A stretch of 64,000 nt of DNA, from contig JAXLQJ010000020.1 in the NCBI GenBank assembly GCA_046331705.1, forward strand, positions 1 to 64,000, read 5' to 3'. Positions 1 to 64,000 of this stretch are shown piece after piece. The DNA is from a bacterium (GTDB lineage: Bacteria > JADJOY01). Under the pieces are notes generated by a model. That model did no database searches and was not told the origin of the DNA. It was given only the letters and a program-made list of their open reading frames with translations. How positions within the stretch are numbered: the first letter of the stretch is position 1; the number at the start of each line of letters is the position of its first letter. The translations under genes were made by a program, and so were the position numbers.

Positions 1-449
1 GCGGCGCGCAGCAACGGCTCGCGGCCGGCGGCGAGGCGTTCGAGGCGAGCGCGAAGACGCGGGAGGCGGGCCGAGTCGAGCGCCGCGAGCATCGCGCTCC
101 GCGCCGAGGTGCGCTCGCCGTCGAGCCAGTCCAGCAGCTCCTTGCCCGCCGAGCCGGTGGCCGCGTCGGTCGCGTAGCGCTCGATCTGGACGTCGAGGTC
201 CCGCACCGGCGCGAGCGCACGCCCCAGCCAGCGCAGCTCGCGATCCAGCTGCGCTCGGGCTCGCGCCGGCAGCGCCGGAGCGAAGAACTTGAGCGCTGCA
301 CGCAAGCGACGCACGGCGACCCGTGCTCGATGAAGCGCCTCGGGATCGGCGCCGGTCCTGACCGCCGGCTCGTGCTCGACGAGCGCCGCGAGCTGCTTGC
401 CGACGACCTCGGCGAGCCCGTCACCGAGGGGAGCGCGCGGCTCGATCAC
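1..449 (-). CDS. CHAD domain protein (polyphosphate-binding), runs off the window edge
   Basis: My translation of the minus strand from GTG at 449 gives ...DPEALHRARVAVRRLRAALKFF...LRWLGRALAPVRDLDVQIE, matching the CHAD H-x-x-R...RRLR and RDLDV motifs. It lies directly downstream of ppx. Not in the supplied ORF track. Confidence 0.85.
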   Translation of the reverse strand, partial: MIEPRAPLGDGLAEVVGKQLAALVEHEPAVRTGADPEALHRARVAVRRLRAALKFFAPALPARARAQLDRELRWLGRALAPVRDLDVQIERYATDAATGSAGKELLDWLDGERTSARSAMLAALDSARLPRLRARLERLAAGREPLLRA

Positions 450-469
450 GCGCCGCTCGCGCTCTGGGC

Positions 470-2152
470 TCAGGACGCGACTCGGAAGGTCACGACCTCG
501 CCGAGCAGCTCCTCGAGCAGCGCCACGCGGTTGCGCGCCTCGCCGATCTCGAGCGCGGCGTCGTCCCCGCCGGTCGTGAGCTCGAGCACCACGCGGCGGT
601 CGCGCCGCGCCACGGTGACGTCGCGAACCACGCCGTAGTGGCTGCGGTCGAGACCATCGGCCACGCGCAGCAGTGCGGCGAGGGCGCGCACGATCTGTCG
701 CTCGCGCTTCGAGAGCATCCCGTAGCTGCCGTCCGAGGGCTTCGGCACCTGTTTGCGGTGATAGCGCGCGATCTGCGCGATGATCTCGATCTCGTCGCGC
801 CGAAAACCGAGCAGCTCGCCGTTCGTGATGAGGTAGTACGAATGGCGATGGTGATTCTTGCGGCTGATGTGCTGCCCGATGTCGTGCATCAACGCCGCCA
901 GCTCGAGCCAGTCGCGCGTGGCGCCGCTCAGCCCCAGCGAGTCGCGAAGCTGATCGAAGAGCCGGATCGAGAGCTTCGCCACCTGCTGGCCGTGACGATT
1001 CGGCTCGCCGAGGTGGCGGATGAGCCGCGCCACGCTGCGGTAGCGCGGATCGGGGAACTGCTCCTGCTCCTCGATGCCGCGGCGGTGGCGCGCGATGTGA
1101 TCGAGGAGCACGCCCTCCCGCAACGCGTAGGTGCACGCCACCAGCTCGCGAGCGCCCAGCCGCGTGAGCACGTGGTCCGCGAGCACCGCGCCCGCCACCA
1201 CCAGATCCACGCGCTTGGGATCGAGCCCGGGAACCGCGAGCCGCCGCGCGCGATCGCCCTTGGCGAGCTTGCGGCGCAGACGCCGAATCGATTCCGGCGA
1301 GACCGCGAGACCCTCGAGGTGCTCGGGTGGCTCGCCGCCGCCGCTCGCGGCCGCCATCGCGACGAGATTGTTGAGCGTCCCCGACGTTCCGATCACGCGC
1401 TTGGCACCGCGCGCGCGAAAGCGCGCCAGCACGTCATCGAGCTCCGACGCGAGATGGCTTTCCAGCGCCTCCACCGCGTGCGCGTCCACCTTTTCCTTGG
1501 CGAGGAAGCGTTCCGAGACGCGGGCGAGGCCGATCTTGAGGCTCACCAGCTCCACCGCCTCGCCGCCGTCGACCAGGATCAGCTCCACGCTGCCGCCGCC
1601 GGCGTCCACGATCACCGTGGGCTCACCGCGCAGGTCGATGGCGTGGCGCACGCCCAGGAAGATGAGACGCGCCTCCTCGCGGCCCGGGATCACCTTGACC
1701 CGAAGCCCGACTTCCTCCTCGACCCGCCGGACGAAGTCGCCACCGTTGCTGGCCTCGCGAACCGCGCTGGTGGCCACGGCGCGGATGCGCTGCACGCCTT
1801 GGCGCTCGGCGAGCATCTGGAAGGACGCGAGCGTGCGCAGGCCCTTCTCCATCGCTTCCGCGGAGAGCGCCCCGTCGATCAAGGTGCGCGATCCGAGACG
1901 CACCATCTCCTTGGCGCGGTCGAGCACCCGAAACCGCCCGTCCGACTCGACCTGGGCGACCACCATGTGGATCGAGTTCGAGCCCACGTCGATGGCGGCC
2001 ACGCGCACGCCGCGACGCGCCACCGGCTCGGGTGCCACGGCGAGCGCGCGCGCGGGCTCACCCGCGACGGCGCGCAGCGCGGCCGTGCGCACCGGGTGCG
2101 CGCGGCGCCCCGTGCGCGTTCCCGTCGATCGAGCCGATCCCCTCGTTGCCAT
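470..2152 (-). CDS. ppx: Ppx/GppA exopolyphosphatase with C-terminal HD domain
   Basis: Motifs AAIDVGSNSIHM, ATSAVREASN, GREEARL, DAGGGSVE, LREG, HDIG and ADGLD. Start could be 2152 or 2164. Confidence 0.93.
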   Translation of the reverse strand: MATRGSARSTGTRTGRRAHPVRTAALRAVAGEPARALAVAPEPVARRGVRVAAIDVGSNSIHMVVAQVESDGRFRVLDRAKEMVRLGSRTLIDGALSAEAMEKGLRTLASFQMLAERQGVQRIRAVATSAVREASNGGDFVRRVEEEVGLRVKVIPGREEARLIFLGVRHAIDLRGEPTVIVDAGGGSVELILVDGGEAVELVSLKIGLARVSERFLAKEKVDAHAVEALESHLASELDDVLARFRARGAKRVIGTSGTLNNLVAMAAASGGGEPPEHLEGLAVSPESIRRLRRKLAKGDRARRLAVPGLDPKRVDLVVAGAVLADHVLTRLGARELVACTYALREGVLLDHIARHRRGIEEQEQFPDPRYRSVARLIRHLGEPNRHGQQVAKLSIRLFDQLRDSLGLSGATRDWLELAALMHDIGQHISRKNHHRHSYYLITNGELLGFRRDEIEIIAQIARYHRKQVPKPSDGSYGMLSKRERQIVRALAALLRVADGLDRSHYGVVRDVTVARRDRRVVLELTTGGDDAALEIGEARNRVALLEELLGEVVTFRVAS

Positions 2153-2185
2153 GTCGCCGATCACCGCGTGCCGAACGTGGCGCGC

Positions 2186-2216
2186 ATTCTAATCCTGCCA
2201 TCGTGAACACACGATG
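2186..2216 (-). promoter_or_regulatory. Putative ppx promoter (-10 TAGAAT) with a palindromic operator
   Basis: TAGAAT on the minus strand at 2186-2191. Perfect inverted repeat CATCGTG-aaca-CACGATG at 2199-2216 covers the expected -35 position. Confidence 0.45.
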
Positions 2217-2321
2217 ACGTTCCGATGGCGCGTGCGCAGCAGCTCGGCCTCCGCGCGCGGCGTCGCCGCGCGGGCGGAGGGGGCGGAGGGCTCGAGAAAG
2301 CTCCGCGCGGGAGAGCACCCG

Positions 2322-3728
2322 TCAGTCGAAGTAGTCCCCGCTGGCGGCGACGCCCGCGAAATCCTCGATGCGGCCGAGAACGGTGTGCGCGGCGCGCTGC
2401 CCCATGGTCACCGAGTGATCCATGTTGTTGTAGCGGAAGAGCCCCTGGCGCCCGATGACCAGCAGATTCTCGAAGGCCCCGAGGTGCTCCTGAAGCGCCT
2501 TCAGGTGGTCGCGATAGCCGATCTCGTACACCGGATAGCCCTGCGGCTCGCGATGCACGAAGGTGTCCACGGCTTCCTTCTTCTTCAGGAAGCCCATGTC
2601 CGCGAGCTCCTGGATGACGCGCTCACCCAGCCAGCGGTCGTCGGCGTTCCAGATCTCGTCGTTCAGGATGCACGTGATCTCGGCGCATACCGCGGTGTGG
2701 CCCTCGGGCGCGTTGTCCCAGCTGAAGTTCTTCGCCTCGCTGATGCGGTTGAGCAACCGCGACTTCTCGGGGATGTAGATCCAGTGGTCGTCGGTGAGGC
2801 GATCGCGCTTGAGCACGACGTACACGAACACGAGGCTGCGGTGCTGCAGCTTGGCGGCGTGCTCGCGGATCTCCGGGGGCGGCGTGGGATCGAGCAGATC
2901 GAGCAGCGCCTGCGGCGGGATCGAGCTGATGACGTGCCCCGGCGTGTTCACCTCGCGTAGATCGCCGTTCTGGTAGACGATCGAGGTGACTCGTTTGCCG
3001 TCGGTCTTCACCTTCTCGAGGCGGACGCTCGTCACCACCTTGCCGCCACCCGCCTCGACCTGCTCGCGATAGCGCGCGCAGATGGCACCGACCCCGCCAT
3101 CCCGCGGGTAGTGGAAGCTCGACACGTAGGTGCGCGGTTGCGGCTTCTGCTTGGGTTGCAGCGTCTTCTTGATGACGTCGCCGAGGCTCAGGAGGCTGAT
3201 GCGCTGGCTGGCCCAATCCGACGAGATCTGCTTGCAGGGCAGGCCCCACGTCTTCTCGGTGTAGACGTCGAAGAAGATCGTGTAGAGGGTCTTGCCGAAG
3301 CGGTGCGTGACCCAGTCCTCGAACGAGAGATCGGGCTTCGGCCGCAGCCGCTGCTTCACCCGCGCCGTCACGTAGTCGATCAGGATCTTGACCAGGATCG
3401 TCCGCGGCAGCTGCATCAGCACGTTCTCGACGCGCAGCGGATAGAAGAAGAACCGGTTCATCATCCAGATCCGGCTCTTGCGCTGGTTCTCGACGATGTT
3501 CTCGCCCATGAGGTCCCGGAAGTGCTGGACCACACCCGGCTCGCCGTGGAAGCGGTGGGGACCGAGATCCACCGTGTAGCCGTTGCGCTTCAGGCTCTTC
3601 GCGAGCCCGCCGACGACCGGATCGCGCTCGAGCACCGTCACCGGCACGCCGGCACGCGACAGCTCGGCGGCCGAGCTCATGCCGGCGAGGCCGGCACCCA
3701 ACACCGTGACCTTGCGGTGATTCGACAT
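2322..3728 (-). CDS. FAD-dependent oxidoreductase (UDP-galactopyranose mutase/HemY-like, polysaccharide-cluster type)
   Basis: GAGLAG Rossmann motif, ERDPVVGGLA, DLGPHRF, YTEKTWG and GRQGLFRYNNMDHS. Co-directional with wzc/wza. Confidence 0.8.
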   Translation of the reverse strand: MSNHRKVTVLGAGLAGMSSAAELSRAGVPVTVLERDPVVGGLAKSLKRNGYTVDLGPHRFHGEPGVVQHFRDLMGENIVENQRKSRIWMMNRFFFYPLRVENVLMQLPRTILVKILIDYVTARVKQRLRPKPDLSFEDWVTHRFGKTLYTIFFDVYTEKTWGLPCKQISSDWASQRISLLSLGDVIKKTLQPKQKPQPRTYVSSFHYPRDGGVGAICARYREQVEAGGGKVVTSVRLEKVKTDGKRVTSIVYQNGDLREVNTPGHVISSIPPQALLDLLDPTPPPEIREHAAKLQHRSLVFVYVVLKRDRLTDDHWIYIPEKSRLLNRISEAKNFSWDNAPEGHTAVCAEITCILNDEIWNADDRWLGERVIQELADMGFLKKKEAVDTFVHREPQGYPVYEIGYRDHLKALQEHLGAFENLLVIGRQGLFRYNNMDHSVTMGQRAAHTVLGRIEDFAGVAASGDYFD

Positions 3729-3750
3729 CGCTTGTGACCTTCTTCGGGAT

Positions 3751-5802
3751 TCAGACGGCGCGATTCAGGATCACGCGCGCCGCGATCGGCTCGACGCGGG
3801 CGAGCTCGCGACACGCTGCGTCCAGCTCGTCGCGCACGGTCCGGTCGGTCTCGACCACCAACAACACCAGGTCCGCGTATCGCGCCAGCACCTGCGCCGC
3901 CGCGGAACGCGTCACGGGCGGCAGATCGATCACGATGAGATCGTGGCTCGAGCCCACGGTCGCGAACGCCGCCTGCACGCGATCCGGCCGAATCAGCGCC
4001 TGTGCGCCGATGGCGGCTCCGGCGGCGAGCACGCTCACGCCCGGCACCGGGCTGGATTGTCGGAGCGACTCGAGCGACGCGTTGCCGTTCACCCATTCGA
4101 CGAGCCCGGACTTCGCATCCGCGCCCAGCTCGCGCGCGAGCACCGAATCGCCGGGATGCGCATCGATCGCGAGCACGCGGCGCCCGGCGGCGGCGGCCGC
4201 TCGCGCCAGCCCGATGGACGTCGTGGTGACGCCCTCGCCGCCGGCGCAACCGACCACGGCCACGATCTGGCAGCTTCCGAAGCTCGGCATGCGGCGCGAG
4301 CGCTCGAGCTCGACGAGCGCAGCCACGCGCGCGAAGGCGGCGCCGAGCTCGGGGGCGAGGTCGGCGTTGGCCGCAGCGCCCGGACGCGGCAGCATCCGGC
4401 TCGCCGGCACGCTCTCGCCGAAGGGGATGCGCGCGGCGCGGGTGAGATCACGCACTCCATGGATGGTCTGATCGAGCGCCGCCGACGCGAACGCCCCGGT
4501 CAGCCCCAGCACCAATCCGACGGCGAGACCGAGCAGCACGTAGAGCTGGGTGTCCGGGAAGCTCGGATCGCGCGGCACCTCCGCCGGGTCCACCACGCGG
4601 ACGTTGTTGCGCTTGATGTTCGAGACGATCTTGGCCTCGATCACCTTGCCGGAGACCTGCTCGAAGAGCTGGCGGCGCGCGCTCGCCTCGTCGGAGAGCA
4701 AGTGTGCCTGCGAGGCGCGGGCGGTCTTCTGGCGGGTGCTCTGACGGGCGAGCTCGACCTCGTCCGCGAGGGCACGCTCGCGCTCGATGGCGGTCTGGTG
4801 CTCGATCTCGAGCCCATCGATCACGCGCGCGACCTCGTCGCGAATGCGCTTCGCGAGCTCGTCGAGCTGGGCGCGCAGCTGCAGCATCTTGGGATGCTTG
4901 TCGCGGTAGCGCTGACTCAGATCGGCCTGCTCCGCCAGCAGCGAGAGATACGTCTGACGCAGCTTGGCGACCACGGGGCTGGCGAGCGTCTCGGGCAAGC
5001 TCTCGACCCGCGACGGATCGCTCGCGTAGCGCCGCGCCTGCTCGTAGCGCTTCTCGATCTGGATGCGATTGACCTGCGCCTCGGTGAGCGCCGACTCGAG
5101 CTCGGCCAGGTGCTTCATGTCCTCGCCCGCCGGAGCGTCGAGGTTCACGAGGCCGTGCTCCTGCTTGTACTCCTCGCCTTCCGCGACGCTCTTGGTGAGG
5201 TCCTGGCGGAGCTTGTCGAGCTCGGGAGCGAGGCTCTCGACGTCGTCGCGGAACTTCCGGCGCACCTCGTCCAGATTGGTCTGGACGTAGGAGTTCACGA
5301 CGGCGTTGGCGAGGTCGGCGGCGCACTGGGCCTCGGCGTGCTCGACCCGCACCTCCGAGAGCTTGCTGGTGGCGTCGCCCTTGACCTCCAGCGCGTGATC
5401 GAGGGCCTCGACGGAATCGGCGCCCGCGAGCTTGCAACGCTGCCAGAGCTCGGCCTGGCTCACCACCGACTTCAGGTTGGCGCGGCTCTGAATGAGGTTG
5501 CGCTCGGTGGTGTAGAACTGGGCGCGCGCGTAGAGATCGGATTTGCCCGCGGTGACCAGCTCGCTCGTGAAGGTGCCGACGCTGACGTCGGACGTCTCCA
5601 TCAAGACGACCGCGCGCGCCGTGAACTTCTTCGGCGCGACGACGCAGAACGCGAACACCAGCCCGGGCACCAGCAGCGTGAGCCCGACCACCCACTTCCA
5701 GCGGCGCGCGAGCACGCCGATGTAGTCGGCGAGGTGGATCTCGGAGTTGGGCGCGGCGAGGCCATTCTCGGGCGACGCCGCCGGCTCGAGGTTCGACGCC
5801 AT
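3751..5802 (-). CDS. wzc: Wzc/GumC-family polysaccharide co-polymerase with a degenerate BY-kinase domain
   Basis: N-terminal Wzz domain with TM, coiled coil with YRDKHPKM, VVDPAEVP, second TM, then a P-loop-like GGEGVTT and IVIDLPP. Confidence 0.85.
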   Translation of the reverse strand: MASNLEPAASPENGLAAPNSEIHLADYIGVLARRWKWVVGLTLLVPGLVFAFCVVAPKKFTARAVVLMETSDVSVGTFTSELVTAGKSDLYARAQFYTTERNLIQSRANLKSVVSQAELWQRCKLAGADSVEALDHALEVKGDATSKLSEVRVEHAEAQCAADLANAVVNSYVQTNLDEVRRKFRDDVESLAPELDKLRQDLTKSVAEGEEYKQEHGLVNLDAPAGEDMKHLAELESALTEAQVNRIQIEKRYEQARRYASDPSRVESLPETLASPVVAKLRQTYLSLLAEQADLSQRYRDKHPKMLQLRAQLDELAKRIRDEVARVIDGLEIEHQTAIERERALADEVELARQSTRQKTARASQAHLLSDEASARRQLFEQVSGKVIEAKIVSNIKRNNVRVVDPAEVPRDPSFPDTQLYVLLGLAVGLVLGLTGAFASAALDQTIHGVRDLTRAARIPFGESVPASRMLPRPGAAANADLAPELGAAFARVAALVELERSRRMPSFGSCQIVAVVGCAGGEGVTTTSIGLARAAAAAGRRVLAIDAHPGDSVLARELGADAKSGLVEWVNGNASLESLRQSSPVPGVSVLAAGAAIGAQALIRPDRVQAAFATVGSSHDLIVIDLPPVTRSAAAQVLARYADLVLLVVETDRTVRDELDAACRELARVEPIAARVILNRAV

Positions 5803-6911
5803 CAGAAGATCCGCTCCGGTACGTTGATCACGTCACCCGCCTCGAGGGGGATGTCGAGATCGAGCTGGCCGTCGTCGATGATCGCGTTCACGTCGACGCG
5901 GATCACCCGCTTGCCAGCCGAGTCCTGGCGGATGACCTGGACGTCGCTCTTGTTGGCGAGCGGCGTGAAGCCACCCGCTCGGCTCAACACCTCCATCAAG
6001 GTGTTGCGGTGCGTCAGCTTGAACGGACCCGGGCGCGGCACCTCGCCCAGCACGTGCACCATCCGACTGCGGTATTCCCGCAGGAACACCGTGAGCTGCG
6101 GCGCGACGAAATAATCCACGAGCTTCTCGATCAGCTCGTTGCGGAACTCGTCCACCGTGAGGCCCGCGGCGGTGAGCGTGCCGGCGTACGGGAAATCGAC
6201 GGTGCCGCGCGGCGACACGCGCAGCGCGAGGTGCTGAAGATCGCTCTCGCCGAGGACCGAGACGTCGAGCAGATCCTCGACACCGATCCGGTACTCGGGA
6301 TCCAGCAGGTCGGCGGCGCTCGTATCCGCCGGGTCGCGCGGCTCGCCACCGCCGTAGGCAGGCGGCTCGATCACGTAACCACCGCGAGCGCCAGCCTCGG
6401 GTGGCGTGCTCCGCGAGGAAACGTCGGTGGGAAGCGCGGGGGCGGGCGGCGTCACGGGGGCCGGCGCCGACGCTTCCGGCACGGTCACCGCTTCTTCTTC
6501 CGCTTCTTCCGCGCGCGCAATTTCCACGGGTGCGGGCGCTGCGGGCGACGACACCTCGGGCTCGTGACGCGTCACAGGCTCGCCGCGCGTCGGCTCCACG
6601 GGTGCGGTCTCGACGGGTGCCGGCTCGCCCTGCGCGACCGTCGCAGGCGCCGGGGTGGGCTCGACGGGCGCTGGCGCGCTCACCGCCGACTCGTCCTCGG
6701 TGTCCGGTCGAATCGAGATGGTCCAGCGCGAGGTGGGCTCCGAGGCCGCACCCTCTCCTCGTCCGAGGTGTCTGCCGACGCGCGCCGGCTCGGACCGCGG
6801 CACGAGCGCCACCGCGCATCCAGCCAGCTCGATGCAGGCGATCACCGCGATGCACGCGGCCCAACGGCGACCCGAGCGCACGCGGAGCGAAGGATTCGAA
6901 GCGATCGACAC
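5802..6911 (-). CDS. wza: Polysaccharide export protein (OPX/Wza family; Poly_export + SLBB), probable lipoprotein
   Basis: YRIGVEDLLDVSV, GTVDFPYAG, VLGEVPRPG, AGGFTPLA and LEAGDVINVP. Lipobox-like ELAGC and a long Pro/Ala/Glu linker. Confidence 0.88.
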   Translation of the reverse strand: MSIASNPSLRVRSGRRWAACIAVIACIELAGCAVALVPRSEPARVGRHLGRGEGAASEPTSRWTISIRPDTEDESAVSAPAPVEPTPAPATVAQGEPAPVETAPVEPTRGEPVTRHEPEVSSPAAPAPVEIARAEEAEEEAVTVPEASAPAPVTPPAPALPTDVSSRSTPPEAGARGGYVIEPPAYGGGEPRDPADTSAADLLDPEYRIGVEDLLDVSVLGESDLQHLALRVSPRGTVDFPYAGTLTAAGLTVDEFRNELIEKLVDYFVAPQLTVFLREYRSRMVHVLGEVPRPGPFKLTHRNTLMEVLSRAGGFTPLANKSDVQVIRQDSAGKRVIRVDVNAIIDDGQLDLDIPLEAGDVINVPERIF

Positions 6912-7007
6912 GAATCGGGCCAGGGGTTCGAGCGGCGAGAGAAGGGCTTCCCGGATGGAGTGAACGCGCGCGGCGAGTCGAATCAGGCGGGCGGACGGCT
7001 TCTCACT

Positions 7008-7412
7008 TCACTCCGAGACGATCCAGGTCGAGTACCCGAGCGATTGGAGCGTGGCGGCGATGGCATCGGCACTGTCGCGATCGCCGAACGGCCCCACGCG
7101 CACCTGGTAATAGACCTTCCCCGACGCCGGCGCGGTGCGAACGTAGGCGGGAAACCCTCGATCCGCCAAGCCTTGCGCCGCGTCGCGCGCGGCGCGTTCG
7201 TTCACGATGCTGGAAACCTGCACGGAAAACTGCGTCGCGGAGGGCTGCACGGCGAGGGGGGCGGGCGGCTCGACGGCCGCCGGCTCCTCGGCAGGCGCTT
7301 CGACGGCTGGCTTCTCGACCGGGCTGGGTTCGTTCGAGCCGACCGACCAAGCGCAGCCGGTCGCCACCGACACGAGCCAGCAGCCTACGGCGAAGTAACG
7401 GCTTCGGCTCAC
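7008..7412 (-). CDS. SPOR-domain lipoprotein
   Basis: FSVQVSS...YYQVRVGPFGDRDSA SPOR pattern, with a signal peptide ending VATGC. Confidence 0.85.
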   Translation of the reverse strand: MSRSRYFAVGCWLVSVATGCAWSVGSNEPSPVEKPAVEAPAEEPAAVEPPAPLAVQPSATQFSVQVSSIVNERAARDAAQGLADRGFPAYVRTAPASGKVYYQVRVGPFGDRDSADAIAATLQSLGYSTWIVSE

Positions 7413-7495
7413 CTTTTCCCGACCTCACGCGCCTCGATGTGTTGCGAGCCGCGGCACTATATCCCGAGAGATTCCGGATCGGGAGCCAGATTGCG

Positions 7496-9408
7496 TCACT
7501 CGGTGAGGCTTCCCGAGTTCCGCGCCATGCGCAGATAGCGGCGGGTGTCGTCGCGGCTGGGATCCAGCTCCAGCGCGAACCCGAGCTCGTGGATCGCGTC
7601 CTCGCGGCGGTTGAGGGAAAGCAGCAGCGCGCCGAGCTCGTGGTGGACCTGCGGATCCGAGGGTGCGTAGCGCGCGGCGTTGCGCAACGCCACCTCGGCC
7701 TCGGTCTTGCGGCGCGCGCTCACCAGCAGCCGTCCCAGCTCGAACCATACCGGGCCGTCGTCGGTGCGGGTCTCGAGGTAGGAACGGAACGAGCGGACGG
7801 CTTCGTCGGTGCGACCATCCTGCGCGGCGGCGCGGGCCTGATCGAGAAGATCGTCGACCTGATCGATCTGCTCGAGCAGTTTCGACGCTTGAATGGCGAA
7901 CACGTCCAGACGCCGGTCGGCGCCGGCGGTTCTCCATCGCGTGACGCAAGTACGCGGCGGCGTCACGGGGCCGCCCGAGCGCCAGGATCGCCCCAGCCCC
8001 AGCCACGCTCCGCGTTGCTCGGATCGGCGCCACGCACCAGCTCGAAACGCCCCGCCGCGTTCGCCCAGCGCTTGGCCCTCGAGGTCGACGTCCTCGCGCG
8101 AGCGTTCCCGGCACGTCGACGGCGGGCGTGCTGGCGCCAGCCGTGGGATCGGTGTGGGCGTCGGCGCCGGGCGATTGCGCGCACCACCGGCCAGGGTGCC
8201 GGGGTGGTCGGCGCGATGGCGGGAACCGGTGGCGGAGAGCGTCGTGGAACGCCTTGCCACACGGCGACCCCGATCGCCGCCAACACCACGAGCGTCGCGA
8301 GCGCACCGGCTCCGCGAGCGCGCCAACTGCTGGCGCGGCACGAGATCCTCGCGCCGCTCGCGCGCCGCCACCGCGCGCCGAACCTCGTCGGCCGTGCGCG
8401 GAGTGCGATCCAGATGCTTGCCCATCCGATCCGCCCATGTCTTGTCGAGCGCGGCGTACTCGGCGCCATCTGCCGGGCGCCAGTTGGGATCCTTCGACAG
8501 CGTCCCCATCACCAGCCGCTCGAGCTCGCGACTCACGTCGAGGTCGGGTTTCACGGCGCGCATCGGCCGCGGCCGCCCGATGTGCTTCATCAGCAGCGGG
8601 ATGACCGAGTCCGAAGTGGTGTCGAACGGCCGATGACCGGTCAGCGCCTCGTACATCACGACGCCGAGCGAGTAGACGTCGCTGCGCGCGTCGAGCGGCT
8701 TTCCCTGGCACTGCTCGGGCGACATGTAGTACGGCGTGCCGATGAGCACGCCGGTGCGGGTATTGCTGTCGTTCGGCGATCCCCGCAGCTTCGCGATGCC
8801 GTAGGCCGAGCACCAGCACCCGTCGGGAACGCCGTTGCGCTCCGGCTCGACCATGATGTTCTCGGGCTTGAGATCGCGGTGGACGATGCCCTGCCGGTGC
8901 GCGGTCCCGACCACGTCGGCCACCTGCTTCATCACCCGGATGGTGCGCAGCTCGGGCAGCGTTCCTTCCCGCCGCAGCAGCTCGGAGAGGTTCTGGCCAC
9001 GCACCAGCTCCATCACCATGAAGAGCGTGCCGTCGGTCATCTGCCCGAAGTCGAGGATCTGGGCGGCGTGCGGATGGCGGATGTCGCGCGCCTTGGCGAC
9101 CTCGTCGCGAAACCGCGCGACCGCGTGGGGATCGCGCATGCGATCCGAGTCGAGGATCTTGACGGCCACGTGGCGGGAGGTGGCGAGCTCCTCCGCGCGG
9201 TACACGACGCTGGTGCCGCCGCGGCCGATCTCGCGCTCCAGCCGGTAGCGCCCGCCCAGCTCGAGCCCCTCGCGCGGATCCGGCAGCCGCAGCGAGACGC
9301 CGCATGTGGGCAGGTCTCGTCGCCGGGCACGAGCGGCCCGTCGCAGCTCGGGCACGATCGCCCTTCCGCGTGGATCGCGCGGGCGTCGAGGTGGATCGTG
9401 GTGGACAC
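7496..9408 (-). pseudogene. Zn-ribbon + Ser/Thr protein kinase + TM + TPR protein with multiple apparent frameshifts (pseudogene or sequence error)
   Basis: CPSC...CP(T)C ribbon, IGRGGTSVVY, VAVKIL, HRDLKPEN, GTPYYMSPEQ, SDVYSLG and C-terminal TPRs. The pieces fall in different frames, with breaks near 9309, 8800-8822 and 7900-8350. Confidence 0.8.
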
Positions 9409-9474
9409 GGAATCGGCGGCGAGTCTACTGCGTTTTGCAGCCCGACGACGATCTCGGCCCGCTGGGGCGCGCGG

Positions 9475-10036
9475 CTACGCGGCGGCGCCGGCGCCGTGGC
9501 CGCGGGCCGCGAGCCTCGTCACCAGAAACGCCAAGCTCAGCGCGAAAAGCGCGCCGACGCTCACCAGCAGCGGCGCGAGCGGGTCTTGCCACAGCGCCGG
9601 CGCCGTTCCCTCGCGGAACTGGAGGAAGCTACCCACCCGCATGAGGCGCGCCGCGCCGCCCAGCGAGAGCGCGGTCTCCGCCACCAGCACCACCCACGAA
9701 GAGAGCCCACGCCCGCGTGGTGTGCCCCGCCCGCACGTCGCGGTGCGCGAGCGCGTAACCCGCGACGCACGCCGCGAGATAGATCCAGGGCACGACCCAC
9801 TTGAGCCGCTGCGCCTGCTCCGCCGTCATCTGCCACGCGTACATGACACTCCAGTCCGGATAGGCCCAAAACAGAAAGAGCCCGAGCGGCGCGAAGCACG
9901 CCGCCGCGAACCCGAACGCCATGCCGAAGCTCTCGCACAAGAGCCCCGATTGCCGGGCGCGGATGTCGTGTGCCGCCGCGAGCGCCATTCCCTGACCGAT
10001 GGCGAAGTTGATGAGCGTGTCGATGGGTACGGTCAC
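9475..10036 (-). CDS. Hypothetical integral membrane protein, apparent frameshift near 9695
   Basis: Hydrophobic ORF VPIDTLINFAIGQGMALAA...YPDWSVMY continues in another frame as VLVAETALSLGG...LWQDPLAPLLVSVGALF. Confidence 0.55.
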
Positions 10037-10129
10037 GAGCGCCTCCCCAGTAGCGCACGGCGATGCGAGACTCGGGCGATTGCAGCACGCCACCGCGACC
10101 CGCGGCAACGGCGCTCGCTCGCCCGTTCG

Positions 10130-10726
10130 ATGACCCCGCTCGAGCTCCGACGCGTGTGTGTCTTCTGCGGCTCGAGCCGCGGCCGTCCCAGCTCGTTCGC
10201 CAGCCAGGCGCGAGCCCTGGGTCACACCCTCGCCGCCGCGGGCCTCGAGCTCGTCTACGGCGGCGGCAACGTGGGCCTCATGGGCATCCTCGCCGATGCC
10301 GTGCTGGAGCACGGCGGGCGGGCGATCAAGGTGATCCCGCGCTCGCTGGTCGAGCGCGAGGTCGCCCATTTCGGCCTGAGCGAGCTACGGGTCGTCGACT
10401 CGATGCACGAACGCAAGCAGCTCATGCACGATCTCTCGGATGCGTTCGTGGCGTTGCCGGGCGGCATCGGCACCTTCGAGGAGCTCTTCGAAACGCTCAC
10501 CTGGAGCCAGCTCGGGCTGCACGCCAAGCCATGCGGGATCCTGGACGTCGACGGCTATTTCCGGCCGCTCGTCGAGCTCCTCGACCACGCGGTGGCGAGC
10601 GAGCTGCTCGCCGCCGAGCATCGCGACGCGCTGCTGGTGGACACCGACGCCGCCCGACTGATCGCGCGGCTGCGCACCCATCGCCCGCCGGCGGTGGAGA
10701 AATGGCTCGATCGCGACGGGACGTGA
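10130..10726 (+). CDS. LOG family protein (TIGR00730; nucleotide phosphoribohydrolase)
   Basis: VCVFCGSS, LVYGGGNVGLMG, MHERK and PGGIGTFEE motifs. Confidence 0.93.
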   Translation: MTPLELRRVCVFCGSSRGRPSSFASQARALGHTLAAAGLELVYGGGNVGLMGILADAVLEHGGRAIKVIPRSLVEREVAHFGLSELRVVDSMHERKQLMHDLSDAFVALPGGIGTFEELFETLTWSQLGLHAKPCGILDVDGYFRPLVELLDHAVASELLAAEHRDALLVDTDAARLIARLRTHRPPAVEKWLDRDGT

Positions 10727-10742
10727 GGCCCGCGCCGAACCG

Positions 10743-13087
10743 TCAGCCTCGGCGGCGGCGCGGGAGGGCCAGACCCGCGATCGCGACGAGCCCCACCAGG
10801 CTCAGCGCCGCGGACCACCCCACGATCGGCGGGCGAAACTCGAGCCGTACCCGACGCGTCCCCTCGACGAGCGGCACCGCGCGCAACCCCAGGTCGGCGC
10901 GCACCACCGGCGCGGGGCGCCCGTCGCGCGTCGCGCGCCAACCGCTCGCGTAGCTTTCCGCGAGCACCAGCCACGTGCCGGCGCGCGCGGCACCTTCCGG
11001 GATCGCGACCTCGAGCGCGTTCCACCCCTTCTCGCTCACGGCGCATCGTCGCGGCGAGAGCCCCGCCGCCGCGCCGCCGGCACCAGCGGCGGCGCCGGGC
11101 GCGTCGTCGCCTCGAATCACGACCTCGCGCCCGGGATCGAACGTGGGCGCGCCGAGCGCTGCGCGCGCCGCCGCGGCATCGGGAACCACGCGGGCCACCG
11201 GCACGATCCACGCGCGTCCCAGCGGATTCGGCCGTTGCCCACGCGAGCCCTGGCGGTGGTCAAGCAGCGCGCCACCACGACGTCGATGTCGAGGGCATCC
11301 CAGAGCGGCGAATCGAGCGACTCGATGCGGAAGCTGCGCGGGTCGGGCCGCGCTTCGCCCAGCGGCCGCCCGGTGGCCACCTCCATCAGGTCCGCGAAGC
11401 CCGCGGCCATCCAGCGGCTGTTGCCCACCAACGTGCGGAGGCCGCGCGCGCGCGCCGTCGGTCCGGAGACGGGCGCCGCGCTGTCCTCGCCGTGAGTCGC
11501 GAGCGGCACGACCCGCCCCGCCACGTCGAGCCCCGGCGGGCCCGGTTCGCGTTCGGTCAGGCGGTCCCAGTACACGCGGCGAAAGTCGTAGTGCGAGAGC
11601 GCCAGGTCGACGGAGGTCGCCAGCAGCACCAAGCCGAGCGCGCCCCTGCGCAAGCCCCGTCGCTCGCCGAGCAGCCGCCACGCCGCGAACGACCCGCCCC
11701 ACGCGAGCAGCACCAGCGCGGCACAGGCCAGACGGCGCGGGGGCACCTGGAAATTCGCCACCGACTCGAGTGACGCGCCGGCGAAGCCCTCGAGGGCCGC
11801 GGGATCGCGGGGGTCGGCGGTGCCGGGGAAGAACGCGATCCGTGGCCGCGCGTCGACGGCGTAAAACGGCAGATTGCCCTGCAAGATCACCCACCCGACG
11901 ACGACCAGCGAGAGCAACGAGCGCTGCGCCACGCGCTCGAACGCGGCCGGCTCCCGCGCGCGACCGAGAATCGCGTCGCACCCGCGCGCCGCGAGCAAGC
12001 TCACCGCCAGCGCCGCGAAGAACACGTGGCGCTCTTGCCAGTTGATCTGCGAGAGCAAGGGCAACGCGTAGAACGCGCGGCCGATCGAGGTCTGGGGACC
12101 GGCCACCAACACCAGCGCGGTCGCGAAGATCGCCACGAGGCCGAGCCCCCCGCGCCGCGAGGTGGCGCCGCGATGGCAAGCGAGCAGCCCGATCGCCGCC
12201 AGCACCACCGGCGTCGTACCGAACGAGAAGCCGTCGAGCGTGCGCGCGAGCAAGCTGAACGCGCTCGGCACGTCGTGGAACCGGTAGTACTCGGGGACGA
12301 CCGCCAGGCTGCGCGTCGACTCACGCGCGTACCACGCGACCGGCAGCAACTGCGCCGAGGCCGCGGCCGCACCGAGGCCGAGCGCCGTCCCACACGCGAC
12401 GAGACCGCGAGCGCCGGCGCCGCGCTCGCCGGGTGCGCCATCGCGGCGCATCGCCGCCAGCCACTCCACGGCGAGGTAGAACGCCGCCAGCACCAGCCCC
12501 ATCAGCACGTAGTCGGGATGCGTGCCCAGCAGGAACACGAACACCGCCGCAGCCGCGGCCGCGATCGAGCGGCGGTCGGCGCGGCGTAACGCGCGGTCGA
12601 GGGTGGCGAGCACCCACGGGAACCACGCCACACCCGGCAGGTAGTCGGTCTGCCCCTCGATGATGCGCTGAAAATAGGTCTCGCCAGCGAGCAGATAGAC
12701 GAGCGCCGCGACCAGAGCCGAGCCCACCCGCGAGCCCAGCGAGCGGGCCGCGACGAAAGCACCGAGGGTTCCGATCAGCACGTGGAGCGCGTCGTAGACC
12801 GCCAGCGCCCGGATCGGCGACCCGAGGGCCGAGACCCAGCTCGGCGGATAGAAGAGCAAGCCGCGCGGATCCCCCACCAGCGGAATGCCGCCGAACACCG
12901 TGGGATCCCAGAGCGGGAACACGTGGGCCGCCGCCGCACGCGCGCGCAGCTCGAAGTACGGCAGGTGGAGCATCGCGTTGTCGGCGCCGGGCGGGAACGC
13001 GACCAAGCAAGCACCGGCGCTCGCCGCCACCAGCGCCACCAGCACCAGCGCCCACCGCTCGGCTCGCGCCGCGGGTCGTGCGCTCAC
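10743..13087 (-). CDS. YfhO-family multi-pass membrane protein (GT-C-like), apparent frameshift near 11240
   Basis: PLWDPTVFGGIPLVGDP...FYPP and QLLP motifs. The C-terminal LVLAESYASGWRA..DG...RADLGLRAVPL..G.RRVRLEFRP is in a second frame. Confidence 0.8.
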
Positions 13088-13761
13088 GGGTGATCCTGAC
13101 CGCGAGGGTCGGTGCTCGGCTGCGATCGGCGCGCGCTCAGCTCGAGCTCGTCGCCGCGGACGCACCACGCGAGCGTGGTCCGCGAGAACGGCTCAGTGGA
13201 GCGGTCGTCGAGCGTCACGTCGATGGCGCGACCCGCGCAGCCATCGCGTTCGAGCGCCTCCACGAGCCGCACCGGGCACGGCCCGCTCGCGTCGGCGTGG
13301 TGGGTGCAAGCGCCGGCGCCCGCGTGACCCTCGGCGGCCAACTGGCGATAGCTCGCGTCGATCGCGCGGCTGAGCCGGGGCCAATGCGCCTCGATCCGTC
13401 CGTGCGACCAGAGCGCGGCGGACAGGGTTTGCAGGACGCCGAAGACGATCGCCGCCTTCATCACGAATACGTCGCGGGCAGCGCTGGAGCGCCGCGACGA
13501 CGACGACGTCAGCGGCAGCAAAGCCGCCTGACCGACCACCGTGGCGATCAGCGTGGATCCGAGGACGTGGCGCGCGACCAGCTCGCCGGCGCCGCGCAGC
13601 ATCGGCGCCTCGCTCGCTTGAAGGACGAGGCTCAGCGCCGTCAGCCAGGTCCAGGCGTGGAAGGGAACCAGCGCCACCAGCCCGACCCACACGAATCCCA
13701 ACCACGCCAGGTCCAGGGCCGACCGCGCCCGGGTCGAGTCGCCCGTCACGGTGCCACCCAT
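13084..13761 (-). CDS. Hypothetical membrane protein
   Basis: Several hydrophobic segments; the stop overlaps the YfhO start. Confidence 0.5.
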   Translation of the reverse strand: MGGTVTGDSTRARSALDLAWLGFVWVGLVALVPFHAWTWLTALSLVLQASEAPMLRGAGELVARHVLGSTLIATVVGQAALLPLTSSSSRRSSAARDVFVMKAAIVFGVLQTLSAALWSHGRIEAHWPRLSRAIDASYRQLAAEGHAGAGACTHHADASGPCPVRLVEALERDGCAGRAIDVTLDDRSTEPFSRTTLAWCVRGDELELSARRSQPSTDPRGQDHP

Positions 13762-13854
13762 CTGCTCTTCGGCGCGCCCGAGCCCGTGCGTCCGCGACGA
13801 TGCGCGCGTGTCACCACGTGGTCTCGCTCGCTCTCGCCGTGCAGGTGCCGACCG

Positions 13855-14784
13855 CTAGGCGTCGCCCGGTGCGCTGGCTTCGAGGCGGGATCGGTCGTAG
13901 CGTCGCGCGAACGGCTCCAGCCGTTCGAGCAGCGATTCGAGCCCGCGAACGCGCTTGAGCGCGGTCTTGGGCAGACGGTCGAAGCCGCACGCCGCCCCAG
14001 CGATCTGTCCCGTGATGGCTGCAATCGTATCGGTGTCCCCACCGGCGCGGATCGTATCCCGGATCACGGCTTCGAACGACGAGCACGCGAGCGCCTGCGC
14101 GGCGAAGAGCGCGAGCGGAACGGAGTCGACGACGTGGCCGCTCGCCCCGAACCGCGCCGCCACCGCGAGCGGTGACGCATCCGCCGCGAGGGTCGCGAGA
14201 AGCGCGAGCCGATCGCGAACCGCGCAATCCGGCAGCTGGTCGGCGACGCGCGCGACGAGCGAAGCCGCGCTCGCGGACGAGCCCGAAGCGGCGAGTCGGA
14301 TCGCGAGCACGACCGCCAGCGCGCCCGCGTACGCCTCGTCGTGATGATGGGTGATGCGCGCGACGTCACGAATCCGCTGGCGACCCGCCCGCGAATCGGG
14401 ATCGAGCACGAAGGCGAGCGGCGCGATCCGCATGGCGGCGCCGTTTCCCGCGGTCCGCTCGCCACGCGCCCCCGCCAGCGCCCAATGAGCGCCGCAATCG
14501 AGATCGCGCAGCGCCTTGAGCGTGCTCGCGCCGACGCCGACCACGGCACCCTCACGGAAACGGGCGCGCATGCGCTCCGCGATGGCCGCCGGATCGGCGC
14601 CATCCGCGCTCACGATCGCTTCACACGTGGCCAGCGTGAGCTCGGTATCGTCGGTAGGCGAGCCCGTGGGCCAATCGTCGACGGCGAGCGGGGGCGAAGC
14701 GCCTTCGTACGGCGATCCCCACGCGTCACCCAAGGCGCCGCCGATCAAGCAGCCGAGAATGCGGTCCCGCGGTGCGAAGCTCAC
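13855..14784 (-). CDS. ADP-ribosylglycohydrolase family protein
   Basis: GGALGDAWG, PTDDTELT, GNGAAMRIAP, ITH and GGDTDTIAAITG motifs. Confidence 0.92.
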   Translation of the reverse strand: MSFAPRDRILGCLIGGALGDAWGSPYEGASPPLAVDDWPTGSPTDDTELTLATCEAIVSADGADPAAIAERMRARFREGAVVGVGASTLKALRDLDCGAHWALAGARGERTAGNGAAMRIAPLAFVLDPDSRAGRQRIRDVARITHHHDEAYAGALAVVLAIRLAASGSSASAASLVARVADQLPDCAVRDRLALLATLAADASPLAVAARFGASGHVVDSVPLALFAAQALACSSFEAVIRDTIRAGGDTDTIAAITGQIAGAACGFDRLPKTALKRVRGLESLLERLEPFARRYDRSRLEASAPGDA

Positions 14785-14824
14785 GAGCGGTCGACGCCCG
14801 GCGATGCGGGATACCGGGAAACGC

Positions 14825-15607
14825 TCACACGTTGCGTTCGAGCCCGGGCTCGAACGACGCGCCGTCGTAGTGCGCCCGCAGCACACGAATCGGCAGCTGG
14901 CCGGGCGCGGCGGGGGCTTCGCCTTCGACGAAGCCGTACGTCATGCACGAGCCGAAGACCGGCCCCATGATGCGGCTGATCGAGCCCTCGGGGCCGAGCG
15001 CCATGCCCACGATCTGCGCGGTTTCGTGGCGATCCCGAAAGGCCTGCACGAACGAGAGCAGCCGCGCCACGTCGAGCGGACCCGCGGCCGTCGGGCAGAC
15101 CTTGAAGACCGCGGCGCCGACGTCCTCGACCGCTTCCGCCGCGAGCGCTGCGAGCGTGGTCTCGGAAGGTGTGCCGCGCACGTCGTGGTGGGAGACGATG
15201 GCCGCGTGCCCGTGCTGCGCAGCGAGGGCCACCACGCGCTCGCGCAAGCCGCGCGCCGCCAGCTCGACGTCGACGAGCTCGGCCTCGGCGGCGGCCGCCG
15301 CGAAGATCGGAAGCCGTTCGTCGTCGGAGCGGCGCCACTCGCCCAGCTCGCTCGCGAGCCGGATCGTGGCGACCAGCGGCAACCCCGCCGCCGCGCGCGC
15401 CGCGCGCAAGGACTTGACGGCGCGCTCGGGCGTGAGATCCGGATCGCGATCGAGGCGAACCTCGACGAGGTGGGCGCCTTGCTCGCGCGCACGCCGCGCG
15501 CTCGCGGCGACGTCGGGAGCTGCCACCACCGCGACGATGCGCGGCTCGGCCCCCAGCACGAGCGAGCCAACGCGCAAGGTTCGGTCGGCGCGATGGAGGC
15601 GAATCAT
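14825..15607 (-). CDS. aroD: Type I 3-dehydroquinate dehydratase
   Basis: VEVRLD, ATIR..ELG, VDVEL, IVSHHD, FKV, GSISR and APGQL motifs. Confidence 0.9.
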   Translation of the reverse strand: MIRLHRADRTLRVGSLVLGAEPRIVAVVAAPDVAASARRAREQGAHLVEVRLDRDPDLTPERAVKSLRAARAAAGLPLVATIRLASELGEWRRSDDERLPIFAAAAAEAELVDVELAARGLRERVVALAAQHGHAAIVSHHDVRGTPSETTLAALAAEAVEDVGAAVFKVCPTAAGPLDVARLLSFVQAFRDRHETAQIVGMALGPEGSISRIMGPVFGSCMTYGFVEGEAPAAPGQLPIRVLRAHYDGASFEPGLERNV

Positions 15608-15651
15608 CGGAAGAACCGGCTCACCGCGAGGTCGAGCGCCGCCGCGCTCGA

Positions 15652-16383
15652 CTAGCCGAGCAGCGTCCGCAGCTCGCCCTGAACGTCGCCGACGAAGCGC
15701 GCGATCGAGTCCGAGCTGTTGCCGTCCAGGCGTCCGAACTCGAGCCCGAAACCCGAGAGTCGCATGGCGCCGGCGACCGGCTCCCGCACCACCACGAAGC
15801 GCACCGTCGCCTCGCCGGACACGATCGCCGCGTCGGGCATGCGCACGCGGAACCGGACGTGCTCGCCGTGCGTGACGCTCGCGTCGGTCTGGACGAACGC
15901 GCCGCCCTGCCCGAGGTTCGTGACGCGCCCGTCGAGGCTCCGCTCGGCCACGGTGCAGTTCGCCGCGAGATTGGTGAAGACCCGCGCGTAGCGGCGCAGA
16001 TCGCGGCCGCGGAAGAGCGCCTCGTTGACGCGAAAGATGAGCTCCTCGGGCAACGCGTTGGCGTCCACCGCGCCCTCGAGGCCGAGCCCGTAGAACTCGC
16101 CGTCCTCCAGCTCCGCGAGCTTGGTGACCGCGATCACACCGATCTCGCCGAAGAATTTCTCGTGGCGGATCCGATCCACGAACGCCGCGAAGGTGTCGCG
16201 CGCGGAAGTCGCGTTCGCGATCATCGCCGCCGGCGCGATGCCCGATCGACATTCGGCCAGCGCCGCCTCGTACGAGCCCGCCAGCCGCACCTCGTATCCG
16301 GAGAGCTCGAGCAGCCGCCTGAGCTCGACACCCGCGAACGGCATGTCCTCGACCAGCACGATCCGTCCCGCGCTCGATTCCAT
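15652..16383 (-). CDS. Atypical receiver domain + PilZ domain protein
   Basis: N-terminal IVLVED receiver fold; C-terminal RRYAR and NLGQGGAFV, followed by GFGLEF (PilZ). Confidence 0.8.
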   Translation of the reverse strand: MESSAGRIVLVEDMPFAGVELRRLLELSGYEVRLAGSYEAALAECRSGIAPAAMIANATSARDTFAAFVDRIRHEKFFGEIGVIAVTKLAELEDGEFYGLGLEGAVDANALPEELIFRVNEALFRGRDLRRYARVFTNLAANCTVAERSLDGRVTNLGQGGAFVQTDASVTHGEHVRFRVRMPDAAIVSGEATVRFVVVREPVAGAMRLSGFGLEFGRLDGNSSDSIARFVGDVQGELRTLLG

Positions 16384-16550
16384 GATGAGAAGCCCTCGGG
16401 GGCGGCCGACGGGTCCCGGCACGTCCGCACGCCGGCTCCACATGTACCATCGCCCACCCCGAAGGGTGAAGGCGGGGCCCAGCCGGCGCGGCGCGAAGCG
16501 CGATCGCGGCGTTGCCAGCAAATCGGCCGCGAACGTACTCTCGGGCCACC

Positions 16551-18161
16551 ATGGAAGCCCTGGAATCCCGCATCCACGCCACCGACCCCGAGTTCCAGGA
16601 GAACGCGGCGCACCATCGCGCTCTCGCCGAGGAGCTCGCGGCCCGGCTCGAGCGCGTTCGCCAAGGGGGCGGGGAGCGAGCGCAGAAGCGGCACGCCGAG
16701 CAAGGCAAGCTCTTCGTCCGCAAGCGCATCGACCGCCTCCTCGACCCCGGCTCTCCGTTCCTCGAGCTGTCGGCGCTCGCCGCCTTCGGCCTCTACGACG
16801 GCGAAGCACCCGCCGCGGGAATCGTGACCGGCATCGGCATGGTCGCCGGGCGACCGTGCCTGATCGTCGCCAACGACGCCACGGTCAAGGGCGGCACCTA
16901 CTACCCGATGACGGTGAAGAAGCACCTGCGCGCCCAGCAGGTCGCCGCCGAGAGCCATCTGCCGTGCGTCTACCTGGTGGACTCGGGCGGCGCCTTCCTG
17001 CCGATGCAGGACGAGGTGTTCCCGGACGTCGACGATTTCGGGCGCATCTTCTTCAACCAGGCCACCATGAGCGCCGCGGGCATCCCGCAGATCGCGGCGG
17101 TGATGGGCTCGTGCACCGCCGGCGGCGCCTACGTGCCGGCGATGAGCGACGAAGCGGTGATCGTGAAAGGTACCGGCACGATCTTCCTGGGCGGCCCCCC
17201 GCTCGTGAAGGCCGCCACCGGTGAGGACGTGACCGCCGAGGAGCTGGGCGGCGCCGACGTCCACACGCGGCTCTCGGGAGTGGCCGACCACTTCGCGGTG
17301 GACGACGATCACGCGCTCGAGCTGGTGCGCGGCATCCTCGAGACCGTGCCGGCGCGCCCCGCGCCGAACGCGGATCTGGCGCCGGTGGAGGAGCCGCTCT
17401 ACGACCCGCGCGAGATCTACGGCGTCGTGCCCAAGAGCTTCAAGCAGAGCTACGACGTGCGCGAGGTGATCGCGCGGCTGGTCGACGGCAGCCGCTTCCG
17501 CGAGTTCAAGGCGCGCTACGGCACCACGCTGGTCACGGGCTTCGCGCGCATCCACGGCATCCTGGTGGGGATCGTCGCCAACAACGGCATCCTCTTCAGC
17601 GAGTCGGCGCTCAAGGGCACCCACTTCATCGAGCTCTGCACGGCGCGCGGTGTCCCGCTGCTCTTCCTCCAGAACATCACCGGCTTCATGGTCGGCAAGG
17701 AGTACGAGCAAGGCGGGATCGCCAAGGACGGCGCCAAGATGGTGCACGCGGTCGCCAACGCGGCGGTGCCGAAGCTCACGGTGGTGATCGGCGGCTCGTT
17801 CGGCGCCGGCAACTACGGCATGTGCGGGCGCGCCTACAGCCCGCGCTTCCTGTGGATGTGGCCCAACGCGCGGATCAGCGTCATGGGCGGCGAGCAGGCG
17901 GCGAACGTGCTGCTCACGGTGAAGCGCGACCAGCTCGCTCGCGAGAAGAAGCCGGCGCTGAGCGTCGAGGAGGAAGAGCGCTTCAAGGCGCCCATCACCG
18001 AGAAGTACGAGGTGGAAGGCAGCCCGTACTACTCGACCGCGCGGCTCTGGGACGACGGCATCCTCGACCCCGCCGACACCCGCGACGTCCTCGGACTGGC
18101 GCTCGCCGTGACCATGAGCGCGCCGCTGCCCAAGACCCGCTTCGGCGTGTTCCGGATGTAG
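16551..18161 (+). CDS. liuB: 3-methylcrotonyl-CoA carboxylase beta (carboxyltransferase) subunit
   Basis: [50 protein letters not shown] and C-terminal FGVFRM. Confidence 0.92.
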
Positions 18162-18170
18162 ACGCCCGCG

Positions 18171-19700
18171 ATGGCTCCCTTTCGAAAGATCCTGATCGCC
18201 AATCGCGGCGAGATCGCCGTGCGCGTGATGCGCTCGTGCCGAGAGCTCGGGATCGCCACCGTGGCGGTCTACTCGGAAGCCGACCGCGACTCGCTGCACG
18301 TGCGCATGGCCGACGAAGCCGTGGAGATCGGCCCCGCGCCCGCGGGCGAGTCGTACCTGCGCCGGGACCGAATCCTCGATGCCGCGCGCCGGACCGGCGC
18401 GCAGGCGATCCATCCCGGCTACGGCTTCCTCTCGGAGAACCCCGACTTCGCCGACGCGGTGCGCGACGCGGGCCTGGTCTTCATCGGCCCCACCGGCGAC
18501 GCGATGCGCGCCATGGGACACAAGACCTCGGCGCGCGCGGCGATGGCCAAGGCGGGCGTGCCCATCGTCCCCGGCTACCAGGAGAGCCAGCGGGACGACG
18601 ACCTCGTCGCCGCCGCCGAGCGCATCGGCTTCCCGGTGCTGGTCAAGGCCACGGCCGGCGGGGGCGGCAAGGGCATGCGCGTCGTGCCCGCCGCCGCCGA
18701 GATCCGGGAAGCCATCGGCGGCGCACGGCGCGAGGCGGCGCACGCGTTCGGCGACGATCGCATCTACCTCGAGAAGTACTTCCGCGGCGCGCGGCACATC
18801 GAGTTCCAGGTGCTGGCCGATCGCCATGGTCACGTGGTCCACCTCTTCGAGCGCGAGTGCTCGGTGCAGCGTCGCCACCAGAAGATCGTCGAGGAGACGC
18901 CCTCGCCCGCCGTCGACGACGAGCTGCGCGCGCGCATGGGGGAGGCCGCGGTCGCCGCGGCACGCGCGGTCCGCTACGAGAACGCGGGCACCATCGAGTT
19001 CTTGCTCGGCGACGAGCGCGACTTCTACTTCCTCGAGATGAACACGCGCCTGCAGGTCGAGCATCCGATCACCGAGCTCGTGACCGGGCGCGACCTGGTG
19101 CTCTCGCAGCTCCGCATCGCCGCCGGCGAACCGCTGCCCTTCGACCAGGCGCAGCTCTCGCAGCGCGGCCACGCCATCGAATGCCGGGTGTACGCGGAGG
19201 ATCCGGGCAACGGATTCCTCCCGGACACCGGAGCGCTCTTCACGGTGGTCGAGCCGCGCGGTCCCGGCGTGCGCGTCGACTCCGGGGTGGCGAGCGGCGA
19301 CACCATCACTCACCACTACGATCCGATGATCGCCAAGCTCGTGGTCCAGGCCGAGGATCGCGCCAGTGCCCTTCGCCGCATGGAAAGAGCGCTGAGCGAC
19401 TACGTGATCCTCGGGGTCACCACGAATCTCGCGTTCCTGCGAGACGTGCTCGCGCACGAGGTGTTCCGGCGCGGCGGCGCCACCACGCGCTTCATCGACG
19501 AGCACATGAGCGAGTGGCGGCCTTGCGACGAGCCGCCGCCCGACGAGGTGCTGATCGCCGCGGCGCTCGCCGACGCGCTCGGTGCCAGCGGCGCCAAGCT
19601 CGGCGGCTCGGGAGACGCGGCGGGGTCGGGCGCCGATCCATGGGCCCCGTGGCGGCGCAGCGACGGGTTCCGGCTGAGCGGCGGCGGAGGCCGATCGTGA
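18171..19700 (+). CDS. liuD: Biotin carboxylase subunit (N-terminal part of MCC alpha)
   Basis: KILIANRGEIA, HPGYGFLSEN, GGGGKGMR, RECSVQRRHQK and EMNTRLQVEH motifs. Confidence 0.9.
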   Translation: MAPFRKILIANRGEIAVRVMRSCRELGIATVAVYSEADRDSLHVRMADEAVEIGPAPAGESYLRRDRILDAARRTGAQAIHPGYGFLSENPDFADAVRDAGLVFIGPTGDAMRAMGHKTSARAAMAKAGVPIVPGYQESQRDDDLVAAAERIGFPVLVKATAGGGGKGMRVVPAAAEIREAIGGARREAAHAFGDDRIYLEKYFRGARHIEFQVLADRHGHVVHLFERECSVQRRHQKIVEETPSPAVDDELRARMGEAAVAAARAVRYENAGTIEFLLGDERDFYFLEMNTRLQVEHPITELVTGRDLVLSQLRIAAGEPLPFDQAQLSQRGHAIECRVYAEDPGNGFLPDTGALFTVVEPRGPGVRVDSGVASGDTITHHYDPMIAKLVVQAEDRASALRRMERALSDYVILGVTTNLAFLRDVLAHEVFRRGGATTRFIDEHMSEWRPCDEPPPDEVLIAAALADALGASGAKLGGSGDAAGSGADPWAPWRRSDGFRLSGGGGRS

Positions 19701-20206
19701 GCGGCTTCCACTATCGCGCCGGCGATCGAGCGCCCCATCTGGTGGCGATCGAGCGCCACGGCGACGGCTGGCGCGTGGTCATCGACGGTCGCGCTCACGA
19801 GATCGCCGTGCGCCCCCACTCGGGCGGCCGGCTCGAGCTCACCATCGACGGCCGGCGTCGCTCGGCGTACGTGGCCGCCGCCGGAACCCGGCGCTGGGTC
19901 GCGGTGGGCGATCGAACCTGGCAGCTCGACCGCATCGACGGCTCGCCCAAGCGGCGCGCCGCCGGCGGCAGCGAGAGCGGCCACGACGTGCTGGAAGCGA
20001 CCATGCCCGGCCAGGTGCGCGCCGTGCTGGTCGATCCCGGCAGCCAGGTGAAGGCTGGCCAGACGCTGGTGCTCCTCGAGGCGATGAAGATGGAGCTTCA
20101 GGTCAAGGCGCCGCACGACGGCAAGGTCGCCGCGGTGCTCGTCCAGGTCGGCCAGAGCGTCGAACGAGGCCAGCGGCTGGTGGACGTCGACGCCACCTCC
20201 GCATGA
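19697..20206 (+). CDS. BT domain + biotin carboxyl carrier protein (C-terminal part of MCC alpha)
   Basis: EAMKME biotinylation motif and ATMPGQV; GTGA overlap with the upstream stop. Confidence 0.9.
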   Translation: MSGFHYRAGDRAPHLVAIERHGDGWRVVIDGRAHEIAVRPHSGGRLELTIDGRRRSAYVAAAGTRRWVAVGDRTWQLDRIDGSPKRRAAGGSESGHDVLEATMPGQVRAVLVDPGSQVKAGQTLVLLEAMKMELQVKAPHDGKVAAVLVQVGQSVERGQRLVDVDATSA

Positions 20207-21021
20207 CCGAGCGGGCGTTCCTCGAGCACCGCGGCTGCCGGCTCGCCTACGCCACGCACGGCGACGGCGAGCCCGTGCTGCTCATCCAAGGGGTCGGGGT
20301 GCACGGCGACGGCTGGTCGCCCCAGGTCAGCGCGCTCGCGGCGCGCCACCGCTGCCTGTGGTTCGACAATCGCGGCATGGCGGCGAGCCAGCCGCTGGGA
20401 AGCGCACCGCTCACCGTCGCGACGCTGGCCGGCGACGCGCTCGCGCTGGTCGACGCACAGGGCTGGTCGCGCGCGCACGTGATCGGCCACTCGCTGGGCG
20501 GCCTGATCGCGCTCGAGCTGGCGCTCGCGGCACCCGAGCGGGTGCGAAGCCTGAGCTTGCTCTGCACGTTCGCGCGCGGAGCCGCAGCCGGAGCGTCGGC
20601 ACGCATGTTCTGGCTCGGCGCGCGTAGCCGCGTCGGCACGCGGCGCATGCGCCGCCACGCGTTCCTGGAGATCGTGTATCCGCCGGACGCGCTCGCCGCC
20701 ACCGATCGCGACGCCCTCGCCGCGCGCCTGGCGCCGCTCTTCGGCCACGATCTCGCGGATCACGCGCCGATCGAGATGAAGCAGCTGGGCGCGATGCGCG
20801 GCCACGACGTGACGCACAGGCTCGCCGAGCTCGCCCGGGTGCCCACCCTCGTGGTGAGCGCTCGCCACGACCCCATCGCCCCGCCCGCGCTCGGACGCGC
20901 CATCGCCGATGGCATCCCGGGCGCGCGCTTCGTGCTCCTCGAAGACGCGTCCCACGGCGTGCCCCTCGAGGACGCCGCGCGCGTCAACGCGCTCTTGCTC
21001 GACCACCTCGCGGCGAGCTGA
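20203..21021 (+). CDS. Alpha/beta hydrolase
   Basis: DNRGM, GHSLGG nucleophile elbow, HDPIAP and ASHG; ATGA overlap. Confidence 0.9.
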   Translation: MTERAFLEHRGCRLAYATHGDGEPVLLIQGVGVHGDGWSPQVSALAARHRCLWFDNRGMAASQPLGSAPLTVATLAGDALALVDAQGWSRAHVIGHSLGGLIALELALAAPERVRSLSLLCTFARGAAAGASARMFWLGARSRVGTRRMRRHAFLEIVYPPDALAATDRDALAARLAPLFGHDLADHAPIEMKQLGAMRGHDVTHRLAELARVPTLVVSARHDPIAPPALGRAIADGIPGARFVLLEDASHGVPLEDAARVNALLLDHLAAS

Positions 21022-21042
21022 AGGGCGGCAGCGCCGCGACCG

Positions 21043-22584
21043 TCACCGCGGCGACCTCGCGCCGCCTGCGCAGCGCCGGCGAAGGCGCCGCGCGAGTGCG
21101 AGCGTGAACGCGCTGAGCCAGGGCGTCACCTCGGCGCCGCGCGAGCGCGTGCCGCCGCCGATCGTGCCGCAGCCGCCGCCCGTCGGCGGTCCGGGCCGGA
21201 GCCCGGTGTCCACCACCGTCACCCGATCGAGGCTCACCTCGGCGACGTCCGTGAAGTACGTGCGCAGCTCGATCTCGTGGGTGGTGAGCGGCGTGAACTG
21301 CACCGCCACGTCGATCCAGCTCCCCGCGCCGGGGAACTCGGAGGCGAGCACATCGTGCTGAACCAGCACGTTCGCGCGGCTGGCATCGTGCACGTCGACT
21401 CGCGCGACCTTCGCCGTGCCTCCCGCCACCGACGACCGCAACCGGAAGCGCGCCTCGAGCACCAGCCCGCCGGGCAGCCCGGTCGTGTACGGGCCGAACG
21501 CGAGGTAGCCCTGCGGATCGAGCGCGGGGGTCGCCGTCCACGCCGAGCCGTCCGCGTGGCCGACCTGGTGTTGGAGCTCGCTCTCACCCTCCCAGGTGAC
21601 GCCGCCCGCGGGCAGCGCGGCGCGGCCGCCATCCGGGCGCAGCGCGATGAGATCGGCGTAGGCGTGATAGCTCTCCTTGGGGCTCAGGTCGCTGCGCAGG
21701 ATCCCCCACTTCGAGGCGATCGAGGGATCGTCCATCAGCTCGTAGAAGAACGTGCGCTGCCACCACGGGCGCGCGTTCATGCCGTCGAGGAGCTCGAGGT
21801 AGAAGTCGGCCTGATCGGGCTCGCCGACCTCGTTCGAGGTCCAGCCGGTCTCGGTGAGCCAGAACGGCTTCGCGCCGCCGCCGTTGGCGTCGAGGATCTT
21901 CTTCACGCTCACGACGTTGAGCGGCCCGTCCAGCGCATCGAGGGTGCCGTAAGCGTCGTCCGAGTACTGGTGATGGGTGACGACGTCGAGGACGCCGCCC
22001 GCCTGTTGCAGCACGTCGCGCAGCCACTGATCCCATTTGCCCGAGTTGAGGTGGGCGAGATCGGGTCCGCAGACCTTCCCCGTGGGGTCCGCGGCCTTCA
22101 CCGCGGCCGCGCCGTTGACGAGAATGTCCTGGATGTACTGGGTGCGCGTGCCGCTCCAGAAGTCGCCCAGGTTCGGCTCGTTCCACAGGCCCCAGTAGTG
22201 GATCGAGCCCTTGTAGCGGCTGACGATGCGGAACACCGCGTCGTACCAATCGCCGGGGTTCGAGGGCGGGACGTTGCCGCCCTGCCCGCCGTTGGCCCAC
22301 GCCGGCGTGTACGCGATGGTCGCGTAGATCTGGATGCCGCGGGCGTTCGCCTGGGCCACGAGATCGTCGAAGATCGCCCAATCGAACTGGTCCTGGGCGG
22401 GCTCCAGCATCAGCCAGTTGAAATCGCAACGGATCCAGCCGATCCCGGCCGCGGCTGCGCGATCGAGGCGTGCCGTGTCGGGAATGTGGGCATTGATGCC
22501 GTAGGGCGCCGCGCTCGAGGCGCGCGCGCCAGAGAGCACGATCGAGAGCACGAGCGCCATCCGAGCCACGAAGCCGAAACGCAT
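21043..22584 (-). CDS. Secreted clan GH-A glycoside hydrolase (GH39/GH5-like) with a MYXO-CTERM-like tail
   Basis: Signal peptide, WNEPN acid/base and WLTETGW nucleophile. C-terminus GGGCG...WLSAFTLALARRLRRR. Confidence 0.8.
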   Translation of the reverse strand: MRFGFVARMALVLSIVLSGARASSAAPYGINAHIPDTARLDRAAAAGIGWIRCDFNWLMLEPAQDQFDWAIFDDLVAQANARGIQIYATIAYTPAWANGGQGGNVPPSNPGDWYDAVFRIVSRYKGSIHYWGLWNEPNLGDFWSGTRTQYIQDILVNGAAAVKAADPTGKVCGPDLAHLNSGKWDQWLRDVLQQAGGVLDVVTHHQYSDDAYGTLDALDGPLNVVSVKKILDANGGGAKPFWLTETGWTSNEVGEPDQADFYLELLDGMNARPWWQRTFFYELMDDPSIASKWGILRSDLSPKESYHAYADLIALRPDGGRAALPAGGVTWEGESELQHQVGHADGSAWTATPALDPQGYLAFGPYTTGLPGGLVLEARFRLRSSVAGGTAKVARVDVHDASRANVLVQHDVLASEFPGAGSWIDVAVQFTPLTTHEIELRTYFTDVAEVSLDRVTVVDTGLRPGPPTGGGCGTIGGGTRSRGAEVTPWLSAFTLALARRLRRRCAGGARSPR

Positions 22585-22645
22585 GGCCGCTCCTCCGTCG
22601 CGAGCGATCGAGTCGGTCGATGCTACGAAGCGCTGCGCGGCGGGG

Positions 22646-24007
22646 TCAATCGCGCTGGTCAGCGCGCTGGCCAGCGACGGCGCGATGGCCGCGAATCAGC
22701 TCGGCGTAGCGTCCGCCGAGGTACGCGGGGCCGAGCTGGCCGTCGGTGTGCATCCACTCGCACGGGAACATCCGGCGGCGGCGCTCGTGATCGAGCTCGT
22801 TCACCCACGCCTCGAGGTCGGCGAGCACGAGGCCCTCGGAGGCCGCGAAGCGCCGCACCCCCGGGTTGTGGACGATCGTGACGTAGCGGAACCAGTCGTT
22901 CGACGTGAACGCAAGCCCGCCACAACCCGTGACGTCCGGCGTGGGCACCCGCCAGTCCGCGAAATCGTACGGTGTGGTGGAGACCACGATGGTGCGGATG
23001 CCGCGGGCGCGGGCCTGGCTCACGATGCGCGCGTAGCTCGCCTCGGTGTGGCGCCAGCCGGCCTCGAAGTCGTCGAGCACCGACGGCGAGCCGAGTGGCT
23101 CGCTCGCCGGATCGCGCCGGTTGGCGTCGCAATCGATCCACTCGCCGAGCCGCGCTCGGTCGCGGTCGCGCTCGCCGAGGAGCGCGGCGCGGGTCACGTC
23201 CACCCAGCGTTCGCGAGCGGCGCGTTCGCGCTGCTCGACCAGGAACGCACGATGTCGCTCGAACCAAGGGCCGAGCGCGGCCACGGCGTCGAGCGTCGTC
23301 TCCGCGTCGCCGCGCAGGTACGACTCGACGACCTGCTGCGCGCTCGCGCCATCGCCCGCGCGCGAGCCGCGCAACGCCGCGCAGCCGAAGAGGTCGTTGA
23401 CCTCCTCACCGAGGACGAGGATGTCGACGTCGGCGTAGTTGCGGCCGAAGTTCCGCAGCCACGCTTCACTGGCGCGCGAGTCGTAGCCGGCCAGCGCGCC
23501 GTTGATGACCTCGAAGCGCTCGCCGCGCTCGGCCTCGCCCCCCGGCGACCCGAGCGCGCGCTCGAGCTGGATCGGCCAATTGCTCACGAGCTCGGGCCCG
23601 ACCATCCCGGCGCTCGTGGAGCCGCCCAGCACCAGGATGCGCAACGTGTCGGCCGGCTTCGCGGCCGGGTAGTCGCCGCGCCCGGGAGGCAACAGCGCGC
23701 CGCCCTCGCCGATGCGAATCTGGCCGTCGACGCAGCCGGGAATCCAGCACTTGTAGAGCGACACCTTGCACACGCCGCGGACGTCGCGAAGCTCGGCCCC
23801 ACTCGCCCCCGCCTCAAGCACGCAGTGCGAGCCCGTGAACACGGGGCGGACCGCCGACGCTCGCACCTCCGGTGCATGGGCCGAGCGCTGGGAAGCCGCC
23901 GAGCGGATGGCGGCGCGAATCGCGCGCGGCACCCCGAGCGCAGCCATCGCGCACACCACCGCGCTCGCGACCAGCGCGCCGTAGAGCGCCTTCCGCCACA
24001 CCCCCAA
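22646..24007 (-). CDS. SGNH/GDSL-like hydrolase or acyltransferase with an N-terminal membrane anchor
   Basis: ILVLGGSTS (block I), VINGALAGY (block II), EVND (block III) and EWMH (block V). Confidence 0.65.
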   Translation of the reverse strand: MGVWRKALYGALVASAVVCAMAALGVPRAIRAAIRSAASQRSAHAPEVRASAVRPVFTGSHCVLEAGASGAELRDVRGVCKVSLYKCWIPGCVDGQIRIGEGGALLPPGRGDYPAAKPADTLRILVLGGSTSAGMVGPELVSNWPIQLERALGSPGGEAERGERFEVINGALAGYDSRASEAWLRNFGRNYADVDILVLGEEVNDLFGCAALRGSRAGDGASAQQVVESYLRGDAETTLDAVAALGPWFERHRAFLVEQRERAARERWVDVTRAALLGERDRDRARLGEWIDCDANRRDPASEPLGSPSVLDDFEAGWRHTEASYARIVSQARARGIRTIVVSTTPYDFADWRVPTPDVTGCGGLAFTSNDWFRYVTIVHNPGVRRFAASEGLVLADLEAWVNELDHERRRRMFPCEWMHTDGQLGPAYLGGRYAELIRGHRAVAGQRADQRD

Positions 24008-26320
24008 CTAGTCGGCTCGCGGCGGCGGCGGATCGCCGTTGGTGGCCCACGCGGAGGGCGTGGGGCCCATCTCCAGGATCAGCGTGCCGCCGGCGGCGAG
24101 CTCGTCGTGGGTGATCCACGCGCGGTCGAGATCCGCGCCGTCGAGGGTCGCGCGCTGGACGTAGGCCTGGGTCGCCGACACGCCGGGCGCTTCGATCACG
24201 AACGAGCGTCCGCCGCGTGCGCCAGCGCCGCCAACGCGGACCTCGGCGCGCTCGAAGCTGGGACTACCGAGCACGTAGACCGGCTCGCCCGGCGTGACGG
24301 GATAGAGCCCGAGCAGCGAGAAGGCGAGCCACGCGGAGGTCGCCCCGGCATCGTCGTTGCCGGGCAGCCCATCGGGAGCGGACGCGAACGAACGCGCGAC
24401 GAGCGAGCGCACGCGCTCCGCCGTTCGCGCCGGAGCTCCCGCATAGGCGTAGAGATACGGCGCGTGGAAATCCGGCTCGTTCGATGCGTCGTAGTGACCC
24501 TCGTCGAAGAACGCGTCGAGCTTGGTCGTGAACGCCGCCGCGCCTCCCATCAACTCGATCAAGCCGGGAACATCGTGGGGCACGAACCAGGTGTAGATCC
24601 AGGCGTTGGCCTCGGTGAAGCCCCAGGTGGCGGTGGGATCGAAGGGCTCGAGCCACGCCCCCCAGCCGAAGCGCGCCTGCATCGACTGGTTCGCCGGGTT
24701 CCACTGGTTGCGGTAGCTCTGGGCGCGCCGTGCGAAGCGTTGCGCGTCGTCGGCGTGCCCGAGCTCGCTGGCGAGCTCGGAGAGGCACCAATCGTCGTAC
24801 GCGTATTCGAGGGTCATCGACGCGGCTTGCGTCACGTCGCATTCGAGCCCCACGAAGCCACGCTCCACGTAGCTCGGCGGCGTACCGCGCTCGAAGTAGC
24901 CGCAGCCCAGGATCGGGACCGTGTTCTCGTCGCCGTCGGCGCTCTTCTTGGCGGCGTCGAACAGGGTCTCGACGTCGAAGTCACGAAAGCCCTTTCGCCA
25001 CGCGTCGAGCCCCATGCACACCTGGTGGTTGCCGATCATGACCCGTGAGTCGCCGGTGGCGCGCCAGCTGCACTTGGGCAGCCAGCCCGACTGCTCGTAC
25101 CAGTCGACGTACGACTGGACCACGTCGTCGCGGCGCTCGGGCTCGACGAGCGTCTGCAACGGATGCGTGGTGCGAAACGTGTCCCAGAGGCACCAGTCGT
25201 CGGAGTAGAAGGCCGCGCCGCGGCGCGCCGCGACCACCTGGCCGACGCCGTCGGCGCCGCTCCAGTAGCGATCGCCTTCCGTGAAATCCACCGGCTGAAG
25301 CAGCGAATGGTACAGCGCGGTGTAGAGCTGGACGCGCTGATCGTCGGTGCCGCCCGCCACGGCGACGCGCGCGAGCACCTCGTTCCAGGTCGCGCGGGCG
25401 GACGCACGCAGCGCGTCGAACGAGAGGCGACCCGCGCCCTCCTCCAGGTTCCGGCGCGCTTGCTCGACGTCGATCGCCGAGACACCCACGCGCAGCTCGA
25501 TGGCCTGCCCCTCGGCGGTGGCGAAGTCGAGGTACGCGCCGATGTCGTTGCCCTCCGCGCGCGACACCCCGGGATTGCCGCGCCCCCCGCGGAAGGTGCC
25601 CGACGCCCGCGACGGCGTATCGAAGACGGCGTGGAAGTAGAGCGGGCTGAGCCCGGTGTCGCCGGGCGCGGCGCCCGTGAAGACCGCCACCAGCGGGTTC
25701 ATCTGATAGAGCCCGAATCCACGCACCGTGTGGTCGTCGACCACCTCGACCCAGCCGCCCACGGCGAGCCCGCGGTTGTGGCTCACGTCCACCAGCACCC
25801 GGGACCGGTCGCTGGCGGGAAACGTGTAGCGGTGGACGCCGACGCGCGCCGTCGCCGTCAGCTCCGCGCGCACGCCGTAGTCGTCGAGCGTGACCGCGTA
25901 ATAGCCGGGCTCGGCGGTCTCGCTCGCGTGCGAGAAGCGCGACGCATACTCGGCCTCGGTGAAGCCGGGATCGCCCACCACCGGCATCACCAGCAACTGG
26001 CTGTAGCCGTTGTAGCTGCCGCCAGGCCCCTCGAGGTGGGTATGACTGAAGCCCTCGATGCGATCGTTCGCGTACTCGTACGCGTCGATGTCGCCAGCGC
26101 CGGCGTTGGTGTCGGGCGAGAGCTTCACGAATCCGTGCGGCAGGCTCGGACCCGGGATCGCGTTGCCCGCGCCCAGCGTGCCGATGAACGGGTCCACGAA
26201 GCGGGCGACGTCCTCGACGGGTGCCTCGCTCCGCGACGAGCCACCGCATCCGGCGAGCAGCGCCGCGAGCGTTGCCGAGACGACGTTCCGCGCCGCGCGC
26301 CGGATCGCGGATCGCGACAT
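24008..26320 (-). CDS. GH92 alpha-1,2-mannosidase family lipoprotein
   Basis: VDPFIGT, PGYY, WCLWDTFRT, TLEYAYDD, FTEANAW, NEPDFH and GNDDAG motifs; lipobox LLAGC. Confidence 0.93.
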   Translation of the reverse strand: MSRSAIRRAARNVVSATLAALLAGCGGSSRSEAPVEDVARFVDPFIGTLGAGNAIPGPSLPHGFVKLSPDTNAGAGDIDAYEYANDRIEGFSHTHLEGPGGSYNGYSQLLVMPVVGDPGFTEAEYASRFSHASETAEPGYYAVTLDDYGVRAELTATARVGVHRYTFPASDRSRVLVDVSHNRGLAVGGWVEVVDDHTVRGFGLYQMNPLVAVFTGAAPGDTGLSPLYFHAVFDTPSRASGTFRGGRGNPGVSRAEGNDIGAYLDFATAEGQAIELRVGVSAIDVEQARRNLEEGAGRLSFDALRASARATWNEVLARVAVAGGTDDQRVQLYTALYHSLLQPVDFTEGDRYWSGADGVGQVVAARRGAAFYSDDWCLWDTFRTTHPLQTLVEPERRDDVVQSYVDWYEQSGWLPKCSWRATGDSRVMIGNHQVCMGLDAWRKGFRDFDVETLFDAAKKSADGDENTVPILGCGYFERGTPPSYVERGFVGLECDVTQAASMTLEYAYDDWCLSELASELGHADDAQRFARRAQSYRNQWNPANQSMQARFGWGAWLEPFDPTATWGFTEANAWIYTWFVPHDVPGLIELMGGAAAFTTKLDAFFDEGHYDASNEPDFHAPYLYAYAGAPARTAERVRSLVARSFASAPDGLPGNDDAGATSAWLAFSLLGLYPVTPGEPVYVLGSPSFERAEVRVGGAGARGGRSFVIEAPGVSATQAYVQRATLDGADLDRAWITHDELAAGGTLILEMGPTPSAWATNGDPPPPRAD

Positions 26321-27852
26321 CACGGAGCTCCCGGGGCGGCCGGTGCGTCGAGCCGCGCGAGCAGCTCGGCCGCCGCGGCGTGGCGATTGGTGCGCTCGTA
26401 GACCTCGGCGAGTCGCAGCAGCGCGCGCCGGGTACGGGGATTGCGCAATCCCTGGGACGCCTCGATCTCGCGCAAGCTCGCCAGCGCGAACGCCTCCGCC
26501 TCGTCCATGTACCCCCGCTCGCGATCGCAGTCCGCGAGCAAGCCCAAGGTCTCGGCGGTTCGCCAGCTCCCCGCGGCCACCTGGCGCTCGGTCTCGAGCG
26601 CCGCGCGTATCAGCGGCTCCGCCTCGCTGGCACGACCGAGCGCCACCAGCGCCTCGCCCACCGCCGCTTGCGCGAGCGCGCGATCGGGGTGATCGGACGG
26701 GAGCGAGCGCTCGGCGATCGCCAGCGCCGTGCGCGCGGTGGCTTCGGCGCGCTTGGGCTGCACCGACGCGAGCTCGATTCGCGCCGCGAGGACGTGCGCC
26801 GGGATGCTGCCGACCTCGTCGAGCGCGCCCGCGCTTCCCCAGACCTCGAGCGCTCGCTCGAGGAGCGGCCGCGCCACCTCCGCGCCGCGCTTCGCGAGCT
26901 CGAGATCCGCGAGCTTCACCAGGGCCCAGGCCATCTCGCCGTGCGCGCCGCCGGGAAAGACGGCGAGCGCATCGATCGCCTGCTGGAAATACGAGCTGGC
27001 GGAGGTGAGATCGCCGCGATCGTCCTCGAGCATCCCCAGCTCGCCCAGGATCCCGGGGACCGCGGGGTGATCGACGCCCTGGTGCTTGCGCAGCCCCGCG
27101 AGCGCGGCCTTGAGCAGCCGTTCCGCGTCGTCGAGATCGTTGCGGCGCTTGCGCGTGAGCCCCAGCTCGGCGGTGGCGAGCCAGCGCGCCTCGTCCTCGG
27201 GAAACGCCGCGTCGAGGATCGCGAGCGCCTCGCGCAGCTGCTTCTCGGCGACCCGCACGTCGCCGGTCTCGGCCTCGAACGCCGCCAGATCCGCGAGCGT
27301 GACCGCATGCGCTCGCGAGTCGGCGCCGTCGGTCGCACGGGCCAGCTCCACCGCACGCGTGAGCTCGCGGCGTGCCGCGTCGCCGAGCCCGAGCGCGCGA
27401 TAGGCGTTGCCGAGCACGCGGCGGGCGCGACGCTCGGCGCGCGGATCGTTGCCGAGCGAATCCGAGAGACGCGCGTTCGTCGCGTCGAGCCGAGCAGCCA
27501 GCTCGCCGCTCGCGCTGGTCTCGGCCGCGTGGCGGAACACGCCGGCTCCGTCGGCACGAAGCAGGGCCTCGAAGAAATCGAGCAGACGCTCCTTGGTAGC
27601 CAGCGCGCTCGCATCGAGCCGGGCGCGCTGGACGGTGCCGCCCCACGCTCCCAGCGCTGCGGCGACCAGCGCGACCAGCGCCACGACGAGCGCGGGTCTG
27701 CGGCGGGCGAACGAGCGAACCCGATCACGTACCCCGCCGCCGACCTCGATGACGTCGCTGCCGCCGCCGGAGTCCTCGACGATGACGTCGAGGATCTCGG
27801 CGTCGATCACCTCGGGCTCCCGGGGCTCCTGCCAGCGACGCGCGCCGCTCAC
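26320..27852 (-). CDS. Membrane-anchored tetratricopeptide repeat protein
   Basis: One TM segment followed by TPR_12-like repeats (GVDHPAV, LPSDHPD, GLRNPRT). Confidence 0.75.
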   Translation of the reverse strand: MSGARRWQEPREPEVIDAEILDVIVEDSGGGSDVIEVGGGVRDRVRSFARRRPALVVALVALVAAALGAWGGTVQRARLDASALATKERLLDFFEALLRADGAGVFRHAAETSASGELAARLDATNARLSDSLGNDPRAERRARRVLGNAYRALGLGDAARRELTRAVELARATDGADSRAHAVTLADLAAFEAETGDVRVAEKQLREALAILDAAFPEDEARWLATAELGLTRKRRNDLDDAERLLKAALAGLRKHQGVDHPAVPGILGELGMLEDDRGDLTSASSYFQQAIDALAVFPGGAHGEMAWALVKLADLELAKRGAEVARPLLERALEVWGSAGALDEVGSIPAHVLAARIELASVQPKRAEATARTALAIAERSLPSDHPDRALAQAAVGEALVALGRASEAEPLIRAALETERQVAAGSWRTAETLGLLADCDRERGYMDEAEAFALASLREIEASQGLRNPRTRRALLRLAEVYERTNRHAAAAELLARLDAPAAPGAP

Positions 27853-28886
27853 CGCCGATACACGTCGGCGGCGACCACGGCATTGCCGAGCGCGCCCAGG
27901 AGCTGGCCCGGCCCGCCCGCCGCCGGCACCGTCACGTACGCGATCTTCGGCGTAGCCGGGTCGGTGGAGACGTCGATCACCACCAGCACGCGCGCATCGC
28001 CCTCCAGCAGCACCGCGTACTGCACCACGCCTTTCGCGAGCTCGACGCTCTTGGCGACGGTACCGTCCGCGGCGAGCGTGAGTGTCGCCAGCGAACGGAC
28101 GATCCGGCCGCCGGCGTCGAGCTCCACGTCGCGCGCGACGACCGCCGTGTTTCCCGAGCGCGCGATGCCCTGGATCTCACCGGGGATGCCGCCGGCGACG
28201 TCCGTCACCACGCCCGTGCCGAGGGCGAGCTGGCGGATCGCGCTGACCGGGACATCGAGCGGCCCGTCGCTCGTGGGCGTGGCCTTCGACCACAGCACCG
28301 CTTGGCCATCGCTGGCGAAGCGCAGCTCGCCGCCCGGTCCGCCCAGCTCGGCGCCCTCGGTGAGCCGATTCACGGTGTTCGCGGCGAGGTCCGTCACGAA
28401 CGCATCCACGCCCGTGGCGGCGGGGAGCGTGCTCATCGCGTACACGAGCTTGCTGCCGTCGGCGGACCAATCGGGGCGGCTCAGGATGATCTGCGTGTCG
28501 ACGCTCGCCACCGTCGCGTTCCCGCCGTCCTCGTCGACGATCACGATCTCCGATTGATCGAAGGCGAGCGTCACCACCACGGCGAGACGCCGGCCGTCGG
28601 GGCTCCACCGCAGCGGTCCCATCGCCAGGATCGTGTCGTCGCGCACCTCGAGGTCCGCGCCGTTGCCGGCGATCGGGTTGGCCGCGCCATCGAAGTGGAT
28701 GCGGCGACGGCCGGCGCCGTTGCCGCTTTGCACGAAGAGCGCGGGCTCGCTGCCCTGGTATTCGACCTCGGCCACCTTCGCGGTGGGATCGCCGATGCCA
28801 CCGCCGTCGTTCGCGCCACCGCCATCGCCACCGCAGCCGGCCAGGGCCAGCAACGCGCACATCGTCGCCACCACCACGTCGCGCAT
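27849..28886 (-). CDS. TolB-like beta-propeller lipoprotein
   Basis: Lipobox ALAGC; PD40-like WSPDGRRLA, WSADGSKLVY and FASDGQAV. Confidence 0.7.
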   Translation of the reverse strand: MRDVVVATMCALLALAGCGGDGGGANDGGGIGDPTAKVAEVEYQGSEPALFVQSGNGAGRRRIHFDGAANPIAGNGADLEVRDDTILAMGPLRWSPDGRRLAVVVTLAFDQSEIVIVDEDGGNATVASVDTQIILSRPDWSADGSKLVYAMSTLPAATGVDAFVTDLAANTVNRLTEGAELGGPGGELRFASDGQAVLWSKATPTSDGPLDVPVSAIRQLALGTGVVTDVAGGIPGEIQGIARSGNTAVVARDVELDAGGRIVRSLATLTLAADGTVAKSVELAKGVVQYAVLLEGDARVLVVIDVSTDPATPKIAYVTVPAAGGPGQLLGALGNAVVAADVYRR

Positions 28887-28896
28887 GAGCCTCCCC

Positions 28897-29850
28897 TCAG
28901 AACAGATCGCCGAAGGTGGCGAGATAGCGGTCGAGGTGCCCGATCTCGCGCTGCGCCATCCAGCTACCGATGAGGGCGATCCGCAGCCCCGAAGCGAAGG
29001 CGACCGAGAGCGCATCGCCGTTGAGACCCGGAATCCGCATGCGGACCCGTTCGACCCCGAGCTCGCGCGCCATCGCCAGCGCCGACCAGACGAGCCCTGC
29101 GGCGTGGCGCGGGTCGCGGACCGCCCCGGGACCGATGCTGCCGTGGCCATCGATCGAAACGTAACCCACCGGCCGTCCGCGGTGCTGGGCGGCGAACGCG
29201 CGGGTCCCGGGCTGGACGAGCTCGAAGCGCTGATCCGCGTCGCGACGGCAGCCACGCACGAACCGATCGAGGCGGCCGATCGAATCGAGGGTCCGCGCCG
29301 AGGCCACGCCTGGATCGTCGAACGGCACCAGCTCGAGGGCGAGCGGCGGCCGCGCGCACGGCTCGGGCACGCCGCCGATCACGTACACCTGGGTCCGCGG
29401 CAGCATGCCGAGATCCAGGTAGAGCCGCTGTGCCCGCGGGTCGAGAGAGGCGTAGACACAGCGCACCGCGCGCGGCGGGGCGGCGGGCTCGTCGAACGCG
29501 CGCCGCACCAGCTCACGGCCCAGACCGCTCTCCTGGAATCCCGGCAACGCCCAGAACATCGACAGGAAATGAACGCGCTCGCGCAGGATCGTGCTGGCGA
29601 ACGCCACCACGCGCCCGCCGCGAGTGAGCACGTGGAAGCCCGCGGGGTCGGTGCGCAGCAGATGAGCGAGACGCCGCTCGACGATCCGCGCGTCCGGCGA
29701 CGACGGCGTCTGCCCGAGCCGGCTCGAGAGCTCGAGCGACGAGCGCGAGAACACCCGCGCGCACGCCGCCAGGTCGCTCGCGCGCGCGCGGCGGATCTCC
29801 GCGGTCGCTCGCCTTCGCGGCGTGCGCGCGACCACGGCGCGAGCGATCAC
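28897..29850 (-). CDS. GNAT family acetyltransferase (tandem GNAT)
   Basis: IRRARASDL, PGFQESGLGREL acetyl-CoA loop, AQRLYLDLG, and a second domain with IGPGAVRDP. Confidence 0.8.
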   Translation of the reverse strand: MIARAVVARTPRRRATAEIRRARASDLAACARVFSRSSLELSSRLGQTPSSPDARIVERRLAHLLRTDPAGFHVLTRGGRVVAFASTILRERVHFLSMFWALPGFQESGLGRELVRRAFDEPAAPPRAVRCVYASLDPRAQRLYLDLGMLPRTQVYVIGGVPEPCARPPLALELVPFDDPGVASARTLDSIGRLDRFVRGCRRDADQRFELVQPGTRAFAAQHRGRPVGYVSIDGHGSIGPGAVRDPRHAAGLVWSALAMARELGVERVRMRIPGLNGDALSVAFASGLRIALIGSWMAQREIGHLDRYLATFGDLF

Positions 29851-29857
29851 GACCGTC

Positions 29858-30895
29858 TCACCCGCCCGCGGCGGCGACGCCGCCGTAGCGATGGAGAAGC
29901 AAGGCCTTGAGCAAGAGCGTGTCTGCGGCCGCGTGCGCCTCCGTGAGCATGAGGCCACGCGCCTCGGCGTAGGGGTGGAAGCCGCCGCCGAAGGTGAACA
30001 TCGGCAGCACGTCGTGGGTGCTGCCATCGCCGGGACCGAAGGCGCGGCGCAGCCGGCTGATGGCGCGACCGTACTCGGAGAAGGGATCGCGGTAGGTGTC
30101 GGCGAGCCGCCCCTTGGGGTCGATGCCCCACAGGTCGCGCTTGTTGACGACGGTGACGAACGAACGAATCCGGGTGGTCATGACGTCGTCGTCGGTGATG
30201 CTCTCGCGTCCCAACGCGAGCTTGCGCCGCTGCTTCACGAAGTCCATGAACTCGTGGATGTGCTGCGCTTCCTCCTTGCGGCAGGCGCGCAGATAGTCCT
30301 CGAGCTTGTCGATCACGACGGTCGAGTTGGGACGCCGGAAGGTGCCTTCGAGATCGCGATCGGCCGTGGCGAGGAAGCCGCCGGCCACGGTGATCACCAC
30401 GACCTGCGGCGGCGTGTCCAGGAAGACCTGCGCCAGCCGCTCCCAGCCGTCGCGGCTCTGGATCTGCGTCCCCGGCACGGTGAGCACGGGCAGGATCTTG
30501 CCGCGCGCCACCGTTCGCGAGCGCTCGAGGTGGATCGACGAGCGCGGGCGCTCGCGCGGCGACCAGTGCACCGCGCGATCCACGCGCAGCGACGTGGCGT
30601 CGCGCAGGCGATCGGCGATGACCGTCTTCCCCGCTCCCGAGGGGCCGAGCACGGCGATGCCGCGCGTCTGCCGACCGAAGAGATTCAAGAACGGCTTCTT
30701 GGCGCGGTTCACTTCCTTGAGCGCCGCGAGCAAGGCCTTCTCGGCGTCGCCGAGCTTCACGGTGCAGCCGGCCTTCGCCGGATCGGCGAGGAGCTCGTCG
30801 ATCGCTTCCTCGATCGAGGTCGCGCCGCGATCGGTGCCGAAGCGCTGGATCTTCTGCGCGAGCCACTTCTGGAGAAAAACCAGCAGCGCGTCCAT
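29858..30895 (-). CDS. P-loop GTPase-like protein of unknown family
   Basis: GPSGAGKT (G1), LTVPG (G3-like) and VVNKRD (G4). Confidence 0.65.
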   Translation of the reverse strand: MDALLVFLQKWLAQKIQRFGTDRGATSIEEAIDELLADPAKAGCTVKLGDAEKALLAALKEVNRAKKPFLNLFGRQTRGIAVLGPSGAGKTVIADRLRDATSLRVDRAVHWSPRERPRSSIHLERSRTVARGKILPVLTVPGTQIQSRDGWERLAQVFLDTPPQVVVITVAGGFLATADRDLEGTFRRPNSTVVIDKLEDYLRACRKEEAQHIHEFMDFVKQRRKLALGRESITDDDVMTTRIRSFVTVVNKRDLWGIDPKGRLADTYRDPFSEYGRAISRLRRAFGPGDGSTHDVLPMFTFGGGFHPYAEARGLMLTEAHAAADTLLLKALLLHRYGGVAAAGG

Positions 30896-30973
30896 CGGAA
30901 GGATCCTCGTGGGTTCGAGAGGGCGCGCGGGTCGAAGCCCGCGACGGCCGCGAAGCGGGCGCGCGGCGCGCAG

Positions 30974-31879
30974 CTACGTCGACGAATCGGGCGACGCGGG
31001 CAGTCCCGCCGCACGGGCGCGGGCGAGCACCTTCTCGGCGGCGCGGACCATCGGCATGTCGACCATCTTGCCTTCGAAGTCGAAGGCCCCCGCACCGCGC
31101 TCCTGGTGCGCGCGGAACGCGTCGAGCAGTCGCGTGGCGTGCGCGATCTGCTCGGGGCGCGGATCGAAGGCGCGGTGGATCGGCTCGACGTGCTTGGGGT
31201 GGATGCACATCTTGCCGTCGTAGCCCATGCGCCGGCCCACGGCGGCGTCGCGCACGAGGACCTCGAGGCTCGTGAGATCGGTGCAGAGCGTGTCGATGGC
31301 GTCGAGCCCCGCCGCCTTCGCGGCCACCACCACCGCGCCGCGCGCGTAGGCCACCTCGGCGCCTTCCGGCGTGCGCTCGGCGCCGACGTCGCCGGCGAAG
31401 TCCTCGGCGCCGAACATCAGCGCCACCAGCCGCTCGCTCGACTCGGCGATGAACGGAGCCTGCACGACCCCGCGCGCGGTCTCGATCAGCGCCACCAGCC
31501 GCGGCCGCCACGCGGGATCGCCCACCTGCGCTTGCACCGCTTCGAGAACGTGCTCGACGCGCCGCACGTCCTCGGCCGACGAGACCTTGGGAATCACGTA
31601 CGCATCCGGCTTGCCGGGCGCCGTGAGCTCGAGGTCCTCGCGAAAGAAGTCCTCGGTGGGCACGTTGATCCGCACCCAGCGCTCGCTGCGTCCGAAGTCG
31701 AGGTGCTTGAGCGCGTCGACGACGGTGCGACGCGCGTCTTCCTTCTTGGCGAGGGCGACCCCGTCCTCGAGATCCATGACGACGACGTCGACGTCCAGCG
31801 CCGCCGCCTTCTCGATCTTGCGCAGGCTGTCGCCTGGCATGAAGAGCACCGATCGGCGCAGCTGCATCGCGGCGTTCAA
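30974..31879 (-). CDS. citE: CitE-family acyl-CoA lyase
   Basis: RSVLFMPG, DLEDGV, VRIN, IETARGV, FGAEDF, GKMCIHP and GKMVDMP motifs. Confidence 0.9.
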   Translation of the reverse strand: MNAAMQLRRSVLFMPGDSLRKIEKAAALDVDVVVMDLEDGVALAKKEDARRTVVDALKHLDFGRSERWVRINVPTEDFFREDLELTAPGKPDAYVIPKVSSAEDVRRVEHVLEAVQAQVGDPAWRPRLVALIETARGVVQAPFIAESSERLVALMFGAEDFAGDVGAERTPEGAEVAYARGAVVVAAKAAGLDAIDTLCTDLTSLEVLVRDAAVGRRMGYDGKMCIHPKHVEPIHRAFDPRPEQIAHATRLLDAFRAHQERGAGAFDFEGKMVDMPMVRAAEKVLARARAAGLPASPDSST

Positions 31880-32337
31880 GCGGTGGGGGCGGGCTTCTTC
31901 TTGAGCAGCACGGTGCGCTGGAAATCGATCACCACGGTGCCGTCCTGGTTGCGGCCGATGTGCCGGAAGCGCACCACGCCGCAGTCGGGGCGCGACTTGG
32001 AGTCGCGCTTCTCCACGATCTCGGTCTCCACGTAGAGCGTGTCGCCGTGGAACATCGGGTGCGGATGCTTGACGGTCTCGAAGCCCAGGTTCGCGATCAG
32101 CGTGCCCTCGGTGAGATCGGACACCGTGACGCCCACCGCCACGCCGAGCGTCAAGATGCCGTTGACGATGCGGCGCTTGAACTCGGTCTTGCTGGCGAAG
32201 TCCTCGTTGAGGTGAAGCGGTTGGGTGTTGAGCGTCAGGCTCGAGAACAGCACGTTGTCCATCTCGGTCATCGTGCGGCCGACGTTGTGCCGCATCGTGC
32301 CGCCGGTCTCGAGATCTTCGAAGTACTTGCCAGCCAT
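31876..32337 (-). CDS. MaoC-family (R)-specific enoyl-CoA hydratase
   Basis: GKYFED, GRTMTEMDN...NTQPLH, ANLG, FHGDTL and SKSRP motifs. Confidence 0.9.
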   Translation of the reverse strand: MAGKYFEDLETGGTMRHNVGRTMTEMDNVLFSSLTLNTQPLHLNEDFASKTEFKRRIVNGILTLGVAVGVTVSDLTEGTLIANLGFETVKHPHPMFHGDTLYVETEIVEKRDSKSRPDCGVVRFRHIGRNQDGTVVIDFQRTVLLKKKPAPTA

Positions 32338-32493
32338 GGTTCCGTGCCTATCGGTGGGGAGTTTCGAGTGACGGTGCGCGCCCGGCGATGCGAGCGCGCG
32401 AGACTACCCGATCGGCCGAAATGACGGCTACGGCGGCGCGTCGTTGCGGGGGCTGCTCGAGCCGTCCGCAACGACACGGCCCTGGCACGACGA

Positions 32494-33288
32494 TCAGGCG
32501 GCTTCGGGAGGCCCGTCGTCGCCCTCCCCGGCGGGGCCGTCGGACGGCGGCCCCATCGACTTCATCGCCTCTTCCATGCGGCGACCCATCTCCTCCGGTG
32601 GCACGTCCTCGACGTGGGTGGCCACGGCCCATTCGTGGCCGAACGGATCGCGGAGCTTGCCGAAGCGGTCGCCCCAGAACATGTCGCTGGGCGGCTGGGT
32701 CACGGTGGCGCCGTGGCGAACCGCGCGCGCCATGAACGCGTCCACGCTCGGGACGTAGAGCATGATCTGGCACGTCACGCCGCCGAGCGAGCTGGGCGCC
32801 TTCGCGTACATCCCGGGCCACTCGTCCGCGAGCATCACGATGGAATCGCCGATCCGGATCTCGGCGTGACCGAGCAGACCGTTGGGCGCCGTCATGCGCA
32901 TCACTTCCGTGGCGCCGAACGCCTGCTCGTAGAAGGTGATGGCCGCGGCGGCGCCCTCGACGGCGAGGTAAGGCGTCACCGCGTGGAAGCCCTCGGGGAT
33001 CGGGCGGGGGCCGCGGGGCTCGAGCGCTGGCGCCGCTGGCGCCGGCCTCGCCACGGGTCGAACGGCCTTCTTGGCGGATGCCTTGGCGGCAGGCTTCGCC
33101 GTAGCTTTCGCCGCGGCCTTCGGGGCCACCGCGAGCTTCTTGGGAGCCGCCTGGGTGGGCTTCTTGGCCGGCTTCTGGGCGGCCTTCGGGGCCACCTTCG
33201 GCGCGGGCTTCTTCGTGACCTTCCGCGCGGTGCTCTTGGCGGCGTTCTTGGCTGAGCTCTTGGCGGGCTTCTTGGCGGGCTTCTTCAT
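32494..33288 (-). CDS. VOC/PhnB-like protein with an N-terminal Lys/Ala/Pro-rich extension
   Basis: IPEGFHAVTPYL, AITFYEQAFGA, HAEIRIGDS and DMFWGDRFGKLRDPFGHEW; about 80-aa KKPAKK-type N-terminus. Confidence 0.88.
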   Translation of the reverse strand: MKKPAKKPAKSSAKNAAKSTARKVTKKPAPKVAPKAAQKPAKKPTQAAPKKLAVAPKAAAKATAKPAAKASAKKAVRPVARPAPAAPALEPRGPRPIPEGFHAVTPYLAVEGAAAAITFYEQAFGATEVMRMTAPNGLLGHAEIRIGDSIVMLADEWPGMYAKAPSSLGGVTCQIMLYVPSVDAFMARAVRHGATVTQPPSDMFWGDRFGKLRDPFGHEWAVATHVEDVPPEEMGRRMEEAMKSMGPPSDGPAGEGDDGPPEAA

Positions 33289-33417
33289 GAGCGGGCCTCC
33301 TCGACGCGGAATCTTGCGCCCGAGCGCGCGAGGCGGTCAACGCCGCCAGCGTCACGCCTCGCGCGGCGCCGGATCGCCTCCGGCTACGCTGCGGCACCCA
33401 CGCACGGAGGACACCTC

Positions 33418-34083
33418 ATGACCATCACCGCCTTGATCACCGGCGCCAATCGCGGCATCGGGTTGGAGCTCACGCGCCAGCTTCGCGCCCGCGGCGCGCG
33501 CGTCATCGGTGCGTGCCGCGCGGCGAGCGCCGAGCTGGTCGCCACCGGCGCGCGGGTGGAGGCGAACGTGGACGTGACCGACGGCGAGTCGATCGCGGCA
33601 CTCGCTGCACGCCTTCGCGGAGAGCGCTTGGATCTGGTCATCAACAACGCGGGCCTGCTCTCGATGGACACCCTCGAGCAGCTCGACGAGGACGCGATCC
33701 GGCGTCAGTTCGAGGTGAACGCCCTCGGACCGCTGCGCGTGACCGCCGCGCTCGCACCGCTGCTCGAGCGGGGCGCCAAGGTGGCGCTGGTCACCAGCCG
33801 CATGGGATCGATGGGCGACAACGGCTCCGGCCGCATGTACGGCTACCGCATGTCGAAGGCGGCGCTCAACGCCGCGGGCGTGTCGCTGGCCCACGATCTC
33901 GCGCCCCGCGGCATCGCCGTCGCGATCCTCCACCCCGGCTACGTCCGCACCGACATGACGGGCCACGGCGGCGACATCGAACCCGCGGAAGCCGCACGGA
34001 ATCTGCTGGCGCGAATCGACGAGCTGACCCTCGCCACGACGGGTCGGTTCCTGCACGCCAACGGCACCCCGCTGCCCTGGTAG
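33418..34083 (+). CDS. Short-chain dehydrogenase/reductase, CsgA (C-factor)-like
   Basis: TGANRGIG, NNAG, SRMGS, YRMSK, HPGYVRTDM and a terminal LPW. Confidence 0.9.
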   Translation: MTITALITGANRGIGLELTRQLRARGARVIGACRAASAELVATGARVEANVDVTDGESIAALAARLRGERLDLVINNAGLLSMDTLEQLDEDAIRRQFEVNALGPLRVTAALAPLLERGAKVALVTSRMGSMGDNGSGRMYGYRMSKAALNAAGVSLAHDLAPRGIAVAILHPGYVRTDMTGHGGDIEPAEAARNLLARIDELTLATTGRFLHANGTPLPW

Positions 34084-34247
34084 CCGCCCCCGAGCGCGGC
34101 TCGGTGCCTCTCTGGTACAACAGAAGAGGTACACGACACGCTGCGGCATTCGGATCGAGCGAACCCCGAGCGAGGGGTGGCGCGGCATGCGCCTCCCTCG
34201 CGGGTCGCTACCCCCAACCGAACGCGCGCGCGGCGACGGAGACACGC

Positions 34248-36713
34248 ATGGCGACTCGATTCCATTCCCCCACACGCGCCGCCCACCGCCCGCTTCTGAC
34301 GCTGGCCGCCGCCGTCACGGTGGTCCTGGGTGCGGGCTGCACCACCGACTACACGACCGTCCCCGCGGGCAGCTTCGTGATGGGCAGTCCCGAGTCGGAG
34401 CCCGGTCGCGATCTCGACGAAGCCCAGCACGGCGTGTCGCTCAGCCACGGCTTCGAGATCGGCACGGCGGAGGTGACCCAGGAGAAATTCCAGGAGATCT
34501 CGGGCTGGAACCCGAGTTACTGGCCCACCACCGGCGAGGGCCCGACCTACCCGGTCGATACCGTGAGCTGGTACGACGCGCTCGCGTTCGCCAACAAGCT
34601 CTCGGTGGCGAACGGCTACGCGCCCTGCTACGCGCTGAGCGAGGTGGTCTGCGCCGACGACAGCCCCGGCGACGACGCGACCGCGTGCGCGGCCAACGGC
34701 GGCATCCGCTCCGCGTCCGTGGCGCTCGACGGCGCGGCGTCGGTCTACGAATGCGCCGGCTACCGGCTGCCGACCGAGGCCGAGTGGGAATTCGCCGCCC
34801 GCGCCGGCACCACCACCGCGCTCCCGAGCGGCGACATCACCAACACGGGCTGCGGCCCGCAGGATCCAGCCGCCAACGCGATCGCCTGGTACTGCGGCAA
34901 CAACTCGGGCAAAGCCACCCACGTCGTCCGCACCAAGACCGCCAACGCGCTCGGCATCTACGACACCGCCGGCAACGTCGCCGAGTGGACGTGGGATTGG
35001 TACGCCGCCGCGACCCCGCTCACCTCGTCCGATCCCACCGGCCCGGAAAGCGGCTACTACCGGGTGGTGCGAGGCGGTGCCGCGTTCTTCCACGGTGCCG
35101 CGATGGTGCGCTCGGCCTCACGCGCCGGGCACACGCCGGGCTATCGCGACAAGCACCTGGGCTTTCGCGTGGTGCGCACCGTCGCCACGAGCAGCACGGC
35201 GGAGCGCCCGCCGCTCCCGCCCCCGTCCAGCGTGGCGATCACCGCGGACCCGGGCGCCGGTTTCAGCGTCGCCTCCTTGCCCTTCCCCGTGACCCGCCCC
35301 GACGTCGGCACGCCGCTCACGCCGGCGGAGATCGCGGCGTTCACCGCCAAGATCACCGGTTTCTGGAAGGACGTGGGCTACTTCGATTGGCTGAGGCGCG
35401 TGACTCACGGCATGGACCCGTCGAACGGCCAGGGCTATCCGGACTACCGGCTCTACTGGCAGGACACGCGCGCGCTCAAATCGGGCGGCACCGTGACGTT
35501 CGACCACACCGGCAACGCCGACAACCTCACGATCCCCACTCCCAAGGTGCTGGCCGCGGCGTCGGCGGCGTACCTGGCGAGCGGCGACGCGGCCCTCGGC
35601 GATCTGGCGAAGGGATTGGCGAAGGGCATGCGGGCCGGGTTCCTGGGCGAGGCGTTCGACGCCGAAGACCCGGAGACCGGCATCTCGGCGCGCACCGTGC
35701 TCAACCAGAACCACGGCTTCGTGCAGGACGGCCGCCCCACGGTGGTGAGCTACGACAACGCCAAGCATCCCGCCGACGACTGGAACGCCAAGACCATCGA
35801 GAACCACACCAACCCGTACTTCGGCGACATCTGGCTTCGCATCTGGCGCAGCCAAGACGACGTCCCGCACATCTTCCGCGTGGTGCCGATGCTCCGGCGC
35901 CTCGCCGCTCAGGCGCCCGACGCCGACGTCCGCGCGGCGGCGGCGGAATCCGTGGCGCAGCTCGAGCACTTCGCGCGCGACATCGTCGACAGCGGCTGGT
36001 TCATCCGCACCAAGACCGACCAGGGCGACGTCGAGATCCCCCATTACCCCGACGGCACGATCCCGGATCTCGCGAGCTTCTCGCTCTACAACTTCCTGGT
36101 GCCCAACGCCCAATGCGAGCCCAAGCTGGGTGCCGCGATGATCGCCTACGACGACTCGCGCGGTCTCGATTGTGGGATCGGGTTCGGCAACATCTACGAG
36201 CTGATCGCCGAGATCGGCCACTACTACAACTACGACATCATCCGGTACTTCCACCTCGCCGCCATCGACAACACCCTCGCCGCCGGCCAGTTCGCGATGG
36301 CCGAGCCGCTGCTCCAAGGCTTGATCCAGCGGGTGGATCAGATGATGGCGGGGACCGTGCCCCACAGCGACGACCCGAGCTACTGGGCGGACGCCGCGGG
36401 CTATCTCGTCGTCGCCGCCGCGAGCGGTCTACCGCTGACCTCGGCCGAGACCCAGCACCTGGTCACGCGCTACTCGGCGGCGGTCGATCACTATGCCCCG
36501 TGGCCCAACTGGGATCTGTGGTCGCCGTCGGTGCCCGACGGCGAGGTCGCGTGGGAGCCGAGCCGCGGCGGCTCGCCCGACAACTACGTCGACATCACCG
36601 AGATGGCGTACCTGCTCGAGTACTGCAGCTCACCCTGGCAGAACCCGGCCGGCGCCGCCTTCGTCGACTGCTCGATCGTGCTCGACCCGAACCGCTGGGG
36701 GGAATCCGGCTGA
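34248..36713 (+). CDS. Lipoprotein with an FGE-sulfatase (SUMF1) domain and a large uncharacterised C-terminal domain
   Basis: Lipobox LGAGC; FVMGS, EVTQ, YRLPTEAEWEFAARAG, GNVAEW, RVVRGG and GFRVVR motifs. Confidence 0.85.
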   Translation: MATRFHSPTRAAHRPLLTLAAAVTVVLGAGCTTDYTTVPAGSFVMGSPESEPGRDLDEAQHGVSLSHGFEIGTAEVTQEKFQEISGWNPSYWPTTGEGPTYPVDTVSWYDALAFANKLSVANGYAPCYALSEVVCADDSPGDDATACAANGGIRSASVALDGAASVYECAGYRLPTEAEWEFAARAGTTTALPSGDITNTGCGPQDPAANAIAWYCGNNSGKATHVVRTKTANALGIYDTAGNVAEWTWDWYAAATPLTSSDPTGPESGYYRVVRGGAAFFHGAAMVRSASRAGHTPGYRDKHLGFRVVRTVATSSTAERPPLPPPSSVAITADPGAGFSVASLPFPVTRPDVGTPLTPAEIAAFTAKITGFWKDVGYFDWLRRVTHGMDPSNGQGYPDYRLYWQDTRALKSGGTVTFDHTGNADNLTIPTPKVLAAASAAYLASGDAALGDLAKGLAKGMRAGFLGEAFDAEDPETGISARTVLNQNHGFVQDGRPTVVSYDNAKHPADDWNAKTIENHTNPYFGDIWLRIWRSQDDVPHIFRVVPMLRRLAAQAPDADVRAAAAESVAQLEHFARDIVDSGWFIRTKTDQGDVEIPHYPDGTIPDLASFSLYNFLVPNAQCEPKLGAAMIAYDDSRGLDCGIGFGNIYELIAEIGHYYNYDIIRYFHLAAIDNTLAAGQFAMAEPLLQGLIQRVDQMMAGTVPHSDDPSYWADAAGYLVVAAASGLPLTSAETQHLVTRYSAAVDHYAPWPNWDLWSPSVPDGEVAWEPSRGGSPDNYVDITEMAYLLEYCSSPWQNPAGAAFVDCSIVLDPNRWGESG

Positions 36714-37107
36714 CCATCCCACCGCGTGGCTAGCGCGCCGTCGCGGCGCGGGCCAGCCGTCGCTCCGTCGACGACCGCGCCAGCCTCGGCCCCCGAGGGT
36801 GCGGGCGCCCGGAGGGCCGATCGCTCGGCCACATCGGGCCCGCGCCTTCCACGTTGCCGCGGCGGGGGCAGGCTCGGATCCCGCCACGCGGGCATCGAGG
36901 TGACGGCAAGGTGGCGGCCGGTTGGCCGGGCGCGCACGGGGTTGGTTAGGTTGCGGCCACTTCGAGCGCCTTTGGACGGGCGTTTCCCGCGGGCTCGAGG
37001 AATCGCTTGAAGCAGTTCGACGTTTCCGGCGCAGCGGCGGCGAGACCCCGCCCTGGCGCACGACCGACCGGGCCTCGTCGTGGTCCGGTTGCACCCGAGA
37101 ACCGCGC

Positions 37108-39783
37108 ATGACCACCGATCGAGTGATCCGAAACGTCCGCGACCGCCTGGAGCGGGAAGTCCTCCCCAACGTCGAGAAGCCGTCGCGGTATCTCGGCGCC
37201 GAGCTCAACACCGCGCACAAGCACGAGGCGCTCGCCGCCGGCCGGATCGAGGCGCGCATCGCGCTCGTCTTCCCGGACCTCTACGACCTGGGGCTCGGCA
37301 ACCTCGGGCTGCACATCCTCTACGTCATCCTGAACGAGCTCGAATGGTGCTGGGCGGAGCGCGCCTACGCACCGGCGCTCGACCTCGAACGCGAGCTGCG
37401 CGCTCGGGAATTGCCGCTGTTCGCGTGGGAATCGAAGGACGAGCTGGGCGCGTTCGACGGCATCGGCTTCACGCTTCAGACCGAGCTCACGTACACGAAC
37501 ATCCTGAACATCCTCGATCTCGCCGGTGTGCCGCTTCGAACCGCGGATCGCACCGACGCGCATCCGCTGACGTTCGCCGGCGGCCCCGCCGTCTTCAACC
37601 CGGAGCCGCTGGCGCCGTTCATGGACTTCTTCGTGATCGGCGATGGCGAGGACGTGGTGCTCGAGGTGGCGGAGGCACTGCGCCGCGTGCGCGGCCTGCC
37701 GCGCGCCGCCAAGCTCGCCGAGCTGGCCAAGATCGAGGGGGTCTACGTCCCCGCGCTCTATCCGATGGACACCCTCGCCGACGGGCGCATCGTGCCGCGC
37801 CTCGACGCGCCCAAGATCGTGAAGCGCACCGTCCGTGATCTGGACGGCGCCACCTTCCCCACCCGCTACATCGTGCCCTTCACCAAGCAGGTTCACGACC
37901 GCGCGAGCCTGGAGGTGTTGCGCGGCTGTACCCAGGGATGCCGCTTCTGCCAGGCGGGCATGACCACCCGACCGGTGCGCGAGCGCAACCTGGTGAACGT
38001 GGGCCAGCTCATGGAGCGCACGCTGGCCGCGACCGGCTACGAAGAGGTGTCGCTGGTCTCGCTCTCCACCTGCGACTACTCGCGGGTGCGCACGCTGGTG
38101 GAAGAGGCGGCCATCCGGGGCGAGCAAGATCACGTCTCGGTCTCGCTGCCCTCGCTGCGTCTCGATTCGTTCTCGGTGGACCTCGCCGACCGCGTCGCCG
38201 GCTACCGACGCAGCGGTCTCACCTTCGCGCCGGAGGCGGCGAGCCCGCGTCTGCGCGCGCTCATCAACAAATGGATCCCCGACGAAGAGCTGCTCACGAT
38301 GTCCTCGGCCGTCTACGACAAGGGCTGGGACCACGTGAAGCTCTACTTCATGATCGGGCTGCCGACCGAGCGCGACGACGACGTCGACGCCATCGCCGAC
38401 CTCACGATCCGCACGCTGAAGCGCGGCCGTTCGATCAATCGCAAGGCCAAGATCAACACCGGTGTGTCGACCTTCGTGCCCAAGCCGTTCACGCCCTTCC
38501 AGTGGGTGCGCCAGATCTCGATCGAGGAATGCGAGCAGAAGCAGCGCCGTCTGCTCGATCAGTTCCGGCACCATCCAGCGGTCAAGTTCGGGCGCCACAA
38601 CCCCGAGGAGACGTTCCTCGAAGGATTGGTGTCGCGCGCCGATCGACGCGTGGCCGACGTCATCGAGGCTGCGTTCCGCAAGGGCGCCCGGTTCGATGCC
38701 TGGGACGAGTTCCGGAACTTCGGGATCTGGAAGGAAGCCCTCGCCGAGACCGGTTACGACCCGAACGAGTCGCTGCGCGAGCGCGCCCTGGACGAGCGCC
38801 TGCCGTGGGATCACATCGACATCCTGATCCCCAAGGAATGGTTCCAGGAGGATTGGAAGCGCGCCCAGGAGCTCGAATACGCGGGCGATTGCCGCTCGGC
38901 CAAATGCCACCAATGCGGCGTCATCGATCGCGAGCGCGATCTTTGCCTGCACATGCTGCGGAACTCGCGGGCGGGCGCGAAGGAAGAGAAGACCTTCACG
39001 CCCAAGCCTCGACCCACGGAACGTCCCGTCGAGCCCGATCCCGTGCAACGGATCTGGCTCCGAATCGGCCGCGAGGGTGAAGGGCGCTTCCTCTCGCACC
39101 TCGAGACCATGAACGTGTGGATCCGCGCGCTTCGCCGCGCGCGGCTGCCGCTCGCGTACTCGCAAGGCTTCCACGCCCACGCGCGCGTGGCGTTCTCCAC
39201 GGCGCCGCCGGTGGGCGAGGAATCCCGCGGCGATTACCTCGACGTGCTGCTCTCGCAGCCCGTGGACGTGGCCGCCCTGCCGGAGATGCTCGGCGCGGTG
39301 CTGCCGGCCGGATTTCGCGTCTACGACGCGCGCGAGGTGCCGCGCCGGGCCGCATCGTTGCAGGCGCAGGTTCAGGGCTTCGTGTACCGGATCGTTCTCG
39401 ACGGGTGCGACGCCTCGGCGCTCGAGACCCGCGTCGCGGAGCTGCTCGCCTCGCCCAGCTTGGTGGTCGAGCGGCTCGCCAAGTCGAACGGTCAGAAGGC
39501 GCGCGTGAAGCTCTGCATCCGCGCCACCATCGATTCGCTGGTCGTCGCGCGCGACCCGGACGGCGCGGTCCACCTCGACTTCACCAGCCGCTGCGTCGAC
39601 GGCCGCACCGCCAAACCGCGCGAGATCCTCGAGCTGCTCGGGCTCGACGCGGCGACCGCGCGGGTCATCAAGCTCGACACGCTGCTCAGCCCGCCCGAGG
39701 CGATCGCGTCGGCCGCCCCCAGCCCCGCCGCGGCCGATCTCGACGGCGACCTGGCGCTCGAGCCCGACGCCGCCAGCGCCTGA
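37108..39783 (+). CDS. TIGR03960-type radical SAM protein fused to a TIGR03936/DUF2344 domain
   Basis: EKPSRYLGAE, RGCTQGCRFCQAG, TFAPEA, KLYFMIGLP and FVPKPFTPFQW, then RFLSHLE...YSQGFH. Confidence 0.9.
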   Translation: MTTDRVIRNVRDRLEREVLPNVEKPSRYLGAELNTAHKHEALAAGRIEARIALVFPDLYDLGLGNLGLHILYVILNELEWCWAERAYAPALDLERELRARELPLFAWESKDELGAFDGIGFTLQTELTYTNILNILDLAGVPLRTADRTDAHPLTFAGGPAVFNPEPLAPFMDFFVIGDGEDVVLEVAEALRRVRGLPRAAKLAELAKIEGVYVPALYPMDTLADGRIVPRLDAPKIVKRTVRDLDGATFPTRYIVPFTKQVHDRASLEVLRGCTQGCRFCQAGMTTRPVRERNLVNVGQLMERTLAATGYEEVSLVSLSTCDYSRVRTLVEEAAIRGEQDHVSVSLPSLRLDSFSVDLADRVAGYRRSGLTFAPEAASPRLRALINKWIPDEELLTMSSAVYDKGWDHVKLYFMIGLPTERDDDVDAIADLTIRTLKRGRSINRKAKINTGVSTFVPKPFTPFQWVRQISIEECEQKQRRLLDQFRHHPAVKFGRHNPEETFLEGLVSRADRRVADVIEAAFRKGARFDAWDEFRNFGIWKEALAETGYDPNESLRERALDERLPWDHIDILIPKEWFQEDWKRAQELEYAGDCRSAKCHQCGVIDRERDLCLHMLRNSRAGAKEEKTFTPKPRPTERPVEPDPVQRIWLRIGREGEGRFLSHLETMNVWIRALRRARLPLAYSQGFHAHARVAFSTAPPVGEESRGDYLDVLLSQPVDVAALPEMLGAVLPAGFRVYDAREVPRRAASLQAQVQGFVYRIVLDGCDASALETRVAELLASPSLVVERLAKSNGQKARVKLCIRATIDSLVVARDPDGAVHLDFTSRCVDGRTAKPREILELLGLDAATARVIKLDTLLSPPEAIASAAPSPAAADLDGDLALEPDAASA

Positions 39784-39802
39784 GCGGCGGCGGGCGGGCG
39801 CT

Positions 39803-40582
39803 TCAGCCGCCGACCACGACCGAGCGCATCGAGATCGAGCCGAGCGTCACGCCCTCGTTGAAGAAGCCGATCGCCTCGCCGTCGCGTCGCAGCGCCAGCG
39901 CATGGACGAGCGGCAGATAGTGCTCGGCCGTCGGGATCGAGAGCGCGGCGTCGCGCCCCAGCCGCTCGGGATGGATCCAGGCCTCGCGGTCGCCAGCGGC
40001 GATGCGCGCCGCGACCTCGGCATCGAAGCGGGTGGCCCAATCGAAGCCGCCTGCGCGCCCGAAATCGACGAGCCCCAGGTTGTGGACGATGTTGCCACTG
40101 CCGAGGACCAAGACACCCTGCTCGCGCAGCGGCGCCAGTCGTCGCGCCAGCTCGTGATGCTGCGCCGGTGAGCGGCCGCGATCGAGGCTGAGCTGGATCA
40201 CCGGCACGTCCGCGCTCGGATACATGCCCACGAGCACGCTCCACGCTCCGTGATCGAGGCCACGATCCGGATCGATCCGAGCGCCTTCGTCCGCGAGTAG
40301 CGTCGCGATCTCCGCCGCCAGCCGCGGCTCCCCCGGCGCCGGGTAACGCACCTCGAAGAGGGCCCGCGGAAAGCCGCCGAAGTCGTGGATGGTCTCGGGA
40401 CGCGCGGCGCCTGTCACGGCGACCCCGCGCGTCTCCCAATGCGCCGAGACGCACAGCACCGCCCGCGGGCGCGGCAACCGCTCCGCCACCGCGGCCCAGC
40501 CGCGACGGAACGCGTTGTCCTCGATCGCGTTCATCGGCGAGCCGTGCCCGACGAACAACACCGGCATCGACGTTCCCGGCAC
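39803..40582 (-). CDS. ygiD: 4,5-DOPA extradiol dioxygenase family (YgiD/LigB)
   Basis: FVGHGSPMN, SAHW, TIHDFGGFP, GLDHGAW, GSGNIVHNL and PTAEHYLPL motifs. Confidence 0.92.
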   Translation of the reverse strand: MPGTSMPVLFVGHGSPMNAIEDNAFRRGWAAVAERLPRPRAVLCVSAHWETRGVAVTGAARPETIHDFGGFPRALFEVRYPAPGEPRLAAEIATLLADEGARIDPDRGLDHGAWSVLVGMYPSADVPVIQLSLDRGRSPAQHHELARRLAPLREQGVLVLGSGNIVHNLGLVDFGRAGGFDWATRFDAEVAARIAAGDREAWIHPERLGRDAALSIPTAEHYLPLVHALALRRDGEAIGFFNEGVTLGSISMRSVVVGG

Positions 40583-40710
40583 CGGCGCCTCCTTCCCCCT
40601 CGCCGCGGCCAGGCTCGGCGGAAGAGCCCTTTTGGCGCGCCACCACCGACGACCCGTCAGCCGACGCGCTCAGTCGCGAACGCCACGAGTCTCACCGTAG
40701 CCGGATGCGC

Positions 40711-41973
40711 TCACGCCTCCGGGGCGATGACGGTGCCGGCGCGAATCACGGCGTTCTTGGGAATGATCACGACGCCGTCGCGGACGGTCCAATCGCGCTC
40801 GCGGATCTCCGTTCCCACCGGAAAGGGCTCGATGCGCACGTTGGCACCGATGCGCGCGTTCTTGTCGATGATCGCACCGCGCACGTGCGACGCGCGGCCG
40901 ATGCCGATCGCCGGCAGCTCCGCCGTGGGCCGGAAGTCGATCGGGTCGTAGTGGTCCGCGCCCATCAGGATGGAGTCGCGGATCAGCACGTCCTCGGAGA
41001 TGACGCTGCGGATCCCCACCAGCGAGTGGTGGATCTCCGCTCCCTCGATGAGGCAACCGTCGCAGAGCAAGACGTGGTCGAGGCGTACGTCGTAGATCCG
41101 CGAGCCCGGCAGGAACCGGGGGTGGGTGAAGATCGGGCGAACCGGATCGTGGAAGCGAAACGGCGAGTCGGGCTGCGCGAGCGCCAGATTGGCCTCGTAG
41201 AACGAGCGGATCGTGCCGATGTCTTCCCAGTAGCCGTGGAACGGGTACGCGAACACGCGATGCGTGCCGAGCGCGTTGGGGATGATGTGGGAGCCGAAAT
41301 CGTCGTGCTTCGAGTCGAGCAACGCCACCAGCGCGTCGATCTTGAACACGTAGATCCCCATCGAGCCCAGGTAGGGCGCGGCGGGATCGTGCCGGCTTGC
41401 GAACTCGGTGAGCTGCTCCTCGGACTTCGGCTTCTCGCAGAACGCGGTGATGGCGTTGTCGCGACCGTGCTTGAGAATGCCGAAGCGCCCCGCTTCCTCG
41501 CGCGAGACCGGCTTCGCGGCGACCGTGATGTCGGCGTCGGTGAAGCGATGCTGCGCCACCATCTCCGCGTAGTCCATGCGGTAGAGGTGATCGCCAGCGA
41601 GGATCAGGACCTGGGTGGCGCCGGTGGCGCGGATCTCGAAGAGCTGCTTGCGAACGGCATCGGCGGTGCCCTGATACCAGCCGTCGTCGCTCGTGAGACT
41701 TTGCTCGGCCGCCCACACCTGCACCCAGCCGGGCCGGAAGAAATCGAAATTGTAGGTCTGCGAGATGTGGCGGTGCAGCGACACCGAGTTGAACTGGGTC
41801 AGGATCGCGACTCGGTGGATCCCGGAGTTGAGGCAATTCGAGAGCGGGATGTCGATCAGGCGGTACTTGCCGCCGATCGGAACAGCAGGTTTGGCGCGTT
41901 CCCGGGTGAGCGGCCACAACCGCTCACCGCGACCACCTCCGAGGACGAGGCCGAGGACGTCGGGCATCGACAT
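40711..41973 (-). CDS. glgC: Glucose-1-phosphate adenylyltransferase
   Basis: GGGRGERLWPLTRERAKPAVP, QFNSVSL, WYQGTADAV, GDHLYRMDY, SMGIYVF and YWEDIGT motifs. Confidence 0.95.
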   Translation of the reverse strand: MSMPDVLGLVLGGGRGERLWPLTRERAKPAVPIGGKYRLIDIPLSNCLNSGIHRVAILTQFNSVSLHRHISQTYNFDFFRPGWVQVWAAEQSLTSDDGWYQGTADAVRKQLFEIRATGATQVLILAGDHLYRMDYAEMVAQHRFTDADITVAAKPVSREEAGRFGILKHGRDNAITAFCEKPKSEEQLTEFASRHDPAAPYLGSMGIYVFKIDALVALLDSKHDDFGSHIIPNALGTHRVFAYPFHGYWEDIGTIRSFYEANLALAQPDSPFRFHDPVRPIFTHPRFLPGSRIYDVRLDHVLLCDGCLIEGAEIHHSLVGIRSVISEDVLIRDSILMGADHYDPIDFRPTAELPAIGIGRASHVRGAIIDKNARIGANVRIEPFPVGTEIRERDWTVRDGVVIIPKNAVIRAGTVIAPEA

Positions 41974-42092
41974 GGCGAGCTCCACGACTCGACCGCCGCG
42001 CGCCGGGCGCGGCGTGCGAGGATGGAACTGTAGCTCGCGCGCGTGACGGATTCACGTCGCCGAGGAGACGATCGCGCGCCGCGCTTCGGGGC

Positions 42093-42563
42093 TCACTTCG
42101 CGGCGGGGGCGCTCGCCTTCACCGCATCGTTGGCGCCACCCGGGTTCCACTCGAACATGCCCGTCACGTTCCCCGCCGGATCGCGGATGTGAGCGGCGAA
42201 TCCCACGTCCGGAATCGGCTGCTTCTCGCCGACGACCGTGGCACCCAGCGACTTGGCCTTGGCGAGAAACGCATCGATGTCGTCGACGTAGATGAAGAGC
42301 TCGGCGCCACGGTTGGGGTGCGCCGGATCGGGGGTGAACACGCCGCCGCCGATGCTCTTGAACCCGGGCGTCTGCACCATCCAATAGTCCTCGGCGGCCG
42401 GGTTGTCGCTCTTCCACTGCTCCGTCTCCCAGCCGTAGAGCTTCCCGTAGAAGTCGCTCACCTTCCCGACGTCCTGGGCCGGAATCTCGAAGTGGACGGG
42501 CTGGCCGACCTTCGGGAAACAGCCTGCCAGCACCAGCAACGACAGCGTGGCGATGCGCTTCAT
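42093..42563 (-). CDS. VOC family protein with a lipoprotein signal
   Basis: MKRIATLSLLVLAGC, then VHFEIPA, FYGKLYGW, YVDDID and RDPAGN; GAGG RBS upstream. Confidence 0.8.
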   Translation of the reverse strand: MKRIATLSLLVLAGCFPKVGQPVHFEIPAQDVGKVSDFYGKLYGWETEQWKSDNPAAEDYWMVQTPGFKSIGGGVFTPDPAHPNRGAELFIYVDDIDAFLAKAKSLGATVVGEKQPIPDVGFAAHIRDPAGNVTGMFEWNPGGANDAVKASAPAAK

Positions 42564-42718
42564 GCGTCCCCTCTTCCGCTCGGCGAGCAGCGCCGAGCCC
42601 CGCGTGGAAGCGGCGACGATAGCGCCACGCACGCGACGGATGCCATGGCGGGACATGCGGGAGGGAGAGGTGGGCGAGTGAGGCGGGCGGGACAGGCTCG
42701 CCCGAGCGCGCAGCTCGA

Positions 42719-44068
42719 TCACGCGGACACCGGCTCGGCGGCGAGGAGCGCCGGCCCCACTTCCGCGGCGCCCGCGGCGCGCAGCGCATCCTCGAGCCCG
42801 CGGTGGATCTCGGCGATTCGCTCGTCGAGGGCGCCATGGGCCACGTCGCCCAGCGTCCCCACGCCCTGATGCCGGAATCGAAGGAGCACGTCACCCACGC
42901 CCATGCGGCTCAGGTCGCGCGCCGGAAGCAGCGCATCGTCCGGCTCGGCGGAACGCGCCAGCAAGCCGCTGCGCACCAGCGCGTCCACGATCTCGAGCGT
43001 GGTGGTGCGCGGCAGATCGATGCCCGCCGCGAGGTCGCTCGCGGTGAGCGGTGGCGCGCCACTGGCGAAGCGCTGCGCCACGAGCGTCAGGAACTCGAGC
43101 GCCGCGCGCTCGCGCAGCGCGATCGAGAGCTCCTGACGCGCGAGCGGCGGATGATAGGTCTGCTCGTGCTGCACGGCGTAGGCGATCTCGCCGCCGAGCA
43201 GCACGATCACCCAGCTCACCCGGAGCCAGACCAGGAAGATCGGCAACGACGCGAAGGTGCCGTAGAGCGCGTTGAAGTTCGCGACGCCCACCTGGAAGTC
43301 GATGTAGAGCCGCTGCGCCAGGTGCCAGATGCATCCGGCGAGCACGCCACCGATGACGGCGGCGCGGAATCGCACGCGGGTGTTCGGGACGAAGCCGTAG
43401 AGGAACGAGAGCGCCACCGCGATCGACACCACCGGCAGCACTCGCAGCACGAGGTTCCAGGCGCGCGAGACGACCTCGTCCTCGAGGAAGCGCTGCACGA
43501 AGGTGTTCGAGGCGAGGCTCGCGGTGAGCGTGGTCGACGCCACGAACAAGAGCGGCGCGAAGAGCAGCACCGCCACGTAATCGGCGAACTTGCGGTGCAA
43601 GGCCCGGCTCTCGGTGACGCCCCAGATCTCGTTCAGCGAGCGCTCGATGCTGCCGAGCATCATCGCCACCGTGTAGAGCACCACCACCAAGCCGATGGTT
43701 CCCAGCGCGGTGAGGTTGGTTCCCTCCACGTACGACATGATCCAGCGCGCGAGGTCACGCTGCCCGGCGGCGAGGGTGCTGAAGAAATCCTCGTCGAAGC
43801 GGCTCTGCAGACCGAGCCCCTTCGCGATCGAGAAGCCGAGCGCCAGGAACGGCACCAGCGAGAAGAGCGTCATGAACGTGAGCGCCGACGAGCGCAGCAG
43901 CACCTGATCATCGCGGAAGCCGTGCGCGACGATGTAGGTGAAGCGCGCCGCCCGCCTGCACAGGCGCTCGCGCGGGCTCGCGGACGAGGCGAGCGGCCGC
44001 CAGATCCGCTCCTGGGAATAGCGGTGGAGGCGAGTCACGACGGTCGCGAGCGGGTTCGTGGATGCCAT
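42719..44068 (-). CDS. YihY/virulence factor BrkB family membrane protein with a C-terminal wHTH
   Basis: SSALTFMTLFSLVP, IERSLNEIW, LYGFVPN, YGTFASLPIFLVW and LLGGEI motifs. Confidence 0.92.
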   Translation of the reverse strand: MASTNPLATVVTRLHRYSQERIWRPLASSASPRERLCRRAARFTYIVAHGFRDDQVLLRSSALTFMTLFSLVPFLALGFSIAKGLGLQSRFDEDFFSTLAAGQRDLARWIMSYVEGTNLTALGTIGLVVVLYTVAMMLGSIERSLNEIWGVTESRALHRKFADYVAVLLFAPLLFVASTTLTASLASNTFVQRFLEDEVVSRAWNLVLRVLPVVSIAVALSFLYGFVPNTRVRFRAAVIGGVLAGCIWHLAQRLYIDFQVGVANFNALYGTFASLPIFLVWLRVSWVIVLLGGEIAYAVQHEQTYHPPLARQELSIALRERAALEFLTLVAQRFASGAPPLTASDLAAGIDLPRTTTLEIVDALVRSGLLARSAEPDDALLPARDLSRMGVGDVLLRFRHQGVGTLGDVAHGALDERIAEIHRGLEDALRAAGAAEVGPALLAAEPVSA

Positions 44069-44180
44069 CGAGAGCGACCTCCGCTGGGGCGTGGGCGCAT
44101 TGTGTCACCGCGGGCGCACTCGAAGACACCCGCATCCGCGACGATACTGCGCGTGCCCGCCAACCACCGCCGTTCCTCCC

Positions 44181-46112
44181 ATGAGCCCGAGTCCCCTCGT
44201 GCAATGCCCGCACGCGAATCGCTGCAGCGGTTGCCCGCTCATCGAGCTCGCGCCCGAGGCACAGCTCGCGTGGAAGGCGGAACGCGTCCGCGACGCCGTG
44301 GTGCCGTTCGCTGACCTCGCGCTGGCGGAGATCGCGCCGATCGTGGCTGCTCCGATCGTCGAGGGCTATCGAAGACGCGCCAAGCTGATCGCCGCCCCGC
44401 CCGCGCGGCTCGGCCTGTTCGCGCGCGGCACCGATCACGAGGTCGTCGACATTCCCGACTGCCGCGTGCTCGGCCCGGCGATCGCCGACGCGGCCGCCGC
44501 GATCCGCGCAGCGCTCGCCGCCCCCGCGTCCACCGGGCGCTCCTCGTTCGGCGCCTTCGACCCGAAGCACCCGGTCCGCCACGCGATCGGCTTGCGAGCG
44601 GTCGACCTCCGCGAGACCCGTCTCGGCAGCGCGACCGACGTCATGGTCACGCTGATCCTGAGCGCCGAGTCCGAGCGTCATTCCGATGCGCTGCTGGGTG
44701 TGGCACAGACCCTCTTCCAGGCGATCCCCCGCTGCGCGAGCCTCGCCGTGAGCTTCCACGACGGCCATTCGCCGCAGGTGTTGGGGCGGCGCTTGCGGGT
44801 GCTCGGCGGCCGGACGTCGGTGCCCGACGCGCTGCCCTCGCTCGCCGCGGCCGGCCCGTCGACGACGCCTGTGGCGCAGCCGCCGCTCAGCCAGCTCGCG
44901 GCCCACGGTGCCTTCGTCCAGGTGCATCGCGAGCAAGCCGCCGCGGTCACGACACGGGTGGGCGCGGCGCTCGCGGACGCGCTGGGCGGTCTCGCCGGGA
45001 CCCGGATCCTCGAGCTCTTCGGCGGCTCGGGCGCGCTCGGACTGCCGCTCGCGAGCGGTGGGGCCGAGGTGGTCTCGATCGAGAGCTTCGAACCAGCGGT
45101 GACGCGCGCCAACGACGCCGCGTTCAACCTCGGGCTCGGCGGGTTCCGCGCGATCGCCGCCGACGCCACCGACGAGGCCATCGCACGGTCGACGAGCGGT
45201 GAGCGCTTCGACGCGGTGCTCGTGAACCCGCCGCGACGGGGTGTCACGCCCGCAGCGCGCGAGGCCATCGCGCGTCTCGCGCCGCGCGCCGTCGTCTACG
45301 TCTCGTGCGACCCGGACACCCTGGCGCGCGACCTCGCCCACCTGGCCATCCTCGGCCTCGCCACCACGCGAATCGTGCCGTTCGACATGATTCCGCTCAC
45401 CGAGGAGATCGAATGCGTCGCCGTGCTCGAACCGACTCCCGCGCCGGTGCCGCGTGTGCTGTTCGAGAGCACCGAGATCGTGGCGGTCGACAAGCCCGCT
45501 CCCGAGCCGACCATCCCGCACCCCGAGCACCCGGGCTCGCTGCTCGCTCGCGTGCGCCGCTTGCCAGGCTGCGACGCGGCCACGCCGATCCACCGCCTCG
45601 ACACCGGGACCTCCGGGGTCGTGCTCTTCGCCCGCCGGCCCGAGCACGTCGCCGCCTGGGCCAAGGCGCTCACCGCCGAGAGCGCCGAGAAGACCTACCT
45701 GGCGCTGGTCCGCGGCATCGTCCGCGCCAAGGGCTCGATCAGCCGCGAGGTCCGTGAGCAAGGCCGCCGGCTGCCGGCGCGGACGCGCTACCGCCGCAGC
45801 GACGTGATCGCCGGGCACTCGCTCGTCGAGGTGCGGCCCGACCAGGGGCGCACGCATCAGATCCGCCAGCACCTCGCCATGATCGACCACGCGGTGCTGG
45901 GCGACGCGCGCTACGGCCACGCTCCCAGCAATCGCCACGTGAGCGAACGCTACGGCCTCGATCGCACGTTCCTGCATTGCGCGCGGATCGCGCTCGACGA
46001 TCCCGCGACCGGCTCGCGGCTCGTCGTCGAGAGCCCGCTCGCTCCCGACCTGGCAGCGGTGCGGGCGCGCATGCTGGGCGCGGGCAGAGCGCCGCTCGAC
46101 GTGGAGCGCTGA
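44181..46112 (+). CDS. Fusion of an RlmD/TrmA-family m5U RNA methyltransferase and an RluA-family pseudouridine synthase
   Basis: CPHANRCSGC, FVQVH, ELFGGSG, NPPRRG and YVSCDPDTLARD, then VDKP, HRLDTGTSG, KTYLALV, GRTHQIRQH and FLHC, all in one frame. Confidence 0.88.
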   Translation: MSPSPLVQCPHANRCSGCPLIELAPEAQLAWKAERVRDAVVPFADLALAEIAPIVAAPIVEGYRRRAKLIAAPPARLGLFARGTDHEVVDIPDCRVLGPAIADAAAAIRAALAAPASTGRSSFGAFDPKHPVRHAIGLRAVDLRETRLGSATDVMVTLILSAESERHSDALLGVAQTLFQAIPRCASLAVSFHDGHSPQVLGRRLRVLGGRTSVPDALPSLAAAGPSTTPVAQPPLSQLAAHGAFVQVHREQAAAVTTRVGAALADALGGLAGTRILELFGGSGALGLPLASGGAEVVSIESFEPAVTRANDAAFNLGLGGFRAIAADATDEAIARSTSGERFDAVLVNPPRRGVTPAAREAIARLAPRAVVYVSCDPDTLARDLAHLAILGLATTRIVPFDMIPLTEEIECVAVLEPTPAPVPRVLFESTEIVAVDKPAPEPTIPHPEHPGSLLARVRRLPGCDAATPIHRLDTGTSGVVLFARRPEHVAAWAKALTAESAEKTYLALVRGIVRAKGSISREVREQGRRLPARTRYRRSDVIAGHSLVEVRPDQGRTHQIRQHLAMIDHAVLGDARYGHAPSNRHVSERYGLDRTFLHCARIALDDPATGSRLVVESPLAPDLAAVRARMLGAGRAPLDVER

Positions 46113-46131
46113 ACCGGCCGCGCGCGGCGGC

Positions 46132-47574
46132 TCAGCGCGTCGCCGGCGCGACACGCATCGTGTGCGACGCGCTCCTGCTTGCAGCGGTCCAGCGCACGAG
46201 GTGGCCACCGGCGATCGCCTCGAGCGCGAAGCGGCCGTCGCTCACCGTCACGCTCAGGCCGCTCGGAAAGCGGCGCTCGGGGGCGAACACGATCGTGTCG
46301 CCGCGCGCGCCGGCGCGATCGCGGAAGGCAAGCTCGAACGCGCCGCTCGCGGGGTCGTAGCCGAAGCGCTCCGGCTCACCCGCGATGCGCCACGGATACG
46401 GGCGCACCAGCACGTCCATGAACGGTCGCTCGGCACCGCCCGCCTCGACGATGCTGCCGCCCTCGCCGTTCCAGTCGTAGCCCGTCGGCTCGTAGTTCCA
46501 GATGGTGCCGCTCAGCATCAGCCGATCGTGGATCGCGACCTCGTCGGCGAGCGCTTCTTGCTTGTTGGGCACGGACTCGTAGACGCCCCATTCACCGATG
46601 AAGGGCGCCATGCCGAGGGATTCGGCGAAGTCCAGGATCTCGCGATAGCGCCGTTCGCGCGCGTCGCGCGTGCCCAGATAGACGCCCAAGGTGGCCTGGA
46701 TCGGGTCGTAGCAATGGGCGGCGAGCACGGCGCCCGGCGCGCCGAGCGGCTCGAGGAAGCTCGGAAAGCCCACGCCGGCGGCGCCCGGCGGCTCCAGGAA
46801 CACCAGCGCCGCTGGGTCCACGGCGCGGATCGCCGCCGACACGTCGCGATAGAAGGGCGAGAGTCGATCCCGCTCGTAGTCCGGCTGACCCAGGATCTCC
46901 GAATAGCCGATCGGCTCGTTCATGAGGTCGTAGCCGAGGACTCCCGGCTCGTCGCGCAGCCGCTTGGCCACCTCGACCACCGCGTCGCGGTAGTGCGCGC
47001 GCAGCTCGTCGCTCCGCCAGAAATGATCGACGGCCGCGGCCACGGCGGGCGTGAACTGGAACGCGAACCAGCCTGGTCCGCACGCCTCGGGCGGAAAGGG
47101 CTCCGCGTCCGCGGGCAACGCCCACGCAGGAGCGCCGTCGCCGCAGAAGGCGCGCGACCACACGTCCTGGTGCATGTCGACGAGAACCTCGATGCCGCGC
47201 GCGTGCGCGGCTCGAACCAGCGCCACGTAGCGATCGAGGTAGACGGTGTCGTACACGCCCGGGGACGGCTCGATCGCTTCCCAGCTCGTGAGCAGTCGGA
47301 CGACGTTGAAGCCCCACGCCGCCAGCGGATCGAAGCCCGCCGGATCTTCGAGCGCCACGAAGGGCGGCCCCTTCGCCCGCCCGCTCACGTTGGCGCCGTG
47401 CAGGATCACGACCCCGCCGTCCGGGTCGACCAACCACCGCCCTTCGACCCTCAGGCGATTCGTGCCACCGGCGGAGCCTGCGCCCGCGTCCGTTCCGTCG
47501 CCACAGCCCGACGCGAAGGACGCGAGGACGAGCGCCCACGTCGTCAAGCTCACACGCACGGCACGAGCTCGCAC
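46132..47574 (-). CDS. GH5 endoglycoceramidase-like lipoprotein
   Basis: ILHGANV, GFNVVRL, WEAIEP, VDMHQDVWSR, GDGAPAW, DLMNEP, IGEWG and RPYP; lipobox FASGC. Confidence 0.88.
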   Translation of the reverse strand: MRARAVRVSLTTWALVLASFASGCGDGTDAGAGSAGGTNRLRVEGRWLVDPDGGVVILHGANVSGRAKGPPFVALEDPAGFDPLAAWGFNVVRLLTSWEAIEPSPGVYDTVYLDRYVALVRAAHARGIEVLVDMHQDVWSRAFCGDGAPAWALPADAEPFPPEACGPGWFAFQFTPAVAAAVDHFWRSDELRAHYRDAVVEVAKRLRDEPGVLGYDLMNEPIGYSEILGQPDYERDRLSPFYRDVSAAIRAVDPAALVFLEPPGAAGVGFPSFLEPLGAPGAVLAAHCYDPIQATLGVYLGTRDARERRYREILDFAESLGMAPFIGEWGVYESVPNKQEALADEVAIHDRLMLSGTIWNYEPTGYDWNGEGGSIVEAGGAERPFMDVLVRPYPWRIAGEPERFGYDPASGAFELAFRDRAGARGDTIVFAPERRFPSGLSVTVSDGRFALEAIAGGHLVRWTAASRSASHTMRVAPATR

Positions 47575-47583
47575 GCCGAGCGC

Positions 47584-48690
47584 TCAGTAGAGAAACGGGA
47601 TCACACGGAAGCGGGCGACTTTGCAGTACTGGTCCCAGAGCTCGCCGTATTTCGCTTTGCACTTGCCGTCGTCGCGGGCGGCGCGCTGGGTGAGCAGCAG
47701 CAACAGCGAGAACGGCAACACGTAGGGCCAGATCGACTGGAAGCGGGTGCAGAGCGCGAACGAGAGATAGACCATCAGCTCGCCGGTGTAGTTCACGTGG
47801 CGGCCGATCCCCCACCAGCCCGAGACCAAGAGCCGCCCCCCGAGCGTGCGGGCCGGCTTGCCCCAGATGATCGCGTTGCGATCCCGCTTGTAACGGTCCT
47901 TCTGCCAATTGGCGCTGCGGAAGATCCAGTGCCCGAGGACGTGGAATGCACCGAGCGCGAGCGACGCCTGCCAGTGGAACGGAAGCGTGTCGTCGATCAG
48001 CCACCAGCCGCAGATCGAGTACCAGAACGGCACGTACACCGTGTCGCCCCACACCAACATGAAGCCGAACTTCTCCGCGATGATGTCCCACGTGGAGAGC
48101 ATGAACTCTTCCTTCAGGTAGTGGGTGTAGAGGTACGCCCACCAGAAGCACACGAAGAGTCCCATCTGCGGCGTCAGGCTCGAGTAGAGCTCGAATTGCC
48201 GGAACGCGAACGCGGCGTTGATCACGCCCAGGCCGATGAGCGAGGGGTGGTAGAAGAACATCTTGAGATCGACGCCCAGGAAGGTGGGATTCAGCTGATT
48301 CCCGAACCAGATGTCGTGAACCAGCTTGGGCAGCCGGGTATGACGCTCGATCGTCTGCTCCTCCAGGTAGCCCTTGAGCAGGATCAACGCGAGCGCCACC
48401 AGCGAGAACACGTTCGCCACCACCAAGAGGGGCTTGAAGTAGCTGAGCACCGGTGTGAGCGAGAATCCGAACACCAGCTTCAGCACCACGATCACGGCCT
48501 GTGTCGCGAAGAAGAGCGTCATGCCGGAGAGCTTGTAGGTCCGTCGTTCGCCGTTCGCGAGCGGCTGGCCCTGCGCCTGGATTCCGGGCAGGAAGATCGA
48601 GCCCAGGAAGAGGAACGCGAAGAATCCGATGAACATCCCGGCCGCGAACTTGAGCGTGTCCCAGGTGATCGGCAGCAACAGTCCTTCCAT
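47584..48690 (-). CDS. ERG4/ERG24-family sterol reductase, most like plant-type delta14-sterol reductase
   Basis: FGNQLNP, DLKMFF, WDIIAEKFGFMLVWGD, FRSANWQK, LLVSGWWGIGRHVNYTGE and RDDGKCKAKYG. Confidence 0.92.
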   Translation of the reverse strand: MEGLLLPITWDTLKFAAGMFIGFFAFLFLGSIFLPGIQAQGQPLANGERRTYKLSGMTLFFATQAVIVVLKLVFGFSLTPVLSYFKPLLVVANVFSLVALALILLKGYLEEQTIERHTRLPKLVHDIWFGNQLNPTFLGVDLKMFFYHPSLIGLGVINAAFAFRQFELYSSLTPQMGLFVCFWWAYLYTHYLKEEFMLSTWDIIAEKFGFMLVWGDTVYVPFWYSICGWWLIDDTLPFHWQASLALGAFHVLGHWIFRSANWQKDRYKRDRNAIIWGKPARTLGGRLLVSGWWGIGRHVNYTGELMVYLSFALCTRFQSIWPYVLPFSLLLLLTQRAARDDGKCKAKYGELWDQYCKVARFRVIPFLY

Positions 48691-48837
48691 CCGCGAACCC
48701 CTTCGGAAAATCGGCGTGGGAGAGCGAGCCCGCGAGAGGTACCATGCGCGCCGCGAATGGCACAACCAGCGTCGCCGACTCGCACCGACCACGCGAGCGC
48801 GGCTCCCCGAGACCGGCATCCCGAGGCTCCCGAGACC

Positions 48838-49695
48838 ATGACGAGCTCGATCGCACCGTCGCTCTTCGCGACGCACCCGGGTAAGCGCGCAGCCGAGCGT
48901 TTCTTCCTCGCCTACACGCCCGTGTGGGGCCTGCTCGCCAGCGCGGTGATGCTGACGGGCGTCGCGAATCGCTGGGGCGACGTGGAGCTGATGCTGTTCG
49001 CGCTGCTCTTGTGCACGGGCACGGCGCTCGGCCCGTTCGTGTTCGCCCCCGCGGAGGAGAAAGCAAAACCGCTGACCCAGCGCTACGCGTTCAAGATCCT
49101 GGTCTGGCTCGCGATCTATTCGTTCCTCGCCAACACCTTCGGCACCTCGTTCTTCTACGAGGCGTTGCACGCGCACTACGGCTTCGACACGCGCTTCAAC
49201 CTGAACGGCGTGCCGGTCTTCCTGACCTTCATGACGATCACGTACTTCGCGACCTACTCGGTGCTGGTGTGCATCGGCTGGCGCATCGCTCGCGACCGGA
49301 TCATGCCGCGCTCACGCCTTCGCGGCTGGGCCTTCGCCGCGGCGGTCCCGGTGGTGATCGCCGGCGTGGAAAGCGCGCTCAACGCGAACCCGTGGATGAA
49401 GACCCTCTACTGCTTCGACCACCCGGCGTTCGCGCTCACCTTCGGCACGGTCGCGTACGGCACCTGGCTCGCGCTCGCGATGCCGTTCTGGGTGACGCTC
49501 GACGAGCGCCCCGGCAGCGACTTGCCGATGGCGAAGGTGATCGGCGGCAGCCTGCTCGCCACCGCGTTGCTGCTCGCGGACGCCGAGCTGCTGAAGCGGG
49601 TGGTGGCGCCGCATCTCACCGAGGTGGCGTGGGGCCACGTGGGTCTCAGGGACTACGGCACGAGCTGCCTCGGTCCTCGGCCGGCCTCGCCCTGA
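48838..49695 (+). CDS. Cycloeucalenol cycloisomerase (cyclopropylsterol isomerase, CPI1-like)
   Basis: PGKRAAERFFLAYTPVW, RYAFK..VWL..YSFLANTFGT.FFY..L.A.Y.F, LNGVP, IAGVES and LDE. Collinear with plant CPI1 as I recall it; 285 aa, multi-TM. Confidence 0.82.
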   Translation: MTSSIAPSLFATHPGKRAAERFFLAYTPVWGLLASAVMLTGVANRWGDVELMLFALLLCTGTALGPFVFAPAEEKAKPLTQRYAFKILVWLAIYSFLANTFGTSFFYEALHAHYGFDTRFNLNGVPVFLTFMTITYFATYSVLVCIGWRIARDRIMPRSRLRGWAFAAAVPVVIAGVESALNANPWMKTLYCFDHPAFALTFGTVAYGTWLALAMPFWVTLDERPGSDLPMAKVIGGSLLATALLLADAELLKRVVAPHLTEVAWGHVGLRDYGTSCLGPRPASP

Positions 49696-49746
49696 CGATC
49701 GCCGGTCGATCGCACCGCGCACACGAACCCGCGAACGAGCCGAACC

Positions 49747-50253
49747 GTGTGGAACCTCGCCGTGCCGCTCGTGGAGCTCGTGACGCGAGCGGCGCTGGTC
49801 TACGTGTTCCTGCTGCTGATCCTGCGTCTCACCGGCAAGCGCCAGGTCGGCCAGCTCGCGCCGTTCGATCTGGTGCTGCTGCTGGTGCTCTCGAACGCGG
49901 TGCAGAACTCGATGAACGGGGGCGACAACTCGCTGGTGGGCGGGCTCGTCAGCGCCTCGACCTTGATCGCGCTCAACTACGTGGTCGGGATCGCCACCTA
50001 CCGCAGCAAGCGCCTCGAGCGGATCATCGAGGGCCGGCCGCAGATCCTCGTCCACAACGGCCGGGTCTTCGAGGACGTGATGACTGCGGCCAAGCTCACC
50101 CACCACGAGCTCGACGCGGCGCTCCGCCACGGCGGCTGCGCGTGCGTCGCCGACGTCCACCTCGCCGTGCTCGAGACCAACGGCTCGATCAGCGTCGTGC
50201 CGCGCGCCAGCCACGGCGGCGCACCCGTTCGCCCCGATCATGAATCCCGCTGA
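49747..50253 (+). CDS. DUF421 (YetF) family membrane protein
   Basis: GKRQVGQLAPFDLV, EGRPQILVHNG and LETNGSISV motifs. Confidence 0.92.
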   Translation: MWNLAVPLVELVTRAALVYVFLLLILRLTGKRQVGQLAPFDLVLLLVLSNAVQNSMNGGDNSLVGGLVSASTLIALNYVVGIATYRSKRLERIIEGRPQILVHNGRVFEDVMTAAKLTHHELDAALRHGGCACVADVHLAVLETNGSISVVPRASHGGAPVRPDHESR

Positions 50254-50974
50254 GCCGTCGCCGGGGACCGCGCGGATCGCCCTGGTCGGCGATTTTCGCG
50301 CGGACGTCCTCGCCCACCAGGCGATCCCCCTCGCCCTCGCTCGCGCTCGTGACGACGCGCGGACGAGCATCGACTGGACGTGGGTGGGCACGACCACGCT
50401 CACGCGCGACGCGGATGCGACGCTCGCCGACTTCCACGGTGTGTGGTGCGTACCGGCGAGCCCTTACGCGAGCACCGCGGGCGCGCTCGCGGCGATCGGT
50501 TTCGCGCGGAGGACGAATCGCCCGTTTCTCGGCACCTGCGGTGGCTTCCAGCACGCGCTCCTCGAGTACGCCCGCGACGTCTGGCGACTGCCGGAGGCAG
50601 CACACGCCGAGCTCGACCCCGACGCCGGCGATCCACTCGTGGCGCGGCTGAGCTGCGGGCTCGTCGAGGTCGTCGGCGAGATCCACGCCGTGCCCGGTTC
50701 ACGGCTCGCGGGACTCTACGGGGACGCCCTGCCCGTTCACGAGCGCTACCACTGCAACTACGGCCTGAGCCCCCGTCACGCGTGGCGGCTCACCGACGGG
50801 CCGCTACGGGTCGCGGCACGCGACGCGAGCGGCGAGGTCCGGGCCATCGAGCTCGACGGGCACCCGTTCTTCCTCGCGACGCTCTTCCAGCCGGAACGCG
50901 CGGCCCTCGCCGACCGTTCGCACCCGCTGGTGAACGCCTTCGTGCGCGCCGTGGCGAGCCGCGCAAGGCGCTGA
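50240..50974 (+). CDS. Stand-alone CTP synthase-type glutamine amidotransferase-like domain
   Basis: IALVGD, FLGTCGGFQHA, ERYHCNYG and HPFFLATLFQPE; no synthetase domain. Confidence 0.85.
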   Translation: MNPAEPSPGTARIALVGDFRADVLAHQAIPLALARARDDARTSIDWTWVGTTTLTRDADATLADFHGVWCVPASPYASTAGALAAIGFARRTNRPFLGTCGGFQHALLEYARDVWRLPEAAHAELDPDAGDPLVARLSCGLVEVVGEIHAVPGSRLAGLYGDALPVHERYHCNYGLSPRHAWRLTDGPLRVAARDASGEVRAIELDGHPFFLATLFQPERAALADRSHPLVNAFVRAVASRARR

Positions 50975-51051
50975 ACCGCGCACGCCTTCTGCACGAAATC
51001 TTCATGCAAGGCGGGCACATCGGTGTCCGTGGACGAGCCGCGGCAGTTTGC

Positions 51052-51099
51052 GATGACTCACCGCGTCATCTTGACAGCGACGCGCCCCGTCAAGAGAAT
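51052..51099 (+). promoter_or_regulatory. Sigma70-type promoter of mvaS overlapped by two inverted repeats
   Basis: TTGACA (51071-51076), 17-bp spacer, GAGAAT (51094-51099). Inverted repeats GATGAC-N7-GTCATC and TCTTGAC-N13-GTCAAGA. Confidence 0.6.
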
Positions 51100-51131
51100 C
51101 CGCCCCGCCGAAACCGGAAAGGACACCGCGC

Positions 51132-52526
51132 ATGGCCCACGATTCGAGCAAGCTCACCGGAGCGAGCCCGATCCCGTCGATCGGGATCAGCGGCCTCTCC
51201 GTCTACCTCCCCGAGCGCGCCGTGAAGCTCAAGCCGCTCGCCGAGGAGCGCAACGCGCGCCGCAGCGACGGCGACTCGCGCGACTTCGTGAAATCGCTTC
51301 GCTACACCGGCCAGGAGGAGATGCGAATCCCCGAAGTGTGGGAGGACACGGTGACGATGATCGCCGAGTCGGTGCGCGACGTCGTGCGCAGCACCGGCGT
51401 CAATCCCACCCACGTGAGCCAGTTCGTGTGCGGCACCGAGACCGCGATGGATCACGCCAAGCCGCTGTCGAGCTTCGCGCAGGGGCTGCTCGAGCAAGAC
51501 GGCATCCGCATCGGCCCCGACACCAGCATCTACGAGGTCAAGCACGCCTGCGCCGGCGGCACCTACGGGCTGCTCGGCGCGGTGAGCCAGATCGCGATCG
51601 ATTCGATTCGCGGGCTCGCCGCACCCGCGATCGTCACCATGGGCGACACCTCGCGCTACGACCTCGTCTCCACCGCCGAGTTCACGCAAGGCGCGGGCGC
51701 CGTCAGCATGCTCGTCGAGACCAACCCCAAGCTGATCCGGCTGGATCTGGGCGTGGTCGGCTACAACAGCCAGAGCGTCGACGATTTCTTCCGCAACATC
51801 GGCTCGAGCGTGGCCAAGGCGCGCGGCAAGTTCTCGGTGCAGTGCTACAAGGAGGCACTCGTCGGCGCCTATCAGAGCTTCAAGGACAAGGCGCTGCGCA
51901 GCGGCCTTCACCACGTCGCGCCCGGCAAGCATTTCCTCGACAGCTTCGACTACGTGCTGCTGCACGCGCCGTTTCGGCAGATGCCGGTGGAGGCGCTGAC
52001 GGACCTGCTCGCGAAGGCGCGCGGGATCTCCCAGGAAGCGGCCGAGGTCGAGCTCGCGCGTCTCAGGCTGCCCGAGTCGCTCGGCGGCACGGCGCTCGCC
52101 GGCAATCTCTACACCTGCTCGCTCTACCTCTGTCTCGCGAACCTGCTCGAGAGCGAGCTCAAGCGGATCGGTGACGAGCTCGAAGGCAAGCGCATCCTCT
52201 TCGCCTCCTATGGCAGCGGCAACACGATGGTGGTGTTCTCGGGAACGATCGTGCCGGGCGCCAGCGACGCGATCCGGAAGATCGGGCTCGCCGACAAGCT
52301 CAAGCACCGCACCTGGCTCGGCACGCGCGACTACGAGGACCGCGTGGCTTTCGACAAGTTCGACCGCGAGCGCTACGCGGCGCGGCTCACCAGCGAGTGG
52401 GCCTCGATCCCCGCGGATCGCTACTACCTCCGCGAGATCCGCGTCGACGGCTATCGGGAGTACGGGGTCAAGGGGAAAGAGACCGCGCCCAGCGCCATCC
52501 TCGGCGCCGGCGCCACGGCGGCCTGA
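51132..52526 (+). CDS. mvaS: Hydroxymethylglutaryl-CoA synthase
   Basis: GTET (Glu), KHACAGGT (Cys), EFTQGAGAV, DFFR, LHAPF (His), GNLYTCSL and SYGSG; AAGGA RBS. Confidence 0.88.
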   Translation: MAHDSSKLTGASPIPSIGISGLSVYLPERAVKLKPLAEERNARRSDGDSRDFVKSLRYTGQEEMRIPEVWEDTVTMIAESVRDVVRSTGVNPTHVSQFVCGTETAMDHAKPLSSFAQGLLEQDGIRIGPDTSIYEVKHACAGGTYGLLGAVSQIAIDSIRGLAAPAIVTMGDTSRYDLVSTAEFTQGAGAVSMLVETNPKLIRLDLGVVGYNSQSVDDFFRNIGSSVAKARGKFSVQCYKEALVGAYQSFKDKALRSGLHHVAPGKHFLDSFDYVLLHAPFRQMPVEALTDLLAKARGISQEAAEVELARLRLPESLGGTALAGNLYTCSLYLCLANLLESELKRIGDELEGKRILFASYGSGNTMVVFSGTIVPGASDAIRKIGLADKLKHRTWLGTRDYEDRVAFDKFDRERYAARLTSEWASIPADRYYLREIRVDGYREYGVKGKETAPSAILGAGATAA

Positions 52527-52592
52527 GCGCGTGCTCCGCCGCCCACGTGGAGGGGCTCGGAGGGGCTCGAAACGCCCCCCGTGAGAACGCCC

Positions 52593-54131
52593 CTACGCCG
52601 CGGCGGCGAGGGGCTCGCGGATCGGCGCGGTGAGCCCGGCGGCGAGCATCTTCACCGGCAGGTCCGGCGCCTTGGTCAGCGCGCGGCGACGGAACGGGCT
52701 CGCGAGCAGCGTGAGGATGTCGCGTTTGCGCATGAAGCGTCCGAAGTTCCGCAGCAAGCGCGCGGTGCGAATCGGGCGGCGCGTGAGCCGGTGCGCGAAC
52801 AAGAGGCCGTACCCCTTCATCCGCAGCCGGTTGAGCTCTTCGCTGGGCAGGATGGTCGGATCGATGTCCGAGCACTTGAACCACTTCTGCCAATCGCGCT
52901 TGTCGTCGATCACGCCTTTCTCGACGTATTCCTGCCAGAGCGGCGTGCCGCGATAGGCACACAGACGGTTGAAGCCGAAGGTGTCGAGCTCGAGGCGCGC
53001 CGCGAAGCGGAAGCTCTCGAGCACGTCTTCCGCGGTCTCGTTGGGGGCGCCGATCAGGAAGAAGCCGTGGGCGCTGGCGATGCCCGCTTCCTTCGCCTTG
53101 CGCACCGCCAGCTCGATCTGCTCGAGCTTCTGGCCCTTCTTGAGCCGATCCAGCACCTTCTGGGTGCCGGCCTCGACGCCGAATGCGAGCATCGAGCATT
53201 TGGCCTTGGCCATGATCGGAAACTCGTTGATCGCCATCGAGTCGACGCGGCCTTCACAGCCCCACCGGAGATCGAGCTTGCGATCGATCATCCCCTGACA
53301 GATCGCCTCGATGCGTTTGCGCTTGAGCAGGAAGTGATCGTCGGTCAGGTAGACCGAGCGATAGCCGCGATCGTTGAGCATCTGCATCTCGCCGAGCACG
53401 TGCTCCGGCGAGCGCGAGCGCCACTTGCCGTCGGCGAGCGCCGGTATGTCGCAGTAAATGCAGGGATACGGACAACCACGCGACGTCTGCATGGTGCAGA
53501 ACCGGTCCAGCGAAAGCACCGCGGGCACGTCGAGGGGCATCGACTCGATGTACTCGATCGGCAAGCTCTCGCGGTCGGGATACGGGTACTTGTCGAGATC
53601 GCGGAGGATCGGCCCGTCCTCGTTGGTGACGATCTCGTCGCCGCGCCGCCACGAGAGGCTCGGCACGTCGCCTGGGCGGTGCATGTTGGCCAGGTATGCG
53701 GGCAGCAGCTCCTCGCCCTCGCCCTCGCCGACGGCGTCGGCGTGGGGGCAGTCCTCGAGGATCTGCACCGGATTGATCGACGCGAACGGTCCGCCGAGGA
53801 TGATCGGGGTCTTGGGAGACGCGGCCTTCAGCGTGGCCGCCATCGCCTTGGTCGCCGGATAGGAAGTCGTCGAGAGGAAGGACAGCCCGACCAGATCGGG
53901 CTGCTGATCGCGCACCGCTTGGGCGATGTGTTCGGGCTTCATCTCGGGGTGGCAGGTGTCGAAGAGCCGCACCTGGTGCCCGCGCTCGCGCAGCACCGGC
54001 GCCAGCGTCTGGATTCCCAGCGGCGGGAACGCCATCACCGGGAGACGGTTCTCGAACTGTGGACGGCGCAACCGCTCCGGCAACAGTCGGTAGTAATTCT
54101 CGTCGCGGACGTAAACGAGGAAGACGTTCAC
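52593..54131 (-). CDS. Cobalamin-binding (class B) radical SAM enzyme
   Basis: PPLGI, ILGGPFAS, GEGEE, TSRGCPYPCIYC, DDHF, GVEAG, FFLIG.PNET and GTPLW motifs. Confidence 0.92.
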   Translation of the reverse strand: MNVFLVYVRDENYYRLLPERLRRPQFENRLPVMAFPPLGIQTLAPVLRERGHQVRLFDTCHPEMKPEHIAQAVRDQQPDLVGLSFLSTTSYPATKAMAATLKAASPKTPIILGGPFASINPVQILEDCPHADAVGEGEGEELLPAYLANMHRPGDVPSLSWRRGDEIVTNEDGPILRDLDKYPYPDRESLPIEYIESMPLDVPAVLSLDRFCTMQTSRGCPYPCIYCDIPALADGKWRSRSPEHVLGEMQMLNDRGYRSVYLTDDHFLLKRKRIEAICQGMIDRKLDLRWGCEGRVDSMAINEFPIMAKAKCSMLAFGVEAGTQKVLDRLKKGQKLEQIELAVRKAKEAGIASAHGFFLIGAPNETAEDVLESFRFAARLELDTFGFNRLCAYRGTPLWQEYVEKGVIDDKRDWQKWFKCSDIDPTILPSEELNRLRMKGYGLLFAHRLTRRPIRTARLLRNFGRFMRKRDILTLLASPFRRRALTKAPDLPVKMLAAGLTAPIREPLAAAA

Positions 54132-54316
54132 AGGCTTCTCGCAGACTCGGGCGAAAAGCCAGCGACCTCGCGTGGCGATCCAGCCCGGGAAGACCGGAAG
54201 GGTGGGATCGGAAGAGGCCTACAGAGTGCCCGCCGAGAGCGAATTCTGGAAGGGGGGCGCACGACTTTTTCGCCGCACCAGCAGCTCGTCACCGAAGCGT
54301 CACCCGATCGCCGGCG

Positions 54317-54925
54317 TCACATGTGCTCCTGGACCCAATCGTAGACCCGTCGGACCAGCGCCGACTTCCCGAGATTCTTGCGGATCCAACACTGGATGCG
54401 CGTGGGAAGGGTCGTCGGCACGACGCCTTTCACCAGATACGGGATGTGGCGAGGGCAGTTCGCGTGCGCATGCGTGATGCGAACTCGCACCACCCGCTCG
54501 GCTCCGCCGATCAGCTCGGCGGCGCGCGCGCCGTCGAGAATCTCGGCGACGCCACCCACGCGCAATCGCTTCGCGTGCTCGAAATCGACGAACAGCAGCG
54601 CCACCGACGGATTGACCACGATGTTGCCGAGGCTCATGAAGGCGCCGTTGCCGTCGTAGTCCGCGAAGGCGAGGGTCCGCTCGTCGAGCACGTGCACGAA
54701 GCCGCGGGGACCGGCGCGAAACGAGCAGTCGGTGCGGCCGCCCTCGTCGGCCGTGGCCCAGAAGAACCACTCCTGCGCGCGCACGAACTCGGCTTCCTTC
54801 GCCGTGAGCCGAGGCTGGACCGACTTGGCCACCCGCGCCCCCAGCTCGCGAGTTCCGTAGCGCTGCTGAAGCTCGATCGCGCCGGGATGCAGCTTGTCGG
54901 GGCGCACGATGGCCGTGTCGTTCAT
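54317..54925 (-). CDS. Pyridoxamine 5'-phosphate oxidase-like FMN-binding protein
   Basis: ATADEGGRTDCSFRAG..GFV, DYDGNG.F.SLGNI..NP, LLFVDF and NCPRHIP motifs. Confidence 0.88.
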   Translation of the reverse strand: MNDTAIVRPDKLHPGAIELQQRYGTRELGARVAKSVQPRLTAKEAEFVRAQEWFFWATADEGGRTDCSFRAGPRGFVHVLDERTLAFADYDGNGAFMSLGNIVVNPSVALLFVDFEHAKRLRVGGVAEILDGARAAELIGGAERVVRVRITHAHANCPRHIPYLVKGVVPTTLPTRIQCWIRKNLGKSALVRRVYDWVQEHM

Positions 54926-55020
54926 GGCTGGACTCCGCGGGAGCGGCGAATGGTACGATCCGCGCGCGCCGATTGTACCCGCCGAAAAGTGCCGCCCAGC
55001 TGACATTGGTCATCGCGCCG

Positions 55021-56631
55021 ATGCCGTCCCGACCCAACCTCGCCGTCGCTCGCGCCACGAGCGTGCTGGTGGTCGCGCTGGCATTGGGCTGCGGCAGCGA
55101 CCACGGCGACGCCGACGGCGCGATCCGACTGCCCAAGAGCTTCGTGCTCGGCGCCGCCACCGCGGCGCAGCAGGTCGAAGGCGGCCTCACCAACACCGAT
55201 TGGTACCAGTTCACCACGCTCCCGGAATTCGCGGGCAAGACCGCCGAGCCGGCGGGCGCCGCAGCATCGAGCTACGAGCTCTACGACACCGATCACCAGC
55301 TGGTCGAGGACATGGGCCTCGACGCCTACCGGTTTTCCATCGACTGGAGCCGGGTGATGCCGCGCAAGGGCGTCTTCGACGAGCGCGAGATCGCCCATTA
55401 CCGCGCCGTCCTCGACTCCGTGCGTGCCCACGGGCTCGCGCCGTACGTCACGCTCCACCACTTCACCAACCCCATCTGGGTCTACGACCTCACCGACCTC
55501 GGTTGCGACGGCGGCCCCACGGACACCAATCTCTGTGGCTGGTCCAATCCCGAGGTGGCCGCACAATTCGCGCTGTTCTGCGGGCGCATGGCCGCGGAGC
55601 TCGGCGGTCAGGTCGATTGGTGGGCGACCTTCAACGAGCCCAACGTCTACTTCCTGAGCGGCTACACGGGCGGCAGCTTCCCGCCCGGGCTCTTCGCGCC
55701 GCTGCCGAGCGACATCTCGGGCTCGTTCTCGAAGGTCCTCGATCGGTACCTGAGCGCCCACGCCCAGTGCTACGACGCGATTCGCGCCAACGATACGATC
55801 GACGCGGACCACGATGGCGCCGCCGCGCGCGTCGGGCTCACCATCGCGACCACGGCCTACGAGCCGGCGGATCCCGCCGATCCCAAGCACGTGGCCGCCG
55901 CCGAGGCCTCCGGCGCGCCCGACTACTCGTTCGTGAACGGCGTGGTGGCTGGCGGCCTCGATCGCGACCTCGACGGCGTGATCGACGAGGACCGCCCCGC
56001 CTACCGCGACAAGCTCGATTGGCTCGGCCTCCAGTACTACCGCGAGGCCAAGGTGCTGCCGCTGCTCGCGAAGTACCCGCTCAGCTCGGTGCCCTGCGAG
56101 GACGAGATCACGGCGTTCGTGGGCCCGCTGGGACCGCTCTTGCTCGACCTGCTCGGTTGCCCGCGAGCGCCCTACCCCGACTTCCCGATCCCCAACTACA
56201 CCGGCCCCGGCCCCTACCACTGGGGAGGGGTGCACGCACCGGAAGCGCTCCTCGACGTCACGCGGCTGTGGGCGGATCGCTTCCCCACGACACCGTTGCT
56301 CATCACCGAGAACGGCTACGGCGTACGCGAGGGCGACTTCGCGATCGGCGGCAACCTTCGCGCCCAGAGCTTGGTGCGCCACCTGGCCGTGGTGCGGCAG
56401 ATCCTCGATTCGGGCATCGATCTGCGCGGCTATTTCCACTGGTCGCTGATCGACAACTTCGAGTGGGCGCAGGGCTTCGGCATCCGCTTCGGCCTCTACA
56501 CCCTCGATCGGGAAACATTCGCGCGCACCCCCACCGAGGCCGCGGCGGTGCTGAGCGAGATCGCCCACACGCGCCGCATCTCCCGCGAGCTGCTCGACAC
56601 CTACGGCGGCACCGGTGCGCTGCGGCGTTGA
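55021..56631 (+). CDS. GH1 beta-glycosidase with a lipoprotein signal
   Basis: GAATAAQQVEG, YRFSIDWSR, TLHHFTNP, TFNEP, ITENG and WSLIDNFEW; lipobox LALGC. Confidence 0.92.
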   Translation: MPSRPNLAVARATSVLVVALALGCGSDHGDADGAIRLPKSFVLGAATAAQQVEGGLTNTDWYQFTTLPEFAGKTAEPAGAAASSYELYDTDHQLVEDMGLDAYRFSIDWSRVMPRKGVFDEREIAHYRAVLDSVRAHGLAPYVTLHHFTNPIWVYDLTDLGCDGGPTDTNLCGWSNPEVAAQFALFCGRMAAELGGQVDWWATFNEPNVYFLSGYTGGSFPPGLFAPLPSDISGSFSKVLDRYLSAHAQCYDAIRANDTIDADHDGAAARVGLTIATTAYEPADPADPKHVAAAEASGAPDYSFVNGVVAGGLDRDLDGVIDEDRPAYRDKLDWLGLQYYREAKVLPLLAKYPLSSVPCEDEITAFVGPLGPLLLDLLGCPRAPYPDFPIPNYTGPGPYHWGGVHAPEALLDVTRLWADRFPTTPLLITENGYGVREGDFAIGGNLRAQSLVRHLAVVRQILDSGIDLRGYFHWSLIDNFEWAQGFGIRFGLYTLDRETFARTPTEAAAVLSEIAHTRRISRELLDTYGGTGALRR

Positions 56632-56634
56632 TCC

Positions 56635-57369
56635 ATGACCGAGCCGAGACCGCCGATGACGTCCGCCACGGCGGTGCTCGACGCCTTCGTCGAGGGGGCC
56701 AAGGCGGCGTTCGGCGCCGATCTCACGAGCGTGGTGCTCTTCGGCAGCGGCGCCGAGGATCGATTGCGTCCGACGTCGGACCTGAACGTGATCGTGGTGC
56801 TCGCCGAGTTCGATCCCGCCAAGGCCGACGCGCTGCGCGAGCAGACGCGCTTCGCCGGCGCGGCGGCGCGCCTGATGCCGATGTTCGTTCTCGCCAGCGA
56901 GCTCCCCACCGCCGCCGAGGCGTTCGCGGTGAAGTTCGCCGACATCTCGCGGCGGCATCGCGTGCTCCACGGCAGCGACCCGTTCGCGACTCTCGAGATC
57001 TCGCGGGAAGCGGGCATACGCCGACTGCGACAGGTGCTGCTGAATCTCGTGCTACGAATGCGCCAGCGCTACGTGCTCGCGAGCTTGCGCGACGAGCAGA
57101 TGGTGCGGGCGCTCGCGGACGCGGCGGGCCCGTTGCGCGCGGCCGCGGCGGCGCTGCTCGAGCTCGAGGACGGCCGCTCGCTTCCGCCCCGCGAGGCGCT
57201 GCAACATCTCGTCCGCGCCCTCGGTCGCGAGGACGCGGAAACGGTGTTGAGCCGCGTGTCCGCGGCACGCGAGTTCGGCGCTCTTCCCGCGGGCGAGGCG
57301 TTGACCACGTATCTCGCGCTGATCGAGATCGCGGCGGCGCTCGAACGCCGCGCGCAAGCGTTGCCGTGA
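56635..57369 (+). CDS. Pol-beta superfamily nucleotidyltransferase domain protein
   Basis: SVVLFGSGA.....TSDLNVIVV, followed by a helical C-terminal domain. Confidence 0.75.
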   Translation: MTEPRPPMTSATAVLDAFVEGAKAAFGADLTSVVLFGSGAEDRLRPTSDLNVIVVLAEFDPAKADALREQTRFAGAAARLMPMFVLASELPTAAEAFAVKFADISRRHRVLHGSDPFATLEISREAGIRRLRQVLLNLVLRMRQRYVLASLRDEQMVRALADAAGPLRAAAAALLELEDGRSLPPREALQHLVRALGREDAETVLSRVSAAREFGALPAGEALTTYLALIEIAAALERRAQALP

Positions 57370-57415
57370 GCCGACGAGGCCACGCTTCGCACGGACGCCG
57401 ATCGCGAGCCACGCG

Positions 57416-58342
57416 ATGAATCCCCTCGACCTTCGCGGCCCCGAGTTCCTGCTCTTCTACCTCGCCTTCGCGGCCGTGGTCGTGACCGCGCTGGCGTTGC
57501 TGCGGAGGCAGCTCGAGAGCGGCGATCCACCCAAGCTCCCAGTCGTCGACCCCTATCTCATCGCCTACGTGCGCGGCGGCGCCAACGAGGCGCTGCGCGT
57601 GGCGACGATCTCGCTCATCGACCGCGGTCTTCTCGAGGTTCACGGGGATCGGTTGGTTCGCGTGGCCACCCTCGAGCGGATCGAGGTCCGTCGACCGATC
57701 GAGCGCGCGCTGCTCGATTTCTTCGCTCCGCCGTCGAGCGGGCTGGTCCTCACCGGCGCCAAGAGGGCGTCCGAGATGTACCGGGACTCGAAGCTCGACG
57801 CGGCTTGCGAGAGCTATCGACACGAGGCCGAGCGCCTCAGGCTCTTACCCGACGAGAGCTGGCAGGCGCGACGAATCGTGCTCGGGATGGCGGCGATCGG
57901 GCTCCTCGCTGGGCTCGGATTCACGAAGATCTGGGTGGCGCTCGAGCGCGGCCACCGAAACATCGGTTTCCTGCTCGTCGAGATCGCGCTGGCGGTGTTC
58001 TGCGCGGTGTGGGTCCTCGGGCGGCGTCAGACCACCATCGGCGCACGGTTCGTGGCCGACATCCGCGAGATGCTCGATTCGCTCAGGCGCCGCGCATCGG
58101 TCATCCGCGCCGGTGGGAGAACGCAGGAATTGGCGCTGCTCGCGGGCGTGTTCGGGGTCGCCGCCTTACCCGAGGCGGTGGCCCCCTATCGCAAGAAGCT
58201 CTTTCCCCGGATCGAGCAGCAAGTCACCTCGAGCTGCGGTTCGTCGTGCGGCAGCGCGTGCGGGACCGGCTGCGGTGGCGGAGGAGGCGGCTGTGGCGGC
58301 GGGGGATGTGGGGGCGGCGGCTGCGGGGGCTGCGGTGCTTGA
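57416..58342 (+). CDS. TIGR04222-domain membrane protein with a Cys/Gly/Ser-rich C-terminal tail
   Basis: MNPLDLRGPEFLLFY, DPYLIAYVRGG, LIDRGLL and GHRNIGFL; tail SSCGSSCGSACGTGCGGGGGGCGGGGCGGGGCGGCGA. Confidence 0.88.
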   Translation: MNPLDLRGPEFLLFYLAFAAVVVTALALLRRQLESGDPPKLPVVDPYLIAYVRGGANEALRVATISLIDRGLLEVHGDRLVRVATLERIEVRRPIERALLDFFAPPSSGLVLTGAKRASEMYRDSKLDAACESYRHEAERLRLLPDESWQARRIVLGMAAIGLLAGLGFTKIWVALERGHRNIGFLLVEIALAVFCAVWVLGRRQTTIGARFVADIREMLDSLRRRASVIRAGGRTQELALLAGVFGVAALPEAVAPYRKKLFPRIEQQVTSSCGSSCGSACGTGCGGGGGGCGGGGCGGGGCGGCGA

Positions 58343-59501
58343 GACCACGGCGGCGGATCGCTTCGGTCTCGGCTGGCGCGCGCCGCTCGCCGCGGGAATC
58401 CTCGTCAACCTCGACCGCATCGACGTTCTCGAGGTGCTGGCCGACGACTACGTCCACGCTTCGCGGCGCGAGCGCCGGGCCTTGCGCACGCTGGCGCGGC
58501 AGGTGCCGGTCACGCTCCACGGAACCTCGCTCGGGCTCGCGTCCACCGAGACGGTCACGGCGAGACGGCTGGAACGATTGGCGCGGCTGGTGGGCGAGAT
58601 CGAACCCGTGGCGTGGTCGGAGCACCTGGCCTTCGTGCGCGGCGGCGAGCTCGAGATCGGGCATCTCGCCGCGCCGGCGCGCTGCGCCGAGACCGTCGAC
58701 GGGCTCGTGGCCAACGTGCGTCGGGCGCGCGAGATCGTGGGCTCGGCGCCGTTGCTCGAGAACGTCGCGACGCTGGTCGACCCGCCGCGAAGCGTGCTCG
58801 GCGAGGACGAGTGGGTGTCACGCTGCATCGAAGGAAGCGGCGCACCGCTGCTTCTCGACCTCCACAACCTCCACGCCAACGCCACGAACTTCGGTTTCGA
58901 TGCGGTCTCGCACCTGCGACGAATCCCGCTTCACCGAGTCGCGCAGGTCCACCTCGCGGGGGGGCGCTGGGTGGAGCGACACGGCGCACGGCGCATCCTC
59001 GACGACCATCTCCACGACGTGCCCGATCCCGTCTTCGCGCTGCTCGCCGAGGTCGCGCGACTGGCGCCGCAACCGCTCGTGGTGATCCTCGAACGCGATG
59101 GGAACTTCGAGACCATCGAGGATCTTCTCGCCGAGCTCGACCGCGCCCGCGCGGTGGTGGCCGGTGCGCGCCGAGAGCCCCGCCATGGCCTCGACGCGCC
59201 GGTCGGCGAGGCAGCCGCCAACCCTTCGCGACGCGAGCCGAACCTGGCGCCGGTCACCCCACCTTCCACGCCACGCCGCTGGCGGTGGCCGCGCTGGGGC
59301 GAGCGACGAGGCGCCGAAGCGCACGTCACCCCGACGATCGAGGCGACGATGGCACGAGTGTTCGTCGATGAGGCCGCGCGCGTGCGCTTCGCCGCCGCCG
59401 AGCCCACGCTCGATCGCTCCGGGCTCGCGCTCGCCGCGGAGAGCTACGCCCGCAAACGCGCAGCAAAGGCGCGCGGCCACGATCCAACTCCAAGGCGCTA
59501 G
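58335..59501 (+). CDS. DUF692 family multinuclear non-heme iron oxidative enzyme (MNIO) with a C-terminal extension
   Basis: GLGWR, LHGTSLGL, WSEHLAF, LENV, LLDLHNLHAN, VHLAGG, DDH and ILERD; GTG start overlaps the upstream gene end. Confidence 0.9.
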   Translation: MLETTAADRFGLGWRAPLAAGILVNLDRIDVLEVLADDYVHASRRERRALRTLARQVPVTLHGTSLGLASTETVTARRLERLARLVGEIEPVAWSEHLAFVRGGELEIGHLAAPARCAETVDGLVANVRRAREIVGSAPLLENVATLVDPPRSVLGEDEWVSRCIEGSGAPLLLDLHNLHANATNFGFDAVSHLRRIPLHRVAQVHLAGGRWVERHGARRILDDHLHDVPDPVFALLAEVARLAPQPLVVILERDGNFETIEDLLAELDRARAVVAGARREPRHGLDAPVGEAAANPSRREPNLAPVTPPSTPRRWRWPRWGERRGAEAHVTPTIEATMARVFVDEAARVRFAAAEPTLDRSGLALAAESYARKRAAKARGHDPTPRR

Positions 59502-60130
59502 CGGCGCAGCCCCAAACGCTCGGACAATCGAGCCAGCCAACGCGGGCGCACGCCGGTTGCGACTCGAATCACGCTCCAATGTTGGGGCCTATCGGAAGCT
59601 TCCGGGTGATCCCACACTCGAAGCCCGAGGCGAGCGCACAATGCTTCGAGCTCGTCGGCACCGAACGCCCACTCGTCCGTGGGCGGAAGCTCGTCGTCGT
59701 CGATCCCGAAGATCTCACCCTCGAATGCGAACGGCTCCCCTTCGTTTCGCGTGAGCCCGTCGCAGTACTCGAGAACACGGCGAACGCACCCATGCTCGTA
59801 GACAGCCAGGAGATACGCATCGCTGGTGGTCTGCGCGTTGACCACGATCACACGCGCGCCAAAACGCGCCGACAGGAGCGGTGCCAGATCGGCCATGTCG
59901 GAGAAGCAGTTGAAGTGCGCCACCAGCCAGCCGTCGCCGAGCGACGCGATCGCGAAAATCGTGGGCCGTTCGGCGGACGTCGCAAACCCGCTGCCGTAGA
60001 CGGTGAGGCCGACCTCGTCCCGCCGCGTCTCGATGGCAACCGCGGCGTGCGAACCAAGCCATTCGCTCAGCTCGGCGACGAGACCCTCGACGTCCGTGGT
60101 GCGGACGTGGAGCGCGGTGTAGGTCCCCAC
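59498..60130 (-). CDS. Hypothetical protein
   Basis: 210-aa ORF with globular composition that fills the gap after the dipeptidase gene. Confidence 0.6.
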   Translation of the reverse strand: MGTYTALHVRTTDVEGLVAELSEWLGSHAAVAIETRRDEVGLTVYGSGFATSAERPTIFAIASLGDGWLVAHFNCFSDMADLAPLLSARFGARVIVVNAQTTSDAYLLAVYEHGCVRRVLEYCDGLTRNEGEPFAFEGEIFGIDDDELPPTDEWAFGADELEALCARLGLRVWDHPEASDRPQHWSVIRVATGVRPRWLARLSERLGLRR

Positions 60131-60137
60131 CCGCGAG

Positions 60138-61262
60138 TCACTGGCCGCGCAGGCGCGCGGCGGTGCGTTCGACCTCGCGGAAGACGCGCAGCATGTTCTC
60201 GCCGTAGAGCTTGGCGAGCTCGCGCTCGCCGTAGCCGCGCGCCACGAGGTGCTCGGTGAGCACCGGCAGCGAGGCGGCGCTCGGCAAGTCGGTCGGCATC
60301 TTGACGATGCCGTCGTAGTCGGAGCCGATGCCCACGTGGTCGATGCCCACGGTCTTCACCACGTGCTCGATGTGATCGACCACGTCCTCGACGGTGGATT
60401 CGTTGCCCGGCGTGAGCCACAGGCTGGCGAAGAAGACGCCGATCACCCCGCCTTTCTCCGCGATGGCTTTCATGTCGTCGTCCGAGAGATTGCGAAAGAC
60501 GTCGTACACGCCGCGCACGCCGGTGTGGCTCACGATCACCGGCGCCTCGCTGATGGCGAGCGCGTCGCGGATCGAATCGGGATGGGTGTGCGCGAGGTCC
60601 ACGATCATGCCCAGGCGGTTCATGCGCTGGATGAGCTCGCGCCCCGCGTCCGTGAGCCCACCGTTGGGCAACGCCGCCAGCAGGTTGGTGTTCGCGTAGC
60701 CGTTGGGCGTGAAGTGAGCGAGCCCGATGTAGCGCAGGCCCTCCTCGTAGAGCGTGGCGACGTTGGACGCGTCGGGCCCGACCCCGTGCGCCCCCTCGAG
60801 CCCCATGAGTGCCGGCATCTTGCCGTTGCGATGGATGCGCTCGATGTCGGCGCTCGAGAGCGCGAGCTGCATCCGATCCGAGTTGTCCGCGATCACGCGC
60901 CGGGCGGTGCGCATCGTGTTGCGGGCGTCGTCCACGCAATGCTGGGGATCGCAGAGCGGCCACACCACGATGCCGAGCCACACCGCGTCGGTGCCGCCCT
61001 CGACGAGCCCCGGCAGATCGGCCTGGGGCTTGTAGAAGTATTCGAGGCCCGAGGGCGGCGGATGCGATTCCGCGAAGTTGGTGCCGTAGAGCGTGGTGAA
61101 GAGGATCGAGTCGACGTGCATGTCCATCACGAAGAGCCGCTCGTGGAGCGCGCGCGCGTCACCGACGCTGGCGGCCGAGCCGCCGCCCGAATCGCAGCCG
61201 ACCGCGCCCGCGAGCGCGACCACCAGCGCGAGCGCGGGCGAGCGGCTCCCCCGTCGCCTCAC
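60138..61262 (-). CDS. Membrane dipeptidase (peptidase M19) lipoprotein
   Basis: DMHVD, GLEG, GLTDAGRELI..MNRLGMIVDLAH, VSHTG, RNLSD and GIGSDYDG; lipobox GAVGC. Confidence 0.93.
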   Translation of the reverse strand: MRRRGSRSPALALVVALAGAVGCDSGGGSAASVGDARALHERLFVMDMHVDSILFTTLYGTNFAESHPPPSGLEYFYKPQADLPGLVEGGTDAVWLGIVVWPLCDPQHCVDDARNTMRTARRVIADNSDRMQLALSSADIERIHRNGKMPALMGLEGAHGVGPDASNVATLYEEGLRYIGLAHFTPNGYANTNLLAALPNGGLTDAGRELIQRMNRLGMIVDLAHTHPDSIRDALAISEAPVIVSHTGVRGVYDVFRNLSDDDMKAIAEKGGVIGVFFASLWLTPGNESTVEDVVDHIEHVVKTVGIDHVGIGSDYDGIVKMPTDLPSAASLPVLTEHLVARGYGERELAKLYGENMLRVFREVERTAARLRGQ

Positions 61263-62548
61263 ACGTCCTCGTCGGGTGCGGCGACATCGGCGCGGAACAC
61301 CGCCATCAAACCCTGGAAGCGTTCTTCGTCCTCGAGCGGACGCACGGTGTAGGGAATCGCCACCTCGCCCACGCCGGTGATCGTCCCCTCCCAGCGCAGC
61401 TCGGACGGATCGCCGTCGAGGCGGGCCAAGCGCTCGGCGCCCGCGGTGTCGCCGAGCTCGGCGAGCAGGTCGGCGAGGGGCTTGCCGGTGAGCGTCCCCA
61501 TGAGCACGCCGAGCAGCCGCGCGATCGCCACATTCGCGGTGCGGATCACGCCGTCGGTGCCCGTGAAGAGCACTCCATCGCGCACCTCGTCGAGCGCCGC
61601 GCGCAACGAGAACGCCTCCGTCACCGCGGCGCGATCGCGCGTGAGGTTGCGCACCACGTGCACGACCTTCTCCACCTTGCCGTCGCGGGTCTCGAGCGGG
61701 GCGATCTGCACCTCGAGCACGGTCCCGTCCTCGAGCGCGATCTCGCGCACCGAGGCCTTGCCGGTGCGAATCACCGGCTCGTGGGCACAGCCACCGCCGC
61801 GCAGCTCGGTGCTCTTGAGCATCTCGGTGCAGGGGCGGCCGAGGATGTCCGTGTAGTCGCCGCCGATCAGGTCGCGCATCGAGCGGTTCAAGCGGATGAC
61901 GCGACCCTCGGGATCGACCACCGCGATGGGCTCCTCGAAGTGGTCGAAGACCGCCTGCGTCTCGCGCCGGGCCTTCGACACGCGGGCGAACAACCGCACG
62001 TTCTCCACGACCGTGCCCATGAGCGTGCCGAGGAGCTCGAGGGTGGGAACGTCGCCCGTCTGGTAGGCGAGCGCCACGGTGCAGCTCAGCGCGAGGGCGC
62101 CGATGGTGGCGCGCGACGCGATGAGCGGCACCGCCACCGCGCTCTTCGAGCCCTCGGTCTTCAAGTAGCGGGCGATGGGCAGCAGCGCGTCGAGCTCGCT
62201 GCGATTGGTCACGAGCAGCGAACGCTTGCCGCGGATCACCGAGGTGAAGGGCGAGTCCTCGGCGCGGACCCGCGCCACCGGCAGCTCGGTGGTGGTGCCG
62301 AGCCGGTCGCCGTCGATCACCAGCACCTCGGGGGAATCGGGCTCGGCGAGCACCAGCGTGACGCGGTCGGCACGGAAGCGAGACCGCACCACCGCCACCA
62401 GGTCGCGGAAGAGCTCCGCTTCGTCGACCTCGAGCCGCGCGATGAGCGCGCCCACGCGCCGCAGCATCTCGACCTCGCCGGCGAGGCGCTTGGCGTCGTC
62501 GAGGGTGTATGCCGGCAAGCCTGCGCTGCGTTCGCTGCCCTCGAACAC
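61259..62548 (-). CDS. GAF + PAS + PAS sensor protein with no output domain
   Basis: GAF (SAVAVPLIA...IGALAL), PAS (FDHFEEPIAVVDPEGRVIRLN) and PAS (LDEVRDGVLFTGTDGVIRTAN). Confidence 0.8.
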   Translation of the reverse strand: MFEGSERSAGLPAYTLDDAKRLAGEVEMLRRVGALIARLEVDEAELFRDLVAVVRSRFRADRVTLVLAEPDSPEVLVIDGDRLGTTTELPVARVRAEDSPFTSVIRGKRSLLVTNRSELDALLPIARYLKTEGSKSAVAVPLIASRATIGALALSCTVALAYQTGDVPTLELLGTLMGTVVENVRLFARVSKARRETQAVFDHFEEPIAVVDPEGRVIRLNRSMRDLIGGDYTDILGRPCTEMLKSTELRGGGCAHEPVIRTGKASVREIALEDGTVLEVQIAPLETRDGKVEKVVHVVRNLTRDRAAVTEAFSLRAALDEVRDGVLFTGTDGVIRTANVAIARLLGVLMGTLTGKPLADLLAELGDTAGAERLARLDGDPSELRWEGTITGVGEVAIPYTVRPLEDEERFQGLMAVFRADVAAPDEDV

Positions 62549-63109
62549 TCAGTCACCCCGATTCGGCTCGCCAACGGAAGCGCTGGGCAAGAGCAGGTCT
62601 TCGAGAAAGAAGGCCGAGAGGTCGTTGCGACCGGACAACCCGGACTTGCGGTAGAGCGACAGGGATTGCTGGCGCACGGTCTGCTCGTTGGTCTTGCGGA
62701 TCGCGGCGATCTCCTTGTGGCTCAACCCCTTGAGCAGCAGCAGGCCGATCTCGCGCTCCGCCGCCGTGAGATTCCAGCGTCCGAACTGGCGGTCGATGGC
62801 CTCGCCCAGCCCCTCGAGATAACTGCGCGCTTCCTCGCGCCAGCGCGCGGTCTCCTGGTGGGCGCGGGCCAGATCGCGCTCGAGCTCCACCACGTGCGAG
62901 CGGGTCGCCTGCATGTAGCGCCACGAGACCACGATCCCGGACAGCAGCACCACCTCGATCGAGAGCTCGAGCAAGAGATGGGTCCAATGGACCTGTTGCT
63001 GCGCGTCCTCGATCACGTCCGCCCCGATCAGCACGAACAGCACCGTCAAGAACGCGAGCGCGCCGCGGCTCGCGCGCAACCGGGTGCTCGGGGACTCGTC
63101 GATCTCCAC
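62549..63109 (-). CDS. Membrane-anchored LuxR-type HTH regulator
   Basis: Two TM helices, then QFGRWNLTAAEREIGLLLLKGLSHKEIA..RKTNEQTVRQQ..LYRKSG. Confidence 0.88.
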   Translation of the reverse strand: MEIDESPSTRLRASRGALAFLTVLFVLIGADVIEDAQQQVHWTHLLLELSIEVVLLSGIVVSWRYMQATRSHVVELERDLARAHQETARWREEARSYLEGLGEAIDRQFGRWNLTAAEREIGLLLLKGLSHKEIAAIRKTNEQTVRQQSLSLYRKSGLSGRNDLSAFFLEDLLLPSASVGEPNRGD

Positions 63110-63257
63110 GGTGGGGCCTTCCTTCGACCAAGAGGTGGGGCTGGTATCGCAAATCGGCCCGACCGCATCAAGGAGCGGCGCGGCATGCCCACGCCCGGTC
63201 GAACGCCCCCTCGCGCGTTCGGTTGGCGCGTCCCTGCGCGTGGTTCACACTGGCCGC

Positions 63258-64000
63258 ATGAGCACGTCCAGCAAACGCCGCACGCTCTACCTCGTCGACG
63301 GCCCCAACATCGCGTTTCGCGCCTTCTTCGCCATCGGCGGCATGAAGTCGAGCCATGGCCTGCCCACCAACGCGCTCTTCGGCTTCACCAACATGCTGCT
63401 CAAGCTCATCAAGGACGAGCGGCCGGATCATCTCGCGATCGCCTGGGACCCACCCGGAAAGACGCACCGCGAGGAGCGCTACCCGGAGTACAAGGGCACG
63501 CGTCCCGACATGCCCGAGGATCTGCGTGCGCAGATGCCGTATTTCCAGCGCATCGCCGAGGCCTTCGGCATCCCGTTCCTGGAGGTGCCCCGCTACGAGG
63601 CGGACGACGTCATCGCCACGCTCACGCGCCGCCACGAGCACGAGCTGGACGTGGTGATCGTCACCTCCGACAAGGACCTGATGCAGCTCGTGGGCGACCA
63701 CGTGTCGCTGCTCGACACCATGAAGGACAAGCGCATCGGCCGCGCCGAGGTCCAGGAGAAATTCGGCTGCGCGCCCGAGCAGGTGCCCGACGCGCTGGCC
63801 ATCTGGGGGGACACCTCGGACAACATCCCCGGCGTCAAGGGGATCGGCGAGAAGGGCGTGAAGGCGCTGCTGGCGAAATGGGGCAGCCTCGCCGACATCT
63901 ACGCGAATCTCGATCGAGTGGAGCCGGCGGGCACGCGCAAGAAGCTCGAGGCCGATCGGGACAACGCGTACCTCTCGCTCGAGCTGGCCACGGTCGCGAG
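63258..64000 (+). CDS. polA: DNA polymerase I, N-terminal 5'-3' exonuclease domain (partial)
   Basis: My translation gives LYLVDG, FRAFFA, PTNALFGF, YKGTR, YEADDVIATL, TSDKDLMQL and GDTSDNIPGVKGIGEK. The frame is open to the window end. Confidence 0.9.
   Translation, partial: MSTSSKRRTLYLVDGPNIAFRAFFAIGGMKSSHGLPTNALFGFTNMLLKLIKDERPDHLAIAWDPPGKTHREERYPEYKGTRPDMPEDLRAQMPYFQRIAEAFGIPFLEVPRYEADDVIATLTRRHEHELDVVIVTSDKDLMQLVGDHVSLLDTMKDKRIGRAEVQEKFGCAPEQVPDALAIWGDTSDNIPGVKGIGEKGVKALLAKWGSLADIYANLDRVEPAGTRKKLEADRDNAYLSLELATVA

Follow-up and report, generated by a model that had tools for sequence, protein, structure and literature searches.

A divergent CPI1-family and ERG4/ERG24-family gene pair in a bacterial lineage that keeps later sterol genes without the genes for entry into sterol synthesis

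What might a bacterium do with two enzymes from the middle of a sterol pathway? Plant CPI1 acts on cycloeucalenol, whose 9beta,19-cyclopropane ring it opens to yield a delta8 sterol, and enzymes of the ERG24 family carry out the NADPH-dependent reduction of the delta14 bond left by CYP51. Genes of both families lie back to back in the bacterial DNA analysed here (a stretch of 64,000 nt, the window), and a preliminary description had taken the pair as a sign that the organism makes or remodels sterols via cycloartenol.

The divergent pair, its neighbour and its spacer

Translation confirmed the divergent layout as first described. The reductase gene (47584–48690, minus strand) is a stop-free ORF of 368 a.a. 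(P0001) and the CPI gene (48838–49695, plus strand) an ORF of 285 a.a. (P0002), with ATG codons at 48690 (minus) and 48838 (plus) enclosing a spacer of 147 bp (48691–48837). Third-position G+C is high in both ORFs, as in real genes (genome ~70% G+C), the homologue alignments of both proteins start at residue 1, and the CPI ATG coincides with the onset of conservation in an alignment with two sister species. A third gene, encoding a GH5 glycolipid hydrolase (46132–47574, minus strand; 480 a.a.), starts 9 bp past the reductase stop on the same strand in an operon-like arrangement. Purifying selection acts on each of the three genes (dN/dS 0.07–0.41 overall; 0.07–0.24 for the reductase, 0.08–0.41 for CPI, and 0.15–0.27 for GH5). 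Further along the window lies an HMG-CoA synthase gene (51132–52526), and none of the 10 proteins scanned in the first 24 kb was sterol-related.

P0001 is an ERG4/ERG24-family reductase, as previously proposed, with a PF01222 match (E 4.6e-79) over profile positions 66–432 that scores 266.7 bits, above the cut-off of 27, and its translation contains the two blocks quoted for it at that time, WDIIAEKFGFMLVWGD and WGKPARTLGGRLLVSGWWG. The best solved relative is a bacterial delta14-sterol reductase (PDB 4quv; residues 7–368, E 2.2e-66), and the only two PDB matches are both delta14-sterol reductases. The blocks LLVSGWWGIGRHVNYTGEL and RDDGKCKAKYGELW align with the corresponding C-terminal blocks of 4quv, and the elements common to both proteins (LLxSGWWGxxRHxNYxGE and RDDxxCxxKYGxxW) presumably have a role in NADPH binding. 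Among the 120 homologues listed, 43 carry the JGI name 'delta14-sterol reductase' and none carries another enzyme name, while the ESM-Atlas neighbours, a cluster-level hint, are two Streptophyta-rich clusters (0.97), 7-dehydrocholesterol reductase (0.95), and lamin-B receptor (0.88). Together with the short length of P0001, these neighbours make the closer likeness to plant FACKEL than to animal or fungal enzymes, as first described, at most tentative. By sequence similarity, P0001 is a probable delta14-sterol reductase. In a tree built without a DHCR7 reference, it falls into a clade of its own (clade A; support 100/100), apart from the MaSR1-like (clade B) and delta24(24(1))-labelled clades. 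P0001 scores 227.9 bits against 4quv and 115.9 bits against 9l5r, compared to 326.2 and 182.7 bits for a MaSR1-like paralogue found in two related genomes (G002 and G003); its clade is thus farther from the characterised delta14 reductases than is this paralogue, and a delta14 regiochemistry is tentative.

The plus-strand gene encodes a polytopic membrane protein of the CPI1 (cycloeucalenol cycloisomerase-like) family, in line with the earlier assignment. Cycloeucalenol cycloisomerase bears the number EC 5.5.1.9, and its family has no Pfam model. We found 215 homologues of P0002 at E<=0.001; among the 120 listed, 21 carry the automated JGI label 'cycloeucalenol cycloisomerase' (41–47% identity, 89–98% coverage) and no other functional name occurs. 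The ESM-Atlas cluster of the same name (94% Eukaryota, mostly Streptophyta) scored 0.92 with 215/256 shared features, and P0002 is collinear over its full length with the proteins labelled as CPI. Ten of the homologues, looked up in sequence clusters, returned no informative names, the Pfam search of P0002 found no family and no cofactor domain, and NCBIfam gave no family match for either P0001 or P0002. The AF2 model (pLDDT 91.1, pTM 0.89) comprises nine helices of at least 4 residues and two short strands, and Foldseek found no match to it in the PDB at E<=0.001. In a wide VIA-align search, the mycobacterial Insig homologue 4xu4 came out on top with Z 5.8 (133 residues, rmsd 3.6), and Insig in 6m49 scored Z 4.4; given both scores lie under the level trusted for helical bundles, we make no claim on the fold. 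A literature search found no biochemical datum for any bacterial CPI homologue. From its family, P0002 is predicted to act on 4alpha-methyl cyclopropylsterols by opening their 9beta,19-cyclopropane ring.

The GH5 protein is a predicted lipoprotein with a lipobox-like N-terminal stretch (LVLASFASGC). It combines PF00150 (E 6.2e-25) with the GH5 C-terminal domain PF18564 (E 3.1e-15), and its best solved relatives are the endoglycoceramidases 5j14, 5ccu, and 2osw (E 6.6e-40 to 5.7e-39), with 5j14 and 2osw covering residues 26–460; the sterylglucosidases 8exd and 7lpo gave partial matches. The protein belongs to the endoglycoceramidase/sterylglucosidase branch and is a predicted glycolipid hydrolase. 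Its adjacency to the reductase gene is kept in three related genomes (G004, G005, and G001).

Within the spacer, a block at 48703–48766 (no strand assigned) is nearly invariant in the window's own genome (G000), G004, and G005; conservation is poor in the spacer half next to CPI. The block holds an imperfect palindrome around GGTACC (48731–48750), and G002, which lacks the reductase gene there, still carries a 39-nt piece of the block (48713–48751) ahead of its CPI gene. This conserved block is a candidate shared regulatory site and suggests that CPI and the reductase may be co-regulated. No sigma-70 promoter was detected in the 147-bp spacer; the sole promoter-like site lies at 51071–51099, upstream of the HMG-CoA synthase gene. 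The terminator scan gave one match, inside CPI on the opposite strand, with matches below shuffle expectation, and the pattern TNNAACNNGTTNNA, which we take to be the KstR-type operator motif, had no match in the window.

DNA of the locus recurs in activated-sludge metagenomes: 19 runs from activated sludge, wastewater or digesters, listed under 12 studies, each contained half or more of the words sampled. In one metatranscriptome run (X20; word share 0.11), short contigs were noted on GH5 (46471–46661), the reductase (48175–48325), and CPI (48927–49224). We read these as a weak hint of expression only, since DNA carry-over is possible and the contigs show neither strand nor level.

Entry genes and later genes in the lineage

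The uncultured organism's lineage was sampled through six genomes of a small GTDB phylum, all of them MAGs (completeness 74–100%, 60–990 contigs), including the window's own (G000) and a sister genus (G001). The cyclase profile PF13243 matched none of the six genomes and PF13249 had no match in G000, the one genome searched with it; squalene/phytoene synthase (PF00494; control matched in 8 of 14 genomes) and squalene epoxidase (PF08491) were likewise absent from all six. The absence of these three families extends to genomes estimated as 95.67% and 100% complete, and the cyclase search was positive in other CPI-bearing genomes and in control genomes. Sterol methyltransferase (PF08498) was found in none of the six either, an uninformative result given that its control matched in no genome. 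With the entry genes missing, the view that this organism makes sterols via cycloartenol finds no support here; of the broader statement that it makes or remodels sterols, the second half remains as the best reading, at the level of inference.

The later genes are kept. CPI, CYP51, and a PF01222 (ERG24-type) reductase were found in all six genomes, as was single-copy HMG-CoA reductase, and ERG2 was found in five. The CYP51 of G000 lies on another contig than CPI and the reductase (G000:C23:79675-80961), adjoins a TetR gene, and has the CYP51 structure 6mi0 as its best PDB match (E 2.5e-119; 6mcw, E 4.8e-119). The only CYP51 of G001 contains an in-frame TAG. Clade-A and clade-B reductases are mutually exclusive among the six genomes, with clade A in G000, G001, G004, and G005, and clade B in G002 and G003. 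The CPI-adjacent clade-A reductase is missing in these last two species, and we found no reductase remnant in their interval between GH5 and CPI. In addition, G001 encodes a delta24(24(1))-type reductase 70% identical to a reductase of Coxiella burnetii.

The ERG2 gene of G000 (G000:C2:304730-305284) is surrounded by two acyl-CoA dehydrogenases, an acyl-CoA ligase, a TetR regulator, a KshA-like Rieske oxygenase (4qdc, E 4.5e-45), and an MMPL/Patched-SSD pump. The same genome contains eight KshA_C and 12 FA_hydroxylase genes, and FadL/TodX porins adjoin KshA-like genes.

Gene order in other bacteria ties the two enzymes together. Among 57 loci from such bacteria, 12 have CYP51 as the immediate upstream neighbour of the CPI homologue; seven of these form same-strand CYP51-CPI-reductase clusters (L067, L070, L074, L075, L078, L087, and L104) and five comprise CYP51-CPI alone. 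The L070 cluster additionally contains ERG2, a FAD_binding_4 protein, and two 3beta-HSD genes, and the slot after CPI is filled by clade-A or by MaSR1-like reductases in different bacteria. In G001, a stretch of no more than 5 kb takes in all three genes, CYP51 standing between CPI and the reductase. These recurrent clusters, together with the arrangement in G001, bear out the functional link between CPI and reductase that had been proposed from the divergent pair. The pair itself is not new, given that bacterial CPI1 and ERG24 homologues are already known from myxobacteria and Dadabacteria, and that CPI1, CYP51, and ERG24 homologues are mostly syntenic in myxobacteria, according to PMC8237579. 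What is new is the context, in which late sterol genes are kept in a lineage without the entry genes; by contrast, a cyclase is present in 24 of 28 other CPI-bearing genomes.

A proposed conversion of environmental sterols and its alternatives

Given the lineage has no squalene synthase, squalene epoxidase or cyclase, substrates must come from outside, and the remodelling of exogenous cyclopropyl and 14-methyl sterols is the reading that fits best. We infer the substrates, the order of the steps, and the fate of the products as follows. In sludge, suitable sterols could stem from plants, algae, amoebae or cycloartenol-making bacteria, and the GH5 protein at the cell surface would release sterol or lipid aglycones. 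An SMO-like or Rieske oxygenase (one of many) would then take off one C-4 methyl, CPI would open the cyclopropane ring, CYP51 would remove the 14alpha-methyl, P0001 would remove the resulting delta14 bond, and ERG2 would shift the delta8 bond to delta7. The products would most likely pass into a steroid-oxidising or degrading network, with use in the organism's own membranes as the alternative. On balance, we lean towards such a remodelling of environmental sterols by the enzymes of the locus with CYP51 and ERG2, ending most likely in steroid oxidation or degradation. We put forward more tentatively that a free-living wastewater lineage has converted a eukaryote-like 'biosynthetic' segment, running from CPI through CYP51 and C14 reductase to C8 isomerase, to an uptake-conversion route for cyclopropyl protosterols of plant, algal, amoebal or bacterial type, fronted by a surface GH5 lipoprotein that would deglycosylate steryl or ceramide glycosides and feeding a large set of KshA- and SMO-like oxygenases. 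Remodelling is further supported by the purifying selection, the sludge habitat, and the mycobacterial CYP51/8,14-Bsr precedent, and the GH5 lipoprotein, the ERG2 neighbourhood, the KshA_C and FA_hydroxylase paralogues, and the FadL/TodX porins are all hints of exogenous lipid use. Against it stand the in-frame TAG in the only CYP51 of G001, the lack of this reductase beside CPI in G002 and G003, the distance of clade A from the characterised delta14 reductases, and the negative promoter and KstR-operator scans. Most sterol pools, moreover, contain little free cyclopropyl or 14-methyl sterol, and the ecological supply of substrate is for that reason uncertain.

The same scavenged intermediates might serve the organism itself, being converted to delta8/delta7 sterols for its own membranes or signals without degradation. 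Sterol-auxotrophic eukaryotes and intracellular bacteria that keep a few late sterol enzymes are parallels, and Coxiella, a non-sterol-maker whose reductase closely resembles the one in G001, modifies host sterols. CPI, CYP51, C14 reductase, and ERG2 make up the contiguous core-maturation segment, the MMPL/Patched-SSD pump next to ERG2 also suits salvage, and auxotrophic Phytophthora retains DHCR7 despite its need for sterols (PMC8984297). However, the acyl-CoA dehydrogenases, acyl-CoA ligase, and KshA-like oxygenase around ERG2 make its setting look catabolic, and the many KshA_C and FA_hydroxylase paralogues also speak against salvage without degradation, which we hold to be unlikely. Still less can be said for de novo synthesis from cycloartenol with the squalene synthase, epoxidase, and cyclase genes lost from all bins. 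CPI normally travels with the full pathway, given that a cyclase was found in 24 of the 28 other CPI-bearing genomes sampled; the mevalonate pathway is present, with HMG-CoA synthase in the window and HMG-CoA reductase throughout; and since all six genomes are fragmented MAGs, a systematic binning loss of a cyclase/epoxidase island may have occurred. Such a loss would have to strike three independent families in every genome, the most complete included, while sparing the comparators (HMG-CoA reductase, CPI, and CYP51 in all six; ERG2 in five), and it would have to do so with a search that finds cyclases elsewhere, which makes this reading very unlikely.

Under a different chemistry altogether, the substrates of the CPI homologue and of the clade-A reductase would be non-sterol or non-canonical, such as other cyclopropyl or polycyclic triterpenoids, a delta8(14) or delta7 bond, or glycolipid aglycones released by GH5. 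Neither clade is known to have a characterised bacterial member, clade A stands apart from the MaSR1-like clade, Foldseek found no solved relative of the CPI fold (E<=0.001), and among solved structures the GH5 partner comes closest to ceramide-glycoside hydrolases. Against this, the CPI homologue is repeatedly found between CYP51 and a reductase and clusters with ERG2 and 3beta-HSD, the clade-A and MaSR1-like reductases share the slot after CPI and exclude one another in the six genomes, and P0001 has the sterol-reductase C-terminal blocks of 4quv (MaSR1); we regard such a departure from sterols as distinctly improbable.

Should the proposed uptake-conversion route prove true, it would give a cyclopropylsterol isomerase its first role in salvage or catabolism and would constitute a bacterial sink that rewrites environmental sterol-intermediate pools. 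Only mid-pathway genes are retained here, under purifying selection and with every gene for building the sterol skeleton missing, which indicates that such genes can persist in their own right, as putative sterol-remodelling tools. Confirmation would extend the ways in which bacteria deal with exogenous sterols beyond mycobacterial CYP51/8,14-Bsr and the Coxiella reductases, and would offer biochemists and structural biologists a tractable bacterial CPI, with a fold that has no solved relative. It would also mean that late-pathway genes in metagenomes are poor proof of sterol production, and that sterol intermediates in sludge and sediment need not be purely eukaryotic signals. Whether eukaryotic sterol synthesis has a myxobacterial origin is debated with reference to bacterial homologues of CPI1 and ERG24, of which to our knowledge none has been characterised.

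Comparison with known systems

The closest parallels are the CYP51-CPI1-ERG24 sets of Myxococcota and Dadabacteria (Hoshino & Gaucher 2021, PMC8237579), which comprise the same families, linked to CYP51, with a mevalonate pathway present. The genomes in that study were selected for at least a protosterol pathway. The MAG clusters of Polyangiaceae, Sandaracinaceae, and Nannocystaceae encode proteins 36–46% identical to P0002 and 51–57% identical to P0001. Unlike those sets, the lineage described here lacks cyclase, squalene synthase, and epoxidase in all six genomes; its reductase gene faces CPI in inverted orientation and adjoins a gene for a GH5 lipoprotein, and in the window's genus, CYP51 has moved to another contig.

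Plant CPI1 (Arabidopsis; Lovato 2000 and Men 2008, as cited in PMC8172173) and FACKEL share families with the present pair by automated labels and by the Streptophyta clusters of ESM-Atlas (0.92 for CPI, 0.97 for the reductase). The plant proteins are likewise short (285 and 368 a.a. here) and have nearly consecutive pathway roles. Unlike in plants, the host is a bacterium without a cycloartenol synthase, and the activities of its two proteins are predicted ones. MaSR1 of Methylotuvimicrobium alcaliphilum (PDB 4quv) shares its C-terminal blocks with P0001; P0001 nonetheless sits in a separate clade, and the MaSR1-like paralogue of G002 and G003 has a much higher score against 4quv (326.2 bits).

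Two further systems involve bacteria without sterol synthesis. The Coxiella-type delta24(24(1))-sterol reductase (NCBI/UniRef name) is also of the ERG4/ERG24 family, but it acts on the side chain and belongs to clade C, whereas P0001 is 28% identical to it, falls in another clade, and would act on the sterol nucleus. Sterol-degrading Mycobacteriales carry CYP51 and 8,14-Bsr, read as modifying acquired lanosterol (Lee, Giner & Welander 2026; PMC13277303), and they too combine biosynthesis-type core enzymes with exogenous protosterols in the absence of squalene cyclisation. The Mycobacteriales use a soluble NTF2-type reductase on lanosterol, whereas the present lineage has a membrane ER-type ERG24 together with CPI and ERG2, a set of enzymes that implies cyclopropyl (cycloartenol-type) substrates.

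The divergent reductase and cycloisomerase-family genes

The genes encoding the reductase P0001 (nt. 47584-48690, minus strand, 368 a.a) and P0002, a homologue of cycloeucalenol cycloisomerase (CPI; nt. 48838-49695, plus strand, 285 a.a), are separated by a 147 bp spacer (nt. 48691-48837), with start codons on either side pointing apart. Both frames display the third-position G+C bias typical of real genes (in a sequence of ~70% G+C) and are covered by homologues starting at residue 1. Translation, coordinates, coding bias, and homologue coverage thus bear out the two divergent frames and spacer of the preliminary description, and the motifs it cited are present in P0001. Its family assignments (ERG4/ERG24 and CPI1) are likewise backed by a PF01222 match in P0001 (E 4.6e-79), delta14 structures, and named homologues. 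Only two solved relatives of P0001 were found, the bacterial MaSR1 (4quv, E 2.2e-66), with which its C-terminal sterol-reductase blocks can be aligned, and 9l5r (E 2.2e-32), both deposited as delta(14)-sterol reductase. The JGI name "delta14-sterol reductase" is carried by ~43 of the 120 best P0001 homologues, and other enzyme names by none of the 120.

Neither Pfam nor NCBIfam has a model that P0002 matches. A homologue search gave 215 sequences at E<=0.001; among the 120 listed, 21 carry the JGI name "cycloeucalenol cycloisomerase" and the remainder are hypothetical or unnamed. Its ESM Atlas neighbour is a cluster of the same name (score 0.92, 215/256 features shared) that is 94% eukaryotic, mostly Streptophyta. 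The AlphaFold model of P0002 (30 homologues) is confident and all-helical (pLDDT 91.1), with no solved relative by Foldseek at E<=0.001. Residues 83-227 of the model resemble Insig-type sterol-sensing proteins by VIA-align (4xu4, an Insig homologue, Z 5.8; 6m49, Z 4.4), a curiosity only, given that the best match is weak and below the trust level of the tool.

The reductase-proximal half of the spacer (~48703-48766) is almost invariant across three species and contains an imperfect palindrome centred on GGTACC; the CPI-proximal half is not similarly invariant in the same species. No sigma-70-like promoter was found in the spacer, nor a KstR-type site in the window. The only sigma-70-like match of the region (nt. 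51071-51099) precedes the HMG-CoA synthase gene (nt. 51132-52526, plus strand), which the genus conserves downstream of CPI at a distance of one to three genes.

Locus organization and reductase types in the lineage

The GTDB phylum of the window comprises six species genomes in two genera (G000, the source of the window, to G005, with G001 in the sister genus). G000, G004, and G005 share one order: a GH5 gene, the reductase, and, divergently, CPI, followed further on by HMG-CoA synthase, a B12-binding radical SAM protein, a PNPOx-like protein, and a GH1 beta-glucosidase. In G001, the reductase and CPI flank a CYP51 gene that shares the CPI strand, probably the older arrangement. This CYP51 (G001:C64, L053:8520-9938) is the only match in G001, a genome reported as 100% complete, and is split by one in-frame TAG into frames of 175 and 284 a.a; decay into a pseudogene, misassembly, or read-through may explain it. 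The reductase beside CPI is absent without remnant in G002 and G003; in G002, the flanking gene order (GH5, then CPI to GH1) is unchanged, and part of the conserved spacer block is retained upstream of CPI. The B12-binding radical SAM protein (nt. 52593-54131, minus strand, 512 a.a), a few kb from CPI, is 93–97% identical among sister species, above the neighbouring genes, and is always flanked by the PNPOx-like and GH1 genes.

Three ERG4/ERG24 clades occur within the lineage, as seen in a 31-sequence tree that held no DHCR7 reference and in which the tool flagged the long branches that connect clade A with clade C. Clade A (the P0001 type) and clade C (the delta24(24(1)) type, including a protein named from Coxiella) each received 100/100 support, and the MaSR1-like clade B clusters with weaker support (80/72). 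G001 carries the P0001 type together with a clade C reductase (C297:4116-5420, L023) that shares 70% identity with a protein whose name refers to Coxiella burnetii. The sole ERG4/ERG24 copy in G002 (C1:230513-231655, L024) and in G003 (L025) is a MaSR1-like paralogue located away from CPI and 33–34% identical to P0001; the G002 copy (326.2 bits in the PDB search) is much nearer to MaSR1 than P0001 is. In other bacteria, a MaSR1-like reductase directly follows CPI in three clusters (L078, L087, and L104). Types A and B thus occupy a common slot and never occur together in any of the six genomes, which argues that they have the same function. Clade A would probably act as a delta14 reductase.

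Sterol-pathway genes and a possible catabolic context

The preliminary description proposed that the organism makes or remodels sterols via cycloartenol and suggested a genome search for squalene epoxidase, oxidosqualene cyclase, and CYP51. Only the last was recovered, in 6/6 genomes; in G000, it lies at C23:79675-80961 (match to the CYP51 structure 6mi0, E 2.5e-119), adjoining a TetR gene. HMG-CoA reductase, CPI, and a PF01222 reductase are also present in 6/6, and ERG2 in 5/6. Squalene epoxidase (PF08491), the cyclase (PF13243; PF13249 was likewise without a match in G000, where it was searched), and squalene/phytoene synthase (PF00494; control positive in 8/14 genomes) were found in none of the six. 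The mevalonate pathway is present despite the lack of a squalene synthase match. All six genomes are MAGs (G000: 8.17 Mb, 118 contigs, 95.67% complete), and related genomes are not independent; even so, an artefact is an unlikely source of a triple absence across six bins. Since the sterol-making genes were not found in the lineage, the reading of the pathway must change: the organism very probably does not make sterols. CPI, the reductase, and GH5 are under purifying selection (pairwise NG86 dN/dS 0.07–0.41).

The GH5 gene begins 9 bp past the reductase stop codon, an adjacency also kept in G001, G004, and G005. Its 480 a.a product has a GH5 C-terminal domain, with endoglycoceramidases as the best solved relatives (E ~1e-39) and partial matches to fungal sterylglucosidases; its N-terminus (...LVLASFASGC) resembles a lipoprotein signal. 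An exported glycolipid hydrolase joined to a sterol reductase would fit the processing of external lipids. The ERG2 gene of G000 (C2:304730-305284) lies in a locus (L126, C2:298932-311887) with two acyl-CoA dehydrogenases, an acyl-CoA ligase, a TetR regulator, an ABC ATPase, an MMPL/Patched-SSD pump, and a Rieske oxygenase whose best solved relatives are KshA enzymes (4qdc, E 4.5e-45); ERG2 and the Rieske gene adjoin in 5/5 genomes having ERG2. A further locus (L127, C42:14471-29898) contains two KshA-like Rieske genes, a thiolase-like gene, an aldehyde dehydrogenase, a MarR-like regulator, and two FadL/TodX proteins, which are outer-membrane channels for hydrophobic compounds. With eight KshA_C Rieske and 12 FA_hydroxylase (ERG3/ERG25/SMO-like) matches, the oxygenase expansion in G000 is large for a genome without sterol synthesis, and a subset of the Rieske proteins may act as C-4 demethylases of the SdmA type instead of as 9alpha-hydroxylases. 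Numbers in the five sister genomes are similar.

The most likely reading, with moderate confidence, is of an organism that converts acquired cyclopropyl and 14-methyl sterols, whose fate would more probably be degradation than salvage for its membranes. At least half of the sampled words of a 3.9-kb stretch of the locus were present in 19 runs (listed as 12 studies), labelled activated sludge, sludge, wastewater, or anaerobic digester, except one labelled "metagenome" only; one run carries the stretch near-identically on a single contig and may be where it came from. Short contigs over GH5, the reductase, and CPI in one metatranscriptome are a weak hint of transcription.

CPI loci in other bacteria and published systems

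With each prokaryotic species represented by one genome, a scan returned 62 loci with P0002 relatives, five in this lineage and 57 elsewhere, the latter mostly in Myxococcota (Polyangiaceae, Sandaracinaceae, Nannocystaceae, and Minicystis rosea) plus one Dadabacteria and one Binatia MAG. Same-strand CYP51-CPI-reductase clusters occur in 7/57 outside loci and CYP51-CPI in five further, several of the 57 being short contigs; one cluster (L070) additionally has ERG2, a FAD_binding_4 protein, and two 3beta-HSD genes. No other functional evidence for the two genes is as strong as this recurrence of CPI between CYP51 and a reductase. The L104 cluster, of the same CYP51-CPI-reductase type, belongs to a second, unrelated MAG (G032, labelled Alphaproteobacteria bacterium HK-STAS-MYXO-36) with no cyclase match and a squalene/phytoene synthase family gene; a delta24(24(1))-type reductase (P0261) is probably on the same contig, since its own contig is listed at an equal length (357,703 bases).

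The bacterial CPI1/ERG24 pairing itself is already known, as Hoshino & Gaucher 2021 (PMC8237579) describe myxobacteria and Dadabacteria with mostly syntenic homologues of CPI1, CYP51, and ERG24, and call CPI1 specific to cycloartenol modification. Our literature search found no characterised bacterial CPI. Cultured cycloartenol-making Myxococcaceae are described, in a 2024 preprint (10.1101/2024.11.01.621555), as lacking downstream core-modifying genes. Whereas 6/6 genomes of the present lineage are without a cyclase, one is present in 24/28 other CPI-bearing genomes, and three of the four lacking it have a PF00494 gene. In logic, the nearest published analogue is the CYP51/8,14-Bsr system of sterol-degrading Mycobacteriales (PMC13277303).

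Follow-up and report, generated by a model that had tools for sequence, protein, structure and literature searches.

A cysteine-tailed TIGR04222 membrane protein as the candidate substrate of an MNIO oxidase fused to a LigA/NHLP-like module

What does an oxidase of the DUF692/MNIO family act upon when its gene lies directly behind that of an integral membrane protein ending in a run of cysteines? The question is raised by a locus in a 64,000-nucleotide stretch of bacterial DNA (the window), for which an original prediction, made from the sequence alone, proposed that the tail of a TIGR04222 membrane protein is modified by the adjoining MNIO. We found that the locus is a cassette of three genes with four parts (Table 1), namely a nucleotidyltransferase-fold protein, the TIGR04222 membrane protein, and an MNIO that is continued by a LigA/NHLP-like module. 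Taken as a whole, a model in which the cysteines are converted to 5-thiooxazoles, giving a membrane-anchored tail that faces the cytoplasm and binds metal, appears to us somewhat probable. The TIGR04222-MNIO pairing itself is not new, having already been published as a prediction: TIGR04222-MNIO clusters, with the same hypothesis that the tail is the MNIO substrate, were described by genome mining in 2025 (PMC12452194), and the novelty first attributed to the pairing was overrated. The accompanying statement that the pairing is biochemically uncharacterised agrees with our literature search, which returned no biochemistry of the pairing or of any TIGR04222 tail modification: the family is named in only three papers, all of them non-biochemical, and among the MNIO papers since 2025 that were listed (40 of 155), none deals with TIGR04222, judged by titles and the beginnings of abstracts.

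Table 1. Parts of the cassette and their positions in the window
Feature	Position	Strand	Remarks
Nucleotidyltransferase-fold (Pol beta-like) protein	56635..57369	+	244 aa; first cassette gene
TIGR04222 membrane protein	57416..58342	+	308 aa; NCBIfam TIGR04222 match
K/R-rich juxtamembrane helices, predicted MNIO docking site	58025..58141	+	residues 204-242; complex model
Gly/Ser/Cys tail, proposed substrate	58229..58339	+	residues 272-308; 8 Cys
MNIO (DUF692) catalytic TIM barrel	58335..59174	+	PF05114, Foldseek; GTG start
Low-complexity linker of MNIO	59175..59336	+	residues 280-333, numbered from nt 58338
Fused helical module, short basic end and stop codon	59337..59501	+	helices 334-343, 345-354, 360-378

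The membrane protein is the only TIGR04222 protein encoded in the genome, and both its family and its eight-cysteine tail were confirmed: it matches the NCBIfam profile throughout (positions 1-229 of 229; 90.6 bits against a cut-off of 43), and all eight cysteines lie in its last 37 residues, every one of them in a Cys-Gly dyad, the target context of captophorin/bufferin-type systems. Its AlphaFold2 model (pLDDT 85.9, pTM 0.79) contains three long helices (residues 8-34, 147-177 and 184-201), a winged-helix-like soluble domain (46-102) and short K/R-rich helices (207-271), followed by a tail that is disordered, with pLDDT below 50 over residues 273-308. From the order of its secondary-structure elements, our impression is that the winged-helix-like domain may be RRE-like. 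A Foldseek search of the PDB with this model gave no match at E <= 0.001, and all that a wide VIA search retrieved was generic bundles of three helices aligned with residues 1-207 (best Z 11.1); for long helices, such matches carry no information. Homologues strongly conserve an N-terminal motif, MNPFDLxGPEF. At the other end, CGGCG occurs within the last 10 residues in all 120 of the best homologues (mostly 40-49% identical overall), and in these proteins glycine directly follows 749 of 796 tail cysteines, against a glycine content of 46% of tail residues; because of this conservation and this excess, the tail motif is not explained by chance from high G+C.

The downstream frame was likewise confirmed as a DUF692/MNIO oxidase by Pfam PF05114 (212.5 bits against a cut-off of 25, E = 8.6e-63, profile positions 2-262 of 263). 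Its start overlaps the membrane-protein gene, as had been noted, but the exact place needed correction: the likely start is the GTG at 58335-58337, which makes an overlap of 8 nt that takes in the last two codons and the TGA (58340-58342) of the membrane-protein gene, and a database protein of 388 residues (P0001, 100% identical) is consistent with this start. With residues counted from nt 58338, H61, H96, E141, D174, N177, H205, D222, H224 and E252 are invariant in an alignment of 20 sequences and E95 nearly so, in keeping with the earlier reading of the metal-ligand motifs as intact; we take these motif residues to belong to iron sites 1 and 2, as in MbnB. The pattern N...D.H corresponds to site-3 residues N175, D242 and H244 of HvfB, which are reported as required for activity (10.64898/2026.07.17.739211). 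The AlphaFold2 model of the MNIO (pLDDT 84.5) resembles TglH (8hci_B, E 2.8e-17), the HvfB-like 3bww (1.8e-16) and MbnB (7tcr_A, 3.0e-12) in Foldseek searches, and by sequence the enzyme matches 3bww (E 1.7e-18) and a TglH chain (8hci_D, E 2.4e-16).

Among NCBIfam models, BufB scores best, but the MNIO stays below all equivalog cut-offs (BufB, NF050167, 178.8 against 310; HvfB, NF003818, 137.6 against 360), and because it does so, its chemistry could differ, on sequence grounds, from that of BufB and HvfB. As a control, the two other MNIOs of the same genome clear the BufB cut-off (389.7 and 366.3). Both of these are accompanied by a DUF2063 gene, and only the TIGR04222-linked enzyme is not: there is no DUF2063-RRE (PME-type 1) partner gene beside it, the next gene being convergent and having only a weak, sub-cut-off match to DUF6928. 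The MNIO carries no signal peptide.

Beyond a linker with pLDDT of 45-60 and no conservation among fused homologues, the C-terminal ~45 residues of the MNIO (pLDDT 83-90) have their homologue in a small LigA/NHLP-like protein, which other loci encode as a separate gene after the MNIO: an HMM of the fused forms recovers separate ORFs of 62-91 aa, starting at the MNIO stop codon, in at least 22 loci (E down to 3.3e-19). The fusion occurs in the window and in at least 8 other sequences, and the window module lacks the central ~17 residues (the central hairpin) of the small proteins. At E <= 1 this module has no hit in Pfam or NCBIfam; among five small proteins, one reaches the cut-off of NF038399 (Os1348 NHLP clan; best 40.3 against 40) and one that of Pfam LigA (PF07746; best 26.7 against 25.3), and a profile of the module family finds chains of the borosin precursor SonA and LigA domains in the PDB at E ~1e-3. 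It also aligns with the first ~74 residues of proteins of ~200 aa that follow more distant MNIOs (hhalign probability 98.6%, E 5e-16). A profile of these longer post-MNIO proteins, considered as possible DUF2063-like (PME-type 2) partners, found no DUF2063 (3dee) or TglI chain in the PDB, and among eight post-MNIO proteins of 161-358 aa only a 161-aa ORF, at locus L077, touches PF09836 (E 0.0037, 17.9 against 27.2). That ORF is differently patterned and lies outside the hhalign alignment of the ~200-aa proteins. By these comparisons the MNIO and its module look like a natural enzyme-partner fusion. HvfB is reported to need its partner HvfC in order to attain the active iron state, and its activity was assayed as an engineered HvfB-HvfC fusion (10.64898/2026.07.17.739211).

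The original prediction had found no separate small precursor ORF. This stands insofar as no Cys-rich small ORF is seen near the cassette in the ORF list, but both the C-terminal module and the gene upstream of the membrane protein had been missed. Homologues of the upstream gene lie directly 5' of TIGR04222 in 32 of 74 related loci, usually with a gap of 0-20 nt (upstream sequence of 800 nt or more is available for 66 of the 74). The window copy matches Pfam NTP_transf_2 weakly (17.6 bits against a cut-off of 21); of 25 aligned homologues, 20 match Polbeta (E <= 0.01) and 15 match NTP_transf_2. The family motif, GS...SDxN, with G37, S48, D49 and N51 invariant, has Asn in place of the second catalytic carboxylate of G[SG]...D.[DE], and a profile of the family finds the adenylyltransferase ANT(3'')(9) in the PDB (E 3.1e-5) over the N-terminal ~50 residues only. 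A GH1 gene that ends 4 nt before the cassette (54973-56631) was rejected as a member, the sole pointer to it being an antisense-shadow cluster in 5 loci. None of the eight ORFs scanned around the cassette is a copper gene. Four runs of RNA libraries from three studies contain near-identical contig pieces that fall in the membrane-protein gene (315 and 222 nt) and the MNIO gene (221 and 157 nt); because such contigs can derive from DNA, these short pieces are at most a weak hint that the cassette is transcribed.

Gene-neighbourhood co-occurrence, which had been proposed as a check, supports the pairing. Because the search patterns for the related loci contained the tail motif, the counts describe this subfamily rather than TIGR04222 proteins at large: where at least 1000 nt of downstream sequence was available (67 of 74 loci), an MNIO follows on the same strand within 300 nt in 45, lies further away in 3, and is absent in 19. 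Two genomes of the same genus have the same arrangement as the window. When we searched five genomes in which a Cys-tailed TIGR04222 protein has no adjacent MNIO, each proved to have exactly one match to TIGR04082 (SbtM), in every case directly after the TIGR04222 gene; four of the five score above the cut-off of 350 bits, and the matches cover positions ~195-516 of the 516 in the model. Searches of these genomes, whose completeness is not given, with the window protein and with PF05114 detected no MNIO, and no locus contains both enzymes. A scan of the four SbtM-linked membrane proteins against NCBIfam (E <= 1) gave no credible family besides TIGR04222. SbtM is a radical SAM maturase that makes a thio(seleno)oxazole at Gly-Cys/GGUG (PMC9204691), a context like the GGCG of the window tail; the family is unrelated to MNIOs, independent of oxygen, and absent from the window. 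However, 12 of the 19 MNIO-less loci contain neither an MNIO nor an SbtM-type radical SAM gene within about 7 kb, and because of these the tail may work unmodified in some lineages; one third of TIGR04222 genomes are reported to have no MNIO at all (PMC12452194).

Modelling of the complex, also suggested at the outset, predicted that the MNIO docks on the membrane protein, with confident contacts on the region before the tail and not on the tail itself. The ipSAE was 0.77 (median of three runs) against 0.10 for the best of three controls, contacts agreed between runs by at least 85%, and partner pLDDT was at least 74; in the calibration of the tool, 58 of the 80 solved complexes reached the mark, as did 2 of the 110 mismatched pairs, counts that apply only roughly here because our own alignments were used. 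Confident contacts join membrane-protein residues 37-46, 211-223 and 235-242 to MNIO residues 15-26, 44-55 and 258-261, placing the docking site ~30 residues ahead of the tail. Because the Foldseek search found nothing like the membrane protein among solved structures, memorisation of a solved complex is an unlikely source of this result. The juxtamembrane helices of the docking site are rich in K and R: averaged over the 120 homologues, K+R counts on one side of the membrane are 0.3 (N-terminus) and 1.9 (loop between helices 2 and 3), against 2.9, 3.4, 5.9 and 2.6 on the side of the domain and tail, where 5.9 belongs to residues 204-242 and 2.6 to the stretch just before the tail, which has a mean D+E of 0.3. 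This charge distribution, together with the predicted docking on the same side, favours a tail that faces the cytoplasm.

The opposite topology has been predicted for the low-complexity tails of the TIGR04222 examples in PMC12452194, and would retain the same chemistry: tail and large domain would be periplasmic, the tail would receive its modification in the cytoplasm, either ahead of membrane insertion or in the course of it, and it would then act as a periplasmic metal buffer in the manner of bufferins, which function in that compartment (PMC12452194). The strongly conserved N-terminal motif is compatible with such an orientation, as is a fourth, moderately hydrophobic stretch of 17 residues (239-255; mean hydropathy 1.53 over 120 homologues). 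However, that stretch is modelled as a helix of only 10 residues and makes contact with the MNIO in the modelled complex, positive charge is concentrated on the side of the domain and tail, including the segment just before the tail, and an enzyme without a signal peptide is predicted to dock on that side, so that we give the periplasmic tail a limited chance. Slightly less probable, in our estimation, is that the MNIO modifies the tail cysteines by other chemistry, such as formation of an oxazolone-thioamide as in methanobactin, excision of the beta-carbon as by TglH, or cross-linking. The chemistry of MNIOs is varied (Table 1 of PMC12452194), the window enzyme falls short of the BufB and HvfB equivalog cut-offs, and its sequence match to TglH is close to that to the HvfB-like protein. 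Against this, its top NCBIfam model is BufB, TIGR04222-linked MNIOs are placed near those of bufferins and oxazolins (PMC12452194), the large bufferin-like group is argued to make 5-thiooxazoles (PMC13097082), and the enzyme that replaces the MNIO in MNIO-less genomes belongs to the thio(seleno)oxazole maturases.

Loci without either maturase, the genomes reported without an MNIO, and the position of the tail outside the confident contacts would all suit a tail that is an unmodified element, such as a metallothionein-like thiolate site, next to an MNIO that is merely co-transcribed and has another target. We regard this as improbable, given the 8-nt gene overlap, the adjacency of an MNIO in 45 of 67 loci, the appearance of two unrelated Cys-oxidising maturase families in the same position but never together, the predicted docking, and the lack of another Cys-rich ORF among those seen nearby. 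The small LigA/NHLP-like protein could itself be the RiPP precursor, with the membrane protein as scaffold, exporter or immunity factor, and its resemblance to RiPP leader domains, among them that of SonA, points in this direction; yet beyond their helical domain the small proteins conserve neither Cys nor any other core, several sequences have the module joined to the C-terminal end of the enzyme, the window copy of the module is truncated, and its homology to the N-terminus of the ~200-aa post-MNIO proteins fits a partner rather than a substrate. We consider a precursor role for this protein very improbable.

The preferred model of a thiooxazole-bearing cytoplasmic tail would operate as follows. 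The membrane protein would insert with its short N-terminus outside and with the winged-helix-like domain, the K/R-rich helices and the tail in the cytoplasm, where the MNIO would dock on the juxtamembrane helices (~211-242), an internal 'leader'. The iron cluster of the MNIO would then, with O2, oxidise the Cys of the tail Cys-Gly dyads, most likely to 5-thiooxazoles (-4 Da per Cys), and the fused module would take the role played by separate partner proteins of other MNIOs. The product would be a membrane-anchored tail offering up to eight thiooxazole-thiolate ligands, most plausibly to copper or another soft metal. The proposal that the tail is the MNIO substrate draws support from linkage, the docking model, the Cys-Gly context and the enzyme swap. 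Gene order, conservation, family assignment, the fusion and the predicted docking are results of the analysis; the modification, its chemistry, the topology and the metal we infer. FonB, an MNIO that forms 5-thiooxazoles, prefers a Cys-Gly dyad (PMC13097082).

Several known systems share parts of this arrangement. The published TIGR04222-MNIO clusters have, like the window, a TIGR04222 gene followed by an MNIO related to bufferin-type enzymes, a Ser/Gly-rich tail with interspersed Cys, and no DUF2063 (PME-type 1) gene; they differ in the periplasmic tail predicted for them (PMC12452194), where the evidence from the window favours a cytoplasmic one, and the window has its partner module fused to the MNIO. 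By term searches, the main text of that paper does not mention a nucleotidyltransferase-fold gene, a LigA/NHLP-like third component or a radical SAM replacement; its very small 'adjamnio-V' proteins may be the small LigA/NHLP-like protein, and its supplements could already show that protein or the upstream gene. Captophorins (BufABC, HvfABC and FonABC) share with the window the MNIO fold and the invariant motif residues, several Cys in Cys-Gly context, partner-dependent enzymes, and the expected product, 5-thiooxazole, with copper binding (PMC13097082; 10.64898/2026.07.17.739211). Their precursors are described there as small, secreted and equipped with a Sec signal peptide, and their partners as DUF2063-RRE proteins, whereas in the window a membrane protein of 308 aa supplies the candidate substrate, with its C-terminal tail, and a fused helical module of ~45 residues would be the partner. 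MbnBC and TglHI have the same TIM-barrel fold (Foldseek E 2.8e-17 to 1.2e-10; target-normalised TM-score 0.76-0.81) and also use a partner subunit, but the window MNIO is only 18-24% identical to them, their partners MbnC and TglI differ from the window module, and their substrates are small leader-bearing peptides.

More tentatively, and as a possibility that we hold with less assurance than the model for the window itself, the Cys-tailed TIGR04222 protein and its nucleotidyltransferase-fold neighbour may together make up a membrane module of wide distribution, the tail of which interchangeable maturases turn into a 5-thio(seleno)oxazole array: in aerobes an O2-dependent MNIO aided by a minimal LigA-like partner, which is fused to it in the window, and in anaerobes an O2-independent SbtM-type radical SAM enzyme. 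Whole membrane proteins would then be a major substrate class of both enzyme families, and the tail might serve as a cytoplasmic trap, sensor or relay for soft metals such as copper. To our knowledge, every MNIO product characterised to date is either a peptide or a small secreted protein. If our reading is correct, an MNIO acts after translation to equip the tail of an integral membrane protein with a metal-binding array, and RiPP-type chemistry would reach true proteins. To the published gene-neighbourhood hint, the comparisons made here add a minimal substrate (~204-308), a predicted docking site, an expected signature of the product (-4 Da per Cys and absorbance at ~305 nm) and an oxygen-independent counterpart enzyme; the natural MNIO-partner fusion may be active alone, and the conserved nucleotidyltransferase-fold gene enters the system as an unexplained extra player.

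The core of the locus is as the original prediction had described it, a membrane protein with an eight-cysteine tail whose gene is overlapped by that of a DUF692/MNIO oxidase: The former matches NCBIfam TIGR04222 at 90.6 bits (cut-off 43) over the full 229-position model, and the latter matches Pfam PF05114 at 212.5 bits (E 8.6e-63). What had to be revised is the start of the oxidase, which is likely the GTG at 58335-58337, so that its first 8 nt coincide with the end of the upstream gene (the final two codons and TGA, 58340-58342), in agreement with a 388-aa, 100%-identical database protein. All eight tail cysteines (8/8) are followed by glycine. Of 8000 candidates scored, 2339 are homologues of the membrane protein at E <= 0.001, and in the best 120 of these, mostly at 40-49% identity, the tail holds 4-9 cysteines (median 7), with CGGCG inside the last 10 residues in 120/120. 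Glycine follows 749 of their 796 tail cysteines, yet makes up 46% of tail residues, and serine (28% of the tail) stands before cysteine 376 times and after it 40 times. Such an oriented [S/G]-Cys-Gly arrangement suggests that selection acts on the peptide rather than on base composition.

Features of the cassette (nucleotidyltransferase-fold, TIGR04222 and MNIO genes), its surroundings and the other MNIO loci of the same genome (contigs C9 and C12)
Feature	Position	Strand	Remarks
B12-binding radical SAM protein	52593-54131	-	Pfam B12-binding 83.9 bits, Radical_SAM 77.9 bits; ~3.3 kb upstream
GH1 gene	54973-56631	+	Pfam 227.9 bits; lipoprotein-like N-terminus
Nucleotidyltransferase-fold gene	56635-57369	+	46 nt upstream of TIGR04222 gene
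TIGR04222 membrane protein	57416-58342	+	ORF, 308 aa; NCBIfam TIGR04222 90.6 bits
Cys tail of membrane protein	58229-58339	+	last 37 residues; Gly, Ser, Cys, few Ala/Thr
Weak DUF6928 match	59498-60130	-	210 aa; converges on MNIO gene, stop codons overlap by 4 nt
M19 membrane dipeptidase	60138-61262	-	295.5 bits; beyond the 210-aa gene
BufB-equivalog MNIO, locus L001	C9:199336-200118		DUF2063 gene next to it
BufB-equivalog MNIO, locus L002	C12:35880-36662		DUF2063 gene next to it

A pattern-plus-tblastn scan with one genome per species yielded 74 loci from many phyla, a sample biased to the TIGR04222 subfamily of this protein, since the tail end and the N-terminal motif served as its search patterns. 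With HMMs built in this analysis, an MNIO domain was found to begin within 300 nt downstream on the same strand in 45 of the 67 loci with at least 1000 nt beyond the membrane-protein gene; in 3/67 the MNIO lay 923-1803 nt away, and in 19/67 none occurred within the locus. A pair of TIGR04222 genes precedes the one MNIO in two loci: In L030 the pair is in direct tandem (6141-6995 and 7001-7864), and in L074 it is ~850 nt apart (7016-7918 and 8769-9668), with the nucleotidyltransferase-like gene in between.

The upstream gene of the cassette is likewise recurrent: Its family stands directly before TIGR04222 in 32/74 loci (66/74 have at least 800 nt upstream), usually with a gap of 0-20 nt, and occurs also in loci without an MNIO. 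Profile matches to Pfam Polbeta (20/25 members) and NTP_transf_2 (15/25) give the protein a probable Pol beta-type nucleotidyltransferase fold signature. A profile of the family matches ANT(3'')(9) over the N-terminal ~50 residues only (E 3.1e-5), and in the family motif D49 is invariant, with N51 where the second carboxylate is expected. The GH1 gene may be co-transcribed with the cassette in this genome, because only 4 nt separate the two; its recurrence near the cassette elsewhere is hinted at only by an antisense-shadow ORF cluster in 5 loci. The M19 dipeptidase adjoins the cassette also in the same-genus loci L080 and L081, and we saw no connection between the cassette and the B12-binding radical SAM gene. 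The lineage is thinly sampled, with four same-genus genomes and one same-family genome; the other relatives offered share only the domain.

The genome encodes three MNIOs and one TIGR04222 gene. Two of the MNIOs pass as BufB equivalogs (389.7 and 366.3 bits, cut-off 310), each followed by a DUF2063 gene, and their loci are ordinary bufferin-type operons. The MNIO of the window falls below the cut-offs of both BufB (178.8 against 310) and HvfB (137.6); TIGR04222-linked MNIOs of two other loci score similarly (175.9 and 234.9). The window's enzyme is thus a BufB-related yet separate subfamily, dedicated to its TIGR04222 neighbor. Its AlphaFold2 model (pLDDT 84.5, pTM 0.85) comprises a TIM barrel (8-279), a disordered linker and three helices (334-378, pLDDT 83-90), and Foldseek matched it to TglH (E 2.8e-17), 3bww (1.8e-16) and MbnB (3.0e-12). 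Numbered from nt 58338, residues H61, H96, E141, D174, N177, H205, D222, H224 and E252 are invariant in an alignment of 20 sequences, and by analogy with MbnB they presumably supply iron sites 1 and 2. The N...D.H set is the counterpart of the HvfB site-3 residues N175, D242 and H244, whose alanine variants are reported to be inactive (10.64898/2026.07.17.739211).

This MNIO is ~100 residues longer than most relatives, only 6 of its best 120 matches covering at least 95% of it, and the extra part consists of a non-conserved linker followed by ~45 conserved residues. An HMM of this part from six fused proteins matched short separate ORFs (E down to 3.3e-19) that begin at, or overlap, the MNIO stop codon; 22 of these were delimited (62-91 aa), and in them a helical domain is flanked on either end by a conserved pattern. 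Among the 47 MNIO loci that extend 300 nt or more past the domain, 24 have the module at E <= 1e-4, 3 of them as in-frame fusions, and locus L042 has it beyond these 24. The fusion was found in 2/4 same-genus genomes searched, the other two being 86% and 74% complete. Among five small proteins scanned, one reached the cut-off of NCBIfam NF038399 (up to 40.3, cut-off 40) and one that of Pfam LigA (up to 26.7, cut-off 25.3), and Frankia_peptide scores stayed below the cut-off; against PDB, their profile found LigA-domain RiPP precursors such as SonA (E about 1e-3). By these comparisons the small proteins appear to resemble the LigA/NHLP clan. In the window, the module is missing its central ~17 residues and had no match in Pfam or NCBIfam at E <= 1.

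We interpret the small protein as a minimal MNIO partner rather than a substrate, since it has no conserved cysteine or core, at least nine sequences have it joined to the enzyme, and it shares homology with the beginning of longer, partner-like proteins: In loci whose MNIOs are more distant, the downstream gene instead encodes a ~160-250 aa protein with the same starting pattern, and hhalign matched the alignments of the small and the longer proteins over 74 columns (probability 98.6%, E 5e-16). A differently patterned 161-aa downstream ORF in L077 matches DUF2063 weakly (E 0.0037). HvfB is reported to depend on its partner HvfC for reaching the active mixed-valent iron state, its activity having been assayed on an engineered HvfB-HvfC fusion (10.64898/2026.07.17.739211), whereas the fusion of like sort in the window is natural.

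Loci without an MNIO offer a second view of the tail. Five genomes with a Cys-tailed TIGR04222 protein and no MNIO at the locus were searched whole, and none (0/5) contained a PF05114 match, which a control genome did give; each contained exactly one match to NCBIfam TIGR04082 (the thio(seleno)oxazole radical SAM maturase SbtM), at 457.6-499.3 bits in four (cut-off 350) and 156.2 in the fifth, encoded immediately downstream of the TIGR04222 gene. In four SbtM-linked loci the membrane proteins are true TIGR04222 members (57.7-117.2 bits). Of the 19 MNIO-less loci with enough downstream sequence, 7 have a radical SAM/SPASM gene of this kind, as has one truncated locus; the other 12 have neither enzyme, and no locus has both. 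SbtM is reported to convert cysteine or selenocysteine in a Gly-Cys/GGUG context to a thio(seleno)oxazole, which lowers the mass by 4 amu and gives a band at 304 nm (PMC9204691), and bufferin-like MNIOs are reported to make 5-thiooxazoles with a ~305 nm band, FonB preferring a Cys-Gly dyad (PMC13097082). Given this published chemistry, the gene position beside the tail is taken by either of two unrelated enzyme families with a common heterocyclic product, and the swap is the strongest indirect evidence for the tail as substrate and a thiooxazole as product. The SbtM-type genes beside TIGR04222 (L022, L035, L040, L066; L082-L085) match only positions ~195-516 of the 516-position TIGR04082; the missing first ~190 positions are perhaps a peptide-recognition domain needless for a membrane-protein substrate.

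As modelled by AlphaFold2 (pLDDT 85.9, pTM 0.79), the membrane protein has long helices at 8-34, 147-177 and 184-201, a helix-helix-strand-strand-helix domain at 46-102, short helices at 207-271, including a fourth hydrophobic stretch (239-255) modelled as a 10-residue helix, and a disordered tail (273-308). Averaged across 120 homologues, the N-terminus (0.29) and the helix 2-3 loop (1.87) are poor in positive charges, and the segments that follow helix 1 (2.85), precede helix 2 (3.35), follow helix 3 (5.92) and immediately precede the tail (2.62) are rich in them. Because the charges cluster on the side of the domain and tail, counts and models favor an external N-terminus with domain and tail cytoplasmic, the opposite of the periplasmic tail suggested in the survey PMC12452194. 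The N-terminal motif MNPFDLxGPEF (57416-57445, residues 1-10) is almost invariant, with N2, D5, G8, P9 and F11 in 26/26 sequences, and this topology places it outside the cell.

Complex prediction with full MNIO and full membrane protein, a test that the original prediction had suggested, scored 0.77 (median of three runs) against 0.10 for the best of three controls, a mark reached by 58/80 solved complexes and 2/110 mismatched pairs in a calibration that holds only roughly here, custom alignments having been used. Runs shared at least 85% of contacts (partner pLDDT at least 74), and the confident ones join MNIO 15-26, 44-55 and 258-261 to membrane-protein 37-46, 211-223 and 235-242, before the tail, which is itself outside them. 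Structure searches, including Foldseek, found no solved structure resembling the membrane-protein model, so the score is unlikely to be memory of a solved complex; docking on this face agrees with a cytoplasmic tail, since the MNIO lacks a signal peptide.

From linkage, enzyme swap and predicted docking, we infer that the tail as MNIO substrate is the best-supported interpretation. The pairing is not a new idea: It and the tail-substrate hypothesis are already in print in a 2025 genome-mining survey of MNIOs, also available as a preprint (PMC12452194), where TIGR04222 makes up 40% of the signal-peptide-less, Cys-containing proteins encoded before MNIO genes and Ser/Gly-rich tails interspersed with cysteine are called likely substrates. 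The survey also describes TIGR04222 proteins without an accompanying DUF2063 gene, a partner gene apparently absent from many TIGR04222-MNIO clusters, an MNIO absent from a third of TIGR04222 genomes, and a tail modification whose nature "remains to be investigated". No biochemistry of the pairing came up in a full-text search for TIGR04222, and among the matches listed, judged by title or abstract start, MNIO papers since 2025 do not treat it. The window locus is a further member of a kind predicted and never characterized, and beyond the published account the analysis contributes the conserved nucleotidyltransferase-fold gene, the small LigA/NHLP-like partner with its fusion to the MNIO here, a predicted docking site and a case for a cytoplasmic tail, as well as the mutually exclusive MNIO/SbtM-type pairing, which names a likely product.
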